Part shown: positions 1 to 46,716 of the stretch, piece after piece
Layout of the letters: the number at the start of each line of letters is the position of its first letter
How positions within the stretch are numbered: position 1 is the first letter of the stretch
Assembly: GCA_018580065.1 (NCBI GenBank)
Contig: GCA_018580065.1_4845.1
Reading direction: 5' to 3' (one strand)
Length of the DNA: 46,716 nt
Origin: a phage
Program-made: the position numbers and the translations under genes
Notes under the pieces: generated by a model
What the model was told of the DNA's origin: nothing
What the model saw: only the letters and a program-made list of their open reading frames with translations
Databases searched by the model: none

Positions 1-120
1 AAAAAAAAACTCCTGTCGGAAAGCGAGATGCGCATCTCTCCGATTTCTGTTAGTGGCGTGCGATTGCTCATGTTTTGCATCCTGAATTTGACTGATGTTG
101 ATTATATCATCTCAGTGGTG

Positions 121-149
121 TTGACACCTGTGAGGCGGTGATGTAGATT
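121..149 (+). promoter_or_regulatory. sigma70-like promoter, TTGACA-17nt-TAGATT
   Basis: TTGACA at 121-126, 17-nt spacer, TAGATT at 144-149; GAGGTGA RBS before ATG 185. Confidence 0.55.
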
Positions 150-184
150 CAATTCATCGAAACGAGATATGAATGAGGTGAGTT

Positions 185-478
185 ATGAAAATTAAAATGT
201 TGATTGCATCTGCTTTACTGGTTTCTTCTTTTCCCGTCAGCGCAACTTCAGAGATGTGCAAAAACATCGGAGAAATTGCCATGAATACCGCCGATGTTCG
301 CGACAGCGGTATCAGTAAGAATCTTGCCGAGGTGGTAGTAAAAGGCTCTGCAAAAAACAACGAATCAGCAGAAATAATCGGCCTTGCTATCGTAGAAATG
401 GTTTATGCGCGCAAGGATATGACTAAAGAGCAATTGCGTGATGTGGCTGTTGCTTTGTGCGAAAAGAATGGCATGTAA
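185..478 (+). CDS. small secreted/periplasmic protein with N-terminal signal peptide
   Basis: ORF track 97 aa; N-terminus MKIKMLIASALLVSSFPVSATS is a typical Sec signal; strong RBS. Confidence 0.6.
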   Translation: MKIKMLIASALLVSSFPVSATSEMCKNIGEIAMNTADVRDSGISKNLAEVVVKGSAKNNESAEIIGLAIVEMVYARKDMTKEQLRDVAVALCEKNGM

Positions 479-510
479 TATAAACAAGTTATTAACAGTT
501 GAGGTTAGCT

Positions 511-705
511 ATGGACGTTGTTATTTTGTTGCTTTTCGCTGGATTGGTTATATTTGCTTATCTTCTCCCGTCATTTGTGGCATTGCAAAGAAAGCACACA
601 AATGCGACCGCAATCTGTGTATTGAATATTCTTGTCGGATGGAGCTTTGTTGGGTGGGTTGCAGCACTTGTTTGGGCGTTAGTTAACAGTGGCGACAAGA
701 AATGA
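511..705 (+). CDS. superinfection-immunity-like small membrane protein (Imm_superinfect-type)
   Basis: Two TM helices with PSFVALQRKHTN...NILVGWSFVGWVAALVWAL pattern; ATG 511 preceded by GAGG (ORF track starts at TTG 499). Confidence 0.6.
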   Translation: MDVVILLLFAGLVIFAYLLPSFVALQRKHTNATAICVLNILVGWSFVGWVAALVWALVNSGDKK

Positions 706-845
706 ACGAGCAAACAAAAGCAGACCTGATTTTCTACACTGATCTGTATGTCGATGCAGGTTACGACTATGAAGAAGCCGAACGCATGGCGAAAGATTTG
801 CTTCGTGTGATTGGTGTGATTTTTGAAGAGGATAAGGTCATATGA
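702..845 (+). CDS. hypothetical small protein (47 aa), translationally coupled
   Basis: ATGA overlap with stop of upstream gene and with start of downstream gene; below ORF-track size cutoff. Confidence 0.35.
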   Translation: MNEQTKADLIFYTDLYVDAGYDYEEAERMAKDLLRVIGVIFEEDKVI

Positions 846-1060
846 AAATATCGCTAATTGATGACAAATGTGTATTAAATGCTGTAGGAAAGATGCTTCA
901 TGGAGAGCCTACATATTACATCAGAAACCTGCTTAGCTATACATATCCTGGGATTGACACGCCGTCAGTTCTTAGGAAGTTAAAATATATGGAAAAGAGA
1001 GGCTTAGTAAGAATGGTAAGAAGCCCAAACTTACTTAATAATATTAGCTGGACTAAGTAA
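842..1060 (+). CDS. hypothetical protein, AT-rich
   Basis: ORF track 72 aa; last gene of the 4-gene cassette; followed by hairpin terminator. Confidence 0.45.
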   Translation: MKISLIDDKCVLNAVGKMLHGEPTYYIRNLLSYTYPGIDTPSVLRKLKYMEKRGLVRMVRSPNLLNNISWTK

Positions 1061-1063
1061 ACA

Positions 1064-1088
1064 AAGCCCCTTTCGGGGCTTTTTCTTT
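1064..1088. terminator. bidirectional intrinsic terminator
   Basis: GCCCC-tttc-GGGGC stem-loop followed by TTTTTCTTT; sits between convergent genes. Confidence 0.7.
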
Positions 1089-1089
1089 A

Positions 1090-1806
1090 TCATGATACGG
1101 TGCACGCCGTGCTGATGATAATTTCAGGGTCGGTAGATGAGTCCGTCACTGTGACTGTATACACGCCAGCAGTTGGGCTTGCCAGTGATGCGCCAGACTC
1201 ACCACCAACAACCACACCATCTTTGCGCCAAACGTAGGTGTATGGTGCGACACCACCTTCAACAGCAACAGTTAACTGGCTGCCAGTGCTGCCAGTTGAT
1301 TGCAGGTCGGTGGTGAACTTCAGTGGCTCAAGGCTTTCGACGGTAACGCTGTCAGAATCGTAAACCTTGAACTCAAGGCTGCCAGTGACGATGTCGTTCG
1401 TGCCACCTTCGTAGCTGATGCTGGTAATGTTGCAGTACGCGGTAACGATAGTTGCACCAGTCACCTCGCGTACCCACAAAGAAGGCTGGCGACGCGCTTT
1501 CAGTTCAGTGGCGTAAATCTCAACCAGACGATGGAAGCCAAACTCATCGCTCGGGTCATTCTTGCGGATTTCCACTTCTGCGCTGATGGTCATATCAGAG
1601 CTGGTAACGAGAGTGGAAACAAAACCTCCAGCGGTATCCGCTTCAGACGTGGTAGTCTGCGGAGAGTAGTCAACACCTTTGCTGGTGGTTGAACCTAAAT
1701 ACTTCCAGTCTTCTGCATCAGGAACTGCGTCACCGCACCCTTCAGCAAGGAACAGTCGGGTCATGCGACCGACCAGAGCACCCTTATCATTTGCACAAAT
1801 AGCCAT
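1090..1806 (-). CDS. major tail (tube) protein with C-terminal Ig-like domain
   Basis: 238 aa; position downstream of connector genes; Thr/Val-rich C-terminal beta-sandwich-like segment (TYVWRKDG...VYTVTVTD). Confidence 0.55.
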   Translation of the reverse strand: MAICANDKGALVGRMTRLFLAEGCGDAVPDAEDWKYLGSTTSKGVDYSPQTTTSEADTAGGFVSTLVTSSDMTISAEVEIRKNDPSDEFGFHRLVEIYATELKARRQPSLWVREVTGATIVTAYCNITSISYEGGTNDIVTGSLEFKVYDSDSVTVESLEPLKFTTDLQSTGSTGSQLTVAVEGGVAPYTYVWRKDGVVVGGESGASLASPTAGVYTVTVTDSSTDPEIIISTACTVS

Positions 1807-1857
1807 TTCGATCTCCGAATTGTGTTAGCTGCTAACGTGGTGATTATATCACAGGTG

Positions 1858-1886
1858 TTGACAGTGATTATTTTGTGGTGTAGATT
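1858..1886 (+). promoter_or_regulatory. sigma70-like promoter, TTGACA-17nt-TAGATT
   Basis: TTGACA 1858-1863, TAGATT 1881-1886; no protein-coding ORF follows, leads into non-coding region and tRNA. Confidence 0.5.
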
Positions 1887-1894
1887 TATATGCA

Positions 1895-2326
1895 ACAGAG
1901 ATTTGTTCCCTGATTTCATTTAATTACAGCAAGTCCTTTAATTAAATTAGCGGTCGAGAGACGCCGGACGCGTAACCGGCACACAACAGGTGAGAGCATT
2001 TGGTGAATCGGCGATACTGCCCCACAAGCCCGTAGCCATCGATAGAGGTAGACAAGTGCTCTTTCCGTTGTGGTGAATGCGCAGGCTGATGCGCTAACTC
2101 GCGTGGGTTCCGGTGGTTTCACCGGGTAGACAGGGATTAACTGACCTGCCTCCGTAGATGAAAAGGCTAGCGGCCACAAGACACGGGGAATCATCAAGCC
2201 GGAAATCAGCACCGGCCACCACAACACTTAATATCCAGCATTATCGCAATCATATATAGGGGTATGTATGGGTTACGGGGCTGGATATTAAGAAAGCACG
2301 CTGGCAATGCTTAAACCAGCACTTAT
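1895..2326 (+). ncRNA. candidate structured non-coding RNA / long tRNA leader
   Basis: ~430 nt without plausible ORF between promoter and tRNA; several local hairpins (CCGGTG-gttt-CACCGG, GCGC-n8-GCGC, 10-bp inverted repeat AATATCCAGC...GCTGGATATT). Confidence 0.3.
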
Positions 2327-2403
2327 GGACGCGTAGCTTAATTGGTTAAAGCAACCGACTCATAATCGGCTGATTGAAGGTTCAAATCCGTCCGTGTCCA
2401 CCA
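2327..2403 (+). tRNA. tRNA with anticodon CAT (Met elongator-type or Ile2)
   Basis: Hand-folded cloverleaf: 7-bp acceptor stem GGACGCG/CGTGTCC, U8, D-loop with GG, anticodon loop CTCATAA, T-loop TTCAAAT, 3' ACCA; two stem mismatches. Confidence 0.7.
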
Positions 2404-2407
2404 AATT

Positions 2408-2438
2408 AAAAGCCGCTTCGTGCGGCTTTATTTATTTC
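2408..2438. terminator. intrinsic terminator after tRNA
   Basis: AAGCCGC-ttcgt-GCGGCTT hairpin followed by TATTTATTT. Confidence 0.65.
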
Positions 2439-2800
2439 ACAACCCGCAAAAGCAACTCATGCACAGGTCTTTTCTCTTCCGTCAGCATTGGCCTACCGAG
2501 CGGAGCCTGCAACTGGATGTAGTTAACGCATGAATCAATCGGATGGGTTTTGATGTATTCGATAATCTCATTGGCTTTAGCGTCAACATCAGCCACATTG
2601 TATTGTCCTTGTTTCCCAACAATGTACAACGAGAAATAGAAGTCACCACCGAGGTCGTCCATAACCTGCGTTCCACCGTTGGATTGCAGGACAATAAACT
2701 GCTCGTTTCCATCTCCGGTGTCATTCCAGAACTGCAACTGCGAAGTCCAGCCATTATACAACCCGGCATCCTGAAGATATGCGTCAACCAGTTCAAGCAT
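2432..2800 (-). CDS. tail terminator / tail completion-like protein (by position)
   Basis: ORF track 124 aa (GTG at 2806, ATG at 2800); last small gene before major tail gene. Confidence 0.4.
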   Translation of the reverse strand: MLELVDAYLQDAGLYNGWTSQLQFWNDTGDGNEQFIVLQSNGGTQVMDDLGGDFYFSLYIVGKQGQYNVADVDAKANEIIEYIKTHPIDSCVNYIQLQAPLGRPMLTEEKRPVHELLLRVVK

Positions 2801-2802
2801 AT

Positions 2803-3204
2803 TCACAGTTTCATCTCCTTCTTAATCACGCTGTCAACCAGGTCTTTTGTGCGTTGCGCCGCTTTGGTCAGAAATTGCGGCTCACCGCCCGGACTCCAAT
2901 ATGTGCCATTACCGTTGCTGCGCGGTTTGCCTGTAAGTTTTCCACTGGCGTTGTGGGCGTACAGCGCATATTTCGCAGAGTAGCCAACCTTACCAGTGAT
3001 TCGCGTTCCGCTAACTTCCACGGTATCAAACTGACTGTTAATCAGCGTTGATGTGTCAATTGGCGTTAGTGTGGCTGATTCGGTGCGGATGATGTATGTC
3101 GCCGATTTCAGAGCGCGCACAGCTTTCGTGGCGATTATCTCATCCACAATCTGCGATGTTCTTTCTACGGCCTGCCGGACGCCTCTTAATTTCGCTGGCA
3201 TCAT
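2803..3204 (-). CDS. head-tail connector protein, HK97 gp10-like (tentative)
   Basis: 133 aa; coupled overlaps with both neighbours; position within connector gene set. Confidence 0.4.
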   Translation of the reverse strand: MMPAKLRGVRQAVERTSQIVDEIIATKAVRALKSATYIIRTESATLTPIDTSTLINSQFDTVEVSGTRITGKVGYSAKYALYAHNASGKLTGKPRSNGNGTYWSPGGEPQFLTKAAQRTKDLVDSVIKKEMKL

Positions 3205-3542
3205 GTCACCAGTGCGAAATCAGGTGGCTCAGCGCGATTGAACGTATTGCCATAATTAATCACATTCAGAATCTGATTTGCGCCAGCAACCAGCGGGTCA
3301 GCTTCTGTCACCGTGCCAATCATGATGTAGTCGCCAGTCTTAGCACCAACATACTCAGTCCAGAACGTATTCTTCTGCACAATCTCATTGCCTTTCGCAT
3401 CGGTAGATACATCATCGTTAAAACCATAATCGCACATGATGCTCACTGGCTCATCAAAAGTCGGCTTGCCGTACTTGTCGGTTCCGGTCTTGTGCCAGAT
3501 AGTGCATGGCTGCGTGTAAGAAAACCGAGAGATTGAGGTCAT
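3201..3542 (-). CDS. head-tail joining / head closure protein (by position)
   Basis: 113 aa ORF in connector operon. Confidence 0.35.
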   Translation of the reverse strand: MTSISRFSYTQPCTIWHKTGTDKYGKPTFDEPVSIMCDYGFNDDVSTDAKGNEIVQKNTFWTEYVGAKTGDYIMIGTVTEADPLVAGANQILNVINYGNTFNRAEPPDFALVT

Positions 3543-4150
3543 AAAACATTCCTATATGAACGATTTTTCTTGATGTGCTGGATAGCACCTTTAGACACGC
3601 CAAACTCATCAGCAAGTGATTGTGAGTGCTCTCCATTTGCTAGTCTGGTTCTCACCTCCCTAACCTGATCATCAGTTAATTTAGCGTGTTTTGGAGTCCT
3701 GCCGAACATTGGGTTTTTCTCGCCAATTCTTGATTGCGATATTTTCTTTCTTGTTTCTTCTGTTTTTGGACCCATAGAGCAAGGTGGTGTTTTCCCATAC
3801 CAGCAGTTATTCTTTCCCATCCTGCTTTTGCTCATTTTAGCTTTAGCCACATCTGTTGCCTGAACCCCCAAGCACGTACCAGCTATTTTTGCCACATTAT
3901 ATTGAGGACTTAGCTTGTCTATGTAGAATTGCTCTCTACTAAGCAGGATTGATTCATCGTTAACAATTTCAAGAATTGAAAATCTGAATAATGACTCGCC
4001 ATATTTTGCTCCATCATTATACAACCTGTGTGGGCTGTGCATGCCATTCCTCATTTTGTATCGATGCACAGCAATTCTATTGGTGTAGCTTATTGTTGAA
4101 CCAACATAAATCTCTTTAGTTATTGTATTTTCAATCTGATATACAGCCAT
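3539..4150 (-). CDS. GIY-YIG homing endonuclease (Seg/I-TevI-like)
   Basis: N-terminal VYQIEN...KEIYVGST (GIY...YIG) motif, NUMOD3-like repeats (KMSKSRMGKNN, ISQSRIGEKNPMFG), C-terminal HTH-like; ORF track begins 4168, MAVYQ start at 4150. Confidence 0.75.
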   Translation of the reverse strand: MAVYQIENTITKEIYVGSTISYTNRIAVHRYKMRNGMHSPHRLYNDGAKYGESLFRFSILEIVNDESILLSREQFYIDKLSPQYNVAKIAGTCLGVQATDVAKAKMSKSRMGKNNCWYGKTPPCSMGPKTEETRKKISQSRIGEKNPMFGRTPKHAKLTDDQVREVRTRLANGEHSQSLADEFGVSKGAIQHIKKNRSYRNVL

Positions 4151-4158
4151 CACTCTCT

Positions 4159-4551
4159 TCATTTGCACTTACTCCCACGAACAACCGCAAACCACGGTTT
4201 ACCGCTTCCGTCAGGGTCTTCCACTAAATCGCCAGTGCATCCGGCTGTATCCAGTAGCTTCATCTGATTGTACAGTGCCACCCACGGCTTGCTACCATAC
4301 GCGAATGATTGTGATGCGCCAGAAGGTGCGCTCTGCCTGGTGACGTAGCGCCCTGCGGTATTTGCGCTAATCAGGATGGAAGCCCACAGCATGATCGCAT
4401 TTTGTCGGCATTCATCATTTGGATAGTTCAGTTCAAGGCATTCGCTGATTGATGACACAAGGCACAGAATGCCAGACGCATCTGTCGTGGTGATGGTCAT
4501 CCCGCGCGACGCCATCTGACTGACCAGTTCTTCAGGTGTTGGTGCTGCCAT
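4159..4551 (-). CDS. hypothetical protein, possible head-tail connector component
   Basis: ORF track 142 aa from TTG; ATG at 4551 with GGGAG RBS. Confidence 0.35.
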   Translation of the reverse strand: MAAPTPEELVSQMASRGMTITTTDASGILCLVSSISECLELNYPNDECRQNAIMLWASILISANTAGRYVTRQSAPSGASQSFAYGSKPWVALYNQMKLLDTAGCTGDLVEDPDGSGKPWFAVVRGSKCK

Positions 4552-4816
4552 TTCTTTTCGACTCCCGTACCTTCCACCACATTTCAAACAGGTTCTTTAT
4601 TACCAGAGACAGAGCGCCGAGGATTGACGCTACTGCCGCCCACTCTGTCAGGCTGTGTGGAATCATAGCCTCAAAATAAGATTGCGTGACAGGTGCTTGT
4701 TCTGCAACTTTCAGACCGATACCGGTGCCAATAGAAGCGTATCCTGCCTTGTCAATCACCTGTCCTGTCGTTCCGCTTATAATCTGCTCTGCGACTTGCC
4801 TTAGTGTCCCGTTCAT
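4532..4816 (-). CDS. hypothetical protein with C-terminal hydrophobic helix
   Basis: ORF track 94 aa, ATG start. Confidence 0.4.
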   Translation of the reverse strand: MNGTLRQVAEQIISGTTGQVIDKAGYASIGTGIGLKVAEQAPVTQSYFEAMIPHSLTEWAAVASILGALSLVIKNLFEMWWKVRESKRNGSTNT

Positions 4817-4848
4817 TGCGTGTCTCGCTGATGATATGTTTCCAGCAC

Positions 4849-5289
4849 TTATAGATTTGAATCAGCGAAAAAACAATGGCGACCACGCCAAGAATAATGT
4901 CCAATTTCGCCGCCCCATTTAAAAGTGATGGAAAGGATGAACAGATGGATGCCGATAATAATAAATGCGTACTGCACATGAAGCGGCGTTTCTACAGGCG
5001 TGATAAATTCCCATACGAATGACTCTATCGCAACCAGCCATTCGTAAAGGCTCATCGTCAGCACGCAAAGCGCCATCTTTGTACTTTTGCGCAGCGCAAT
5101 AGCCGGAAACAACCAGACCATAGACTGCGCAAGGTAATACAGATATTCGGCGGGAAATGAATCAACAAGCACCCATCCAAGATACACAGACATCACCATT
5201 GCCGGAATGAACACCAGAAACGCGAACATGCCTGTGCAGGCAAAACCCAGCACATACATGATCATGATGGTAACATCTGCGCCGAACAT
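4849..5289 (-). CDS. polytopic membrane protein (about 4 TM helices)
   Basis: ORF track 146 aa, hydrophobic segments throughout. Confidence 0.5.
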   Translation of the reverse strand: MFGADVTIMIMYVLGFACTGMFAFLVFIPAMVMSVYLGWVLVDSFPAEYLYYLAQSMVWLFPAIALRKSTKMALCVLTMSLYEWLVAIESFVWEFITPVETPLHVQYAFIIIGIHLFILSITFKWGGEIGHYSWRGRHCFFADSNL

Positions 5290-5291
5290 TA

Positions 5292-5411
5292 TTTTTTACC
5301 GCGTGATGGTGAGCGGGTGGAGCCGTTTGGTTTCACTGCGCCAGTTTTGCCGCCGGTTTTGGTGTTACCAGTAGCGCGTGAACGAGACGGACCGTTTGTT
5401 GAACCCATGTT
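5292..5411 (-). CDS. small basic protein (39 aa)
   Basis: AGGAG RBS 7 nt before ATG; stop overlaps start of next gene (TAATG); below ORF-track cutoff. Confidence 0.3.
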
Positions 5412-5455
5412 TAAATCTCCTGTTGTTTGATTAGCATGATTTTAGCATATTCCTG

Positions 5456-5484
5456 TTGACGTAGATTGATGGTGTGTTTATAGT
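5456..5484 (+). promoter_or_regulatory. sigma70-like promoter, TTGACG-17nt-TATAGT, with two copies of the GACGTAGA motif
   Basis: TTGACGTAGATT at 5456-5467, TATAGT 5479-5484, second motif copy GTGACGTAGAAA at 5487-5498. Confidence 0.6.
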
Positions 5485-5524
5485 TAGTGACGTAGAAACA
5501 ACAATAAATGTTAGAGGTGATGAA

Positions 5525-5785
5525 ATGTTTGATATTGATAACCCAAGTGATGACAAAGCCAAGCTGATTGATGCGGTCGCTTGCAGTTTCGCATCTTGCC
5601 AGACAGAAGGTGAATATCAGGTTGTGAAAATGTGCATTGTTGAGTTCTTCTCGGCAATCAACATTCCTGATGATGAGGCGGTTGATATTCTGCTGTGTGC
5701 CGCTGGGAGCTCCACTGAGGCGGACGAGTGCATTGATGAACTGGTTGAGGAGTTTGGCGGCATTTTCCAGGGTGATGAGGAGTAA
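5525..5785 (+). CDS. small highly acidic protein, candidate DNA-mimic anti-restriction protein
   Basis: 86 aa from ATG 5525 (RBS AGAGGTGA); very Asp/Glu-rich; first gene after an early-type promoter. Confidence 0.5.
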   Translation: MFDIDNPSDDKAKLIDAVACSFASCQTEGEYQVVKMCIVEFFSAINIPDDEAVDILLCAAGSSTEADECIDELVEEFGGIFQGDEE

Positions 5786-5787
5786 TC

Positions 5788-5979
5788 ATGGCAAACATGT
5801 ACTACTGTATGTTCCGCAATACCGTGATTGATTTTCGTGATTGCGTTGATGCAATTGGTAATGCTGAGTCTATTGACGAGTTCAGCAATTCAGAACACAA
5901 GTCTGCCGAGCGCCTGTACCATCTGGCTAATGAGTACGTCGCATATTACGAGCAATTGTTAGAAGAAAGTGGTGAATGA
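5788..5979 (+). CDS. hypothetical acidic protein
   Basis: ORF track 63 aa. Confidence 0.45.
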   Translation: MANMYYCMFRNTVIDFRDCVDAIGNAESIDEFSNSEHKSAERLYHLANEYVAYYEQLLEESGE

Positions 5980-5980
5980 T

Positions 5981-6790
5981 ATGAAAACACTAAGCAAAAT
6001 CTATTCAGACAAAGAAACACGCAACGGCATCGCTGTTAACAAAACCTATCTCGTGCCAGTGGAGCAAATCTATCTGGAGCCGGGATATAACATCCGTGAA
6101 GCAGATGAGCAGCATGTTGAATATTTTGCGCAGTGCTGGGAGTCCGGCCAGCCATTACCAGCATTAACAGTTATTCCAGACGAGAAGGGAATCCGCATTC
6201 TTGATGGTCAGCATCGCTATCTCGGCGCATTGCGTGCCATTGAGCGCGGAGCACCAATCGTTCGAATTGAGTGCAAGGATTTCACTGGCGACGAGGCGGA
6301 CAAAATCGCCTTCATGGTGTCATCAAGTCAGGGTAAGCAGCTTGACCCGTTTGAGCGCGCAAAGGCTTACACGCGACTGAAAGGCTTCGGCTGGACGAAT
6401 GAAGAAATCGCAAAAAAGGTAGGGCGCTCAGTATCTGACGTGCAAATGCATCTGTCTCTTGGTGATGTTCCGGCGGAAGTAAAAGCGCGAATCAGCGCCG
6501 GGCAAATCAGCTATGCAAATGCCGTAGCAGTAACTCGTGAGCATGGTGACGATGCGGTAAAGGTTATCGACGAGGCGGTCGAGGAAGCCAAAGCGCAAGG
6601 TAAGGATAAGGTCACTGCGAAGGTGCTGAAGTCGAAAAAGATTAAGCCAGTAGACCGTCTGATTGAGTTATTGAAGCCAGCAGACCACGTGATTCTTCCT
6701 GCTGGTCATGTGGTGGCAGAGGATGAGGAATTTATCCAGATTCCTGTTGCTGACATTCACGAGGTTATGGCAATTCTGGAGAAGATGTGA
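5981..6790 (+). CDS. ParB-like nuclease domain protein with C-terminal HTH
   Basis: ILDGQHRYLGALRA motif typical of ParB/Srx N-domain; RBS before ATG 5981. Confidence 0.65.
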   Translation: MKTLSKIYSDKETRNGIAVNKTYLVPVEQIYLEPGYNIREADEQHVEYFAQCWESGQPLPALTVIPDEKGIRILDGQHRYLGALRAIERGAPIVRIECKDFTGDEADKIAFMVSSSQGKQLDPFERAKAYTRLKGFGWTNEEIAKKVGRSVSDVQMHLSLGDVPAEVKARISAGQISYANAVAVTREHGDDAVKVIDEAVEEAKAQGKDKVTAKVLKSKKIKPVDRLIELLKPADHVILPAGHVVAEDEEFIQIPVADIHEVMAILEKM

Positions 6791-7281
6791 TGAACACAAC
6801 TAAAATAAATTGGGGTGATATTTTTCATTATGAAAATGGGGTGCTTAGGTGGAAGCACCAAAAAAGAAAAATGCTAAGTGGCTCTTTAGCTGGGACAATT
6901 GCAAATACAGGATATGTAATCATATGCGTTGATTACAAAAAATTCTTGGCTCACAGAATCATATGGGAGATGTTTAATGGACCAATCCCTGACGGGATGC
7001 AAATTGATCACATTAACCATATTCGTAATGATAACCGCATTGAAAACTTAAGGCTGGTAAGCCATATAGAGAACCATAGAAATCTTAGTAGGCAGAAAAA
7101 TAACAAATCAGGAAGAACTGGCGTTAGCTTTGACAGGAAGAGTGGGTTATGGAGGGCTTATGTATCAAAGATGCATATTGGTTTTTTTGCCAATAAAGAA
7201 GATGCAATATCCGCTAGAGAAAAAGCTGAAACTTCAACTGGGTATCACGAGAATCACGGAGTAAAAAGTGAACGTTTATGA
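6787..7281 (+). CDS. HNH homing endonuclease with AP2-like DNA-binding domain
   Basis: IDHINHIRNDNRIENLRLVSHIENHRN HNH motif; C-terminal GVSFDRKSGLWRAYV AP2-like segment. Confidence 0.8.
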   Translation: MMNTTKINWGDIFHYENGVLRWKHQKRKMLSGSLAGTIANTGYVIICVDYKKFLAHRIIWEMFNGPIPDGMQIDHINHIRNDNRIENLRLVSHIENHRNLSRQKNNKSGRTGVSFDRKSGLWRAYVSKMHIGFFANKEDAISAREKAETSTGYHENHGVKSERL

Positions 7282-7441
7282 TTTTCTCGTCAAGCAACTC
7301 CGCGCCAAGTTGCCTGACATTGACCAGATGGCAATTGATGCGGCGATTCAATATTACAAGCGCAATCAGAGCGCAAAGAAGGGTGGTATTTTTGAAGAAT
7401 GCCTGAAGGTTGCAAAACAGCACATGATTAAGGTGAAGTGA
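7268..7441 (+). CDS. hypothetical small protein (57 aa, GTG start)
   Basis: Fills gap between HNH and next gene; helical basic sequence; start uncertain. Confidence 0.25.
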   Translation: MNVYDFLVKQLRAKLPDIDQMAIDAAIQYYKRNQSAKKGGIFEECLKVAKQHMIKVK

Positions 7442-7977
7442 TGAAACTAAAAATCAGCAAATTATTACTTGAGTCAGCATTAATATTTCAGGCGCGAAAC
7501 GATGTTCGCTACTACCTGAATGGCATCTGCTTCATGCCTGATGGTCGTATTGTCTCAACTGACGGTCATCGCGCATTCATTGGTGGCAGCCATGACAACA
7601 AGCTGACAGAGAATGTGATTATCAAGATGGTAAAGTCGCCAACAAAGCGATATGAATACGCCATAATTGATACCAAGTCGAAAATTGCAACGTATCATGA
7701 TGAAGCTGGCGTGATGGTTGGTACTGGTATCTGCGAAGAGATTGATGGTCGATTCCCTGATATTGATCGCGTCATTCCTAAGCAGACCTTGCCAACAGAG
7801 GAAATTGGCTTCAATGCTGGTTACCTTGTGGATATCGAGAAAGTGGCGAAGCTGTTTAACCCTAAATTCTGTGGGGTTAAGTTTGAACTGAATGGAAACA
7901 CAAATGCCGCAGTTTGCTGTCTTATCGCGCCATCTGGCGAGGCGGCGAAGATTGTTGTTATGCCTATGCGTCTGTAG
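7438..7977 (+). CDS. DnaN (beta sliding clamp) domain-like protein
   Basis: VRYYLNGICF...STDGHRAF resembles the LNGV...ATDGHRLA clamp signature; single-domain size (179 aa). Confidence 0.4.
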   Translation: MMKLKISKLLLESALIFQARNDVRYYLNGICFMPDGRIVSTDGHRAFIGGSHDNKLTENVIIKMVKSPTKRYEYAIIDTKSKIATYHDEAGVMVGTGICEEIDGRFPDIDRVIPKQTLPTEEIGFNAGYLVDIEKVAKLFNPKFCGVKFELNGNTNAAVCCLIAPSGEAAKIVVMPMRL

Positions 7978-7982
7978 CAATA

Positions 7983-8010
7983 AAAAACCCGCATAATGCG
8001 GGTTTTGTTT
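7983..8010. terminator. bidirectional intrinsic terminator
   Basis: AACCCGC-ataat-GCGGGTT flanked by A-run and T-run. Confidence 0.7.
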
Positions 8011-8206
8011 ACTCTGCTTTCTTTTTCTTTGTCGTCTTTTGTTGTGGTGTTGCGACTTCGAAAGACTTTTCCAGTTCTGGCATGATGCGCAATTTTGGTA
8101 GCAGATGCTCGTCTGGTTCGGTAATCACTTCGCCAAGCTGCAACTCACGAATCTTGCCTTTCTCTTTAACAAAGATTCCGCGTGCGATGACTTCGTATTT
8201 GGCCAT
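8009..8206 (-). CDS. hypothetical protein
   Basis: ORF track 65 aa, lysine-rich C-terminus. Confidence 0.4.
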   Translation of the reverse strand: MAKYEVIARGIFVKEKGKIRELQLGEVITEPDEHLLPKLRIMPELEKSFEVATPQQKTTKKKKAE

Positions 8207-8223
8207 TATTCACCTCAAATTTA

Positions 8224-8249
8224 TAAAGGGGCTTTCGCCCCTTTTTATT
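8224..8249. terminator. intrinsic terminator immediately after major capsid gene
   Basis: AAAGGGGC-tttc-GCCCCTTT hairpin with T-run. Confidence 0.65.
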
Positions 8250-9320
8250 ACTGCGGAGTTTGCGTACCGTAGCCGTTAAATACTTTCGAACGACCAGCGA
8301 AATCCTTGCGTATCTGGATTCCGTAAGCAGACCATACCATAAAGTTAAAGTTATCGTGCGGGTTGACACGGGCTGCTGCGTAGGTGGAAACAGGCTGAGC
8401 AACACGCGGGCGGATGTACATGTCGTTGCGAACGTAGCCAACGAAATGGTTACCAGTCAGCAGGAAGTTGGTGCCAATCTTGCCGATGCGACCATTACCA
8501 AACTGCGTGATGTACTGCTCAACAGTGCCGCCTTTGAAACCTGCTGCATCAGAATACGGACGCATGAAGCTGCGACGCACTGCCGGGGAAACCCACAGGG
8601 TCACCTGCTCAAATACGTTCTGCGCATCCAGAATAGCCTGGAAATCCTGATTGAAGAAGGTCACGATTTCGTCTGGCGTTGCAGTTTGCAGGTCGATATT
8701 AAGGCCGCCGGAAGCATTCAGGTTAACCTGAACAGTGTTCGGGTGGTTGGTGATACCGTAACCAGTGTAAACGCCGTTCACGTTCAGAGTCTGGTCGCCA
8801 GTCAGCAGATACTGCGCCATGTCGGAACGCAGGTTGAAGGTGACGTTGGCCTGATCGTCCAGCAGTGGGTCGAAGCCTTCAGACTGCATACCCAGCAGTT
8901 CGCGCCATTCGCGGCTGTAGCCAGTCTTGAAGATTGGAATCACATCACCAGTGTAATCGTAGCGAGTTTTATCCAAATCTTCCGGTTCCTGACCAGACAG
9001 AGTGCGGACAACCTTGCCAGCATCGGAAGCAATGCGGCTGATTGCCACAGTCTTACCAATGTTGATGTTTGCCGCGATACCCATCAGGTCAGCCATCATG
9101 TCCTGACCAGCTTCATTGCGGAAAACTCGGGTGGTCACGTTATCCACGTCGCGCCAGTAATCTTTCGTTACCAGTGCGGTAGCGTTCACACCGTAAGTTT
9201 TCGCCAGTTCAGCTTCTGCATTGCAGAACACCTTACGGTCGATGGTGAGATGTTTCCACTGGTCAGCCACCACTGCGGAGTTGGCTACCAAATCTTTGGT
9301 AAAAATAATCTTTTCCATCA

Positions 9321-9321
<1 letters not shown>
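8248..9321 (-). CDS. major capsid protein (lambda gpE-like position)
   Basis: 357 aa; follows decoration-like and scaffold genes in lambda C/Nu3-D-E order; terminator right after. Confidence 0.65.
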
Positions 9322-11200
<1,879 letters not shown>

Positions 11201-11537
11201 GGTTAACTCTCCACGGTTAGTTTGTGGTCGAATTATAACACAGGGAGATGTAGCACCATGAGGCGGTAGCCAGTGCAAATAATGGCGAATCGGTGAGTGC
11301 GTAGAGTGTGAGAAAGTAAGTGATAGGGATTATGTTCATGGGCTACCTCCTGATTAAATGATAGCAGCCCATGATGAATAAAAGATATACGGTGTTAGTC
11401 TGAAATTACATCATCCATGAATGCGAGAGCAGCACCTGTAAGACAAAACAGAGCGCCATAGCAAATCATCTGGTACAGAGTGTCAGCCTCAAATACCCTT
11501 GCGAATGCGTATGCTGATAATATCCACAGTAATGGAA

Positions 11538-11726
11538 TCATGGTCTACCCCTGTTTTCTTTGTAGAGTGCATCGCAGATTTTTTGATACTCCCTCTGAAA
11601 CCAGTCTATGTTCCTGTTGTAATCACTGCCTATTGCCTCAATCTTCTTTGTCGCCATTGCACTTGCTGCATTAATCAATGCAACCTGAACCTCAACAGGC
11701 AGCTCTGGAAATTTTGGGGTGTTCAT
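11538..11726 (-). CDS. hypothetical protein
   Basis: ORF track 62 aa. Confidence 0.4.
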   Translation of the reverse strand: MNTPKFPELPVEVQVALINAASAMATKKIEAIGSDYNRNIDWFQREYQKICDALYKENRGRP

Positions 11727-12049
11727 AACCCAGACTCCTGTTTTGCGCGATGCACGTATGACATAAACTTGCCAATCGGCATTTCCTTGCGGATTTGCGC
11801 CAGAATTGCTCCATGCAACATCCTTTCCTCACCAAAATACAGTTTATCAAGACGAGTTTTGATGAGTGCTCGCGTGCGCTTCATGTGGTCGCGCGCCTTA
11901 AGTGCCTTCTCATGCCAGATGCGGTCATTCTTCTTATCCGCATATTGAAGTTGGCGCTCAACGGTTTCGATTTCAAACGCAAGTTGCATGTCATAATCCT
12001 CAAGCTGAATGATGTCTGCTTTCATGATGTCGTTCAGTTGGATAATCAT
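11723..12049 (-). CDS. hypothetical protein
   Basis: ORF track 108 aa. Confidence 0.45.
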   Translation of the reverse strand: MIIQLNDIMKADIIQLEDYDMQLAFEIETVERQLQYADKKNDRIWHEKALKARDHMKRTRALIKTRLDKLYFGEERMLHGAILAQIRKEMPIGKFMSYVHRAKQESGL

Positions 12050-12438
12050 TTTTTCACCTTTAGTCCTGCACTGATAATTGCTTTCTCTGTCGCCATGACG
12101 CCATCGTTATAGCCTTGAGTCCATTCGTTATCATTATCACCGTCTCCGCATAGCCACGGCGTTGCAACTTCAATTGCTGCACGGGATGCCTGCCACGCCA
12201 TCCATGCAAGGTTTGTTTGATGGCATTTGTACTGCTGGTCATCCCATTCTGTCATTGGGTACTCCGTGCGCCATAAATCAAAGCCTGTTTCTTCCTTAAT
12301 CCACTCCTCAAACTGCTCTCTACTCGTCATCTTCACTTCCTCCACTATCCAGCCCATCTTTCTACGGTTATTGGCAATAAACTCATCCGATGTTACAAAC
12401 AGAGTTCTGCCTGATTTATGCTTAATAGCCCATCTCAT
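12046..12438 (-). CDS. hypothetical protein
   Basis: ORF track 130 aa. Confidence 0.45.
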   Translation of the reverse strand: MRWAIKHKSGRTLFVTSDEFIANNRRKMGWIVEEVKMTSREQFEEWIKEETGFDLWRTEYPMTEWDDQQYKCHQTNLAWMAWQASRAAIEVATPWLCGDGDNDNEWTQGYNDGVMATEKAIISAGLKVKK

Positions 12439-12563
12439 TTAGTACATCCTCAGCAAGTTTGCGGAACATGATTTGCACTCTTGCCACCTTGCGCCACTCA
12501 GCCTCGGTGAGAATCACATCTTCCTGCCGCGGCATTCCTGACATTTCGCATGGCGGTAATGGC

Positions 12564-13052
12564 TCATACTCTTGCTTCTTGCGTTTGGACTTCCCCATGA
12601 TGACCTCTTACATTGCGAAGAAGTGAATTAAACAGATTGCCGACGTTAACCTCCTGCTCACTCCATGAATAACGCCATATCTTCTTGTGGTGGTCATAGC
12701 TTCGCGTTACATCGCCGTTATGAAACATGATGCGAATGCGGCTTTTCACGATGCGGTAATCAATACCAGTGGCGGCGCTAATCTCTTTCACCTCTGCGCC
12801 AGCGTTATCAAGCATGTGGCACTTAATCGCATCATCAATACCTGCCGCATCATCAGATATAAAATATTTATACTGCCACTTCCCGCCACGAATCACTGAC
12901 TTCTCGCGGCGAATAAAGCCAAGCGCAAGCATCTCATGCAAACGATGCGTTGTGGTGCTTGAATGCTTTCCTCTGCAATGCTCCTCAATGTATGCACGCG
13001 TTGCGCCGGGATGCATCATAATCACGCGCATGATTTGCGATTTATAATCCAT
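12564..13052 (-). CDS. putative DNA-binding protein (winged-helix-like)
   Basis: ORF track 162 aa; basic helical N-terminal region. Confidence 0.4.
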   Translation of the reverse strand: MDYKSQIMRVIMMHPGATRAYIEEHCRGKHSSTTTHRLHEMLALGFIRREKSVIRGGKWQYKYFISDDAAGIDDAIKCHMLDNAGAEVKEISAATGIDYRIVKSRIRIMFHNGDVTRSYDHHKKIWRYSWSEQEVNVGNLFNSLLRNVRGHHGEVQTQEARV

Positions 13053-13299
13053 GAGCGCGCTCCTCTACTGCCTGATTAAAGTCTTCGGCGATGTACAGAT
13101 GTCCGTTGCGGGTGTTCCATTTTTTAATTATGACTGATTTCTGTTGATACAAATCAGTTGCAATGCCACACCCCAAGCAAACAATTTGCGATAATCCATC
13201 CTCTCTATCCATTGTCGCATCTCCGCTACCACAGAACGGGCACTCAAGCAATCCTTCATCATTCATCATCGGCATATGTGGTGCGCTCATTTCAACCAT
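13042..13299 (-). CDS. Lar-like zinc-ribbon protein (restriction alleviation family)
   Basis: CPFCGS...CLGCG zinc ribbon followed by KKWNTR, matching Lar-family pattern. Confidence 0.5.
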   Translation of the reverse strand: MVEMSAPHMPMMNDEGLLECPFCGSGDATMDREDGLSQIVCLGCGIATDLYQQKSVIIKKWNTRNGHLYIAEDFNQAVEERAHGL

Positions 13300-13481
13300 T
13301 CTCCAATGTTGTTAAATTTAGGCGCATCGCCAGACCAGTCGATGACATCTCTTTGCTGACTGCGCTTGCGTTGCAGACGGTTTCGCACCTCTCGCAGCTC
13401 ACATTCAAGCCATTCACGAGTGCGCTCAACTTCATTCAGTCGCCGGATTAGCGATTGTTCGTACAGTTCGTCATGCGCCAT
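13287..13481 (-). CDS. hypothetical coiled-coil protein
   Basis: ORF track 64 aa. Confidence 0.4.
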   Translation of the reverse strand: MAHDELYEQSLIRRLNEVERTREWLECELREVRNRLQRKRSQQRDVIDWSGDAPKFNNIGEWLK

Positions 13482-13541
13482 TTGTAATTTCTCCCGTAGA
13501 ACTTAATAACAACGTGCTCAACGCACAGATAACCTTCGTCT

Positions 13542-13739
13542 TCAACCGTTACTGGTTGAACTATAAACCACCGCAGATATAAGTTCGTCAGCCTTTTCAC
13601 GACCAGCAACCTCCGCTTCAAGCGCCAGTGAACACATGGCAGTTTCCACATACTTAATGGTGTCCTCGCGTACGTTAAGTATTTCCATAACCTCGCGCAC
13701 CTCTTTCTGATATCTCGCTGCTATTTCTTTGTATCGCAT
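13542..13739 (-). CDS. hypothetical protein
   Basis: ORF track begins with TTG at 13769; first ATG at 13739. Confidence 0.4.
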   Translation of the reverse strand: MRYKEIAARYQKEVREVMEILNVREDTIKYVETAMCSLALEAEVAGREKADELISAVVYSSTSNG

Positions 13740-13767
13740 TTCCACATCACCTTTTACGTTGTGGTAC

Positions 13768-13814
13768 AATCTACGTCAATAAGTATTGACTATGTGACGT
13801 AGAAACGTCAAGAT
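13768..13814. promoter_or_regulatory. divergent promoter/operator region with inverted GACGTAGA motif pair
   Basis: AATCTACGTCAA (13768-13779) and TGACGTAGAAA (13795-13805) form a dyad; TTGACT -35 at 13786-13791. Confidence 0.45.
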
Positions 13815-13837
13815 GTTTTCGAGAAGGAGTAGTAAAT

Positions 13838-14032
13838 ATGCCAAGACCACGACGCGAGCCGATGGACATTATCACCAGCATTGTGGAGAAGCGGCAGCCG
13901 CTGACACTCCGTGATGTTCGCTACTTTGCCCGTTGCTATGTGGCACTGGCTGATATGCCTAAAGATGAGATGTACCAGATGATTCGTGAGAATTTTAATG
14001 TTGATGAAAATAACCGGGTGACGATGAAATGA
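13838..14032 (+). CDS. hypothetical protein
   Basis: ORF track 64 aa; GAAGGAG RBS. Confidence 0.5.
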   Translation: MPRPRREPMDIITSIVEKRQPLTLRDVRYFARCYVALADMPKDEMYQMIRENFNVDENNRVTMK

Positions 14033-14613
14033 AAAAATGGAAATATCTGAAAGGCTGTGAGGATGATTTTGCTGGCCATGACACGGCTTATCTTGTAGTT
14101 AAGTCAGGAAGTACTGGTGAGATTTTCTATCTAAGCATAGATTATGCTGGTCGCATTGAAGTGATTGAGGGTTGCGGGGATGTTGTTATTGCATACCGCG
14201 AGCCAATTACCGACGAGCAAGACCTCAATGATTGCATTGGTGCGCCGGAAGCAGATTTGAATCGAGGTGGCTTTATTCCCAACACCACATTTGTTGGCGG
14301 TTTCCTGCCTGAAGGATATCCGACCTTTGGTCACACCAATTGCCGATGCAAGTCAGTTAAAGTTGGCGAGACTCACATCGACGGGAAATGCCATGAGGCG
14401 CAACTTGGAAACAAATACCTGCACGAAATTAAGCCTGGTGTATTTGTTGACGTGTACGATGTGCTCATGGCGTGGAATGTCACAAATCCAGCGCTGCAGC
14501 ATCTGATTAAAAAGGCACTGCAGCCAGGCGAGCGCGGACACAAATCACGCGAACAGGATTTACAGGACATCATTGATAGCGCAATTCGCGCAAAAGAACT
14601 GGAGATTAAATAA
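14029..14613 (+). CDS. hypothetical protein
   Basis: ORF track 194 aa, coupled to neighbours. Confidence 0.5.
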   Translation: MKKWKYLKGCEDDFAGHDTAYLVVKSGSTGEIFYLSIDYAGRIEVIEGCGDVVIAYREPITDEQDLNDCIGAPEADLNRGGFIPNTTFVGGFLPEGYPTFGHTNCRCKSVKVGETHIDGKCHEAQLGNKYLHEIKPGVFVDVYDVLMAWNVTNPALQHLIKKALQPGERGHKSREQDLQDIIDSAIRAKELEIK

Positions 14614-14921
14614 TGGCATTCTGCGACATCACCATCGCGCAACGAAACGCGAACTTTACCAACATTGCTGACACATCAGCGCAGCTGGTATCACTGAATA
14701 GCGACGGCAGTGCGGTGCTGAAAATCGGCACCGAAACAGCGCAATTCATTGTGCAGAATCTGTCACAGGCGAATGCAAAGCAGGTGCTGATTAGCACTGG
14801 CAGCGTGCTGTTTCTGGCTGGTAATTACAATGCGCCGAACCTTGAATGTTCACTGGTGCGCATCGTTGAAGCTGCGGTTGAGGAATCTGTTGATGAGCCA
14901 ACAACATTGCCAGCAGAGTGA
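14613..14921 (+). CDS. hypothetical protein
   Basis: ORF track 102 aa. Confidence 0.45.
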   Translation: MAFCDITIAQRNANFTNIADTSAQLVSLNSDGSAVLKIGTETAQFIVQNLSQANAKQVLISTGSVLFLAGNYNAPNLECSLVRIVEAAVEESVDEPTTLPAE

Positions 14922-15051
14922 GCCACCAAAACCATCTGCATGGTGTGAGCAAATGGAACGCAATGCGAAGGATGGTGATGAGGCTTATACTTATTTCCAG
15001 CTGAAGCAAATGTGGAAGCAGAGAGAAAGTTCAGAGCAAGCCACTTAAACA

Positions 15052-15078
15052 CAAGCCCCTTCACGGGGCTTTTTTATT
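15052..15078 (+). terminator. intrinsic terminator
   Basis: AGCCCC-ttca-CGGGGCT followed by TTTTTTATT. Confidence 0.7.
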
Positions 15079-15319
15079 GGAAGTTGTCACGATACCATCC
15101 CTGCCAATCGTAAATAGTCATCTTCCTTTTGGTAGCGCACTCCGTATTCTGGTTTTCTATAACAATGCTCTCATCGCTGTTTTTCGGTGCCACTTTCGAC
15201 AATTCGCACACCTCCCCCAACATTTCTGCTGACGGCTGAGTCTGCGTTGAGAGCTGATTGGCGCAACCGGATATAGTCATCATCAAAAGTGCAAACGGTA
15301 CGGTTCTGGTCGGAGACAT
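15074..15319 (-). CDS. o-spanin (Rz1-like outer-membrane lipoprotein)
   Basis: Lipobox LLMMTISGC after short signal; overlaps 3' end of i-spanin gene in another frame. Confidence 0.6.
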   Translation of the reverse strand: MSPTRTVPFALLMMTISGCANQLSTQTQPSAEMLGEVCELSKVAPKNSDESIVIENQNTECATKRKMTIYDWQGWYRDNFQ

Positions 15320-15560
15320 ATTTCACCACATCGCGATAAATGGTTTTGTATTTAGTTTCGGTCACCACGCGCACCTGTTGGGATTGCGCGGTTGACTTTG
15401 CCTGTTTGTTTTCTGCGTTCTGTTTGCGCTTGGCGGCATCAAGATTGACCTTATCACTATGAGCATACCATCCTTTCAGGTAGCCAGCGCCAAATAATAG
15501 CGAACCAATAGCAATGCCGGTCAATAGCAGAATTATAATTAATTTAACTTTTACCATCAT
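15171..15560 (-). CDS. i-spanin (Rz-like)
   Basis: N-terminal TM helix then charged coiled-coil; downstream of holin and endolysin. Confidence 0.6.
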   Translation of the reverse strand: MMVKVKLIIILLLTGIAIGSLLFGAGYLKGWYAHSDKVNLDAAKRKQNAENKQAKSTAQSQQVRVVTETKYKTIYRDVVKYVSDQNRTVCTFDDDYIRLRQSALNADSAVSRNVGGGVRIVESGTEKQR

Positions 15561-15780
15561 TGCGCAGCCTCCGGTTTTCCTTCCTCATGCCGTGCATCTT
15601 GCCGAGAATACCAACCAGCATGATTGAATAGCTCACACCTTTGACCACGATTGGCGGCAGCGCTGCTTTCAGGTCGTCCGGCATCATTACCCACACATGC
15701 ATCATTGCGTCAGGCCATAGTTGCAACAGTGAGCAGAACGAAATCCACGCGCCGAGCAGCCAGTTGCTTAGCTTTTTCAT
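15544..15780 (-). CDS. holin-like protein (two TM helices, charged C-terminus)
   Basis: 78 aa, two hydrophobic helices, C-terminal KENRRLRNDGKS; within lysis cassette. Confidence 0.5.
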   Translation of the reverse strand: MKKLSNWLLGAWISFCSLLQLWPDAMMHVWVMMPDDLKAALPPIVVKGVSYSIMLVGILGKMHGMRKENRRLRNDGKS

Positions 15781-16241
15781 GTCACAGCCCCGCCAGCATC
15801 CTTGTATACCTGAATCAGCTTATCCAGTTTCTGCTCATGCTGACCATAGCCAGCACCCGGCAATGAAGCCCAGCGGGAACGGCATTTATGGATGGCATCA
15901 GCAATGCGACCAGCCTCGATGTCGGTAGTGGCCTTGCATTCACGGATTAGCTGCATTGCAATGGCATCCTGTGATGCAGGAGAGAAGTCAGGCAGGCGCA
16001 GTTGCTTTTTGTATGCATCATAAAACTTAGCCAGCACCTGATAGCGCCCGGCGGCGGTGGATTTGATGCCCAGCCTAGGCAGACTAATCAGCTTGCGCGG
16101 GTGATCGGAATAGTCAGTAAACAGTGAGCCGCCAACGATCACATCATAACCATGATTATTGGTTTTCTGTCGCCCGTTATCAGTCCCCTCGCTGTACGCC
16201 AGCATATCCAGAAACGCCTTCATGTTTTTGCTAATAGCCAT
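15777..16241 (-). CDS. endolysin, lambda R-type lytic transglycosylase
   Basis: MKAFLDMLAYSEGTDNGRQKTNNHGYDVIVGG...YSDHPR...WASLPGAGYGQ closely matches lambda R; start MAISKN at 16241 (ORF track extends to 16322). Confidence 0.85.
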   Translation of the reverse strand: MAISKNMKAFLDMLAYSEGTDNGRQKTNNHGYDVIVGGSLFTDYSDHPRKLISLPRLGIKSTAAGRYQVLAKFYDAYKKQLRLPDFSPASQDAIAMQLIRECKATTDIEAGRIADAIHKCRSRWASLPGAGYGQHEQKLDKLIQVYKDAGGAVT

Positions 16242-16509
16242 ACCAGTAAACCTCTTTTTCAGCTTTGCGTTTTGCCTTATCACCAGTCTTCTCGCACCAC
16301 ACGATGAAATGCGCAACAGCACATGAGAAGCAGCGGAGATTGTGCTTCTTCAGAAGCGTTGATTTACGGAACACGTCAATGCCAATGTCAGTAGCAAGGC
16401 TCGTCAGCGCGTCGAACTGATTCTGTGTCGTCTTGGTAGTGATATAGGGCGATATATCTACGGCATCGGTGATTCCAAGGGTCTCTATGCCGCGTTGCGA
16501 TAGTTTCAT
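16231..16509 (-). CDS. truncated GH24 lysozyme-like protein lacking the catalytic N-lobe
   Basis: TQNQFDALTSLATDIGIDVFRKSTLLKKHNL matches lysozyme C-lobe; only about 20 aa precede it; AGGAGG RBS, in-frame stop 5 codons upstream of ATG. Confidence 0.5.
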   Translation of the reverse strand: MKLSQRGIETLGITDAVDISPYITTKTTQNQFDALTSLATDIGIDVFRKSTLLKKHNLRCFSCAVAHFIVWCEKTGDKAKRKAEKEVYWYGY

Positions 16510-16553
16510 CCTGCCTCCTGCTCAAATAATAACTAATTCTATCACAATGGCTA

Positions 16554-16584
16554 TTGACGTAGATTGAGCGGTGGTGCATAGTAT
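16554..16584 (+). promoter_or_regulatory. sigma70-like promoter with GACGTAGA dyad
   Basis: TTGACGTAGATT 16554-16565, -10 candidates CATAGT/TAGTAT 16577-16584, inverted copy ATCTACATCA 16583-16592. Confidence 0.5.
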
Positions 16585-16614
16585 CTACATCAAGTGATGA
16601 GTGAGGTGATGAAG

Positions 16615-16836
16615 ATGGAAATAAAACTTAACAAAGAAAGTAATATGCTAAGTCTTACCGGGCAGGGCGAGATGGTGTTCACAAGGCTAAAAAATGGAAA
16701 TGAAACCGCAATAACAATGATATGTGAAGGAGCGAAAACTTCTGTTTCAAATATGTATCTGGTCAATTTGAAAGAGAAAACAAGGGTTGGTAGATTTCTC
16801 TCTGCGCTGAAGCATGTGTGGATTCTTGCCAAATGA
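16615..16836 (+). CDS. hypothetical protein
   Basis: ORF track from GTG 16594; ATG 16615 has GAGGTGA RBS. Confidence 0.45.
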   Translation: MEIKLNKESNMLSLTGQGEMVFTRLKNGNETAITMICEGAKTSVSNMYLVNLKEKTRVGRFLSALKHVWILAK

Positions 16837-16846
16837 AGGTGTAATT

Positions 16847-16990
16847 ATGGTAATGGTCAAATTCAAAGAAAACGGACGCTGCGGAGTGTTCGGTCTTGAA
16901 CAAATCAAAATCCGTCCGTGCGGTAAAGTGGTTGCACCATTTGGTCTGGTGCAGATGCGTGAATGTGAGATCGTGGAATATATTAAGTGA
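16847..16990 (+). CDS. hypothetical small protein (47 aa)
   Basis: Fills inter-ORF gap, ATG start; below ORF-track cutoff. Confidence 0.3.
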   Translation: MVMVKFKENGRCGVFGLEQIKIRPCGKVVAPFGLVQMRECEIVEYIK

Positions 16991-16998
16991 GGTTAGAA

Positions 16999-17277
16999 AT
17001 GACAAAACGCGAATTACACCAATTATTTAACAAATGGCTTGATTCTGTTGGTTTTGGCGACATGAATGATAGAGAGAAGGACTTGCTTTGGTTTGGGTTT
17101 TCTGTTGGATATTGCCACGACAATAACAAGACCATGCTCGCAGCACTCCAGCAGCTTCTGGAAATCTACGACGACCATTCAGGAAAAGCCTGGACAACAT
17201 CAAGCAAGCGTCGTGCTCTGGATAATGCGCGCGATGCGGTTAATAAAGCGCTGGGGGAGCGCAATGAAACAATGTGA
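16999..17277 (+). CDS. hypothetical protein
   Basis: ORF track from GTG 16987; ATG at 16999. Confidence 0.45.
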   Translation: MTKRELHQLFNKWLDSVGFGDMNDREKDLLWFGFSVGYCHDNNKTMLAALQQLLEIYDDHSGKAWTTSSKRRALDNARDAVNKALGERNETM

Positions 17278-17749
17278 TCTTTTCCGTGTTCTTAGTTATA
17301 ACCCTGAATCTGGTGAATTCACGTGGATTAAATCAAGAAGACATGGGTTTAGCGGTCGAAAGGCTGGGTCGGTAAATGGGAAAGGGTACATACAGATCTG
17401 CATTGATGGAAAGCTTTATCTTGCGCACAGGCTTGCTCTTCTATACGTGACAGGAGAGATGCCAAAGGAGGTGGATCATATTAACAGGGTGAGAGATGAC
17501 AATAGATTATGCAACTTAAGGCCATGCACTTCATCTGAAAATAAGCACAACAAGGATATCACATCCAGAAACAAAACAGGGATGAAGGGCGTCAGCTGGT
17601 ATCCTGCCGGAAATTCATGGCGAGTAAGGATATGCGTAAATAAAACACAGATTCATCTGGGCTACTACGAAGACATTGAGCTGGCAGAGCTTGTGTCGCA
17701 AGAGGCGAGAATTAAATACGCAGGAGATTTTAATTATGAAGCTTATTGA
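17264..17749 (+). CDS. HNH homing endonuclease with AP2-like domain (second copy)
   Basis: VDHINRVRDDNRLCNLRPCTSSENKHN HNH motif; GVSWYPAGNSWRVRI AP2-like; paralogous to 6787..7281; ORF track begins upstream in-frame at 17066. Confidence 0.8.
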   Translation: MKQCDLFRVLSYNPESGEFTWIKSRRHGFSGRKAGSVNGKGYIQICIDGKLYLAHRLALLYVTGEMPKEVDHINRVRDDNRLCNLRPCTSSENKHNKDITSRNKTGMKGVSWYPAGNSWRVRICVNKTQIHLGYYEDIELAELVSQEARIKYAGDFNYEAY

Positions 17750-18371
17750 TTTACTGGTTAAAGAATTACCTAAGCGTGGCGGGTGGCCTGAGGGTGCCGT
17801 TGAGTGTCAACGATTTGTTGATGAGGCAACCATTGATTTTTACGATGAAAATGGCAACTGGGATGATGACTGCTCACTTACTTACGGCTCGATAGCGGTG
17901 GAACTCGTCAGAAAGCAGACGTACCCTTGCGAGAGCGAGCAAGTAACTCGCAAGCAATACGAATCCGCACTTGCAGCATCTCAAAAGCCAGCATGGAACG
18001 GCGAAGGTCTTCCGCCAGTTGGTGAGAAAGTTGAGTTCTTCATTAATCCAAAACTCGGATACAGAAACGCCTGGAATCCTGATGCTGGCACTGAAATGGA
18101 AGTGGTTGCACACAAGACAACAACGGATGGCAATAATGTGGCAGTTTGTTATTGGGATGAGCGCGGCGCAGGAAGGTCACACTGCTTCGTACCAGAAAGC
18201 CTAAAACCACCACGCTCAGAAGCAGAGCGCAAGCGTCATGAGGCAGCAGAATCCATTGACTTTTATATGCCGGAATTTATTACCGATACGCCAAATGAGT
18301 TTTACCACGCCAAAAAGATTTACGACGCCATCGCGGCAGGTAAGATTCCCGGCGTGAAACTGGAGGATTGA
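17736..18371 (+). CDS. hypothetical protein
   Basis: ORF track from 17676; ATG at 17736 overlaps HNH stop. Confidence 0.45.
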   Translation: MKLIDLLVKELPKRGGWPEGAVECQRFVDEATIDFYDENGNWDDDCSLTYGSIAVELVRKQTYPCESEQVTRKQYESALAASQKPAWNGEGLPPVGEKVEFFINPKLGYRNAWNPDAGTEMEVVAHKTTTDGNNVAVCYWDERGAGRSHCFVPESLKPPRSEAERKRHEAAESIDFYMPEFITDTPNEFYHAKKIYDAIAAGKIPGVKLED

Positions 18372-18372
18372 T

Positions 18373-18501
18373 ATGTGGTTATTCCCGTTTCTTCTCGGTA
18401 TTGCGTGGTTTGTGATGTATATGTTTGGTGGTAATGATTTCGACGTGGTGATTGCAAATATATGGATGGCGACTAGCTTCATGCTTGCTAACAATAAATA
18501 A
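18373..18501 (+). CDS. small membrane protein (42 aa)
   Basis: Hydrophobic ORF between 17736..18371 and terminator; below ORF-track cutoff. Confidence 0.3.
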   Translation: MWLFPFLLGIAWFVMYMFGGNDFDVVIANIWMATSFMLANNK

Positions 18502-18504
18502 AAC

Positions 18505-18533
18505 CAAGCCCTCACTTAGAGGGCTTTTTGTTA
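18505..18533. terminator. bidirectional intrinsic terminator
   Basis: AAGCCCTC-actta-GAGGGCTT with T-run. Confidence 0.7.
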
Positions 18534-19433
18534 TTGCTCTGGTTTTCCTCCGAGCTTTCTAATAATTTCTGCAGCAACGCACGGATCAACATTAAAAAAT
18601 TCAGTCGCCCCATCGAAACCTGACAACCCAGCATTTAAGTCCTTTAGCTTTCTATGCGCAGCGCCTTCCGCTTTCCTTGCTTTGTAATAGCTTTCGAATG
18701 AGAACTGACACAACAAAGATATAGAAAGACCTGATTTTTTAGTTAGTTGCTGAATCCTTAGAGGAACGTTATTTGATAACCCTATCTTTATCATTCCATT
18801 TGCTTCCAACAAATAAACCATAGTCTTTTTGAATGGGTTTCTTCCTGCGCATTTTGCACACCCGTGCCCCTTGGCGTGATGGCCAGCAAACTGGCGAAAA
18901 CTGCCATGAATAGGGCATATTATTTCAACCATGCTATTCATGCCACTAAAAACTACCTCATCATATGAATATTTCCCGCCATGGGCCTCTTTGCATCTTG
19001 CTATGAAGGATTCTGTATCCATGCCGCCCTTTCCACTGCAAACCCTGCACCCAATATTCCCTCTCAAGTGATCTCTTGCTATTTGCTGGAATTCACCATG
19101 TTTTTTGCACCTTATGGTTATCATTGACAGCATTCCAGAGTATTTGGTTGGTGAATAATCATAAATATCATGGTTTTTACTGGGAATCATATCCATAAAC
19201 TCATCATGACTGTACCCGTTATGCATTCCCCTGCCGGGCCTGCACTTTCTGCATCCGTTGCAACCGTTGAGGTGATCATTTGGCGTCTGTTTAAATAACA
19301 CATCATGCTTAATACATCTGATTATTACTGGCGATTTCCTTTTGATGTATTTAGTTTCTGAATAGTCAAATTTATCGCCGTGGATTAACTTAGCGCGTGA
19401 AATGAAATCTTCTGTGGTAGGTCTTTTTGCCAT
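18531..19433 (-). CDS. T5orf172-domain (GIY-YIG-related) protein with three N-terminal Cys-rich repeats; putative homing endonuclease
   Basis: C-terminal VYLLEANGMIKIGLSNN...GATEFFNV; three ~45-aa repeats each ending GCxxC; ATG 19433 (ORF track starts TTG 19517). Confidence 0.6.
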   Translation of the reverse strand: MAKRPTTEDFISRAKLIHGDKFDYSETKYIKRKSPVIIRCIKHDVLFKQTPNDHLNGCNGCRKCRPGRGMHNGYSHDEFMDMIPSKNHDIYDYSPTKYSGMLSMITIRCKKHGEFQQIARDHLRGNIGCRVCSGKGGMDTESFIARCKEAHGGKYSYDEVVFSGMNSMVEIICPIHGSFRQFAGHHAKGHGCAKCAGRNPFKKTMVYLLEANGMIKIGLSNNVPLRIQQLTKKSGLSISLLCQFSFESYYKARKAEGAAHRKLKDLNAGLSGFDGATEFFNVDPCVAAEIIRKLGGKPEQ

Positions 19434-19528
19434 TATTAACCCCGTAGCAGGTTCGTAGATTGAGGATTGCAGCAGGGTGTCTACGTTCACCTTTTCGTCT
19501 GGCCGGACTAGCTGCAATTGAGATTATA

Positions 19529-20485
19529 TCACTTTGCCTTGTGAGCTGAAAGCCACTTATCTCTCGCTGATATCATCCTGTCAAGAGAAGATTCAAGCAT
19601 GATCACATTACCATTTTCATCTAATAGGCATGGCGTTTGACCACAATGGCACCGAAATCTATTTCCGTCCTTGCTGTAAAACTCCTCCACCTGTTCTGGC
19701 GAGTACGCCTTAGAGTGTCTGATGGCGTGAGTTTGTCTGGTTGTTGGTAATAGCGCCGACACCCAAAATAGGGCACTATTTAGCCCCAAAATAATCTTTG
19801 ATTCCTGAACTTCGTCAGACTGCGACTTGCGTAAAATGCCCGTAAGCTCGGTTTGGGCAATGTTTTTTGCTCGCGATTCACTTACACCAACGCGCTTAAT
19901 GATGTCTGATTCAATATCTCTCGGATTAGAACCAACAGCGATAGCATTCATGATCACCTGAGACAAATCATTACGTGCCGCGTCTCCAATTCCAACCCAA
20001 TCGCTGTAAGTGGAGGCATTGGCAATAGACAGGCGCTGCAAATATGGCTCAGAGTAAATAATGTCTGCAATTGAACGGCGCTCAGCATAGAGTGGAGACA
20101 TGGCTGCCAGTTGCTGTTGCGCCTCAACCGTACCAGCTGAATAGGCGTCAGAGACATAAATTGACATCCAGAACTGACCAGCATCCATTGGCTGAGTATC
20201 ATCAAGCAGTATTTCATCAATTAGCTGTTGCAGCGCCTCATTAAATTGAGCTGCCCTAGCGGCTGAAAAATCATACCTGTAACCATAGGCATCAATGGAG
20301 TTAATTGCGGCAACTGGAATTGACCTGAATAAGTCTATGACTGACGATTTAAGGCGCTTGTATCGCGCCTCAATCTGTTTGTTTGCCTTGCTTAGTCTCC
20401 TGTTAGCGCCAACAGGGTCTGTTTTGCTGGTTGGTATCTTCGGGCCAACCAGTCTGGCGCTAACCTTAAAGATTTTGATTTTCAT
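19529..20485 (-). CDS. head morphogenesis protein (SPP1 gp7 / Mu F-like, by position)
   Basis: Immediately downstream of portal gene; ATG 20485 overlaps portal stop (ORF track from 20557). Confidence 0.55.
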
Positions 20486-21869
20486 CGTCAGGATTACCCT
20501 CTGTGACGATCTGAATTTCTTCAATCGGCTCCATGCCAACCATGCCGCGAGCCTCATCGACAGTTAACAGCGCAGACTGACCAGCATCAAAGAATGACTT
20601 GTTCGCAGTGGCCAGTTTGGCTAGCAACTCCGCTTTATCCAGTTCCGATGGTGCCAGCAGGTCATCCCACTTAACTTTGTAGCCATTTTCTGGTGCTTTA
20701 TCGACAATGCCGAACTGAATCATGCGCTCAACAAACATTGAAATGACATAATCAACCCATGTTTCGCGGCGTTGTTTGGCGGTCATCGCCTCCTGCATCT
20801 TGTCTTCATCGCTTGCAAGGCGCCCTGTCTGCTGCCCGAAAATGACGGTGAACGGAAGCGCCATAGATGCAGCGAACTGGTTGGCAGCAACTTCCCATGT
20901 TGGTTTCGGATCGGCTGGCGCCACAGCGAGAACCTTTGCGTCAGCGCCCATTGTGAACATGGCGGCGTCGATGCCTGAGTTCAGCGCCTCAATGTTCTCA
21001 TTCATGATGTCGGTGAGTTCTTCGATGTCGACACCCATCGACTGAGCGAGACTTGCTGGTGTTACATTATCCTCCGTATAGTTAACAGCCAGTTGGCGGC
21101 TTGCATTCTTCAGGAATCCTTCTGCGGAGCTACCGGAAACCTTAGCCATGTCGATAAGGCTGTTGTAGCCAGCACGCAACATCGGGACGCCACTGAACAT
21201 GCTGCCGTCAAAGCTCCCCTCCGCCAGAATAATGATGCGGTCAGGGTGAATCTGCACGGAACGCTCAGGCTTGCCGTCGCTGTCGAAGTCTTCCACGGCG
21301 CTTTCCTGATATTCGTACATCTCAGGCATTCCGTAGTCTTCGCTGGTTTCGTCGTTATTCCACGCACTGACTTTGAGCTGCTCCTCCCATACCGGAATAA
21401 AGCGGACGATGGATTTATCTTTAATGCGGCGTGTTTTTGTGATGTCTACCGGTTCACTCCATTGCTTACCATCGCGGATTTGCAGGATGACGGCGGAATA
21501 GCGGTTGATGGCGTTGCGCTTGTCGGCCTCCTTGATGAACGGATAGGCACGCTTCATCATGCCGTTGATGGACAGTTCCCACGACGTAGAGTTCTTGTCA
21601 TCCTCGCCATCTTCGACCACCTCTGGGTACTTCTGCCAGCATTTATTAATAATGCGGTTAATGCCAGCTGCGGCGGCAGGATGTCGCTCGTAGGCGTAGC
21701 GGAACATCTCAGCGGTGATTTCCTGCGGGTAGCCGCATTCCGTCCAGAGTCTGTCGTGCTTCTGGTCAAGATTCTTCCCACCAGCACAAAGCCGTTGCTG
21801 CTGAATAGCCCGGTTATTGTTCGCCACGCGGTCGCGTATGTAGGCGTTTAAAGCATCAATTTTGGACAT
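20466..21869 (-). CDS. portal protein
   Basis: 467 aa, acidic C-terminus, followed by head morphogenesis gene. Confidence 0.75.
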
Positions 21870-21878
21870 ATGTCACCA

Positions 21879-21906
21879 ATAAAAAAACCCATCACGTTGG
21901 ATGGGA
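21879..21906 (-). terminator. terminator-like hairpin directly upstream of portal start
   Basis: Minus-strand CCCATC-caacgt-GATGGG followed by T7 run. Confidence 0.5.
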
Positions 21907-21919
21907 TTATAGCATGGTA

Positions 21920-22126
21920 TCAATAGTCGAAGGCTCGCCTGTGCATCGTGGCGTTACTGTGATGGAATACAACATTTTCCATCCTATCCCCTAGCACCAA
22001 CCCTCTGCATTTTGCGTAAATCTGATACTGCTTATTATTGAATTTATCATGACTATCAAACCAGATGCCCTCAAACCTTTTTCTAAGTTCAACAGCCATC
22101 TCGTGAAGATGTTTTCTGTCCATCAC
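21920..22126 (-). CDS. hypothetical protein
   Basis: ORF track 68 aa. Confidence 0.4.
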   Translation of the reverse strand: MMDRKHLHEMAVELRKRFEGIWFDSHDKFNNKQYQIYAKCRGLVLGDRMENVVFHHSNATMHRRAFDY

Positions 22127-22311
22127 TCCACCTTTTCCAGTTTATCAATGATAACGTCGTAGCCCTTTATTTCGTACTTTGCAACCAATTCGCAACCCAA
22201 AAACCAATCGAACGCTTCATTGGCGTTAGATGTCGTGGCTGTCGCGCAAACCTTGGTAACAACTTCACCACCATCAAGCACTTCAGCATGAATAAAATAA
22301 ACGCTCATCAC
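22123..22311 (-). CDS. hypothetical protein
   Basis: ORF track 62 aa. Confidence 0.4.
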   Translation of the reverse strand: MMSVYFIHAEVLDGGEVVTKVCATATTSNANEAFDWFLGCELVAKYEIKGYDVIIDKLEKVE

Positions 22312-22487
22312 TCAATCTCCTCACCATCAACCCAGCGTTGCAGGACTTCGATTAGCTGCATGGCTTGGTGTTTGTCAATAATAATAGCGTTATGACCCTG
22401 AGTAATCATTGGATTAAACTTGAAATCAACAGCTATTGTGCACATTGGCGTTTTTGTTTCGTCTTCAATAACAATCATCACATCACC

Positions 22488-22895
22488 TCAACAAAGCTCA
22501 CCATCAGTTATCATCAATAACTTCTGCCATTTAGCTACCGGCTTGCACAACTCAGACTTCAACCTGCTTAACGAGCCTGTAATATCAGACCATTCGGCAA
22601 ACGGAACGAATCGCACAAACCGGTAGTCAGCTCCAGCCCAGTGCCAGCCAAGCGTGTAGTCGATGTATGTGCCGTCTGACTGCATGTTTATGTAATGTGC
22701 AGTCACAGACTTATCATCAATCACCACAACCTCAACCACTGCGCACGAACTTCCGTCACGCGCCCTGTTCACTGCATTCAGATGACAGGCGTGATTGTAC
22801 AGGCCAGTACCATCAATGAATGATATATCAATCTTTTTGGTGTATTTCTTATCCGCAGCGTCGCGGATTATTTTCTTTAATTTATCCCTGAACAT
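22488..22895 (-). CDS. hypothetical protein
   Basis: ORF track from TTG 22946; ATG 22895 with GGTGG RBS. Confidence 0.45.
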   Translation of the reverse strand: MFRDKLKKIIRDAADKKYTKKIDISFIDGTGLYNHACHLNAVNRARDGSSCAVVEVVVIDDKSVTAHYINMQSDGTYIDYTLGWHWAGADYRFVRFVPFAEWSDITGSLSRLKSELCKPVAKWQKLLMITDGELC

Positions 22896-23085
22896 GATTA
22901 ATCCACCATGCGGCAATGGCTGAGAAAATCCACAATCCGATAACAAGTCTGAAAACCTGCCAGTTTAGAATGTCATCAATGCTTGGTGCTTCCCATCTAA
23001 TCAACCAGATAAGCGGAAAAGCAATCGCTAGTGCAATGGTGTACTTAATACCAATAAACAGAAAATCTCTCACAAAATCTCTCAT
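22882..23085 (-). CDS. small membrane protein
   Basis: ORF track 67 aa, two hydrophobic helices. Confidence 0.45.
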   Translation of the reverse strand: MRDFVRDFLFIGIKYTIALAIAFPLIWLIRWEAPSIDDILNWQVFRLVIGLWIFSAIAAWWINHVQG

Positions 23086-23100
23086 ATCACCCTCTCAAAA

Positions 23101-23298
23101 TCAGTTAACCATATAGTAAATATCATCACGAGCAAACTCGTCAGCATCCTCCTGGCATTCAATTGCAACATCCTCATCGTAATATGATGCTAACTGCCGC
23201 GCCGTAGCTCTGCGTTTTTTCTTGCTATTGCGCATATCTCTGAACACGCACAGTTCTTTATCATAAGCCCGGACCATTCTTTTCATTATGCTTTTCAT
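23101..23298 (-). CDS. hypothetical protein
   Basis: ORF track 65 aa. Confidence 0.4.
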   Translation of the reverse strand: MKSIMKRMVRAYDKELCVFRDMRNSKKKRRATARQLASYYDEDVAIECQEDADEFARDDIYYMVN

Positions 23299-23302
23299 GT
23301 TT

Positions 23303-23509
23303 TCACCCTCTCAAAAAATCATTCTTGCAGCAGATACCTTTATATCCGCGCTTCTCTTGCAGGTTAACGAAAACATCATCAATAACACGCAGCAGAAAAT
23401 CCTCGTCAATATCATACCGACGACAAATCACATCATCAGGAACACCAGCTCGTGCCAGGGAATAAACCTGCTCTTTTTCCTCCTGTGTGAATCCTGCATA
23501 GCTGCGCAT
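23303..23509 (-). CDS. hypothetical protein, first gene of minus-strand early operon
   Basis: ATG 23509 downstream of minus-strand promoter (ORF track starts upstream at 23569). Confidence 0.45.
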   Translation of the reverse strand: MRSYAGFTQEEKEQVYSLARAGVPDDVICRRYDIDEDFLLRVIDDVFVNLQEKRGYKGICCKNDFLRG

Positions 23510-23530
23510 AGTGATATCTCCGATAAACCT

Positions 23531-23640
23531 GATGTAGATTATACTATGCGCTCGGTGTAGATTGGTCAAGTGTGGTGATGCAGATTTATCAACAACAATA
23601 ATAAATGTTGACGTAGATATGTTGGTGACGTAGAATCATC
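23531..23640. promoter_or_regulatory. divergent promoter region with five copies of the GAYGTAGAWW motif
   Basis: Minus promoter TTGACC-17-TAGTAT (plus coords 23541-23569); plus promoter TTGACG-17-TAGAAT (23608-23636); motif copies at 23531, 23554, 23577, 23610, 23627. Confidence 0.6.
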
Positions 23641-23670
23641 TTATCGAAAAGAGATTAAGGAACAAGAGAA

Positions 23671-23826
23671 ATGTTTGAGACTAAAAAAGAATGCGAAGCG
23701 TACATTGCCGAAACTTATGGTGCTGACTACGTTAAATTTGGCATCGTTACCGCCCAGAAAGTTGGCTCAACAGTCGCCAAGATGCTTGGCATCAAAGAAG
23801 GTTACTACCCATCAAATGCCTACTAA
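23671..23826 (+). CDS. hypothetical small protein (51 aa)
   Basis: ATG 23671 with AAGGAACAAGAG RBS, first ORF after promoter; different frame from ORF-track entry 23675..24028. Confidence 0.4.
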   Translation: MFETKKECEAYIAETYGADYVKFGIVTAQKVGSTVAKMLGIKEGYYPSNAY

Positions 23827-23830
23827 TTAC

Positions 23831-24028
23831 ATGCCAAGATGCCTTCGTGAAATACCGAAGTCGAAAGTGAAACCAAGTAATCAAGCGATAAGGGAGGCAA
23901 AGATTGAGGCTTTCAATATTGCCATTTCGATAATAAAAGACAGATGCAGAGATGAAAAGTCTGAGCGCGTTAAATCGAACATGTATGCAGCTGTGAGTGA
24001 TATATCCAGATTGAGAGATGAGCTTTAA
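23831..24028 (+). CDS. hypothetical protein
   Basis: In-frame ATG within ORF-track entry 23675..24028; the upstream part of that ORF is low-complexity. Confidence 0.4.
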   Translation: MPRCLREIPKSKVKPSNQAIREAKIEAFNIAISIIKDRCRDEKSERVKSNMYAAVSDISRLRDEL

Positions 24029-24055
24029 GCCCTCGATTGAGGGCTTTATTTTTAT
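24026..24055. terminator. bidirectional intrinsic terminator
   Basis: AAGCCCTC-gatt-GAGGGCTT with T-run; between convergent genes. Confidence 0.7.
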
Positions 24056-25515
24056 CGCCTGCGCCGGATTAGCATCCCGCTACCGCGCTGTACGATGTGG
24101 TCATTGAGTGCGTAGCGAACCGCATCCCAATAGTGGTTGTATGCATCAACAATATCAGTCAGCACATTCCCAGTCAGCTTATCAACCTTATAGCTGTACA
24201 TTGCAGCCTCATTCTGCATTTCCTTGCATCGCTCGTGGATGACAATGCTGTCACATCCGCGCAGCCATGTTACGCCATCTTCAACGCTACCCGGCCATTT
24301 TGTGCATGGATGAATATCAAATCCAGAGCGCTTAATATGGCTAATGGTTTCGGGTCGAGCACAGTCGGCATACCATCTTGCGCGTTTAGCCATCGGGAAT
24401 GATTGCTCCATCGCGGCTGGTGTATCGGTAATCTCAAGGCCAACCTTGCCATACTCGCGATTAATATAAATGTTGCGTCGTCCACCTGGTAATTCTTCAA
24501 TGTAAACCTCAACCATTGCGGTAGGATCGGTGGAAAACCCGAAGTCCATCCCGAAATATGGACCATGCCATTCAGGCTTAACCTCAAAGTTATCAATGCG
24601 CCATTTTCCGCCGAATACCTGCTCGTCGCTGCGTTTGTTGAATGCTCCCATCCAAATCCAGCGATAACGGTCGTAATCAGTTCGCTTCATTTGCTCCATA
24701 GCGGACGGCAGGGGAGTGTCCCAGAACCACGGGTTGTCTGAATAGTTACATTCGATAATCAGAATTTCATCGTTTTCGAATATGCCATCAACCATCTGCG
24801 AGTGATAAGGCGCAATCCAGTTTTTCCACGTCGGGTCTGTTTCCTTGTTTGGGTTGAATGAGCACCACAACTCGGAATTGGCGGCACGGATGGTAGGCAC
24901 AAGAATATCCCAGCTTGTCTGGCTGACGTTCTCTGCTTCCTCTACCCAACCAACGGTAATGCCAGCGAAGCCCTTAACGGTTGTCTGATTGCGATACAGC
25001 CCCTTGAAGCGAAACTTCGCTTTGGTCTTCTTGTGTGTTATCTCGTTGTTGATAACGCGAAACTCTGCCGATTCACCCTTCCGGGCTATCTCATCAACAA
25101 GTTCCTGATAGCTTGAATCCTCAATGGATTGCTGAATCTCACGAAAGCAAGCAAAGCGGTCAGGTCGAAACCTTGCGCGCTCGGTAAGGATAGTGATAAT
25201 TGTTCTCGTCTTCCCTGACCCACGGCCACCATAGACGAACTTGAATCGTTTGGGGTAAAGCAGTCGCTCCAGTTTTGCGGGAATCAGGTGGTCGGCATGA
25301 GTGGTTGCATTGGTCACGTCATCAACGCCAGTAGCGGTCATCCTTAACCGCTTGATGACGTTTTTCTGCATGTCGCAGATACCAAAGATGGCAGACTCTG
25401 CAACATCTGTCATTGCATCATCAATCTGCGCTTCCAGCTTTTCTATTGCCAGTGCAGAGAGGCGTTTACGAGCCATTGGTTGGCTCCTGAAGAATGTCGG
25501 CCACCTCCTCATCAC
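24052..25515 (-). CDS. terminase large subunit
   Basis: Walker A VYGGRGSGKT, ATPase then nuclease-type C-terminal half; true start may be MARKRL at 25476. Confidence 0.85.
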   Translation of the reverse strand: MMRRWPTFFRSQPMARKRLSALAIEKLEAQIDDAMTDVAESAIFGICDMQKNVIKRLRMTATGVDDVTNATTHADHLIPAKLERLLYPKRFKFVYGGRGSGKTRTIITILTERARFRPDRFACFREIQQSIEDSSYQELVDEIARKGESAEFRVINNEITHKKTKAKFRFKGLYRNQTTVKGFAGITVGWVEEAENVSQTSWDILVPTIRAANSELWCSFNPNKETDPTWKNWIAPYHSQMVDGIFENDEILIIECNYSDNPWFWDTPLPSAMEQMKRTDYDRYRWIWMGAFNKRSDEQVFGGKWRIDNFEVKPEWHGPYFGMDFGFSTDPTAMVEVYIEELPGGRRNIYINREYGKVGLEITDTPAAMEQSFPMAKRARWYADCARPETISHIKRSGFDIHPCTKWPGSVEDGVTWLRGCDSIVIHERCKEMQNEAAMYSYKVDKLTGNVLTDIVDAYNHYWDAVRYALNDHIVQRGSGMLIRRRR

Positions 25516-25601
25516 TCATTGACTCATCAAACACAACGTCTCGCTCATCTCCGCTGCGCAGAAGAATCACCTCATCACATCTTTGTTTATAATAAACTGA
25601 A

Positions 25602-26021
25602 TCATCCATTCTGCTGCTCCAGTAGTTTCTCCAGCCGCTCAAGTCTCGCGGCGAGTTCAGTAACTTCGGCAATATCCAGCCCTGTCCTGATAACCTCGGC
25701 AAATGTCTTACCAATGTCCACAGGTATAACACCAGCGGCTATACCTCGAATGACGGCGTCAATCTTCTGCACCGGAGTTCCGTCATCAGGGAAGTCCACC
25801 TCAAACACTGGGGCAACTGGTTTAGGTAGCGGACTGAATCGAACGATAAGCTCCTTCATCATTGCGGTGTCACGCTCAATCATTGCCATCTCAATGATGG
25901 TGTCATAGAGCTTTTCTTCGCTAAATCCCTTTCTCTCAAGAGCTTCAACAAGCAGCTTACGCTTATCTTTCCCGCGTTTGTTTTGTGGTTGATTTTCTTT
26001 ACTGAATAGCTTTTTAGCCAT
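25602..26021 (-). CDS. terminase small subunit (putative)
   Basis: 139 aa basic N-terminus, immediately upstream of terminase large subunit. Confidence 0.5.
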   Translation of the reverse strand: MAKKLFSKENQPQNKRGKDKRKLLVEALERKGFSEEKLYDTIIEMAMIERDTAMMKELIVRFSPLPKPVAPVFEVDFPDDGTPVQKIDAVIRGIAAGVIPVDIGKTFAEVIRTGLDIAEVTELAARLERLEKLLEQQNG

Positions 26022-26094
26022 AGATAAAACCTATCAATATTCCGCTATTTTTCCGTTATTCGATATTGTAACAGATTCTACACCATAGCGTTAA

Positions 26095-26126
26095 TGGCAA
26101 AAAAAGAACCCGCACGGGGCGGGCCA
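26095..26126 (-). terminator. intrinsic terminator ending the minus-strand early operon
   Basis: Minus-strand CCCGC-loop-GCGGG followed by TTCTTTTTTT. Confidence 0.6.
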
Positions 26127-26169
26127 AAGGTTGGGTGATGATATGAGGAAAGCAATGGTGGTTATGCGT

Positions 26170-26343
26170 TTATTGTACACCATGATTATCACGCTTGCCA
26201 GCATAGCACCACGCGTTTTCTGTTCTGGTCTGCACATGAACGATTTCAAGCGCATCAGGAAATGTTTTGGCGACCTTAGCGATAAAATCGTCCAGCTCGT
26301 GCTGTTTTGCGAGTTGCCAGACTTTCTGTTTAGTGGTTTGCAT
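26170..26343 (-). CDS. hypothetical protein
   Basis: Internal ATG of ORF-track entry 26170..26409. Confidence 0.35.
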   Translation of the reverse strand: MQTTKQKVWQLAKQHELDDFIAKVAKTFPDALEIVHVQTRTENAWCYAGKRDNHGVQ

Positions 26344-26527
26344 TAGCAAAAGCCCTCGTTGAGCACATACACTTAATGTCATGTACCCCAGTATCAGGAA
26401 CAACCTCAATGTAATTTCCGAGCTGAACCATCATGTAGTGACACGTCATGCCGCCGTCCCAGTAGCGTTTCCACATGAATTCCATTGCGGAGTTGATGTC
26501 ATTAAACATAATGCACAACTCCTGCAA
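26330..26527 (-). CDS. hypothetical protein
   Basis: ORF track 65 aa. Confidence 0.4.
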   Translation of the reverse strand: MQELCIMFNDINSAMEFMWKRYWDGGMTCHYMMVQLGNYIEVVPDTGVHDIKCMCSTRAFANANH

Positions 26528-26672
26528 TAGCTGCCATCAGTGTCAGCACATAGACAGCAAGAAAGATTTTAGCGCCAGGGGTGTATCGGCTTCGTTGGTG
26601 TCTGGTCATTTGCATGTCTCCACTAAAGCGTGCGCCACGTAGAGCGCACTGATAATTAACATTAACGGGTAG

Positions 26673-26975
26673 CTATTCACTTTTAGCCAGGCTTTCGAAT
26701 TGCTGGTTGGTAGTGTCGAACTGAACCATCTTGACAACATCGTCGAACATGACAAATTCTCCTTCATGGTCTTCAGCCATGTCAGCACAGAAGTTCGGAC
26801 TTAATGGGTCGCAACCACCAGTATTAAGCTCGTATCGCTTCAGGTTTGCGATATTTGATAAATTCAGCGCCAGTACAGCAAGGTCATAAACCTCATCAGC
26901 GGTATACCCGGCACCATGCCCATACATTTCAATACGGGATATGATTTCTTCTACACGTTGTTTTGTGATTGTCAT
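26673..26975 (-). CDS. hypothetical protein
   Basis: ORF track 100 aa. Confidence 0.45.
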   Translation of the reverse strand: MTITKQRVEEIISRIEMYGHGAGYTADEVYDLAVLALNLSNIANLKRYELNTGGCDPLSPNFCADMAEDHEGEFVMFDDVVKMVQFDTTNQQFESLAKSE

Positions 26976-27205
26976 ACCCTAACCCCCATAATTTCTTCGT
27001 AATAACCATCCTCTTCAAACTCAATCTTTGCGATTGTGAGCGCATCCTCATCAGTGATGTCAATCGCTTTGAATTTGCACTTTGCCAGCACTATGCATCC
27101 TGACAAGATTAGCCACTTATTCCACCATCGCACTCGCCTGATTGTTTTGCTGTCATACATTTTATTCTGCACTATCCAGAACTCGTATGTTTTTACTTTT
27201 GCCAT
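26972..27205 (-). CDS. hypothetical protein
   Basis: ORF track 77 aa. Confidence 0.45.
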   Translation of the reverse strand: MAKVKTYEFWIVQNKMYDSKTIRRVRWWNKWLILSGCIVLAKCKFKAIDITDEDALTIAKIEFEEDGYYEEIMGVRV

Positions 27206-27241
27206 ATCATCACCATTAAAAATAAGAATGCTGAATCGTGT

Positions 27242-27424
27242 TCAGAACACGATAATTAGCTCATCCATTACTCTTCGCTTACCTTCACCATTGAACACGC
27301 GCACAACGCGATTCACACGGATAGATTCCATTGCATTGCGTGCCTGCTTGCTCATAAAGTTCTGCGCGCCAACGCGACCGAGTTCTGGTTCCAGCTTCTC
27401 GCGACGATAGATAGTCTTTGCCAT
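27242..27424 (-). CDS. hypothetical protein
   Basis: ORF track 60 aa. Confidence 0.4.
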   Translation of the reverse strand: MAKTIYRREKLEPELGRVGAQNFMSKQARNAMESIRVNRVVRVFNGEGKRRVMDELIIVF

Positions 27425-27427
27425 TTG

Positions 27428-27586
27428 TTATTTCTCCACGTGCGCCTGATACATTGCTTGCCAGATGAAAACAACAGTGTCACTCATCTCATCATCTGTC
27501 ATGCACTCAACATCAATATTTTCCATAAGTTCATGGATGCCAGCTTCAATCATTTCTTCTGTTGGTTGGATTGGTTTGTTGCTCAT
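27428..27586 (-). CDS. hypothetical acidic small protein (52 aa)
   Basis: ATG-to-stop ORF in early operon, read by hand; below ORF-track cutoff. Confidence 0.3.
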   Translation of the reverse strand: MSNKPIQPTEEMIEAGIHELMENIDVECMTDDEMSDTVVFIWQAMYQAHVEK

Positions 27587-27765
27587 TTTGTTAAGCCTCA
27601 TAAGAGTTAATGATTGCCTTGATGCGACGACGATACCACTGCATGATGTGTTCGTTATGCCAGTTACTCATTGTTACTCCCTATACCCTGATTTAGAAAC
27701 TGCCACTGCGATAATGATGAACGCCACGATAACCAGACTGGCGATAAGCTCGAATGATGCGCCTG

Positions 27766-27912
27766 TCATTTACCTAACCCATACGCCGAGATTAAAGCCT
27801 GCATTGCTGCGTTCCAGAATGCTTCTGCAGGAATACTGTTATTTGTGCGCTCAACTGCAATGCGCGCCATAGCCTGTGCATCTTTAAATTCTTCGCGGTC
27901 TTTAATTTTCAT
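27766..27912 (-). CDS. hypothetical small protein (48 aa), first gene after early promoter
   Basis: GAGGGTGAAGG RBS before ATG 27912; followed by overlapping tiny ORFs (31 aa membrane peptide 27674..27769, 26 aa 27591..27671). Confidence 0.35.
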   Translation of the reverse strand: MKIKDREEFKDAQAMARIAVERTNNSIPAEAFWNAAMQALISAYGLGK

Positions 27913-27942
27913 ACCTTCACCCTCGTTTGTTTCGATGAGTTC

Positions 27943-27971
27943 AATCTACATCAGTTGTGATTCTACGTCAA
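27943..27971 (-). promoter_or_regulatory. sigma70-like early promoter, TTGACG-17nt-TAGATT
   Basis: Minus strand TTGACGTAGAAT...GATGTAGATT; both elements are copies of the recurring motif. Confidence 0.6.
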
Positions 27972-27984
27972 CATGCAGAGAAAG

Positions 27985-28135
27985 AAAAAGCACTACCAAA
28001 TGTTAGTTAATGCTAGCCAACATATATAGTTACATATATTACTAATAGTAACCTTTGTTTATTACCTCTATAAAGTATATTAAGATCTTCTTTATATTTA
28101 TTGTAGATATTAATACCTTACGCTACAGAAACACG
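27985..28135. other. AT-rich block with dyad symmetries (candidate DNA unwinding element)
   Basis: Visibly AT-rich, non-coding, next to iteron array; contains TTGTAGATAT motif copy. Confidence 0.4.
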
Positions 28136-28165
28136 AAAACCAGCAGTTAAGCTGGTTATTTTTTA
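28136..28165 (+). terminator. hairpin with T-run inside the non-coding origin-like region
   Basis: AAAACCAGC-agttaa-GCTGGTT followed by ATTTTTTAG. Confidence 0.4.
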
Positions 28166-28185
28166 GTGGTTTTTAGTGTTTTTTG

Positions 28186-28414
28186 GCTTCCCGCGCTTCC
28201 CTGAATTCCCTGGAAGCATTTTTTTCTTTGTTTTCAGTAGCTTCTGAGTGTTTTTTGTATCGCTTCCCGCCTCCCAAGAAAATAATTTTTGAATTTTAAA
28301 ACTCTCAATTTTTTTCGAAAATCTTCCCGGGAAGCGGGAAGTTGGGAAGCGACGACTTAAATAATTGATTTTCCTGTATTTTCGCTTCCCAAGCTGTTTT
28401 GGTTTTTTGGAAGC
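28186..28414. repeat. iteron-like array of GCTTCCC / GGGAAGC heptamers (candidate replication origin)
   Basis: At least 8 copies in both orientations, including CTTCCCGGGAAGCGGGAAGTTGGGAAGC; located just upstream of the replication module. Confidence 0.55.
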
Positions 28415-28581
28415 AAAGCTATTGAAAATAAAAGAAAAATTACCCCTCTGGTAAGCGTTATACTCCTGTTGGAGTGTGCTGTCAACCAGCCGCACGGAAC
28501 AAAGATCATCCCCGTGTAAATGTGTTTGACTAGCTTCCTTTTTCCCTTTATTCTTTTTTTTATCAAACAAGAAGTGGAGAA

Positions 28582-28809
28582 ATGGCGATGAGCAAAGAAT
28601 ACCGATTTGGCAGTGCGATTGGCGAGGTCTGGGATTTTGTGCGTGATATGTTGGTTGGTGATCGTAAGGAGTTTAAATTTGATGAGTTTACCGCTAATGA
28701 AGGATTAAGGGGATTCAGAGTGAACCTTCATAAGGTTGCAGTGCGGAACGGATGGATGTTTAAAACGCGAGCTAAGGAGGGTGGCTTGTGGGTAAAACGG
28801 ATTAAGTGA
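28582..28809 (+). CDS. hypothetical protein
   Basis: ORF track 75 aa; TTGACT-17-TATTCT promoter-like sequence and GGAG RBS upstream. Confidence 0.5.
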   Translation: MAMSKEYRFGSAIGEVWDFVRDMLVGDRKEFKFDEFTANEGLRGFRVNLHKVAVRNGWMFKTRAKEGGLWVKRIK

Positions 28810-28820
28810 GGTGTTTGGAT

Positions 28821-29243
28821 ATGAAAAGGTACTACATTGAGGCAATTGGGGCTGATGGTAAAAAGTTATATGCCAGCGGTAGATGTGGTTTTCTGCATGA
28901 TTTTACCTATGCGAAGTTTTTCAAAACAATAGAGGAGGCTGAGGGGTATATGGCGTGGCGGAAGCCTCATCTCCCATGTGAAATAAAATGCAAGGAGCAA
29001 AGGGTAAAAAAACGGTCTGCGTCTCAGGTGGAACAAAAAACGACAATGGAGGGAGAAGCTAGAAACTTCGTCTACCGCCTTGGTTTGGATAAGGGAAAGC
29101 ATTTTGTGTTTGATGATTTTAAGTTGATAAAGAGCATTGATCAGTTGAGAACTTCCCTTGACAGGGTGGGTAAGAAGCTGCAAAAAAAATTCAGTGTCAA
29201 TATGGTTGCGCGTAATACCGCTTATGTGGTGAGGGTTAAATGA
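28821..29243 (+). CDS. hypothetical protein
   Basis: ATG 28821 with GTGAGGTG RBS (ORF track from 28806). Confidence 0.45.
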   Translation: MKRYYIEAIGADGKKLYASGRCGFLHDFTYAKFFKTIEEAEGYMAWRKPHLPCEIKCKEQRVKKRSASQVEQKTTMEGEARNFVYRLGLDKGKHFVFDDFKLIKSIDQLRTSLDRVGKKLQKKFSVNMVARNTAYVVRVK

Positions 29244-31573
29244 TGATTGGTTATGAAGATTACCGCAAATGTGGCTTCCCTATTATTGGAATCCATGCGA
29301 TGGATATCGACCGAAATTGCACATGCGGTGATCCAGAGTGCAATGCTGCCGGTAAGCATCCGGTTATGAGCAACTGGCAGCTTGGAGTTATATGGGCTGA
29401 TGACCAGATTGAAAATATGGCTGAATATGGTCAGTTGCAGTCATTCGGTGTCCTTGTGAATGGTTATCTGGTCGTTGATATTGACCCACGCAACGGAGGT
29501 AATGATGGATATGAATCGCTTTGTGATGCCTTAGACGTAGAGCTTGCTGACGAAGCTGGTTTTACGGTCAAGACTGGTGGTGGTGGTCGCCACATCTATT
29601 ACAAACTTCCTGAAGGAATAAAGCTGCGCTCTCATGACAGAAGATTTAATGGTATTGACTTTAAATCATCTGGTTTTGTTGTTGGATGTGGTTCTTTTCA
29701 TAAAACTGGAAACTTTTATGAGGCCGAGCATGGATCCCCTTCAGAGATAACTGAATGTCCATCTGAACTTATTGAGCTTTTGTTGCGTCCTGAGAGAACG
29801 GAAGACGAGGTTTTCACGCTTGATAGTAAAAATTACAGCATTGCCGAAATGGAGGATATGCTCAAATACATCAAAGATGGTGATGAGTATGACCCATGGC
29901 TTCATGTAGGTATGGCTATCCACGAAGCTACAGAAGGCAATGGTTTTGAGCTTTGGGATAGATGGTCATCGCAGTTCAGCAAATACAGAGCTGAAGAGAT
30001 GGACGCAAAATGGCATTCCTTTGGAAAGGACGGCGTTAGCGAAAAGATAACAGAAGCAACGCTGGTTTATCTCGCGCAAGAGGGGGGGTGGGTAAGGCAA
30101 GTAACTTTTGAGGCTACGCCAGAGGAAATTGAGAAACTTGAGTCTTTCGAACGAGAGATGGCAATGGGTGTTGGTGAATGCCCTGTAGAGTACAAAAGTG
30201 TTGATGTCCGTTATCCGCCTGGATTTGTTGGTCGCCTTGCGGCGTGGATTAATAAGAACTGTGCAGAGAAGCGAGAGAATATTGCAGCACTTGCCGCATT
30301 GCATGCCGCATCCATGATTTGCGGTGCGTCATCTGATATTTACCTTACAAACAGGAAGGCTTTACCAAACCTTTTTGCTGTTGGTATCGCTGGTTCAGGT
30401 TCAGGTAAGGGTGATGTCCTTGCTGCGCTACAAAAGATAATTGATTGCTCAGGATTGAGTAAGACAGTTGCCGGTAAGATACGCTCAGAGCGTGCGATAT
30501 ATGAAGGTCTTTGCGCTAACCAGATGTTTAATATCATCATGGATGAGATTGGGATAAAACTTGGGAGTGTTGTTGGTCAGAAAGTAAGCGAGTACAACAT
30601 GGCAACCGCTGGTGCGATCATGGAGGCTTACACGTCAGAAGTTCTTTATTGTGACCAGCGGGTTACTGAGGATTTCATTAAGTCTTTTGAAAAAAGAAAG
30701 GCTATGCTGTTGATGGCTATTGAGGAAAATGAAATACAGGCAGACCCCGTTGACATTAAGTGTCAGTTTGATGATGTGATAAACAGAATTGACGGAGCTA
30801 TAAGGAATCCATTTTTTTCAATCTTTGGTGTATCTACTGATGATCAGTTTAAGCGCCTTATTACAGAAGAAAACATTAAGTCAGGCCTTATGGGTCGCGC
30901 AATGATTATGCAGGAGTTACAGGAGATTGCTGATGAAAACGAAAACGTAAACTACTGTGATCTACCTATGGATATGCAACTGACCATAAAAACAATAATA
31001 AATGGCGGAACGGCTGGGCACAAAAACTGGACAGACTCAATAATCAGTCAAAAAGAAAGACGGATTATAAAAGCCACGCCTGAAGTTTCTCAGCTCGCCA
31101 AGGAGTTCTTCTCATGGATTAAAACCGTTGCAAGAAAGCATGTAGAAAATGGTACTGGTTATCACCCATTGATAAACAGATGCGCCGTGAAGGTGGCAAA
31201 GATTGCTGGAATTCTCGCGTGCGATACTGGCGTCATAACCATGGAGCACTTGAGATATGCGGTAGCATTAACAATTAAATCAACAAGCGATCTGATGATG
31301 CGTGCCGACAGTATCGCCGGAGCGAAGTCTAAAGCTATGGAAGAGAGAATTGAAGGCATTTTCTCCATGGTTAAAGAATATGTGAAGCGAGGAATGACCA
31401 AAACAGCAATGGTTAGAGGGGTGGCAAAAGAAGGTGGTTATAAACGTGCTGATGTCGAGAGGTGCGTAGAGAAGTTGTTATCAGATGGTGTTATTTGCAT
31501 TGATGAAAATGCAAAAAGAACATCTCACAACGTAATAATTTACAAATTAACAAATGATGAGGTTGAGATATGA
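29240..31573 (+). CDS. bifunctional DNA primase-polymerase with helicase-like C-terminal domain
   Basis: Prim-pol motifs VVDIDPRNGG and GGGRHIYY, PriCT-like DPWLHVGMAIHEA, Walker A GIAGSGSGKG. Confidence 0.8.
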   Translation: MMIGYEDYRKCGFPIIGIHAMDIDRNCTCGDPECNAAGKHPVMSNWQLGVIWADDQIENMAEYGQLQSFGVLVNGYLVVDIDPRNGGNDGYESLCDALDVELADEAGFTVKTGGGGRHIYYKLPEGIKLRSHDRRFNGIDFKSSGFVVGCGSFHKTGNFYEAEHGSPSEITECPSELIELLLRPERTEDEVFTLDSKNYSIAEMEDMLKYIKDGDEYDPWLHVGMAIHEATEGNGFELWDRWSSQFSKYRAEEMDAKWHSFGKDGVSEKITEATLVYLAQEGGWVRQVTFEATPEEIEKLESFEREMAMGVGECPVEYKSVDVRYPPGFVGRLAAWINKNCAEKRENIAALAALHAASMICGASSDIYLTNRKALPNLFAVGIAGSGSGKGDVLAALQKIIDCSGLSKTVAGKIRSERAIYEGLCANQMFNIIMDEIGIKLGSVVGQKVSEYNMATAGAIMEAYTSEVLYCDQRVTEDFIKSFEKRKAMLLMAIEENEIQADPVDIKCQFDDVINRIDGAIRNPFFSIFGVSTDDQFKRLITEENIKSGLMGRAMIMQELQEIADENENVNYCDLPMDMQLTIKTIINGGTAGHKNWTDSIISQKERRIIKATPEVSQLAKEFFSWIKTVARKHVENGTGYHPLINRCAVKVAKIAGILACDTGVITMEHLRYAVALTIKSTSDLMMRADSIAGAKSKAMEERIEGIFSMVKEYVKRGMTKTAMVRGVAKEGGYKRADVERCVEKLLSDGVICIDENAKRTSHNVIIYKLTNDEVEI

Positions 31574-31992
31574 TTAATTACAAGTATCTGGTGATGAGAG
31601 GTTTGTATGACTATTTTGAGTCAGAAAATCCTGAGCGCGCACATGATAACGCAATATCCATGATGACAGGAAAACACCTGATGGAAGTTTACTACTGGAA
31701 AATGCCAGTATTCCGCTGCAATATGGGTATCTGCATTGATGATGACGTACTGTTTTGTCGAATACAATATGAAAACAATGTAGGCATAGTGACAGCATCG
31801 TACAGGGATGTCGCAAGAAAATCCGGGAAATGGCATCCAAGCGAAGTATTTGCTGGTGACGCACTATTTAATTTCTGCAAGGCGTTTGGTGTTTTGTATG
31901 AGGATGTAAGCAAAGAGTATAGCGGAAGGCGTGAGAAAGATAGCTTGAGTTCCAAAGGCGTGACTAACTACAAGGATAAAAACCATGTGTAA
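31570..31992 (+). CDS. hypothetical protein
   Basis: ORF track 140 aa. Confidence 0.45.
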   Translation: MINYKYLVMRGLYDYFESENPERAHDNAISMMTGKHLMEVYYWKMPVFRCNMGICIDDDVLFCRIQYENNVGIVTASYRDVARKSGKWHPSEVFAGDALFNFCKAFGVLYEDVSKEYSGRREKDSLSSKGVTNYKDKNHV

Positions 31993-32188
31993 CACAATTA
32001 GAACAATATCAGGCGAACTTTGTCGCTCAGAAGGTTCATGGCATTTCAGGCCGCATGGTTATTCGACATGGTTTTTCTGGAGCGGGATTAACAAAGTATG
32101 GATTCGCTCTAATTACCACGTGCTTGATGATTACTGGCATAGATTTTGTGTTGGTTATGTTGATATTTCAAAATTGATGATTAAGTGA
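31985..32188 (+). CDS. hypothetical Trp-rich protein
   Basis: ORF track 67 aa. Confidence 0.3.
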   Translation: MCNTIRTISGELCRSEGSWHFRPHGYSTWFFWSGINKVWIRSNYHVLDDYWHRFCVGYVDISKLMIK

Positions 32189-32198
32189 GGGCAAGGAA

Positions 32199-32450
32199 AT
32201 GGATGTGAAAGATAAGGTTTTGTACGTGATGAGAAAGAGAAAATCCATTGAGGAGGAGACCCTTGGGATTTGTCGAAAGTTCTCCGTTGCCCCGTGGAGT
32301 TTACGTCTATCGATGGTGAATGAATTTCCTGATGATGAATGGACGGCGGCAAAGTTACGGAAGGTTCTGGTTTCTCTTTGTAAGGAGAGCCTTGTATCAA
32401 AGGATTTAAATAACAGTCGCATTGGTAATTCAGTTTGGATTCTGGAGTAA
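32199..32450 (+). CDS. hypothetical protein
   Basis: ORF track 83 aa. Confidence 0.45.
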   Translation: MDVKDKVLYVMRKRKSIEEETLGICRKFSVAPWSLRLSMVNEFPDDEWTAAKLRKVLVSLCKESLVSKDLNNSRIGNSVWILE

Positions 32451-32455
32451 AACTG

Positions 32456-32761
32456 ATGGCTAACTTGCAACTTGCCGTCAAAGGCGAATACTTCGACGCC
32501 ATGATTCGTGGAGAGAAAACGGAAGAGTATCGCCTTTTTAATGACTACTGGAAGAAACGCCTTATTAACTTTAAAGATAGCGGACAGATTGGAAGGAAGT
32601 ACGAAAGGTTAATTATCACAAAAGGATATCCAAAGAAGGACGATAAATCCAGGCGCATTGACATCCCATATAATGGATGGACGGTTAAAACCATCACGCA
32701 CCTGCACTTCGGTCCTGACCCAGTGGAAGTGTTCGCAATAAAAGTTAACATCAAAGCATAA
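32456..32761 (+). CDS. ASCH/PUA-like domain protein (tentative)
   Basis: YFDAMIRGEKTEEYRL resembles ASCH N-terminal motif; ATG 32456 with GGAG RBS. Confidence 0.4.
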   Translation: MANLQLAVKGEYFDAMIRGEKTEEYRLFNDYWKKRLINFKDSGQIGRKYERLIITKGYPKKDDKSRRIDIPYNGWTVKTITHLHFGPDPVEVFAIKVNIKA

Positions 32762-32763
32762 CA

Positions 32764-32792
32764 AAAAGCCCGCAAACGCGGGATTTATTATT
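32764..32792. terminator. bidirectional intrinsic terminator
   Basis: AGCCCGC-aaac-GCGGGAT followed by TTATTATTT. Confidence 0.65.
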
Positions 32793-33030
32793 TAACAATC
32801 CATTTTGTAACGGCTGGCCTTAAATCTTCCTTTCTGAAAACGCCACCAGTAAGTCTCTCGGCATCAATTGCTGCTGTAGCGCTAATTCTTCCTCTTGACA
32901 CCCACTGATTGACAGCCTGTTTTGACACACCAAGAAACCTTGCCAGTTGTGATTGCCCTCCAACATAATCAATCAGCTCTGACAGCTTCGTCTGTTCCAT
33001 TTCTCTTATCTGTTCTGCGATGCTTTTCAT
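32788..33030 (-). CDS. XRE-family (Cro/CI-type) HTH transcriptional regulator
   Basis: SQLARFLGVSKQAVNQWVSRG helix-turn-helix; lone minus-strand gene with its own TTGACG-17-CATTAT promoter. Confidence 0.6.
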   Translation of the reverse strand: MKSIAEQIREMEQTKLSELIDYVGGQSQLARFLGVSKQAVNQWVSRGRISATAAIDAERLTGGVFRKEDLRPAVTKWIVK

Positions 33031-33059
33031 GTGTTTACCTCTGCTATCTGTATGCAGCA

Positions 33060-33088
33060 ATAATGAACTCAAAAAAAATTTTCGTCAA
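33060..33088 (-). promoter_or_regulatory. sigma70-like promoter for the HTH regulator
   Basis: Minus-strand TTGACG (plus 33083-33088), 17-nt spacer, CATTAT (plus 33060-33065). Confidence 0.5.
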
Positions 33089-33164
33089 GGTATTGTGTTT
33101 ACCATCACGTTGACGTATCTTTAAGTCACACCAGCGATATGCTGAGTTAAATCGAGGGGACACT

Positions 33165-34007
33165 ATGAGCTTATCAATGATTCAAAAACCAAAACCAGCA
33201 GCGCCAATCATAACATTGGTTGGTACTCCAGGTGTAGGCAAGACAACTCTTGCGGCGCTATTCCCAAACCCAGTGTTTATTCAGGCTGAAGAGATCACTG
33301 GTGTTTTTGATGACTGGGATGATGAAAAGAAACCTGATTCATTTCCTGTTCTGAAGCGCGCTGACGTTAAACGCAAAACAAGCACAAAGGATGATTTGCT
33401 GTCACAGCTACGCGCATTAATTACTGAGGAACATAATTACAAAACGCTTGTAATTGACTCAATCACAAGCCTGCATTCAATGTTTGAGCATGAGGTTTGT
33501 GAAAATTACGGTGTTGACAACGTAGGTTCTGCGGCTGGTGGTTACAACAAAGGATATATTGTTGTTTCTGAAATGCACGCTGAAATAATAAATGCATGTA
33601 AGTATCTTCGCAAAGAAAAAGGGATGAGCATTATTTATCTTGCACACGCAGGTGTTAAAAAGATGAAGAATCGCCCTGATGCTGATGAATACACTGTTTA
33701 CACACTTGACATGCATGACGCTTCAGTTTCTGGTTATGTGAATCTGAGTGATGCTGTTATTTACATCAGGAATGAGGAGTTCGTGAAAGGAACTGAGACT
33801 GATAAGAAAGGTCAGGTGACCAAGTTTGGAAAGGTTGTTCAGACTGGTCAGCGAGTTCTTATCACCTCTGGTGATGGTCGGGTTGGGTATGTTAATGCAA
33901 AAAACAGATATAACCTTGAACCTGAAATTCCTTTTGAAAAAGGTGAGAATCCACTTTTGAGTGAGATTAAATATTATGCATCTCTACGAGATAACCAAAC
34001 AGCTTAA
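33165..34007 (+). CDS. Sak4-like RecA-fold recombination ATPase
   Basis: Walker A LVGTPGVGKTT near N-terminus; size and neighbourhood match phage Sak4-type proteins. Confidence 0.65.
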   Translation: MSLSMIQKPKPAAPIITLVGTPGVGKTTLAALFPNPVFIQAEEITGVFDDWDDEKKPDSFPVLKRADVKRKTSTKDDLLSQLRALITEEHNYKTLVIDSITSLHSMFEHEVCENYGVDNVGSAAGGYNKGYIVVSEMHAEIINACKYLRKEKGMSIIYLAHAGVKKMKNRPDADEYTVYTLDMHDASVSGYVNLSDAVIYIRNEEFVKGTETDKKGQVTKFGKVVQTGQRVLITSGDGRVGYVNAKNRYNLEPEIPFEKGENPLLSEIKYYASLRDNQTA

Positions 34008-34455
34008 TGAACTGCTGGCGATGGAGGATATTCCACGGGAGCAGATTGAAGATACCATAAATCTTATTGAAGAGGAGTTTGAAGGAAAGGCTGAAATGGT
34101 TGCTGCTTACATTCGTGAGCTTGAAGCTGATGATGCCGGACTTAAGTCCGAGATTGACCGTCTTTCTGAGCGTAAGCGTGTTTTAGTTGCGAAGATTGAT
34201 AACCTTAAAGATTATCTTCGTCAAAACATGATGGCGTCAGGAAAGACAGATATCAAAGGTAAGTTGTTCAGTATCACTCTTGGCAAACCGTCACCAGTTC
34301 TTGATGTGTTTGTCCCTGTTGAGCAGCTTCCTGAGCAGTACCGGGTTGTGAAAGTGTCGGCAGATAACGCAGCAATTAAAAATGCGATAAAAGCCGGGAT
34401 TGAAATTAATGGTTGTGCCATCACCGACGGCAAACCAAAACTGATCATCAAATAA
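33976..34455 (+). CDS. Gp157-like protein (tentative)
   Basis: Coiled-coil N-terminus; adjacent to Sak4-like gene; ATG 33976 (ORF track from GTG 33961). Confidence 0.4.
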   Translation: MHLYEITKQLNELLAMEDIPREQIEDTINLIEEEFEGKAEMVAAYIRELEADDAGLKSEIDRLSERKRVLVAKIDNLKDYLRQNMMASGKTDIKGKLFSITLGKPSPVLDVFVPVEQLPEQYRVVKVSADNAAIKNAIKAGIEINGCAITDGKPKLIIK

Positions 34456-34472
34456 ATCGAGAGGACACAAAA

Positions 34473-34994
34473 ATGGGTTTCTGGAATCTTTCTGACGGTA
34501 AAGCTGTTGAGTCTAAATCTGAATTTGAACTGGGTGGTGGTTTCGAAGTAATTCCTGATGGCAGCCGTGTTCTTGCTGCCGTTGAAGAATGTAAAGACGA
34601 TCAGTGGGAAGGTGAGCGATTCTTCAATCTTAAGTGGCGAATCCTTGAGGGTGATTATAAAAATCGCATCATCTTCCAGAAGCTGAAAGTATTTAGCTCA
34701 AAAGAAAAGCAGCGCGACAATGCTATCACTATGCTTGCAGCAATTGACGCAAACGCCGGTGGCAAGCTGATGGCTTCAGGTAAAGAGCCGACTGATTTTG
34801 CTATTGCTAGTGCGCTTGCAAATCGCCCAATGATTCTTCTTCTTCGCGTTTGGGAGTCTGAGGATAAGCAAAAAACTGGTAACTATGTGGCTGGTGTTTT
34901 CAGTCGTCAACAGACAAAAGCATCACCTACTACTAAGCAATCAGCGCCGTCTAACGAGCCGCCGATGGACTTTGACTCTGACGTGCCGTTTTAA
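34473..34994 (+). CDS. putative ssDNA-binding protein with E. coli SSB-like C-terminal tip
   Basis: C-terminus SAPSNEPPMDFDSDVPF nearly identical to E. coli SSB tip PSNEPPMDFDDDIPF; N-terminal domain does not look like a canonical OB-fold SSB. Confidence 0.55.
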   Translation: MGFWNLSDGKAVESKSEFELGGGFEVIPDGSRVLAAVEECKDDQWEGERFFNLKWRILEGDYKNRIIFQKLKVFSSKEKQRDNAITMLAAIDANAGGKLMASGKEPTDFAIASALANRPMILLLRVWESEDKQKTGNYVAGVFSRQQTKASPTTKQSAPSNEPPMDFDSDVPF

Positions 34995-35015
34995 TGACTT
35001 GATATTTATTTAAAT

Positions 35016-35040
35016 AAAGCCCCTTAACGGGGCTTTTAAT
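35016..35040 (+). terminator. intrinsic terminator
   Basis: AAGCCCC-ttaa-CGGGGCTT followed by TTAATT. Confidence 0.6.
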
Positions 35041-35051
35041 TGGTGGTTTAT

Positions 35052-35426
35052 ATGTACGAAGTTATCTGTGATTACTGCAATATTGCGACAAGACTAGCCA
35101 AAGGGAGTGAAATTTACCCACACAGACCAGACCTTTCGTCTCTTAATTTTTATCTGTGTGATTCTTGTGGTGCTTATGTTGGTTGCCATAAAAATGGTGA
35201 TGGTAAAAGGCCACTTGGGCGTGTGGCTAATGAAGAATTAAGGAAGGCAAAAAGCAAAGCCCATGCTGCATTTGATCCATTATGGAAATCAGGAAAAATG
35301 TCAAGAGGCTCTGCTTATTCTGCATTAGCTAGTTCGATGGGAATAAGAAAAGAGAAGTGTCACATAGGAATGTTTGATGTTAAGCAGTGCGAGCATGTTG
35401 TCGAGTGGTGCAAGGAGTTTGACTGA
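35052..35426 (+). CDS. zinc-ribbon protein
   Basis: CDYC...CDSCGAY...C cysteine pairs; ATG 35052 (ORF track from TTG 35040). Confidence 0.45.
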   Translation: MYEVICDYCNIATRLAKGSEIYPHRPDLSSLNFYLCDSCGAYVGCHKNGDGKRPLGRVANEELRKAKSKAHAAFDPLWKSGKMSRGSAYSALASSMGIRKEKCHIGMFDVKQCEHVVEWCKEFD

Positions 35427-37291
35427 TGAAATACACACTAAGGCCATACCAACAGGAAGCTGTTGATTCAGCTATGGCACACATTCGCAGCACAATCTCA
35501 TCATGCGTTATCATCCTGCCTACAGGTGCAGGAAAATCTATGGTTGTAGCAGAACTTGCATCTCGTATTTATGGTATGAGCAAAAAGCGAGTTTTGTGCA
35601 TTGCTCCCACGGCGGAACTCGTCACACAAAATCGCGCTAAATATCTTCTCACCGGAGAACCAGCCAGCATGTTCAGTGCAAAGGCTGGCCCCAAAAACCT
35701 GCGTCATCCGGTGGTGTTTGGTTCACCAGTTACAATCAAGAACTCAATAGAGATGTTTGGTGATAAGTATGGTGCTGTCATTATTGATGAGTGCGATGGA
35801 ATAACACCAACCATTAAATTTATTATTAATGAAATGAAGCGTCGCAATCCAAAACTGCGTGTTATTGGAATGACCGCTACGCCTTATCGCCTTGGAACTG
35901 GATACATCTACAAAGAGCATTACCTCGACGGTCCTACAGATGAAGAAACAGCCATAGACCCATATTACGACAAAGTCGTTTATGAGCTTGAGGCGAAATT
36001 CCTCATTGAAAACGGATACCTTACGCCTCCAGTAACAGAGCCTGTTTTTGACGAGTATGATACGTCTTGTCTTGAAAAAGATAAGTTGGGTCGGTACACG
36101 ACGGCTTCAGTGGAAAAGGCGATGGTTGGCAAAGGAAGGAAAACATCACGTATTGTTGAAGATATTATCCGTCGCTCTGTTAATCGGCGCGGAACGATGA
36201 TTTTTGCCAGCACCAAAAAACACGCTATGGAGATAATGGAGTCACTTCCTCCCGGTTCTTATAGTTATGTTTTTGGTGACATGCCGACAGCTGAACGCAA
36301 TAAGGCAATATCAGACTTCAAGGCGCAAAAAGTTAAATACATCGTTAACCAAAATATACTTACTGTAGGGGTTGATGTTCCTCATTGTGATCACATAGCA
36401 GTAATGAGAGCCACAGAATCACCAAGGCTCTATCAGCAAATAATTGGCAGGGGGACGCGTCTTTATGAAGGAAAGGAAGACTTTCTTGTCAGCGATTACG
36501 CAGGCAACATTCAGCGCCACTTTTCTGAGACTGGGGACTTGTTCACTCCAGAAATAAAAGCAACAAGGAAAAAACCATCCGTGCCAATGGATGTCAAATG
36601 CCCTCTTTGTGGCTTTATTAATGAATTTGGTGTGCGCCCAAATCCTGAAAATCTTGAAGTTGACAAGGAAGGTTACTGGCTGGATTTGGCGGGTGACAGA
36701 GTAATGATTGATATTTTTGATAAGTCAGGTGAAAAGATTGGAAGCAAGCCTATGCCTGCTCATTTTGGTAGGCGGTGTAAAAACTACGTTATGCATGGAC
36801 CACTAAGGGAAATGCATAGGTGTACTTATAAATGGTCGGTAAAGGAGTGTCCTGATTGTGGGTTTGAAAATGATATAGCGGCAAGAAACTGCACATCATG
36901 CGGAGCTGAAATCATTGACCCCAACCAAAAGCTAAAAGAAGAAGCTGACAGGCTTGATTCCTCTCCTTATGCAACCAAGCAATCAAACGTAACCATGATG
37001 AACATCATGAAGCATTACGTTTCAAGCGGTGAAGATTTGGTACACGTAAAATTTGCTATTGAACATAAACCATTTTTTGTTAGTAAGTTCTACAATCCAA
37101 ACTCTGAGAAGGGATGGATGAAGAAGGAGTGGGAAGAATTTTGTGAGAAGTGCTTTGGTGAACATAACATGTCAATTGATGATGCAATAGCAAAAAGAGA
37201 TGAGGCTGTCGCGCCATCAGTGATTATGTTCAGAAGAGACAAGGGTAGTAAATATTTCAACGTTAAAGGCATGTATTGGGGGGTATTATGA
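35426..37291 (+). CDS. SF2 DNA helicase with C-terminal zinc fingers
   Basis: Walker A ILPTGAGKS, Walker B VIIDECDG, helicase C-domain motifs, CPLCGF and CPDCGF...CTSCGA zinc ribbons. Confidence 0.8.
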   Translation: MKYTLRPYQQEAVDSAMAHIRSTISSCVIILPTGAGKSMVVAELASRIYGMSKKRVLCIAPTAELVTQNRAKYLLTGEPASMFSAKAGPKNLRHPVVFGSPVTIKNSIEMFGDKYGAVIIDECDGITPTIKFIINEMKRRNPKLRVIGMTATPYRLGTGYIYKEHYLDGPTDEETAIDPYYDKVVYELEAKFLIENGYLTPPVTEPVFDEYDTSCLEKDKLGRYTTASVEKAMVGKGRKTSRIVEDIIRRSVNRRGTMIFASTKKHAMEIMESLPPGSYSYVFGDMPTAERNKAISDFKAQKVKYIVNQNILTVGVDVPHCDHIAVMRATESPRLYQQIIGRGTRLYEGKEDFLVSDYAGNIQRHFSETGDLFTPEIKATRKKPSVPMDVKCPLCGFINEFGVRPNPENLEVDKEGYWLDLAGDRVMIDIFDKSGEKIGSKPMPAHFGRRCKNYVMHGPLREMHRCTYKWSVKECPDCGFENDIAARNCTSCGAEIIDPNQKLKEEADRLDSSPYATKQSNVTMMNIMKHYVSSGEDLVHVKFAIEHKPFFVSKFYNPNSEKGWMKKEWEEFCEKCFGEHNMSIDDAIAKRDEAVAPSVIMFRRDKGSKYFNVKGMYWGVL

Positions 37292-37743
37292 TTTTTCCAG
37301 AAGGCGTTAAGGTATATGGTGATTTAGATTACAGAAACAAAAAGTGCCCGTCAGAAGATGCTGAGCTTGAGACTTTTGTGAATCAGATAAGGAAGCTATA
37401 TCCTGACTTTGCAAGAGTTATGATTCATGTACCAAATGAAGGAAAGCGTAAAGGGTATGAAGTTGAAAACCTGAAGAAAAAAGGCGCGCTAAACTTCGGG
37501 GCGTCAGACATCATTATCATCGGAAAGCAATCATTCGTTATGGAGATGAAAAGAATGGATCATACTTTATCAAAATGGCAGCCCGGTCAAATGGCATACC
37601 TAAAGGCGGCAAAAGAATTAGGTTCCTTCGCGTGTGTATGCCTTGGCTGGGAAGCTGCAATGATGGCATTTAACGACTGGAGAGCAATGAATTACCCAAA
37701 CTATAAGAAACCATCAGAGCCATTGATATTTGATGGTTTTTAG
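37288..37743 (+). CDS. VRR-NUC domain nuclease
   Basis: 151 aa from ATG overlapping helicase stop (ATGA); VMIHVPNEG...GASDIIIIGK...EMKR motifs; ends at amber TAG 37741-37743. Confidence 0.6.
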   Translation: MIFPEGVKVYGDLDYRNKKCPSEDAELETFVNQIRKLYPDFARVMIHVPNEGKRKGYEVENLKKKGALNFGASDIIIIGKQSFVMEMKRMDHTLSKWQPGQMAYLKAAKELGSFACVCLGWEAAMMAFNDWRAMNYPNYKKPSEPLIFDGF

Positions 37744-37860
37744 CAACCACGCCAGCAATCAGGCCAACAACCGCAAAGACAACAGCAGCCACCAAAACAA
37801 CAAAGACCACAAGGAGGCAATGAGCCTCCGATTGACTTCGACGATTCGATACCCTTCTAG
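37744..37860 (+). other. in-frame post-stop extension encoding SSB-like disordered linker and acidic tip
   Basis: 38 sense codons after TAG translate to QPRQQSGQQPQRQQQPPKQQRPQGGNEPPIDFDDSIPF, then TAG. Confidence 0.5.
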
Positions 37861-37865
37861 ATGAT

Positions 37866-37905
37866 AAAACCAACCCCGCCGAAGCGGGGTTGGTTTTCCA
37901 TTGTT
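37866..37905. terminator. strong bidirectional intrinsic terminator
   Basis: 12-bp stem AACCAACCCCGC-cgaa-GCGGGGTTGGTT with flanking A/T runs; between convergent operons. Confidence 0.75.
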
Positions 37906-37986
37906 TAATCACCATCCATTCGCCAACAAGCGGGTCAGTTACGGAGAGATAAGCCACAGTCAGCCCATGAATATCCACACTAAGCA

Positions 37987-39897
37987 TTAAGCGCCCTTCA
38001 TCACAGCATACTGGCCCAGGGAGGCACGCACCACCGTGAACTCCGCAGCAGACAGGGGTGGAATAGCATACGGGTTATTAACTCCAAGGCCCAGAATCTG
38101 CTGCCCAATCACAGGGTAGACGTTCACAGTGTGCGCTGTACCATTATAAATAATCACACTGTAACCATCACCTGCATCAGTAGTACTGGTAAGTTTAACA
38201 CCAGTACCGGCGCTCCCTGATTCCACAAACACGCGACTAGCGGTATTACCATACCCAGTAGCAGTTGCCTGATCACCACCTGCCGCTGTAACTACGGCAA
38301 TGGGTACATTGTCAGCTTTAACCACTTTACGCACAATCTGAGCTTTACCGCCGGATACAACCACGTCCAGATCATCCGTAGCATGTGGAGTGCCCTGCAC
38401 TGCTACGTGCGTAGTGCTAGCGGTATAGCCTCGGATACGAATACTATTGTAACCGGCGCTATCCCCTACGTACAGCGTGCCACCATCTTGACCATTAGCG
38501 ATACAGTCAATCACGGAGCCAGACACACCACCAAAGCCTCCGGCCAGTTGCACACCAATCGCCGGTGGTAGACCAATTCCTTTGTACTCCTCACCGATGT
38601 AGCAGGATATGCGAGCGTTAGAGCCTGCTAGGACAATGTTTGCACCGGACCACGGGTAGTAGACCTTACAGGACTCACTCAGGGTAAAGTTGTTAGCCTC
38701 TACAAATACGTTTGTATCAGCTCCCTCGAAGTGTGAGGTGTCGAACTCATTACCCTCTGCTGGGCGGGATACCTTGAGAGCATACTTAGAACGAGCATCA
38801 TCAGCACTAGTCCAGCAGTGTACGCCTGACCAACGGGCATTACCGCGCTCAAGCCACAGACCGGAGTAGGTGCTAGCCGTATTCTGACCGGAGCTGATAA
38901 TAATGATATCGGAGCACACACTGTCATGTGGTCCTGCAAAGCGCCATCCGTCCTCGCCAGATTTATCAATAAGAATATTTTTGAAGGAGCCCTCCATACC
39001 ACCGCTGGCGTTACCTGAGTCGGCCCACTCGGTGCGCATACCGTTACGACCGCAGTTGATGATATTGACGCCCTCTACGCGGATACGGAAGCCATACAGG
39101 GCGATACCAGAACCGGTAGCATTGTTGGCCTTGTTCCCGTCGATGGTGAGGTTCTTAATGATAGTACCATCTACACCACCCAGGGACTGTGTGCCCCACA
39201 GGGCATCAGCACCATCGCTGTAGATACAGGCTGCGTTAGTCCCGTTCTTCAGCTTCAGGAACGAGCGCTCCTGCCCAACACCTTGGATAGTAGTCTTGGA
39301 GTAAACAGTCAGCCTGCCAACCAGAGTAGTACCCTCTGGTACACGGCAGGGTTTACCTGTAAGTTTGTTCTCATTAATGGCAGCCTGGAAGTTAGCGGTA
39401 TCGTCGGTTACACCATCACACTTACAACCCCACCCGCGAATATCACCCTCATCACGCCAGCGTTGAATCTGAATTGATGGAATCAGTTTATAACCATCGT
39501 TTGATGCCAATTCCGTTCTCAATGATGCATCACCAACACTAATCCACGCGCCAAAACCAACTCCGCCGGAATTTTCAGGAGTTGAAGCGGCAGAAACGGT
39601 TTTAGGAAATTCACCATCCCAGCGGTAATATTCTCCAGTGGATTCGTATCGCAATACCTGATTAGGCAATGTCAGCGTTGCGCCATCCTCGAAGCTATCC
39701 ATTGTGATATATCCATAGTTACGAATAGCTTCTTCTGCTGTGTATTGGAACCCAGCAATTGTCCAGCGGCGCACTCCGAATCTGTCGGTATAGTAATGCG
39801 CGTCAGATGTCACTACCTCGTCAATCTTACCAGCATTAAATTTCAGGTCGCGCGGGTCTTCTGACGGAATTGGTTTATTCGTTGGTGTGGTAGCCAT
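37987..39897 (-). CDS. tailspike protein with right-handed beta-helix (pectate-lyase-like) domain
   Basis: 636 aa; N-terminal anchor-like domain, then Gly/Asn/Ser/Thr-rich repetitive rungs typical of beta-helix depolymerases. Confidence 0.7.
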   Translation of the reverse strand: MATTPTNKPIPSEDPRDLKFNAGKIDEVVTSDAHYYTDRFGVRRWTIAGFQYTAEEAIRNYGYITMDSFEDGATLTLPNQVLRYESTGEYYRWDGEFPKTVSAASTPENSGGVGFGAWISVGDASLRTELASNDGYKLIPSIQIQRWRDEGDIRGWGCKCDGVTDDTANFQAAINENKLTGKPCRVPEGTTLVGRLTVYSKTTIQGVGQERSFLKLKNGTNAACIYSDGADALWGTQSLGGVDGTIIKNLTIDGNKANNATGSGIALYGFRIRVEGVNIINCGRNGMRTEWADSGNASGGMEGSFKNILIDKSGEDGWRFAGPHDSVCSDIIIISSGQNTASTYSGLWLERGNARWSGVHCWTSADDARSKYALKVSRPAEGNEFDTSHFEGADTNVFVEANNFTLSESCKVYYPWSGANIVLAGSNARISCYIGEEYKGIGLPPAIGVQLAGGFGGVSGSVIDCIANGQDGGTLYVGDSAGYNSIRIRGYTASTTHVAVQGTPHATDDLDVVVSGGKAQIVRKVVKADNVPIAVVTAAGGDQATATGYGNTASRVFVESGSAGTGVKLTSTTDAGDGYSVIIYNGTAHTVNVYPVIGQQILGLGVNNPYAIPPLSAAEFTVVRASLGQYAVMKGA

Positions 39898-39936
39898 TAT
39901 AATAAATGCTCCTTTGTGAATTTGATGTATATTGTA

Positions 39937-43737
<3,801 letters not shown>

Positions 43738-43738
<1 letters not shown>

Positions 43739-46080
43739 TATTCGGTTGCTCTCCGGTTTGCGTTATAGTTTCTGCCAATACTTTGCCCGATTGGTCCATT
43801 GTTCTCAATGTCGCTAACAATGGTCTCAATTGTCACGCTGCCGTCACCATTATCTCTGGCGCTGCTGCTAACCTGCGCTGAGCTGTTATTGATGATGCTA
43901 TTATAAACCACGACGCCACTACCACCTCCGGTAATGTCTTTGTTGCTGATAACGCGACCACTATCGCCCGGTATCATGTACTGGTGACCGTTTGATGCCC
44001 GGAATATCTCAGGCAGGTTATTCTCTCCGACACGGTACATTGAACCTTCCTGTGCGGGGCCACCGTTTTTAAGCGCGCCAGCAATGGATAGTGTTTTTGC
44101 AAGACCAACTGTTGCTGACATTCCTGCCATAGCTGGTGCTGAGTTTGTACCTGCGGTGGCGAGAGAAGTCATTGCTGCTGCTGGAGCCATCGCGGCTGAT
44201 ATCGCTGCCGCCTGAGCCATTGTTGCTGCTGATGCTGCTGCCATTCCAGCCTGACCCATGATTACTGACTGCGCCCACTGGATACCCATTTGAACGAAAG
44301 CATTAATAACGCTGGACAGGATGTTTGAACCAACTGAACGAAGCGCATCTGATACAGACATTGAGCCAGTGAGGATGCCAGTAAGCGCATTTCCAGCGGT
44401 CTGCCCAAAAGCATCAAACGCCGCAGCGGCCGCCTGTGTTGCTGCATTCTGTTGCGACCACTCAGACCACATAGCCTCAAGTCGTTTTTGTCTGTATTGT
44501 TCTTCAATGGTGGCTCTTGTTTGCTGTATCTCTGCCATTTTTTGCGGATACGCCTTGGCATACGCATCCAAATCAGCCATATCTTTTTGATATGACGTTT
44601 CAACAGCAAACATTGGTGAGGTTTGTGATTTTAATGCGCTGTAACCTTTTACTGCATCTATCCTTTTCTTCTCAGCCGCTGCCTGCTCCTTCAGTGCATT
44701 CTTCTGGTCCCAAATCTTAGCGGCGTACTCACCAGCCAGTTTTATTTGCTCCTGAGTGGCGGCCTTGCCAAGCGATTGCTGCGCGTTGAGGATTGCCTGT
44801 TCGCGGGATAACTCGCTGGTAGATGTGGCATTGAGCATGGTTTGCTGGCGTAATTTCTCCAGCTTTTCAGCTACTGATTCAGCTTGTCTTTCTTCGGCGC
44901 TTTTGCCCTTTCCTTTTCCTTTTTTGTCTTTGGTTGGTGCTTGTGCAATCTTCAGGTGTTTTGTTGCTTCAGCCTGTTTCTTTGTCTGCTCGTAACCTTC
45001 TGCTGATGCCTTAACGAATCGCTCAACCTGATCGTTATATTGTTTTTGCTTTTCAATATCGTCATCACCAAAAAGCGCATCAACTCCCATTTGCGCCCAC
45101 GCACCCGGATTTAACTTCGATATAACCGTGGCGAGAGATAAAACCTTATCGCTTGTGCTGGTCGATTTATCACCAAGAAAATCAATGTATTTTGCTAGCT
45201 GGTCGATAATCTCTACCGCTGTTTTTGATGCGCCAGTCGCATCGTTAACAGCAACCACAAGTTTGGAGAATGAAACCTCGAGAGAGCCTACGGCCTGATC
45301 CATTGTGCGAGGAAGTTTTTCAAACTCAGCATTGACGACGCTTGTTCTGTCCTGAATGGCATTTAGCGCATCTTCTGCTGTCAGTTTGCCATCGAGCATT
45401 CTGGCTCGAAGCTCACCCATTGAAATGCCAAGCCCCGCCGCAATTTGGCGTGCAAGTTCAGGCATCTGCTCAAGGATGGAGTTGAACTCTTCCGCACGTA
45501 TTGTGCCAGATGCGATTGACTGACCGAACTGACGTAATGCGTTCGCCATTTCTTCGGTTGATGACCCACCGATTCGACCTATTTTTTGCAGGGTGTCTGT
45601 AAGGTTAAGAACTTGCGCATTTGTTGCGCCAGCCTCTTTCAGTGATGATGTTAATGTCTCCCACAGCTTCGTGGTGTCACTGAGGCTTGCGCCAGTTGTT
45701 GAGGCGATATTTGCCAGTGTGCTGAATGTTTCGTTCGCGGTTTTCGCATCAGTTGACAAGCGAGCAATCCTTGCCTGAAGTTGTGTCATGTTATCGGCAA
45801 CCTCAAGGAATCGCTTTCCCCATTCGATAATCAGTGACACGGATATTGCGCCAGCCAGCATCGACATACTGGTCTTGAGTCCTGAAGCTGCGCCGCCAGC
45901 ATTCTTCATTCCGCTGCCAGCATTTCTGGCGTTTTTATCCAGCTTACCAAGCGCGCTTGTGGTTTTGTTGGTTGATGATTCAAGGTCATCTAAAGTCTTA
46001 TTGGCTGTTGTCGCGCCAGCTTTCAGGCCTTTAACATCCATCCCGACTTCATAGACAATTCCGCCGACTTCTTCAGCCAT
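43738..46080 (-). CDS. tail tape measure protein
   Basis: 780 aa, Ala/Gln-rich helical repeats, Gly/Ala/Met-rich C-terminal region. Confidence 0.85.
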
Positions 46081-46697
46081 TATGTATTCCTCGCTTTTTT
46101 CGCTTTGCGTTCAGCCAGTGCCTTCATGCGCTCACGGTCTGCTTTAGCCTGATCGTACTCTGCCGCGCGCTCTTCTTTCGTTAACCCTTTCGGCTCTGGA
46201 TATTTATTCTTAATCATCATCTGAAACTCTGTCATGGACAGGTTTTCTGCCTCATCGCGCGTCATGTCGAAATGCGTGCGTGCTGAGATAATGTATTGCG
46301 ACGCATGAAACTCATTTGTGGTTTTCTTGCCCTGCTCTTCCAGACGCTCAGGTACTTTGAGTGGTGACTTGCCAATGATGCCATGCTGCATCAGGTTGCG
46401 CGCAATAATAATAATGTCGCTCACTGGCATGATGCCGGGAACGTATCGCACGCCGCGCGGCGTTGGCTTCCAGCCACCAATCAGCACAGAAATATCATCT
46501 TCACAGCATGACTGCATTACGATATAGGCCGCACTCAGTACATGGCGACCATACACTGGTTTGCTGATTGTCTTCATAACCTGCATCTGCGCGCCAAATG
46601 GCAGGTATTCGACGTGCTGCAGCGGCGCAACATAATCAATGCCATTGAGCTTAGCGTATACCTCAACGATTTCCTTTGGTGTGCCAATTTCATTCAT
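46080..46697 (-). CDS. tail assembly chaperone (putative; may be truncated by window edge)
   Basis: 205 aa directly upstream of tape measure; reading frame stays open upstream to the window end. Confidence 0.4.
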   Translation of the reverse strand: MNEIGTPKEIVEVYAKLNGIDYVAPLQHVEYLPFGAQMQVMKTISKPVYGRHVLSAAYIVMQSCCEDDISVLIGGWKPTPRGVRYVPGIMPVSDIIIIARNLMQHGIIGKSPLKVPERLEEQGKKTTNEFHASQYIISARTHFDMTRDEAENLSMTEFQMMIKNKYPEPKGLTKEERAAEYDQAKADRERMKALAERKAKKARNT

Positions 46698-46716
46698 TGC
46701 GCGAAATGATGGCTTG

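Follow-up and report, generated by a model that had tools for sequence, protein, structure and literature searches.

A Cro-family protein as a likely local regulator at a divergent promoter pair in the replication module of an Sf11-type virulent phage

Introduction

The closest described relatives of the protein analysed here are the all-alpha Cro proteins of lambdoid phages, namely those of Xfaso-1 (3bd1), N15 (2hin, 6on0) and P22 (1rzs), together with YdaS of CP-933P (8c7k), all of which belong to the same family (PF15943/PF14549). The likeness extends to the helical fold, with a helix-turn-helix (HTH) in helices 2-3 and a W-x-x-RGR-I/V motif, to the small single-domain architecture and to the position of the gene, which is the first one downstream of a divergent promoter region. 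Cro proteins characterised so far are, to our knowledge, repressors. In lambdoid phages Cro itself favours lytic growth (PMC6649833).

The locus described here lies in a stretch of phage DNA of 46,716 nucleotides (assembly GCA_018580065.1, contig GCA_018580065.1_4845.1; hereafter the window) and differs from the lambdoid systems in several respects. Its divergent partner is an operon headed by a Sak4 recombinase gene instead of cI, the genome is that of a virulent phage, no set of three OR-type operators was recognised in the control region, and a lysogeny module is absent. The protein, which is 38-39% identical to Xfaso-1 Cro, also has an N-terminal extension of about 15 residues, which makes helix 1 longer.

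From Sf11 gp06, its orthologue, Sa179lw 'cro' and YX3973 gp14 the protein shows essentially no difference (94-98% identity, and 92-99% for the relatives overall), and these phages (Cedarrivervirus, Buchananvirus and relatives) agree with the window in the lone convergent layout, in the terminator and in the control region. The sister-genome genes are already annotated as 'transcriptional repressor', 'lambda repressor-like' or 'cro', and the novelty of the gene as such is therefore low. What is mildly new is only the deep conservation of a layout in which Sak4 diverges from a Cro-primase unit, and the inversion that lies behind the lone gene.

Results

The product is a small Cro-family protein

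The gene and its ribosome-binding site are placed as follows.

32788-33030, minus strand: Cro/YdaS-family HTH regulator gene, 80 aa (ATG at 33030, stop codon 32790-32788)
33038-33042, minus strand: ribosome-binding site AGAGG, 7 nt upstream of the ATG, read from the sequence

The mechanically called open reading frame ends at 32788 on the minus strand and starts at a TTG at 33072 (94 aa). The true start is almost certainly the ATG at 33030, because it is preceded by the AGAGG ribosome-binding site, because the TTG would place the start codon ahead of the -10 element predicted for the gene itself and because a length of 79-81 aa is shared by nearly all of 53 homologues. Relatives have GGAGG or AGGAG at the place equivalent to the ribosome-binding site. 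The first-pass annotation had given the interval as 32788-33110; the gene is real, but the right edge takes in the 5' leader and the promoter, which are non-coding. Within the clade that has the lone layout, dN/dS of cro is 0.08 against Sf11 and 0.04 against Sa179lw, which indicates strong purifying selection.

The best Pfam match is YdaS_toxin (PF15943; E 9.6e-18, 64.2 bits against a cutoff of 30), followed by P22_Cro (PF14549; E 1.6e-11, 44.2 bits against 30.2), while the XRE model proper, HTH_3 (PF01381), stays below its cutoff (20.0 bits against 23). We take the Cro protein to be related to HTH_3 only through the wider HTH superfamily, as grouped in the Pfam clans. The earlier description as an XRE-family, Cro/CI-type HTH protein is thus right at the superfamily level, and only there as regards 'XRE'; the more precise name is Cro/YdaS. 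Among PHROGs, the protein matches phrog_35, 'transcriptional repressor' (E 2.3e-18), and weakly the CII-like activators of phrog_101 (E 0.0015). A profile built from 16 homologues found Xfaso-1 Cro (3bd1) in the PDB at 1.1e-12, and also P22 Cro, N15 Cro and YdaS.

The AlphaFold2 model (pLDDT 94) has five helices (residues 4-23, 26-33, 37-46, 51-61 and 67-70) in an all-alpha, lambda-repressor-like fold with a helix-turn-helix. Its best Foldseek match is again Xfaso-1 Cro 3bd1 (target-normalised TM 0.85, rmsd 1.7 Å, 39% identity), followed by DNA-bound N15 Cro, YdaS and P22 Cro. The recognition helix and the RGRISA motif that follows it are largely invariant among the 16 homologues, and the extra N-terminal stretch, residues 1-15, is conserved within the phage group. 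By sequence profile and predicted structure, then, the product is an ordinary small DNA-binding regulator of the Cro family.

The name of the top Pfam family, and the presence of the YdaS structure 8c7k among the fold matches, would also suit a YdaS-type toxin or an antitoxin-like module. We regard this as highly improbable: a YdaT-like or other partner gene is absent, the transcript is predicted to be monocistronic here and the gene is joined to the Prim-Pol primase in relatives, and YdaS is itself, structurally, a Cro.

The genome carries no lysogeny functions

A blastn comparison shows the window to be a complete genome of Sf11 type, circularly permuted, with ends (1 and 46715) that join at Sf11 positions 18232 and 18230; the cro region is about 96% identical to that of Shigella phage Sf11 (Cedarrivervirus). 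There is no integrase, CI-type repressor, partition pair, excision gene or plasmid-prophage maintenance gene among the 82 annotated Sf11 features. A Pfam search of 20 further open reading frames, picked mainly from the larger window segments without an Sf11 match, gave homing endonucleases, head, terminase and tailspike proteins and Lar, and found no integrase and no excision or plasmid-prophage maintenance gene. The genome holds a single Cro homologue, and its divergent neighbour is the Sak4-like (AAA_24) gene, not cI.

The relevance of this inventory is seen in Sa179lw, which behaved as lytic in biological tests, was predicted to be 'lysogenic' by DeepPL, and was labelled 'questionable' and dropped from a biocontrol cocktail over its 'lysogenic gene cro' (PMC11521287). 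That verdict, the annotation of the relatives' gene as 'cro' or 'lambda repressor-like' and the 42% identity to the cro of the temperate phage D3 could be taken to mean that cro is related to lysogeny, as a remnant or an active part of an immunity switch in a phage with temperate potential. Such a role is extremely doubtful given a permuted genome in which, over the Sf11 annotation and the 20 scanned reading frames, integrase, CI-type repressor, partition pair and excision module are all missing, a divergent partner that is Sak4 and the lytic outcome of the Sa179lw tests; the lytic bias of lambdoid Cro, cited above, points the same way. A group of related Klebsiella phages has also been described as virulent (PMC11769527).

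About 280 phage records contain distant homologues of the protein (31-43% identity). T1-like phages are regarded as virulent, and we take most of these records to belong to them, which also speaks against lysogeny. The first-pass annotation had noted the lack of an integrase and had preferred a lytic-cycle regulator to a lysogeny repressor; both points are borne out. In a genome without integrase, CI-type repressor or any other lysogeny function, a role in regulating lytic growth is much likelier than one as a lysogeny repressor, and cro is not a lysogeny gene.

The lone antisense layout derives from an inversion of the primase block

Two neighbouring genes define the setting of cro.

33165-34007, plus strand: Sak4-like (AAA_24) gene, head of the divergent recombination/replication operon (from the open reading frames and Sf11 RefSeq)
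29240-31573, plus strand: Prim-Pol/helicase primase, inverted and here convergent with cro

The divergent operon runs Sak4, Gam-like, SSB, DUF3268 and helicase; on the Sak4 side of relatives the Pfam families AAA_24 and Sipho_Gp157 are found. That cro is the only minus-strand gene between 28582 and 37743, as first noted from the letters alone, agrees with Sf11 RefSeq, in which gp06 is the sole minus-strand gene among gp01-gp12; all other minus-strand open reading frames in this part of the window sit inside plus-strand genes. Sa179lw, gmqsjt-1 and YX3973 have the layout of the window. In Pseudoalteromonas phage C7 (51% identity) the gene is also alone and convergent with the primase.

Most relatives are arranged differently. 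In a blastn comparison with Klebsiella phage VLCpiS13c, positions 29273-31312 of the window match in reverse and 32787-34919 forward; as collinearity begins at 32787, the inversion breakpoint lies exactly at the cro stop codon. In VLCpiS13c and in all metagenomic contigs from more distant homologues, cro heads an operon in which the Prim-Pol primase comes directly next. The cro stop and primase start codons often overlap in these co-directional relatives, and the Sak4-Gam-SSB-helicase operon diverges from cro. VLCpiS13c and many metagenomic relatives thus share with the window an orthologous protein (62-83% identity), the control region and the Sak4 operon, and differ in that their primase follows cro in the same direction and is translationally coupled to it, whereas that of the window is monocistronic with its own terminator.

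Among 29 IMG/VR loci, the primase is convergent with cro in seven (92-100% Cro identity, the clade of the window) and co-directional downstream of it in 20 (40-74% Cro identity). A substantial divergent Sak4 match is present in 25 of the 29, or 26 if a 41-residue match at a contig end is counted; in the remaining loci the contig is cut off or has no Sak4 match. Every metagenomic contig of sufficient length also has Sak4 divergent from cro. Defined from context, the module has Cro divergent from the Sak4 operon across a control region of 130-145 bp, and that of the window is 134 bp long.

From this comparison, the ancestral state is an operon in which cro was followed by the Prim-Pol primase, and the lone layout is the derived product of a rearrangement: cro looks alone and antisense because the primase block was inverted at its stop codon. 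The embedded antisense position that had been pointed out is therefore real but derived, and the cro-primase operon of most relatives had been missed. The fact that cro stayed with the promoter region when the primase was inverted is in keeping with a function bound to that stretch of DNA.

The association with primases reaches further. In the two T1-like phages inspected, the homologue precedes an unrelated DnaG-type primase gene and diverges from a helicase gene. These proteins (Jk06 JK_73 and gp30 of the Webervirus Alina), named 'transcriptional regulator', have a homologous N-terminal domain (31-43% identity, E 1e-5 to 8e-4) and are likewise encoded by the first gene of the primase operon; unlike the protein of the window they are 133-157 aa long with a C-terminal extension, and in addition to the different primase they have a very short intergenic region. 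In IME207 and Bas78, which have no cro, a lone minus-strand gene for a DnaG-type primase occupies the slot after the ASCH gene.

A persistent primase linkage of this kind, with cro translationally coupled or adjacent to Prim-Pol in most relatives and its homologues next to an unrelated primase in T1-like phages, would be explained if the protein acted in replication itself, for instance as an origin-binding or primase-accessory factor, and a putative iteron cluster does lie by the primase operon (28186-28390). We consider this quite unlikely, however, as the inversion left cro beside the promoter region instead of carrying it along with the primase, and as the fold is a plain Cro DNA-binding domain with one additional N-terminal helical stretch. 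The GGGAAGC iterons were also rejected as a Cro target, being absent from Sa179lw, whose Cro recognition helix is identical.

Two predicted divergent promoters and a predicted bidirectional terminator frame the gene

33060-33088, minus strand: P_cro, -35 TTGACG (33088-33083), 17-nt spacer, -10 CATTAT (33065-33060), from a consensus scan
33093-33121, plus strand: P_sak4, -35 TTGTGT (33093-33098), 17-nt spacer, -10 TATCTT (33116-33121), the best site by position weight matrix (PWM)
32769-32782, both strands: bidirectional intrinsic terminator, CCCGC-loop-GCGGG, with T-runs on both strands, from a terminator scan

The consensus scan of the control region found TTGACG-17-CATTAT on the minus strand and no match on the plus strand. 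Consensus promoter matches overall are not enriched over shuffled sequence (21 found against 22.1 expected), and support for the two promoters therefore rests on conservation of position. To this end the control regions of eight diverged clades were aligned (alignment A1) and sigma-70 sites scored by PWM. For the cro direction, the end of the top site is 25-31 nt upstream of the cro ATG in most clades; for the L009/L010 clade the distance is 40 nt. The best site in the Sak4 direction lies at the same position in every one of the eight clades; in the six clades with the same leader as the window, the end of its -10 element is 41-43 nt from the Sak4 ATG, and its hexamers are kept while the spacer columns vary.

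In relatives P_sak4 reads TTGACC-17-TATCTT. The -35 element in the clade of the window, TTGTGT or TTGCGT, scores 8.3-8.7 as against 12.2 for TTGACC. Transcription would start near 33053 from P_cro and near 33128 from P_sak4. The predicted -35 elements are 4 bp apart and face away from each other, which, with their conserved positions, supports the back-to-back promoters proposed in the first-pass annotation. Another hexamer, TTGACG at 33110-33115, was rejected as the Sak4 -35 element: it lies in the P_sak4 spacer, has no -10 element at 16-18 nt and is not preserved in relatives.

The control region as a whole appears constrained, as it differs by about 8% between the window and Sa179lw (manual count, alignment A3), against 51% of the cro synonymous sites. 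At the other end of the gene, the hairpin lies between the ASCH gene and cro, where it would end both the convergent primase-ASCH operon and cro. Its stem is conserved and its loop variable in five relatives, so that by pattern it behaves like a genuine bidirectional terminator; with such a terminator at its end, cro would be monocistronic.

Candidate operators in the control region

33070-33084, unstranded: A/T tract and quasi-palindrome CAAAAAAAATTTTCG in the P_cro spacer, candidate Cro operator and/or UP element
33120-33151, unstranded: extended dyad TTTAAGTCA-N14-TGAGTTAAA over the Sak4 transcript start and leader, second candidate operator

The first of these lies about 51 bp upstream of the predicted P_sak4 start. 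Its T-run columns are invariant across clades in alignment A1, and C-AAAA-N-TTTT-G dyads stand at its position in four to six clades. In the most distant clade (L043/L046) the equivalent place is taken by a perfect 18-bp palindrome, TTTAAAATATATTTTAAA, which is borderline significant (equalled or exceeded in 13-14 of 300 shuffles). In the control region of the window, the same kind of test found no palindrome above chance, CAAAAAAAATTTTCG and the 33120-33151 dyad included, and the A/T tract could be only a UP element or a curved-DNA spacer. A survey of inverted and direct repeats in the control region and of dyads across the eight clades likewise gave no repeated operator-type palindrome above chance in the window.

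The arms of the second candidate match at 8 of 9 positions and resemble the P22 operator half-site TTTAAG, and their spacing is unfit for a single dimer; it is a weakly supported candidate. Its inner dyad, CAGC-N5-GCTG (33133-33145), is kept in relatives. An RNA hairpin formed by CAGC-N5/6-GCTG in the Sak4 leader was considered and rejected (RNAalifold -1.6 kcal/mol, without real covariation). The TGTGTTTACC direct repeat (33030-39 and 33094-103) was set aside as well, being absent beyond the closest relatives and either a chance occurrence or lineage-specific.

A partial 'evolutionary code' for Cro recognition gives A at +5 and G at +6 for Ala-H3 and Gln-H6 (PMC6649833). No 16-18-bp site of the corresponding AG-N4-CT type was seen by eye in the control region. 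Words of the control region recur elsewhere in the genome at chance level, with no sign of a wider regulon, which fits a purely local role.

The recurring motif belongs to a promoter family probably independent of Cro

The first-pass annotation had named the protein as a natural candidate binder of a motif that recurs in the genome, GACGTAGA. This motif proved to be the 3' part of a promoter family, TTGACGTAGA. The exact 10-mer occurs five times in the window against 0.09 expected, while GACGTAGA with at most one mismatch is not enriched (28 found, 20.4 expected). Every copy of TTGACGTAGA is the -35 element of a good predicted promoter with a -10 element 17 nt downstream, and each is accompanied by a second GAYGTAGA copy 17-31 bp away, in direct or inverted orientation (5456/5489, 13770/13796, 16554/16584, 23608/23627 and 27971/27952).

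Such paired copies at promoters, so far above expectation, resemble the sites of a regulator; Cro is among the few DNA-binding proteins encoded, and a near copy, TTGACGTATC, lies inside the cro control region (33110-33119). One might thus see in Cro a global regulator which binds GACGTAGA and controls the motif-bearing promoters throughout the genome. The comparison of four genomes, one of them without cro, makes this very improbable. Exact copies of TTGACGTAGA number five in Sf11, five in VLCpiS13c and four in IME207, where the promoters stand at positions homologous to those in the window but where no cro homologue was found (best tblastn E 3.6). None of the relatives compared has an exact copy of the motif between cro and Sak4, and the near copy is replaced by CTGTCGTATC in the Klebsiella-phage clade. 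Copies in either orientation and at variable spacing are also ill-suited to one HTH dimer, and better candidates are annotated: ParB/KorB-like proteins in Sf11, VLCpiS13c and IME207, a MarR-family regulator in VLCpiS13c and IME207, and the winged-helix protein gp46 in Sf11. The proposed link to the motif accordingly finds no support, since a phage that keeps the motif without cro, together with the lack of the motif at cro, indicates that Cro is unneeded for it and unlikely to bind it.

Discussion

The gene order, the protein family and the conserved promoter pair lead us to propose that this Cro-type HTH protein is probably a local transcriptional regulator of the replication and recombination module of a virulent phage, acting at P_cro and P_sak4. 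DNA binding, the position of the operator and the direction of regulation are what we infer from these features; a literature search found no transcription or binding data for this phage group.

In the proposed mechanism, host sigma-70 RNA polymerase would transcribe cro early from P_cro into a monocistronic mRNA of about 280 nt, stopping at the bidirectional terminator. Cro, probably as a dimer, would then bind within the 134-bp control region (33031-33164) that holds both promoters, with the A/T quasi-palindrome inside the P_cro spacer as its leading candidate site, and binding there would shut off P_cro and so make the gene autoregulatory. The same event would determine how strongly or when the divergent Sak4-Gam-SSB-helicase operon is expressed; by default one would expect repression, and activation of P_sak4 from about -51 is a less likely alternative. 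The weaker P_sak4 of the window, with TTGTGT in place of TTGACC, would also fit activation.

Taken further, that alternative would make Cro mainly an activator, or a bifunctional switch that recruits RNA polymerase to P_sak4 while blocking its own promoter, by analogy with lambda CI at OR2. The candidate site is suitably placed, inside the P_cro spacer and upstream of the P_sak4 -35 element, the -35 element is poor in this clade, and the weak phrog_101 match is to CII-like activators. We nevertheless hold this to be unlikely: the Cro proteins that we know to have been characterised repress, relatives with a good -35 element would need no activation, and the site itself is a candidate that does no better than chance in the window.

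A broader and rather speculative proposal, to which we give little weight, is that an old, lysogeny-free Cro lineage serves as the built-in and perhaps bifunctional switch of a portable replication module, made up of the Sak4 operon on one side and Cro followed by the primase on the other. Such a module may be common to siphophages of enteric hosts and to distant contigs of uncultured viruses, with a partial counterpart in T1-like phages. Through one A/T palindrome in its own promoter spacer, Cro may turn off the cro/primase side and tune or activate the Sak4 side; alternatively, it may couple transcription to the firing of an origin.

Whichever way the protein acts on P_sak4, we argue that the reading of this gene as a 'lysogenic gene' in Sa179lw is a false alarm for this phage group, because no cI, integrase or other lysogeny gene accompanies it, because cro is integral to the replication module and because its distant homologues are widespread in phage records, mostly of phages which we recognise as T1-like and virulent. 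If the broader proposal of a portable module were true, an annotation of 'cro' in these phages would mark control of lytic replication and not temperate potential.

Genome completeness and accessory ORFs

The two ends of the window, positions 1 and 46716, adjoin on the map of the closely similar Shigella phage Sf11, at Sf11 positions 18232 and 18230, and the window is therefore the complete, circularly permuted phage genome rather than a piece of a larger replicon. Four ORFs carry homing-endonuclease-type domains:

3539-4168, minus strand, GIY-YIG plus NUMOD3 ORF
6787-7281, plus strand, HNH_3 ORF
17066-17749, plus strand, HNH_3 ORF
18531-19517, minus strand, T5orf172 ORF

Three of the four (3539-4168, 6787-7281 and 18531-19517) lie wholly or mostly in segments without an Sf11 match and are possible mobile insertions, while the HNH_3 ORF at 17066-17749 is largely within an Sf11-matching segment. 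A segment lacking an Sf11 match also holds the following ORF:

28806-29243, plus strand, 145-aa ORF flanked by the gp1-like gene (28582-28809) and the primase gene

The Sf11 annotation has no gene between gp1 and primase, and the 145-aa product had no match in Pfam. Compared by eye, the C-terminal part of this product is similar to the gp1-like protein, which would suggest a partial duplication of the gp1-like gene.

Non-coding gap before the primase operon

27972-28581, 600-bp non-coding gap 5' of the primase operon, core 28186-28390
approximately 28020-28130, AT-rich stretch inside the gap
28138-28157, bidirectional terminator inside the gap

Genome-wide, there are nine copies of the 7-mers GGGAAGC/GCTTCCC, six of them clustered in a ~200-bp stretch of this gap, its core. 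The region looks like an iteron-type replication origin; the 7-mer cluster is present in Sf11 and absent from the relative Sa179lw and from the Klebsiella-phage clade.

Promoter family and small repeats

A family of promoters shares the extended -35 element TTGACGTAGA, found in five exact copies in the window against 0.09 expected:

5456-5496, promoter
13770-13803, promoter
16554-16591, promoter
23608-23634, promoter
27945-27971, promoter

Each is accompanied at 17-31 bp by a second copy of GAYGTAGA, direct or inverted, and downstream lie runs of small ORFs together with Lar-like and ParB-like genes. The window shares this family with the Klebsiella phage VLCpiS13c and with IME207, a relative lacking cro (the antisense HTH regulator gene). 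Candidates for its binder, if any, are ParB/KorB-like and MarR- or winged-helix-type proteins.

Two small repeats lie in, or at the edge of, the control region between cro and the Sak4-like gene:

33133-33145, dyad CAGC-GATAT-GCTG, ~+5 to +18 from the inferred Sak4 transcription start
33030-33039 and 33094-33103, exact 10-bp direct repeat TGTGTTTACC

The dyad is conserved in relatives with a 6-nt centre, and its arms vary in two clades; an RNA hairpin here was rejected as too weak (-1.6 kcal/mol) and without real covariation. The first TGTGTTTACC copy overlaps the cro start codon and the sequence immediately upstream, the second overlaps the -35 of P_sak4, the inferred Sak4 promoter, and the repeat is conserved only in the closest relatives, with one mismatch.

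The antisense slot in relatives without cro

IME207 (L003) 5227-6180, minus strand, lone DnaG-type primase directly after the ASCH gene
Bas78 (L005) 4474-5460, minus strand, lone DnaG-type primase directly after the ASCH gene

Promoters at this slot diverge from the next operon. Because a minus-strand DnaG-type primase fills the cro slot in both phages, the layout of two plus-strand operons with a single antisense gene between them is conserved, with its content exchanged.

Follow-up and report, generated by a model that had tools for sequence, protein, structure and literature searches.

[quoted passage not shown] 2016 (PMC4889955). These proteins have acidic C-terminal tails, and highly evolved, diverged OB folds were predicted for them; the phages that encode them are without other SSBs (PMC4889955). 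They are also described as cognate partners of the Sak4 annealing ATPases that depend on the tail for this role, and up to 80% of sak4 genes adjoin an ssb gene (Hutinet et al. 2018; PMC5928155). In that study the SSB of phage HK620 was described as a bona fide SSB and assigned to DUF669. Removal of its six C-terminal residues (NDYPPF, compared by the authors with DDDIPF) reduced the stimulation of Sak4 recombineering 10-fold, and its tail is needed to stimulate annealing in vitro (PMC5928155). In the case of the RecT annealases, it is the C-terminal 7 residues of the host SSB that are recognised (bioRxiv 10.1101/2020.04.14.041095). A further small protein of relevance is PrgE of the Enterococcus plasmid pCF10 (PDB 8S4S/8S4T), which binds both ssDNA and dsDNA, forming filaments (PMC11137577).

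The gene analysed here lies at 34473-34994 on the plus strand of DNA from a siphophage of the Buchananvirus/Cedarrivervirus group; by the window we mean the whole stretch of 46 716 nucleotides that was analysed. On sequence grounds it is a DUF669-family phage SSB, and thus a gene of a known kind rather than one for an unknown protein. In our preferred reading, to which we give a probability of about 0.85, it encodes the phage's own SSB, the OB core of which would coat ssDNA and the C-terminal tip of which would recruit and stimulate Sak4, and would most likely engage the partners of the host SSB as well.

The open reading frame is real. Its translation is 173 aa in length with the C-terminus SAPSNEPPMDFDSDVPF / ...KQSAPSNEPPMDFDSDVPF, a Shine–Dalgarno-like GAGAGGA is located ~9 nt 5′ to the ATG, and in the alignment of homologues all begin with M[GS]FWNLS. 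The protein matches Pfam DUF669 (PF05037) at 25.7 bits against a gathering cut-off of 21 (E 1.4e-5), residues 23-137 being aligned with profile positions 10-123 of 138. Given so weak a match, the subfamily of the window is marginal to the Pfam model; a precomputed PF05037 assignment is present on most of the close homologues. PHROG 9002 ('single strand DNA binding protein') is matched over the full length with E 1.2e-67, and PHROG 378 ('ssDNA binding protein') is matched by both the 173-aa protein (E 1.4e-5) and PrgE (E 9.4e-8). A word-indexed search collected 88 homologues, and a full HMMER profile search 1104. The orthologues in phages Sa179lw, Sf11 and YX3973 already bear the name "single strand DNA binding protein" in RefSeq, and the gene should be annotated as that of a DUF669-family phage SSB with a Sak4 partner.

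The canonical SSB family PF00436 gives no match to the protein at E ≤ 0.01, and none to its N-terminal ~145 residues. The NCBIfam SSB model PRK09010 aligns to the tail only (residues 137-173), with a score of 26 bits where the cut-off is 260. Membership of the canonical SSBs was therefore rejected, the OB domain having no PF00436 match. The initial annotation had judged by eye that the N-terminal ~140 residues are unlike those of a canonical SSB, and it was right in this. Its term 'non-canonical protein' holds in that this is not a bacterial-type SSB by sequence; the protein is nevertheless not an uncharacterised one, being a member of DUF669 and PHROG 9002. The profile HMM comparison that it proposed for the N-terminal domain returned DUF669 above the cut-off and nothing from PF00436. 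When the 46.7-kb window was searched with tblastn using the SSBs of E. coli, Akira and ZX4, two tail stretches were found and no OB domain. There is thus no other SSB in the window, in agreement with the published statement that phages with DUF669 proteins have no other SSB (PMC4889955).

The gene is part of a recombination module within the early operon. A Prim-Pol primase gene lies upstream. The module includes a gene for a Sak4-like RecA-core ATPase, a ssDNA annealing protein of 280 aa (33165-34007, plus strand; AAA_24 E 1.9e-27; PHROG 124, labelled 'Sak4-like ssDNA annealing protein', E 2.5e-46). This is followed by a Siphovirus Gp157-like gene (33976-34455, plus strand; Pfam Sipho_Gp157 E 6.5e-38; PHROG 253), the start of which is taken as ATG 33976, as annotated in Sa179lw, with an alternative GTG at 33961. 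The SSB gene is next. Thus the module of Sak4-like ATPase, Gp157-like gene and SSB that had been proposed from the open reading frames is borne out by the profile matches. Behind the SSB gene we can read a hairpin with a T-run in the sequence, AAAGCCCC-TTAAC-GGGGCTTT followed by T (35016-35037, plus strand), at which a scan of the window for consensus-type terminators made no call. Three further genes follow on the plus strand, encoding a DUF3268 zinc-finger protein (35040-35426; PF11672 E 4.5e-38), a SF2 DNA helicase (35426-37291; Pfam ResIII, Helicase_C and DEAD; PHROG 16) and a VRR-NUC-like nuclease (37288-37743; PHROG 824 E 1.9e-39). The last of these is 151 aa in length from ATG 37288 and ends ...LIFDGF-TAG; it has no match in Pfam or NCBIfam, and in relatives its label is either 'VRR-NUC domain protein' or 'type III restriction endonuclease'. 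The early operon ends at a strong intrinsic terminator (37866-37897, plus strand) with a 14-bp stem containing 8 GC pairs and then a T-run, and convergent to this is a tailspike gene, taken from the list of open reading frames (39897-37987, minus strand).

How general is this arrangement? The module is 91-97% identical to those of phages Sa179lw, Sf11, YX3973, ECO95 1-6-1 and gmqsjt-1. Among relatives with 42-49% identity the AAA_24 (Sak4) gene is directly upstream of the DUF669 SSB gene, in the order Prim-Pol (on the divergent strand), HTH, AAA_24/Sak4, DUF669 SSB, YqaJ exonuclease, SF2 helicase and a gene for a protein of ~136-138 aa. The direct adjacency of sak4 and ssb in these distant relatives contrasts with the window, where sak4 is one gene further upstream, separated from ssb by the Gp157-like gene.

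The AlphaFold2 model of the 173-aa protein, built with 29 homologues, has a diverged OB fold followed by a disordered tail; confidence is moderate, with a mean pLDDT of 72 and pTM of 0.63 from those 29 sequences. The OB core extends over approximately residues 23-145 (34539-34907) with the topology β1-β2-β3, helices, β4-β5, and block pLDDT values are 76-90 over residues 31-140. The core is strongly conserved in the homologues, its aromatic and basic residues included. Residues 146-173 (34908-34991) form a disordered linker and the acidic C-terminal tip, with pLDDT < 50 for residues 148-173 except for residue 169. PrgE is the best structural match of the model. The initial annotation had set structure prediction as the check on its view that this is no ordinary SSB, and that view is essentially refuted, as the N-terminal domain is predicted to be an OB fold of normal size; the predicted fold is of the diverged DUF669/PrgE type and not the PF00436 type.

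The 173-aa protein has in common with the DUF669/N4-type group its Pfam match, its acidic tail, the lack of another SSB and the predicted diverged OB fold. It goes beyond the generic acidic tail of that group in the likeness of its last 16 residues to the enterobacterial SSB tail. A further comparison is with the SSB of HK620 (HkaK/Abc1, NP_112044). Both are small phage SSBs outside PF00436 that are encoded in the same operon as Sak4 (AAA_24), and both have a disordered C-terminus with a host-like aromatic tip, NDYPPF in HK620 and DSDVPF here. They differ in PHROG family (743 for HK620 and 9002 for the 173-aa protein), in the extra C-terminal helices that belong to the HK620 protein, in the tip, which is much nearer to that of the host in the 173-aa protein, and in the Gp157-like gene interposed between sak4 and ssb, which is a feature of the window. 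In our hands hmmscan found no Pfam match to HK620 SSB at E ≤ 0.1, so that its assignment to DUF669 in the literature was not reproduced, and a NCBIfam scan found no match to HK620 SSB or to PrgE. Profile–profile comparison of the family of the window with that of HK620 SSB gave E 0.12, which is not significant. Nor were the hhalign comparisons of the family profile with HK620 SSB (as a single sequence and as a 44-sequence profile) and with PrgE, the alignments of which are nevertheless topologically sensible. The link of the 173-aa protein to HK620 SSB is drawn from the shared best structural neighbour, the HHpred statement of the published study and the naming at NCBI.

PrgE is only 13-18% identical to the 173-aa protein and has no Pfam match of its own; at 144 aa its sequence stops soon after the OB domain, and it appears to be without a comparable linker and tip. 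The canonical SSBs of PF00436 (those of E. coli, Akira and Vi II-E1) share with the 173-aa protein the succession of OB domain, disordered linker and ...D(D/S)D(I/V)PF tip, yet the OB domain itself is not recognisably homologous to theirs by sequence.

The acidic tail of the 173-aa protein is of SSB type. Aligned with the end of E. coli SSB (PDB 1eqq; ...APSNEPPMDFDDDIPF), the tail APSNEPPMDFDSDVPF is identical at 14 of the last 16 residues, so that the near-exact copy of the host tip claimed in the initial annotation is confirmed in translation. The tip itself (NEPPMDFDSDVPF; 34953-34991, plus strand) has two differences from that of the host (DDDIPF), in DSDV as against DDDI. Searched against the sequences of the PDB (as a single protein and as the profiles A1 and A2), the core has no match of any kind, and the tail is the sole part of the protein that has one. 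The matches are to the SSBs of E. coli and Klebsiella over the last ~18-45 residues, with E 1e-3 from phmmer and E 3.4e-7 from hhalign using the tail only. Across the DUF669 SSB family the tip is conserved in the general form D-x-D-[IV]-[PG]-F, and homologues down to 42% identity keep it. Among 163 representatives of the family a terminal F is present in 141 and a terminal [IVLM][PG]F in 126, mainly in the form ...DDDIPF; since most members have it, the tip is not peculiar to the phage of the window. What does set this protein apart is that the tip and the preceding APSNEPP are nearer to the host than is the norm for the family, a pre-tip of the EPx..DF type being present in only 3 of the 163 representatives. 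Given the two differences in the tip, binding to host partners is putative, although plausible.

We suggest that these elements could work together in the following manner. The diverged PrgE-like OB fold of residues ~23-145 would coat the ssDNA arising in replication and recombination, and from it residues ~146-173 extend as a disordered linker ending in the acidic ...DFDSDVPF tip. With the SSB in place on ssDNA the tip would be exposed as a docking peptide. By analogy with the HK620 pair (PMC5928155), it would recruit the neighbouring Sak4 annealing ATPase to the SSB-covered ssDNA and stimulate annealing. We infer that it may also bind the proteins that are clients of the host SSB tip, which is most likely given that the two tips are nearly identical, and perhaps phage proteins too, possibly the helicase or primase.

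The similarity of the tail to that of the host extends to the DNA. A stretch of 34 nt (34941-34974, plus strand) is identical to the 3′ end of the chromosomal E. coli ssb gene by local alignment, and the last 54 nt including the stop codon are identical at 46 positions. In blastn against E. coli genomes the tail is 83.8% identical over 74 nt (best E 2e-11), with a match to chromosomal ssb in 5425 of 5426 genomes, and a weaker similarity to ssb continues ~20 nt beyond the stop codon to about 35015. Four prolines of the tail are encoded by CCG, which accounts for 8% of the proline codons in the early genes of the phage; if the codon usage of the phage itself applied, the same 10 codons would arise by chance with a probability of ~1e-6. 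In cousins from Klebsiella phages the DNA of the OB domain is ~81% identical, and this similarity ends at the linker, just before the tail; their tails have in common only EPP[MV]DF..D[DV]PF. From the exact 34-nt match and the use of codons that are rare in the phage, the last ~17 codons together with part of the 3′ UTR were probably taken over from a host-type (canonical) ssb in a recombination event. The synonymous sites of the tail vary among close relatives, so that the capture would go back to the ancestor of the clade of the window. That ancestor would already have been host-like, and the perfect identity over 34 nt in this genome is partly luck. The evolutionary value is modest: a structurally distinct SSB would have gained the exact tail of the host through an exchange of DNA. 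Such a history accords with the view that it is the C-terminal tip and not the OB domain that sets compatibility with host and annealase, as in the portability of RecT–SSB pairs and in the Sak4–SSB pair of HK620, a point of practical use when Sak4 and SSB are to be paired for recombineering in enterobacteria.

A six-frame scan of the window reveals exactly two tip-like stretches, that of the DUF669 SSB and a second at 37744-37857 (QPRQQSGQQPQRQQQPPKQQRPQGGNEPPIDFDDSIPF). The latter follows directly upon the TAG stop codon of the VRR-NUC-like gene (37741-37743) in the same frame. It comprises 38 codons without an ATG, GTG or TTG start, and ends ...GNEPPIDFDDSIPF at a stop codon (37858-37860; 37744-37860 with the stop, plus strand). 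The initial annotation had counted two separate proteins with the host-type tip; the second was rejected, as it is only an ssb 3′ stub behind the stop of the VRR-NUC-like gene and outside any annotated protein. The stub would end a protein only upon readthrough of that stop. Since it is a stub of a lost canonical ssb, there is no direct support for the idea that several DNA enzymes of the phage are routed through the SSB interaction hub. Thus the original observation was largely correct, and the interpretation placed upon it is partly supported.

The origin of the stub can be traced in sister phages. The segment 37742-37891, comprising the VRR-NUC stop, the stub and the terminator, shares 88-94% identity with the 3′ end of ssb and its terminator in Jersey-like phages including Akira, Segz_1 and KFS-SE2, where ssb encodes an OB-fold protein and closes the series of early genes ahead of the convergent tailspike. 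Where a sister phage has a real ssb, the genes run in the order helicase, VRR-NUC-like gene, exoVIII, Erf, SSB and then a tail fibre gene. Together, this gene order and the identity to the 3′ end of ssb point to the stub as a remnant after loss of the exoVIII-Erf-SSB block, that is, on present comparison, the 3′ remnant of a deleted canonical ssb at a mosaic joint. The phage of the window uses Sak4, Gp157 and the DUF669 SSB in place of the lost block.

Could the stub nevertheless be translated? A stub is found in frame directly behind the VRR-NUC stop in 16/16 related contigs, and is uninterrupted in 15 of them. It is kept in two VRR-NUC lineages that are only ~65% identical, the stubs of the two being of different length and sequence; every indel observed has a length divisible by three, and the frame-0 dN/dS is 0.065. 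The base following the stop is C or A, which in E. coli is a weak termination context and provides a lead. In one form of expression the TAG at 37741-37743 would be read through at low frequency to give a nuclease–linker–tip isoform that docks on the partners of SSB, which we regard as doubtful. Against it, the stop varies between TAG, TAA (normally tight) and TGA and is never replaced by a sense codon, there is no stop-less VRR-NUC–tip fusion of ~190 aa among 5.8 billion proteins searched, and the more distant VRR-NUC homologues examined have no such extension. One contig (L022) has a nonsense codon inside the stub. The conservation of an intact in-frame extension has another origin that would explain it. 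The stubs of both lineages are ~88-94% identical to real ssb 3′ ends with terminators at the same place in sister phages, that of lineage 2 (which reads TGA-ATG-KPSNTQKPPANEPPMDFDDDIPF) being 93% identical to the 3′ end of ssb in Klebsiella phage ZX4, and this fits a deletion scar. Moreover, dS is 0.91 in the stub compared with 0.19 in the adjacent VRR-NUC gene, 5 times greater, so that the low dN/dS is confounded as a test of translation; the signature of purifying selection could be that of functional ssb donors, brought in by recombination, and the stub sequence appears to have been so imported repeatedly. A scar or recombination patch is thus its most likely nature, and expression by either readthrough or reinitiation is unlikely. 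A fuller version can be formulated, to which we would likewise attach little weight. Lineage 1 would make a VRR-NUC nuclease with an SSB tip by low-level readthrough of TAG/TAA, lineage 2 would release a free SSB-tip peptide of ~23 residues from a micro-ORF by termination and reinitiation at TGA-ATG, and the ~40 nt of tip-coding sequence would in addition be kept as a shared patch of homology for swapping unrelated SSB genes and tailspike modules. If this were true, a structure-specific nuclease or a competitor peptide would be placed on the host SSB-interaction hub, and translation of the stub behind VRR-NUC would be a new way to tether a nuclease to it.

The remnant bears on a different reading of the 173-aa protein too. 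With the canonical ssb lost from the end of the operon, the DUF669 SSB is the only tip-bearing protein made, and to judge by its DNA the tail appears to be a capture from a host-type ssb. These points, with a tip and APSNEPP nearer to the host than the family norm and the rarity of the pre-tip, would favour a decoy or hijacker, in which the host-like tip titrates or redirects ExoI, RecQ, PriA, χ, Ung and others from the host SSB, and coating of DNA is secondary. But the OB core is strongly conserved and there is no other SSB, so that coating is unlikely to be secondary, and a DDIPF-type tip is found family-wide as in ordinary SSBs and does not by itself imply a decoy. We consider this reading distinctly improbable, and it overlaps the role as an SSB rather than excluding it. 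Phages have other specific OB-fold SSBs, such as T7 gp2.5 and Enc34 ORF6 (DUF2815), in which an acidic tail with a terminal aromatic residue recruits replication partners, and gp2.5 combines ssDNA binding and annealing in one protein. It is very improbable indeed that the 173-aa protein is itself a single-strand annealing protein of this kind instead of an SSB that assists Sak4. The homologue P0073 of Yersinia phage vB_YenS_P400 is named 'ssDNA annealing protein' in GenBank; yet gp2.5 and Enc34 ORF6 are absent from the top structural matches, and there is no family match to them. A gp2.5-like annealase was accordingly rejected, and we retain the reading as a DUF669 SSB that partners Sak4.

The tip-coding sequence also marks the mosaic joints of this group of phages. 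At the end of the early operon, the change from one terminator and tailspike to another falls precisely at the tip, which speaks against functional readthrough as well. At the SSB gene, the segment 34953-35219, which runs from the tip over the 3′ UTR and the hairpin to take in the 5′ half of the DUF3268 gene, is 84% identical to the sequence 3′ of the canonical ssb of Salmonella phage Vi II-E1. One SSB body has thus been replaced by another, unrelated one, and the joint falls within the sequence that encodes the tip. Such joints include the swap of canonical and DUF669 ssb, the deletion of exoVIII-Erf-SSB and the exchange of tailspike modules. Together with the probable capture of a host-type tail at the DNA level and the recognition of the second tip as an ssb stub, the part that the tip-coding sequence plays at mosaic joints is what is new here, and it is modest. 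In Vi II-E1 the same 3′ UTR and hairpin stand behind a canonical OB-fold ssb, and broken remnants of DUF3268 and of the 3′ end of VRR-NUC are retained.

Codons for an SSB tip are found a second time in the window, directly 3′ of the stop codon of the VRR-NUC-like gene. There, linker and SSB-tip codons follow in the same frame and without a start codon; stop and stretch together occupy 37741-37860. The same arrangement occurs in the related sequences L017-L032, L001 and L003. It is seen in all 16 related contigs, is unbroken in 15 of the 16 and is present in both VRR-NUC lineages; the stop codon is TAG in the window and TAA or TGA in relatives. This stretch is a stub left behind when a canonical ssb gene was deleted; that the VRR-NUC stop is read through into it is an alternative that we consider improbable.

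The VRR-NUC-like protein itself carries a C-terminal appendix of ~15 residues (PNYKKPSEPLIFDGF, encoded at 37699-37743) that is lacking in remoter homologues, which end near ...DWRA. The last residues of the appendix, EP-LIFDGF (...IQIDSF in lineage 2), bear a faint likeness to an SSB tip that has degenerated, which may be coincidental.

A rearrangement is evident on comparison with Salmonella phage Vi II-E1 (L002), where the SSB gene is a canonical OB-fold ssb, in contrast to the DUF669 gene of the window. The tip, the 3′ UTR and the hairpin that follow are common to both, and beyond the hairpin Vi II-E1 retains the DUF3268 gene and then the VRR-NUC 3′ end as broken remnants. Window positions 34953-35219 correspond to Vi II-E1 2579-2845, and 37632-37700 to 2893-2961. 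The shared tip, 3′ UTR and hairpin, followed by these remnants, show that two unrelated SSB bodies were swapped, the crossover falling within the tip-coding sequence.

At the end of the stub, two lineage 1 contigs (L019 and L020) match lineage 2 (compare L026, L027 and L032) from the tip codons through the terminator into the DNA beyond it, and in other contigs the DNA 3′ of the stub tip varies from one to the next. The ~40 nt coding for the tip thus behave as a shared homology patch at which the terminator and the convergent tail-fibre/tailspike module that lie downstream are exchanged.

Two clusters of DUF669 SSB homologues (P0066 and P0067) continue for ~15 residues after ...DDDIPF (APFGLQYANHAIYVL), so that the tip no longer forms the C-terminus and presumably does not function; they have the appearance of variants that lost their stop codon. 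In Yersinia phage P400 (L013, 418-969) the DUF669 SSB is labelled 'ssDNA annealing protein', and in Klebsiella phage YX3973 (L009, NC_054652.1, 958-1123) the gene that comes next after ssb, in the position of the SF2 helicase of the window, is labelled 'terminase large subunit'. Both labels look like annotation slips in the public databases.

Just upstream of sak4 lies a small HTH (Cro-like) gene on the minus strand (32788-33072), and a sigma-70-like promoter match (10/12; 32940-32969) faces the recombination operon. The divergent HTH/Sak4 layout is the same in distant relatives.
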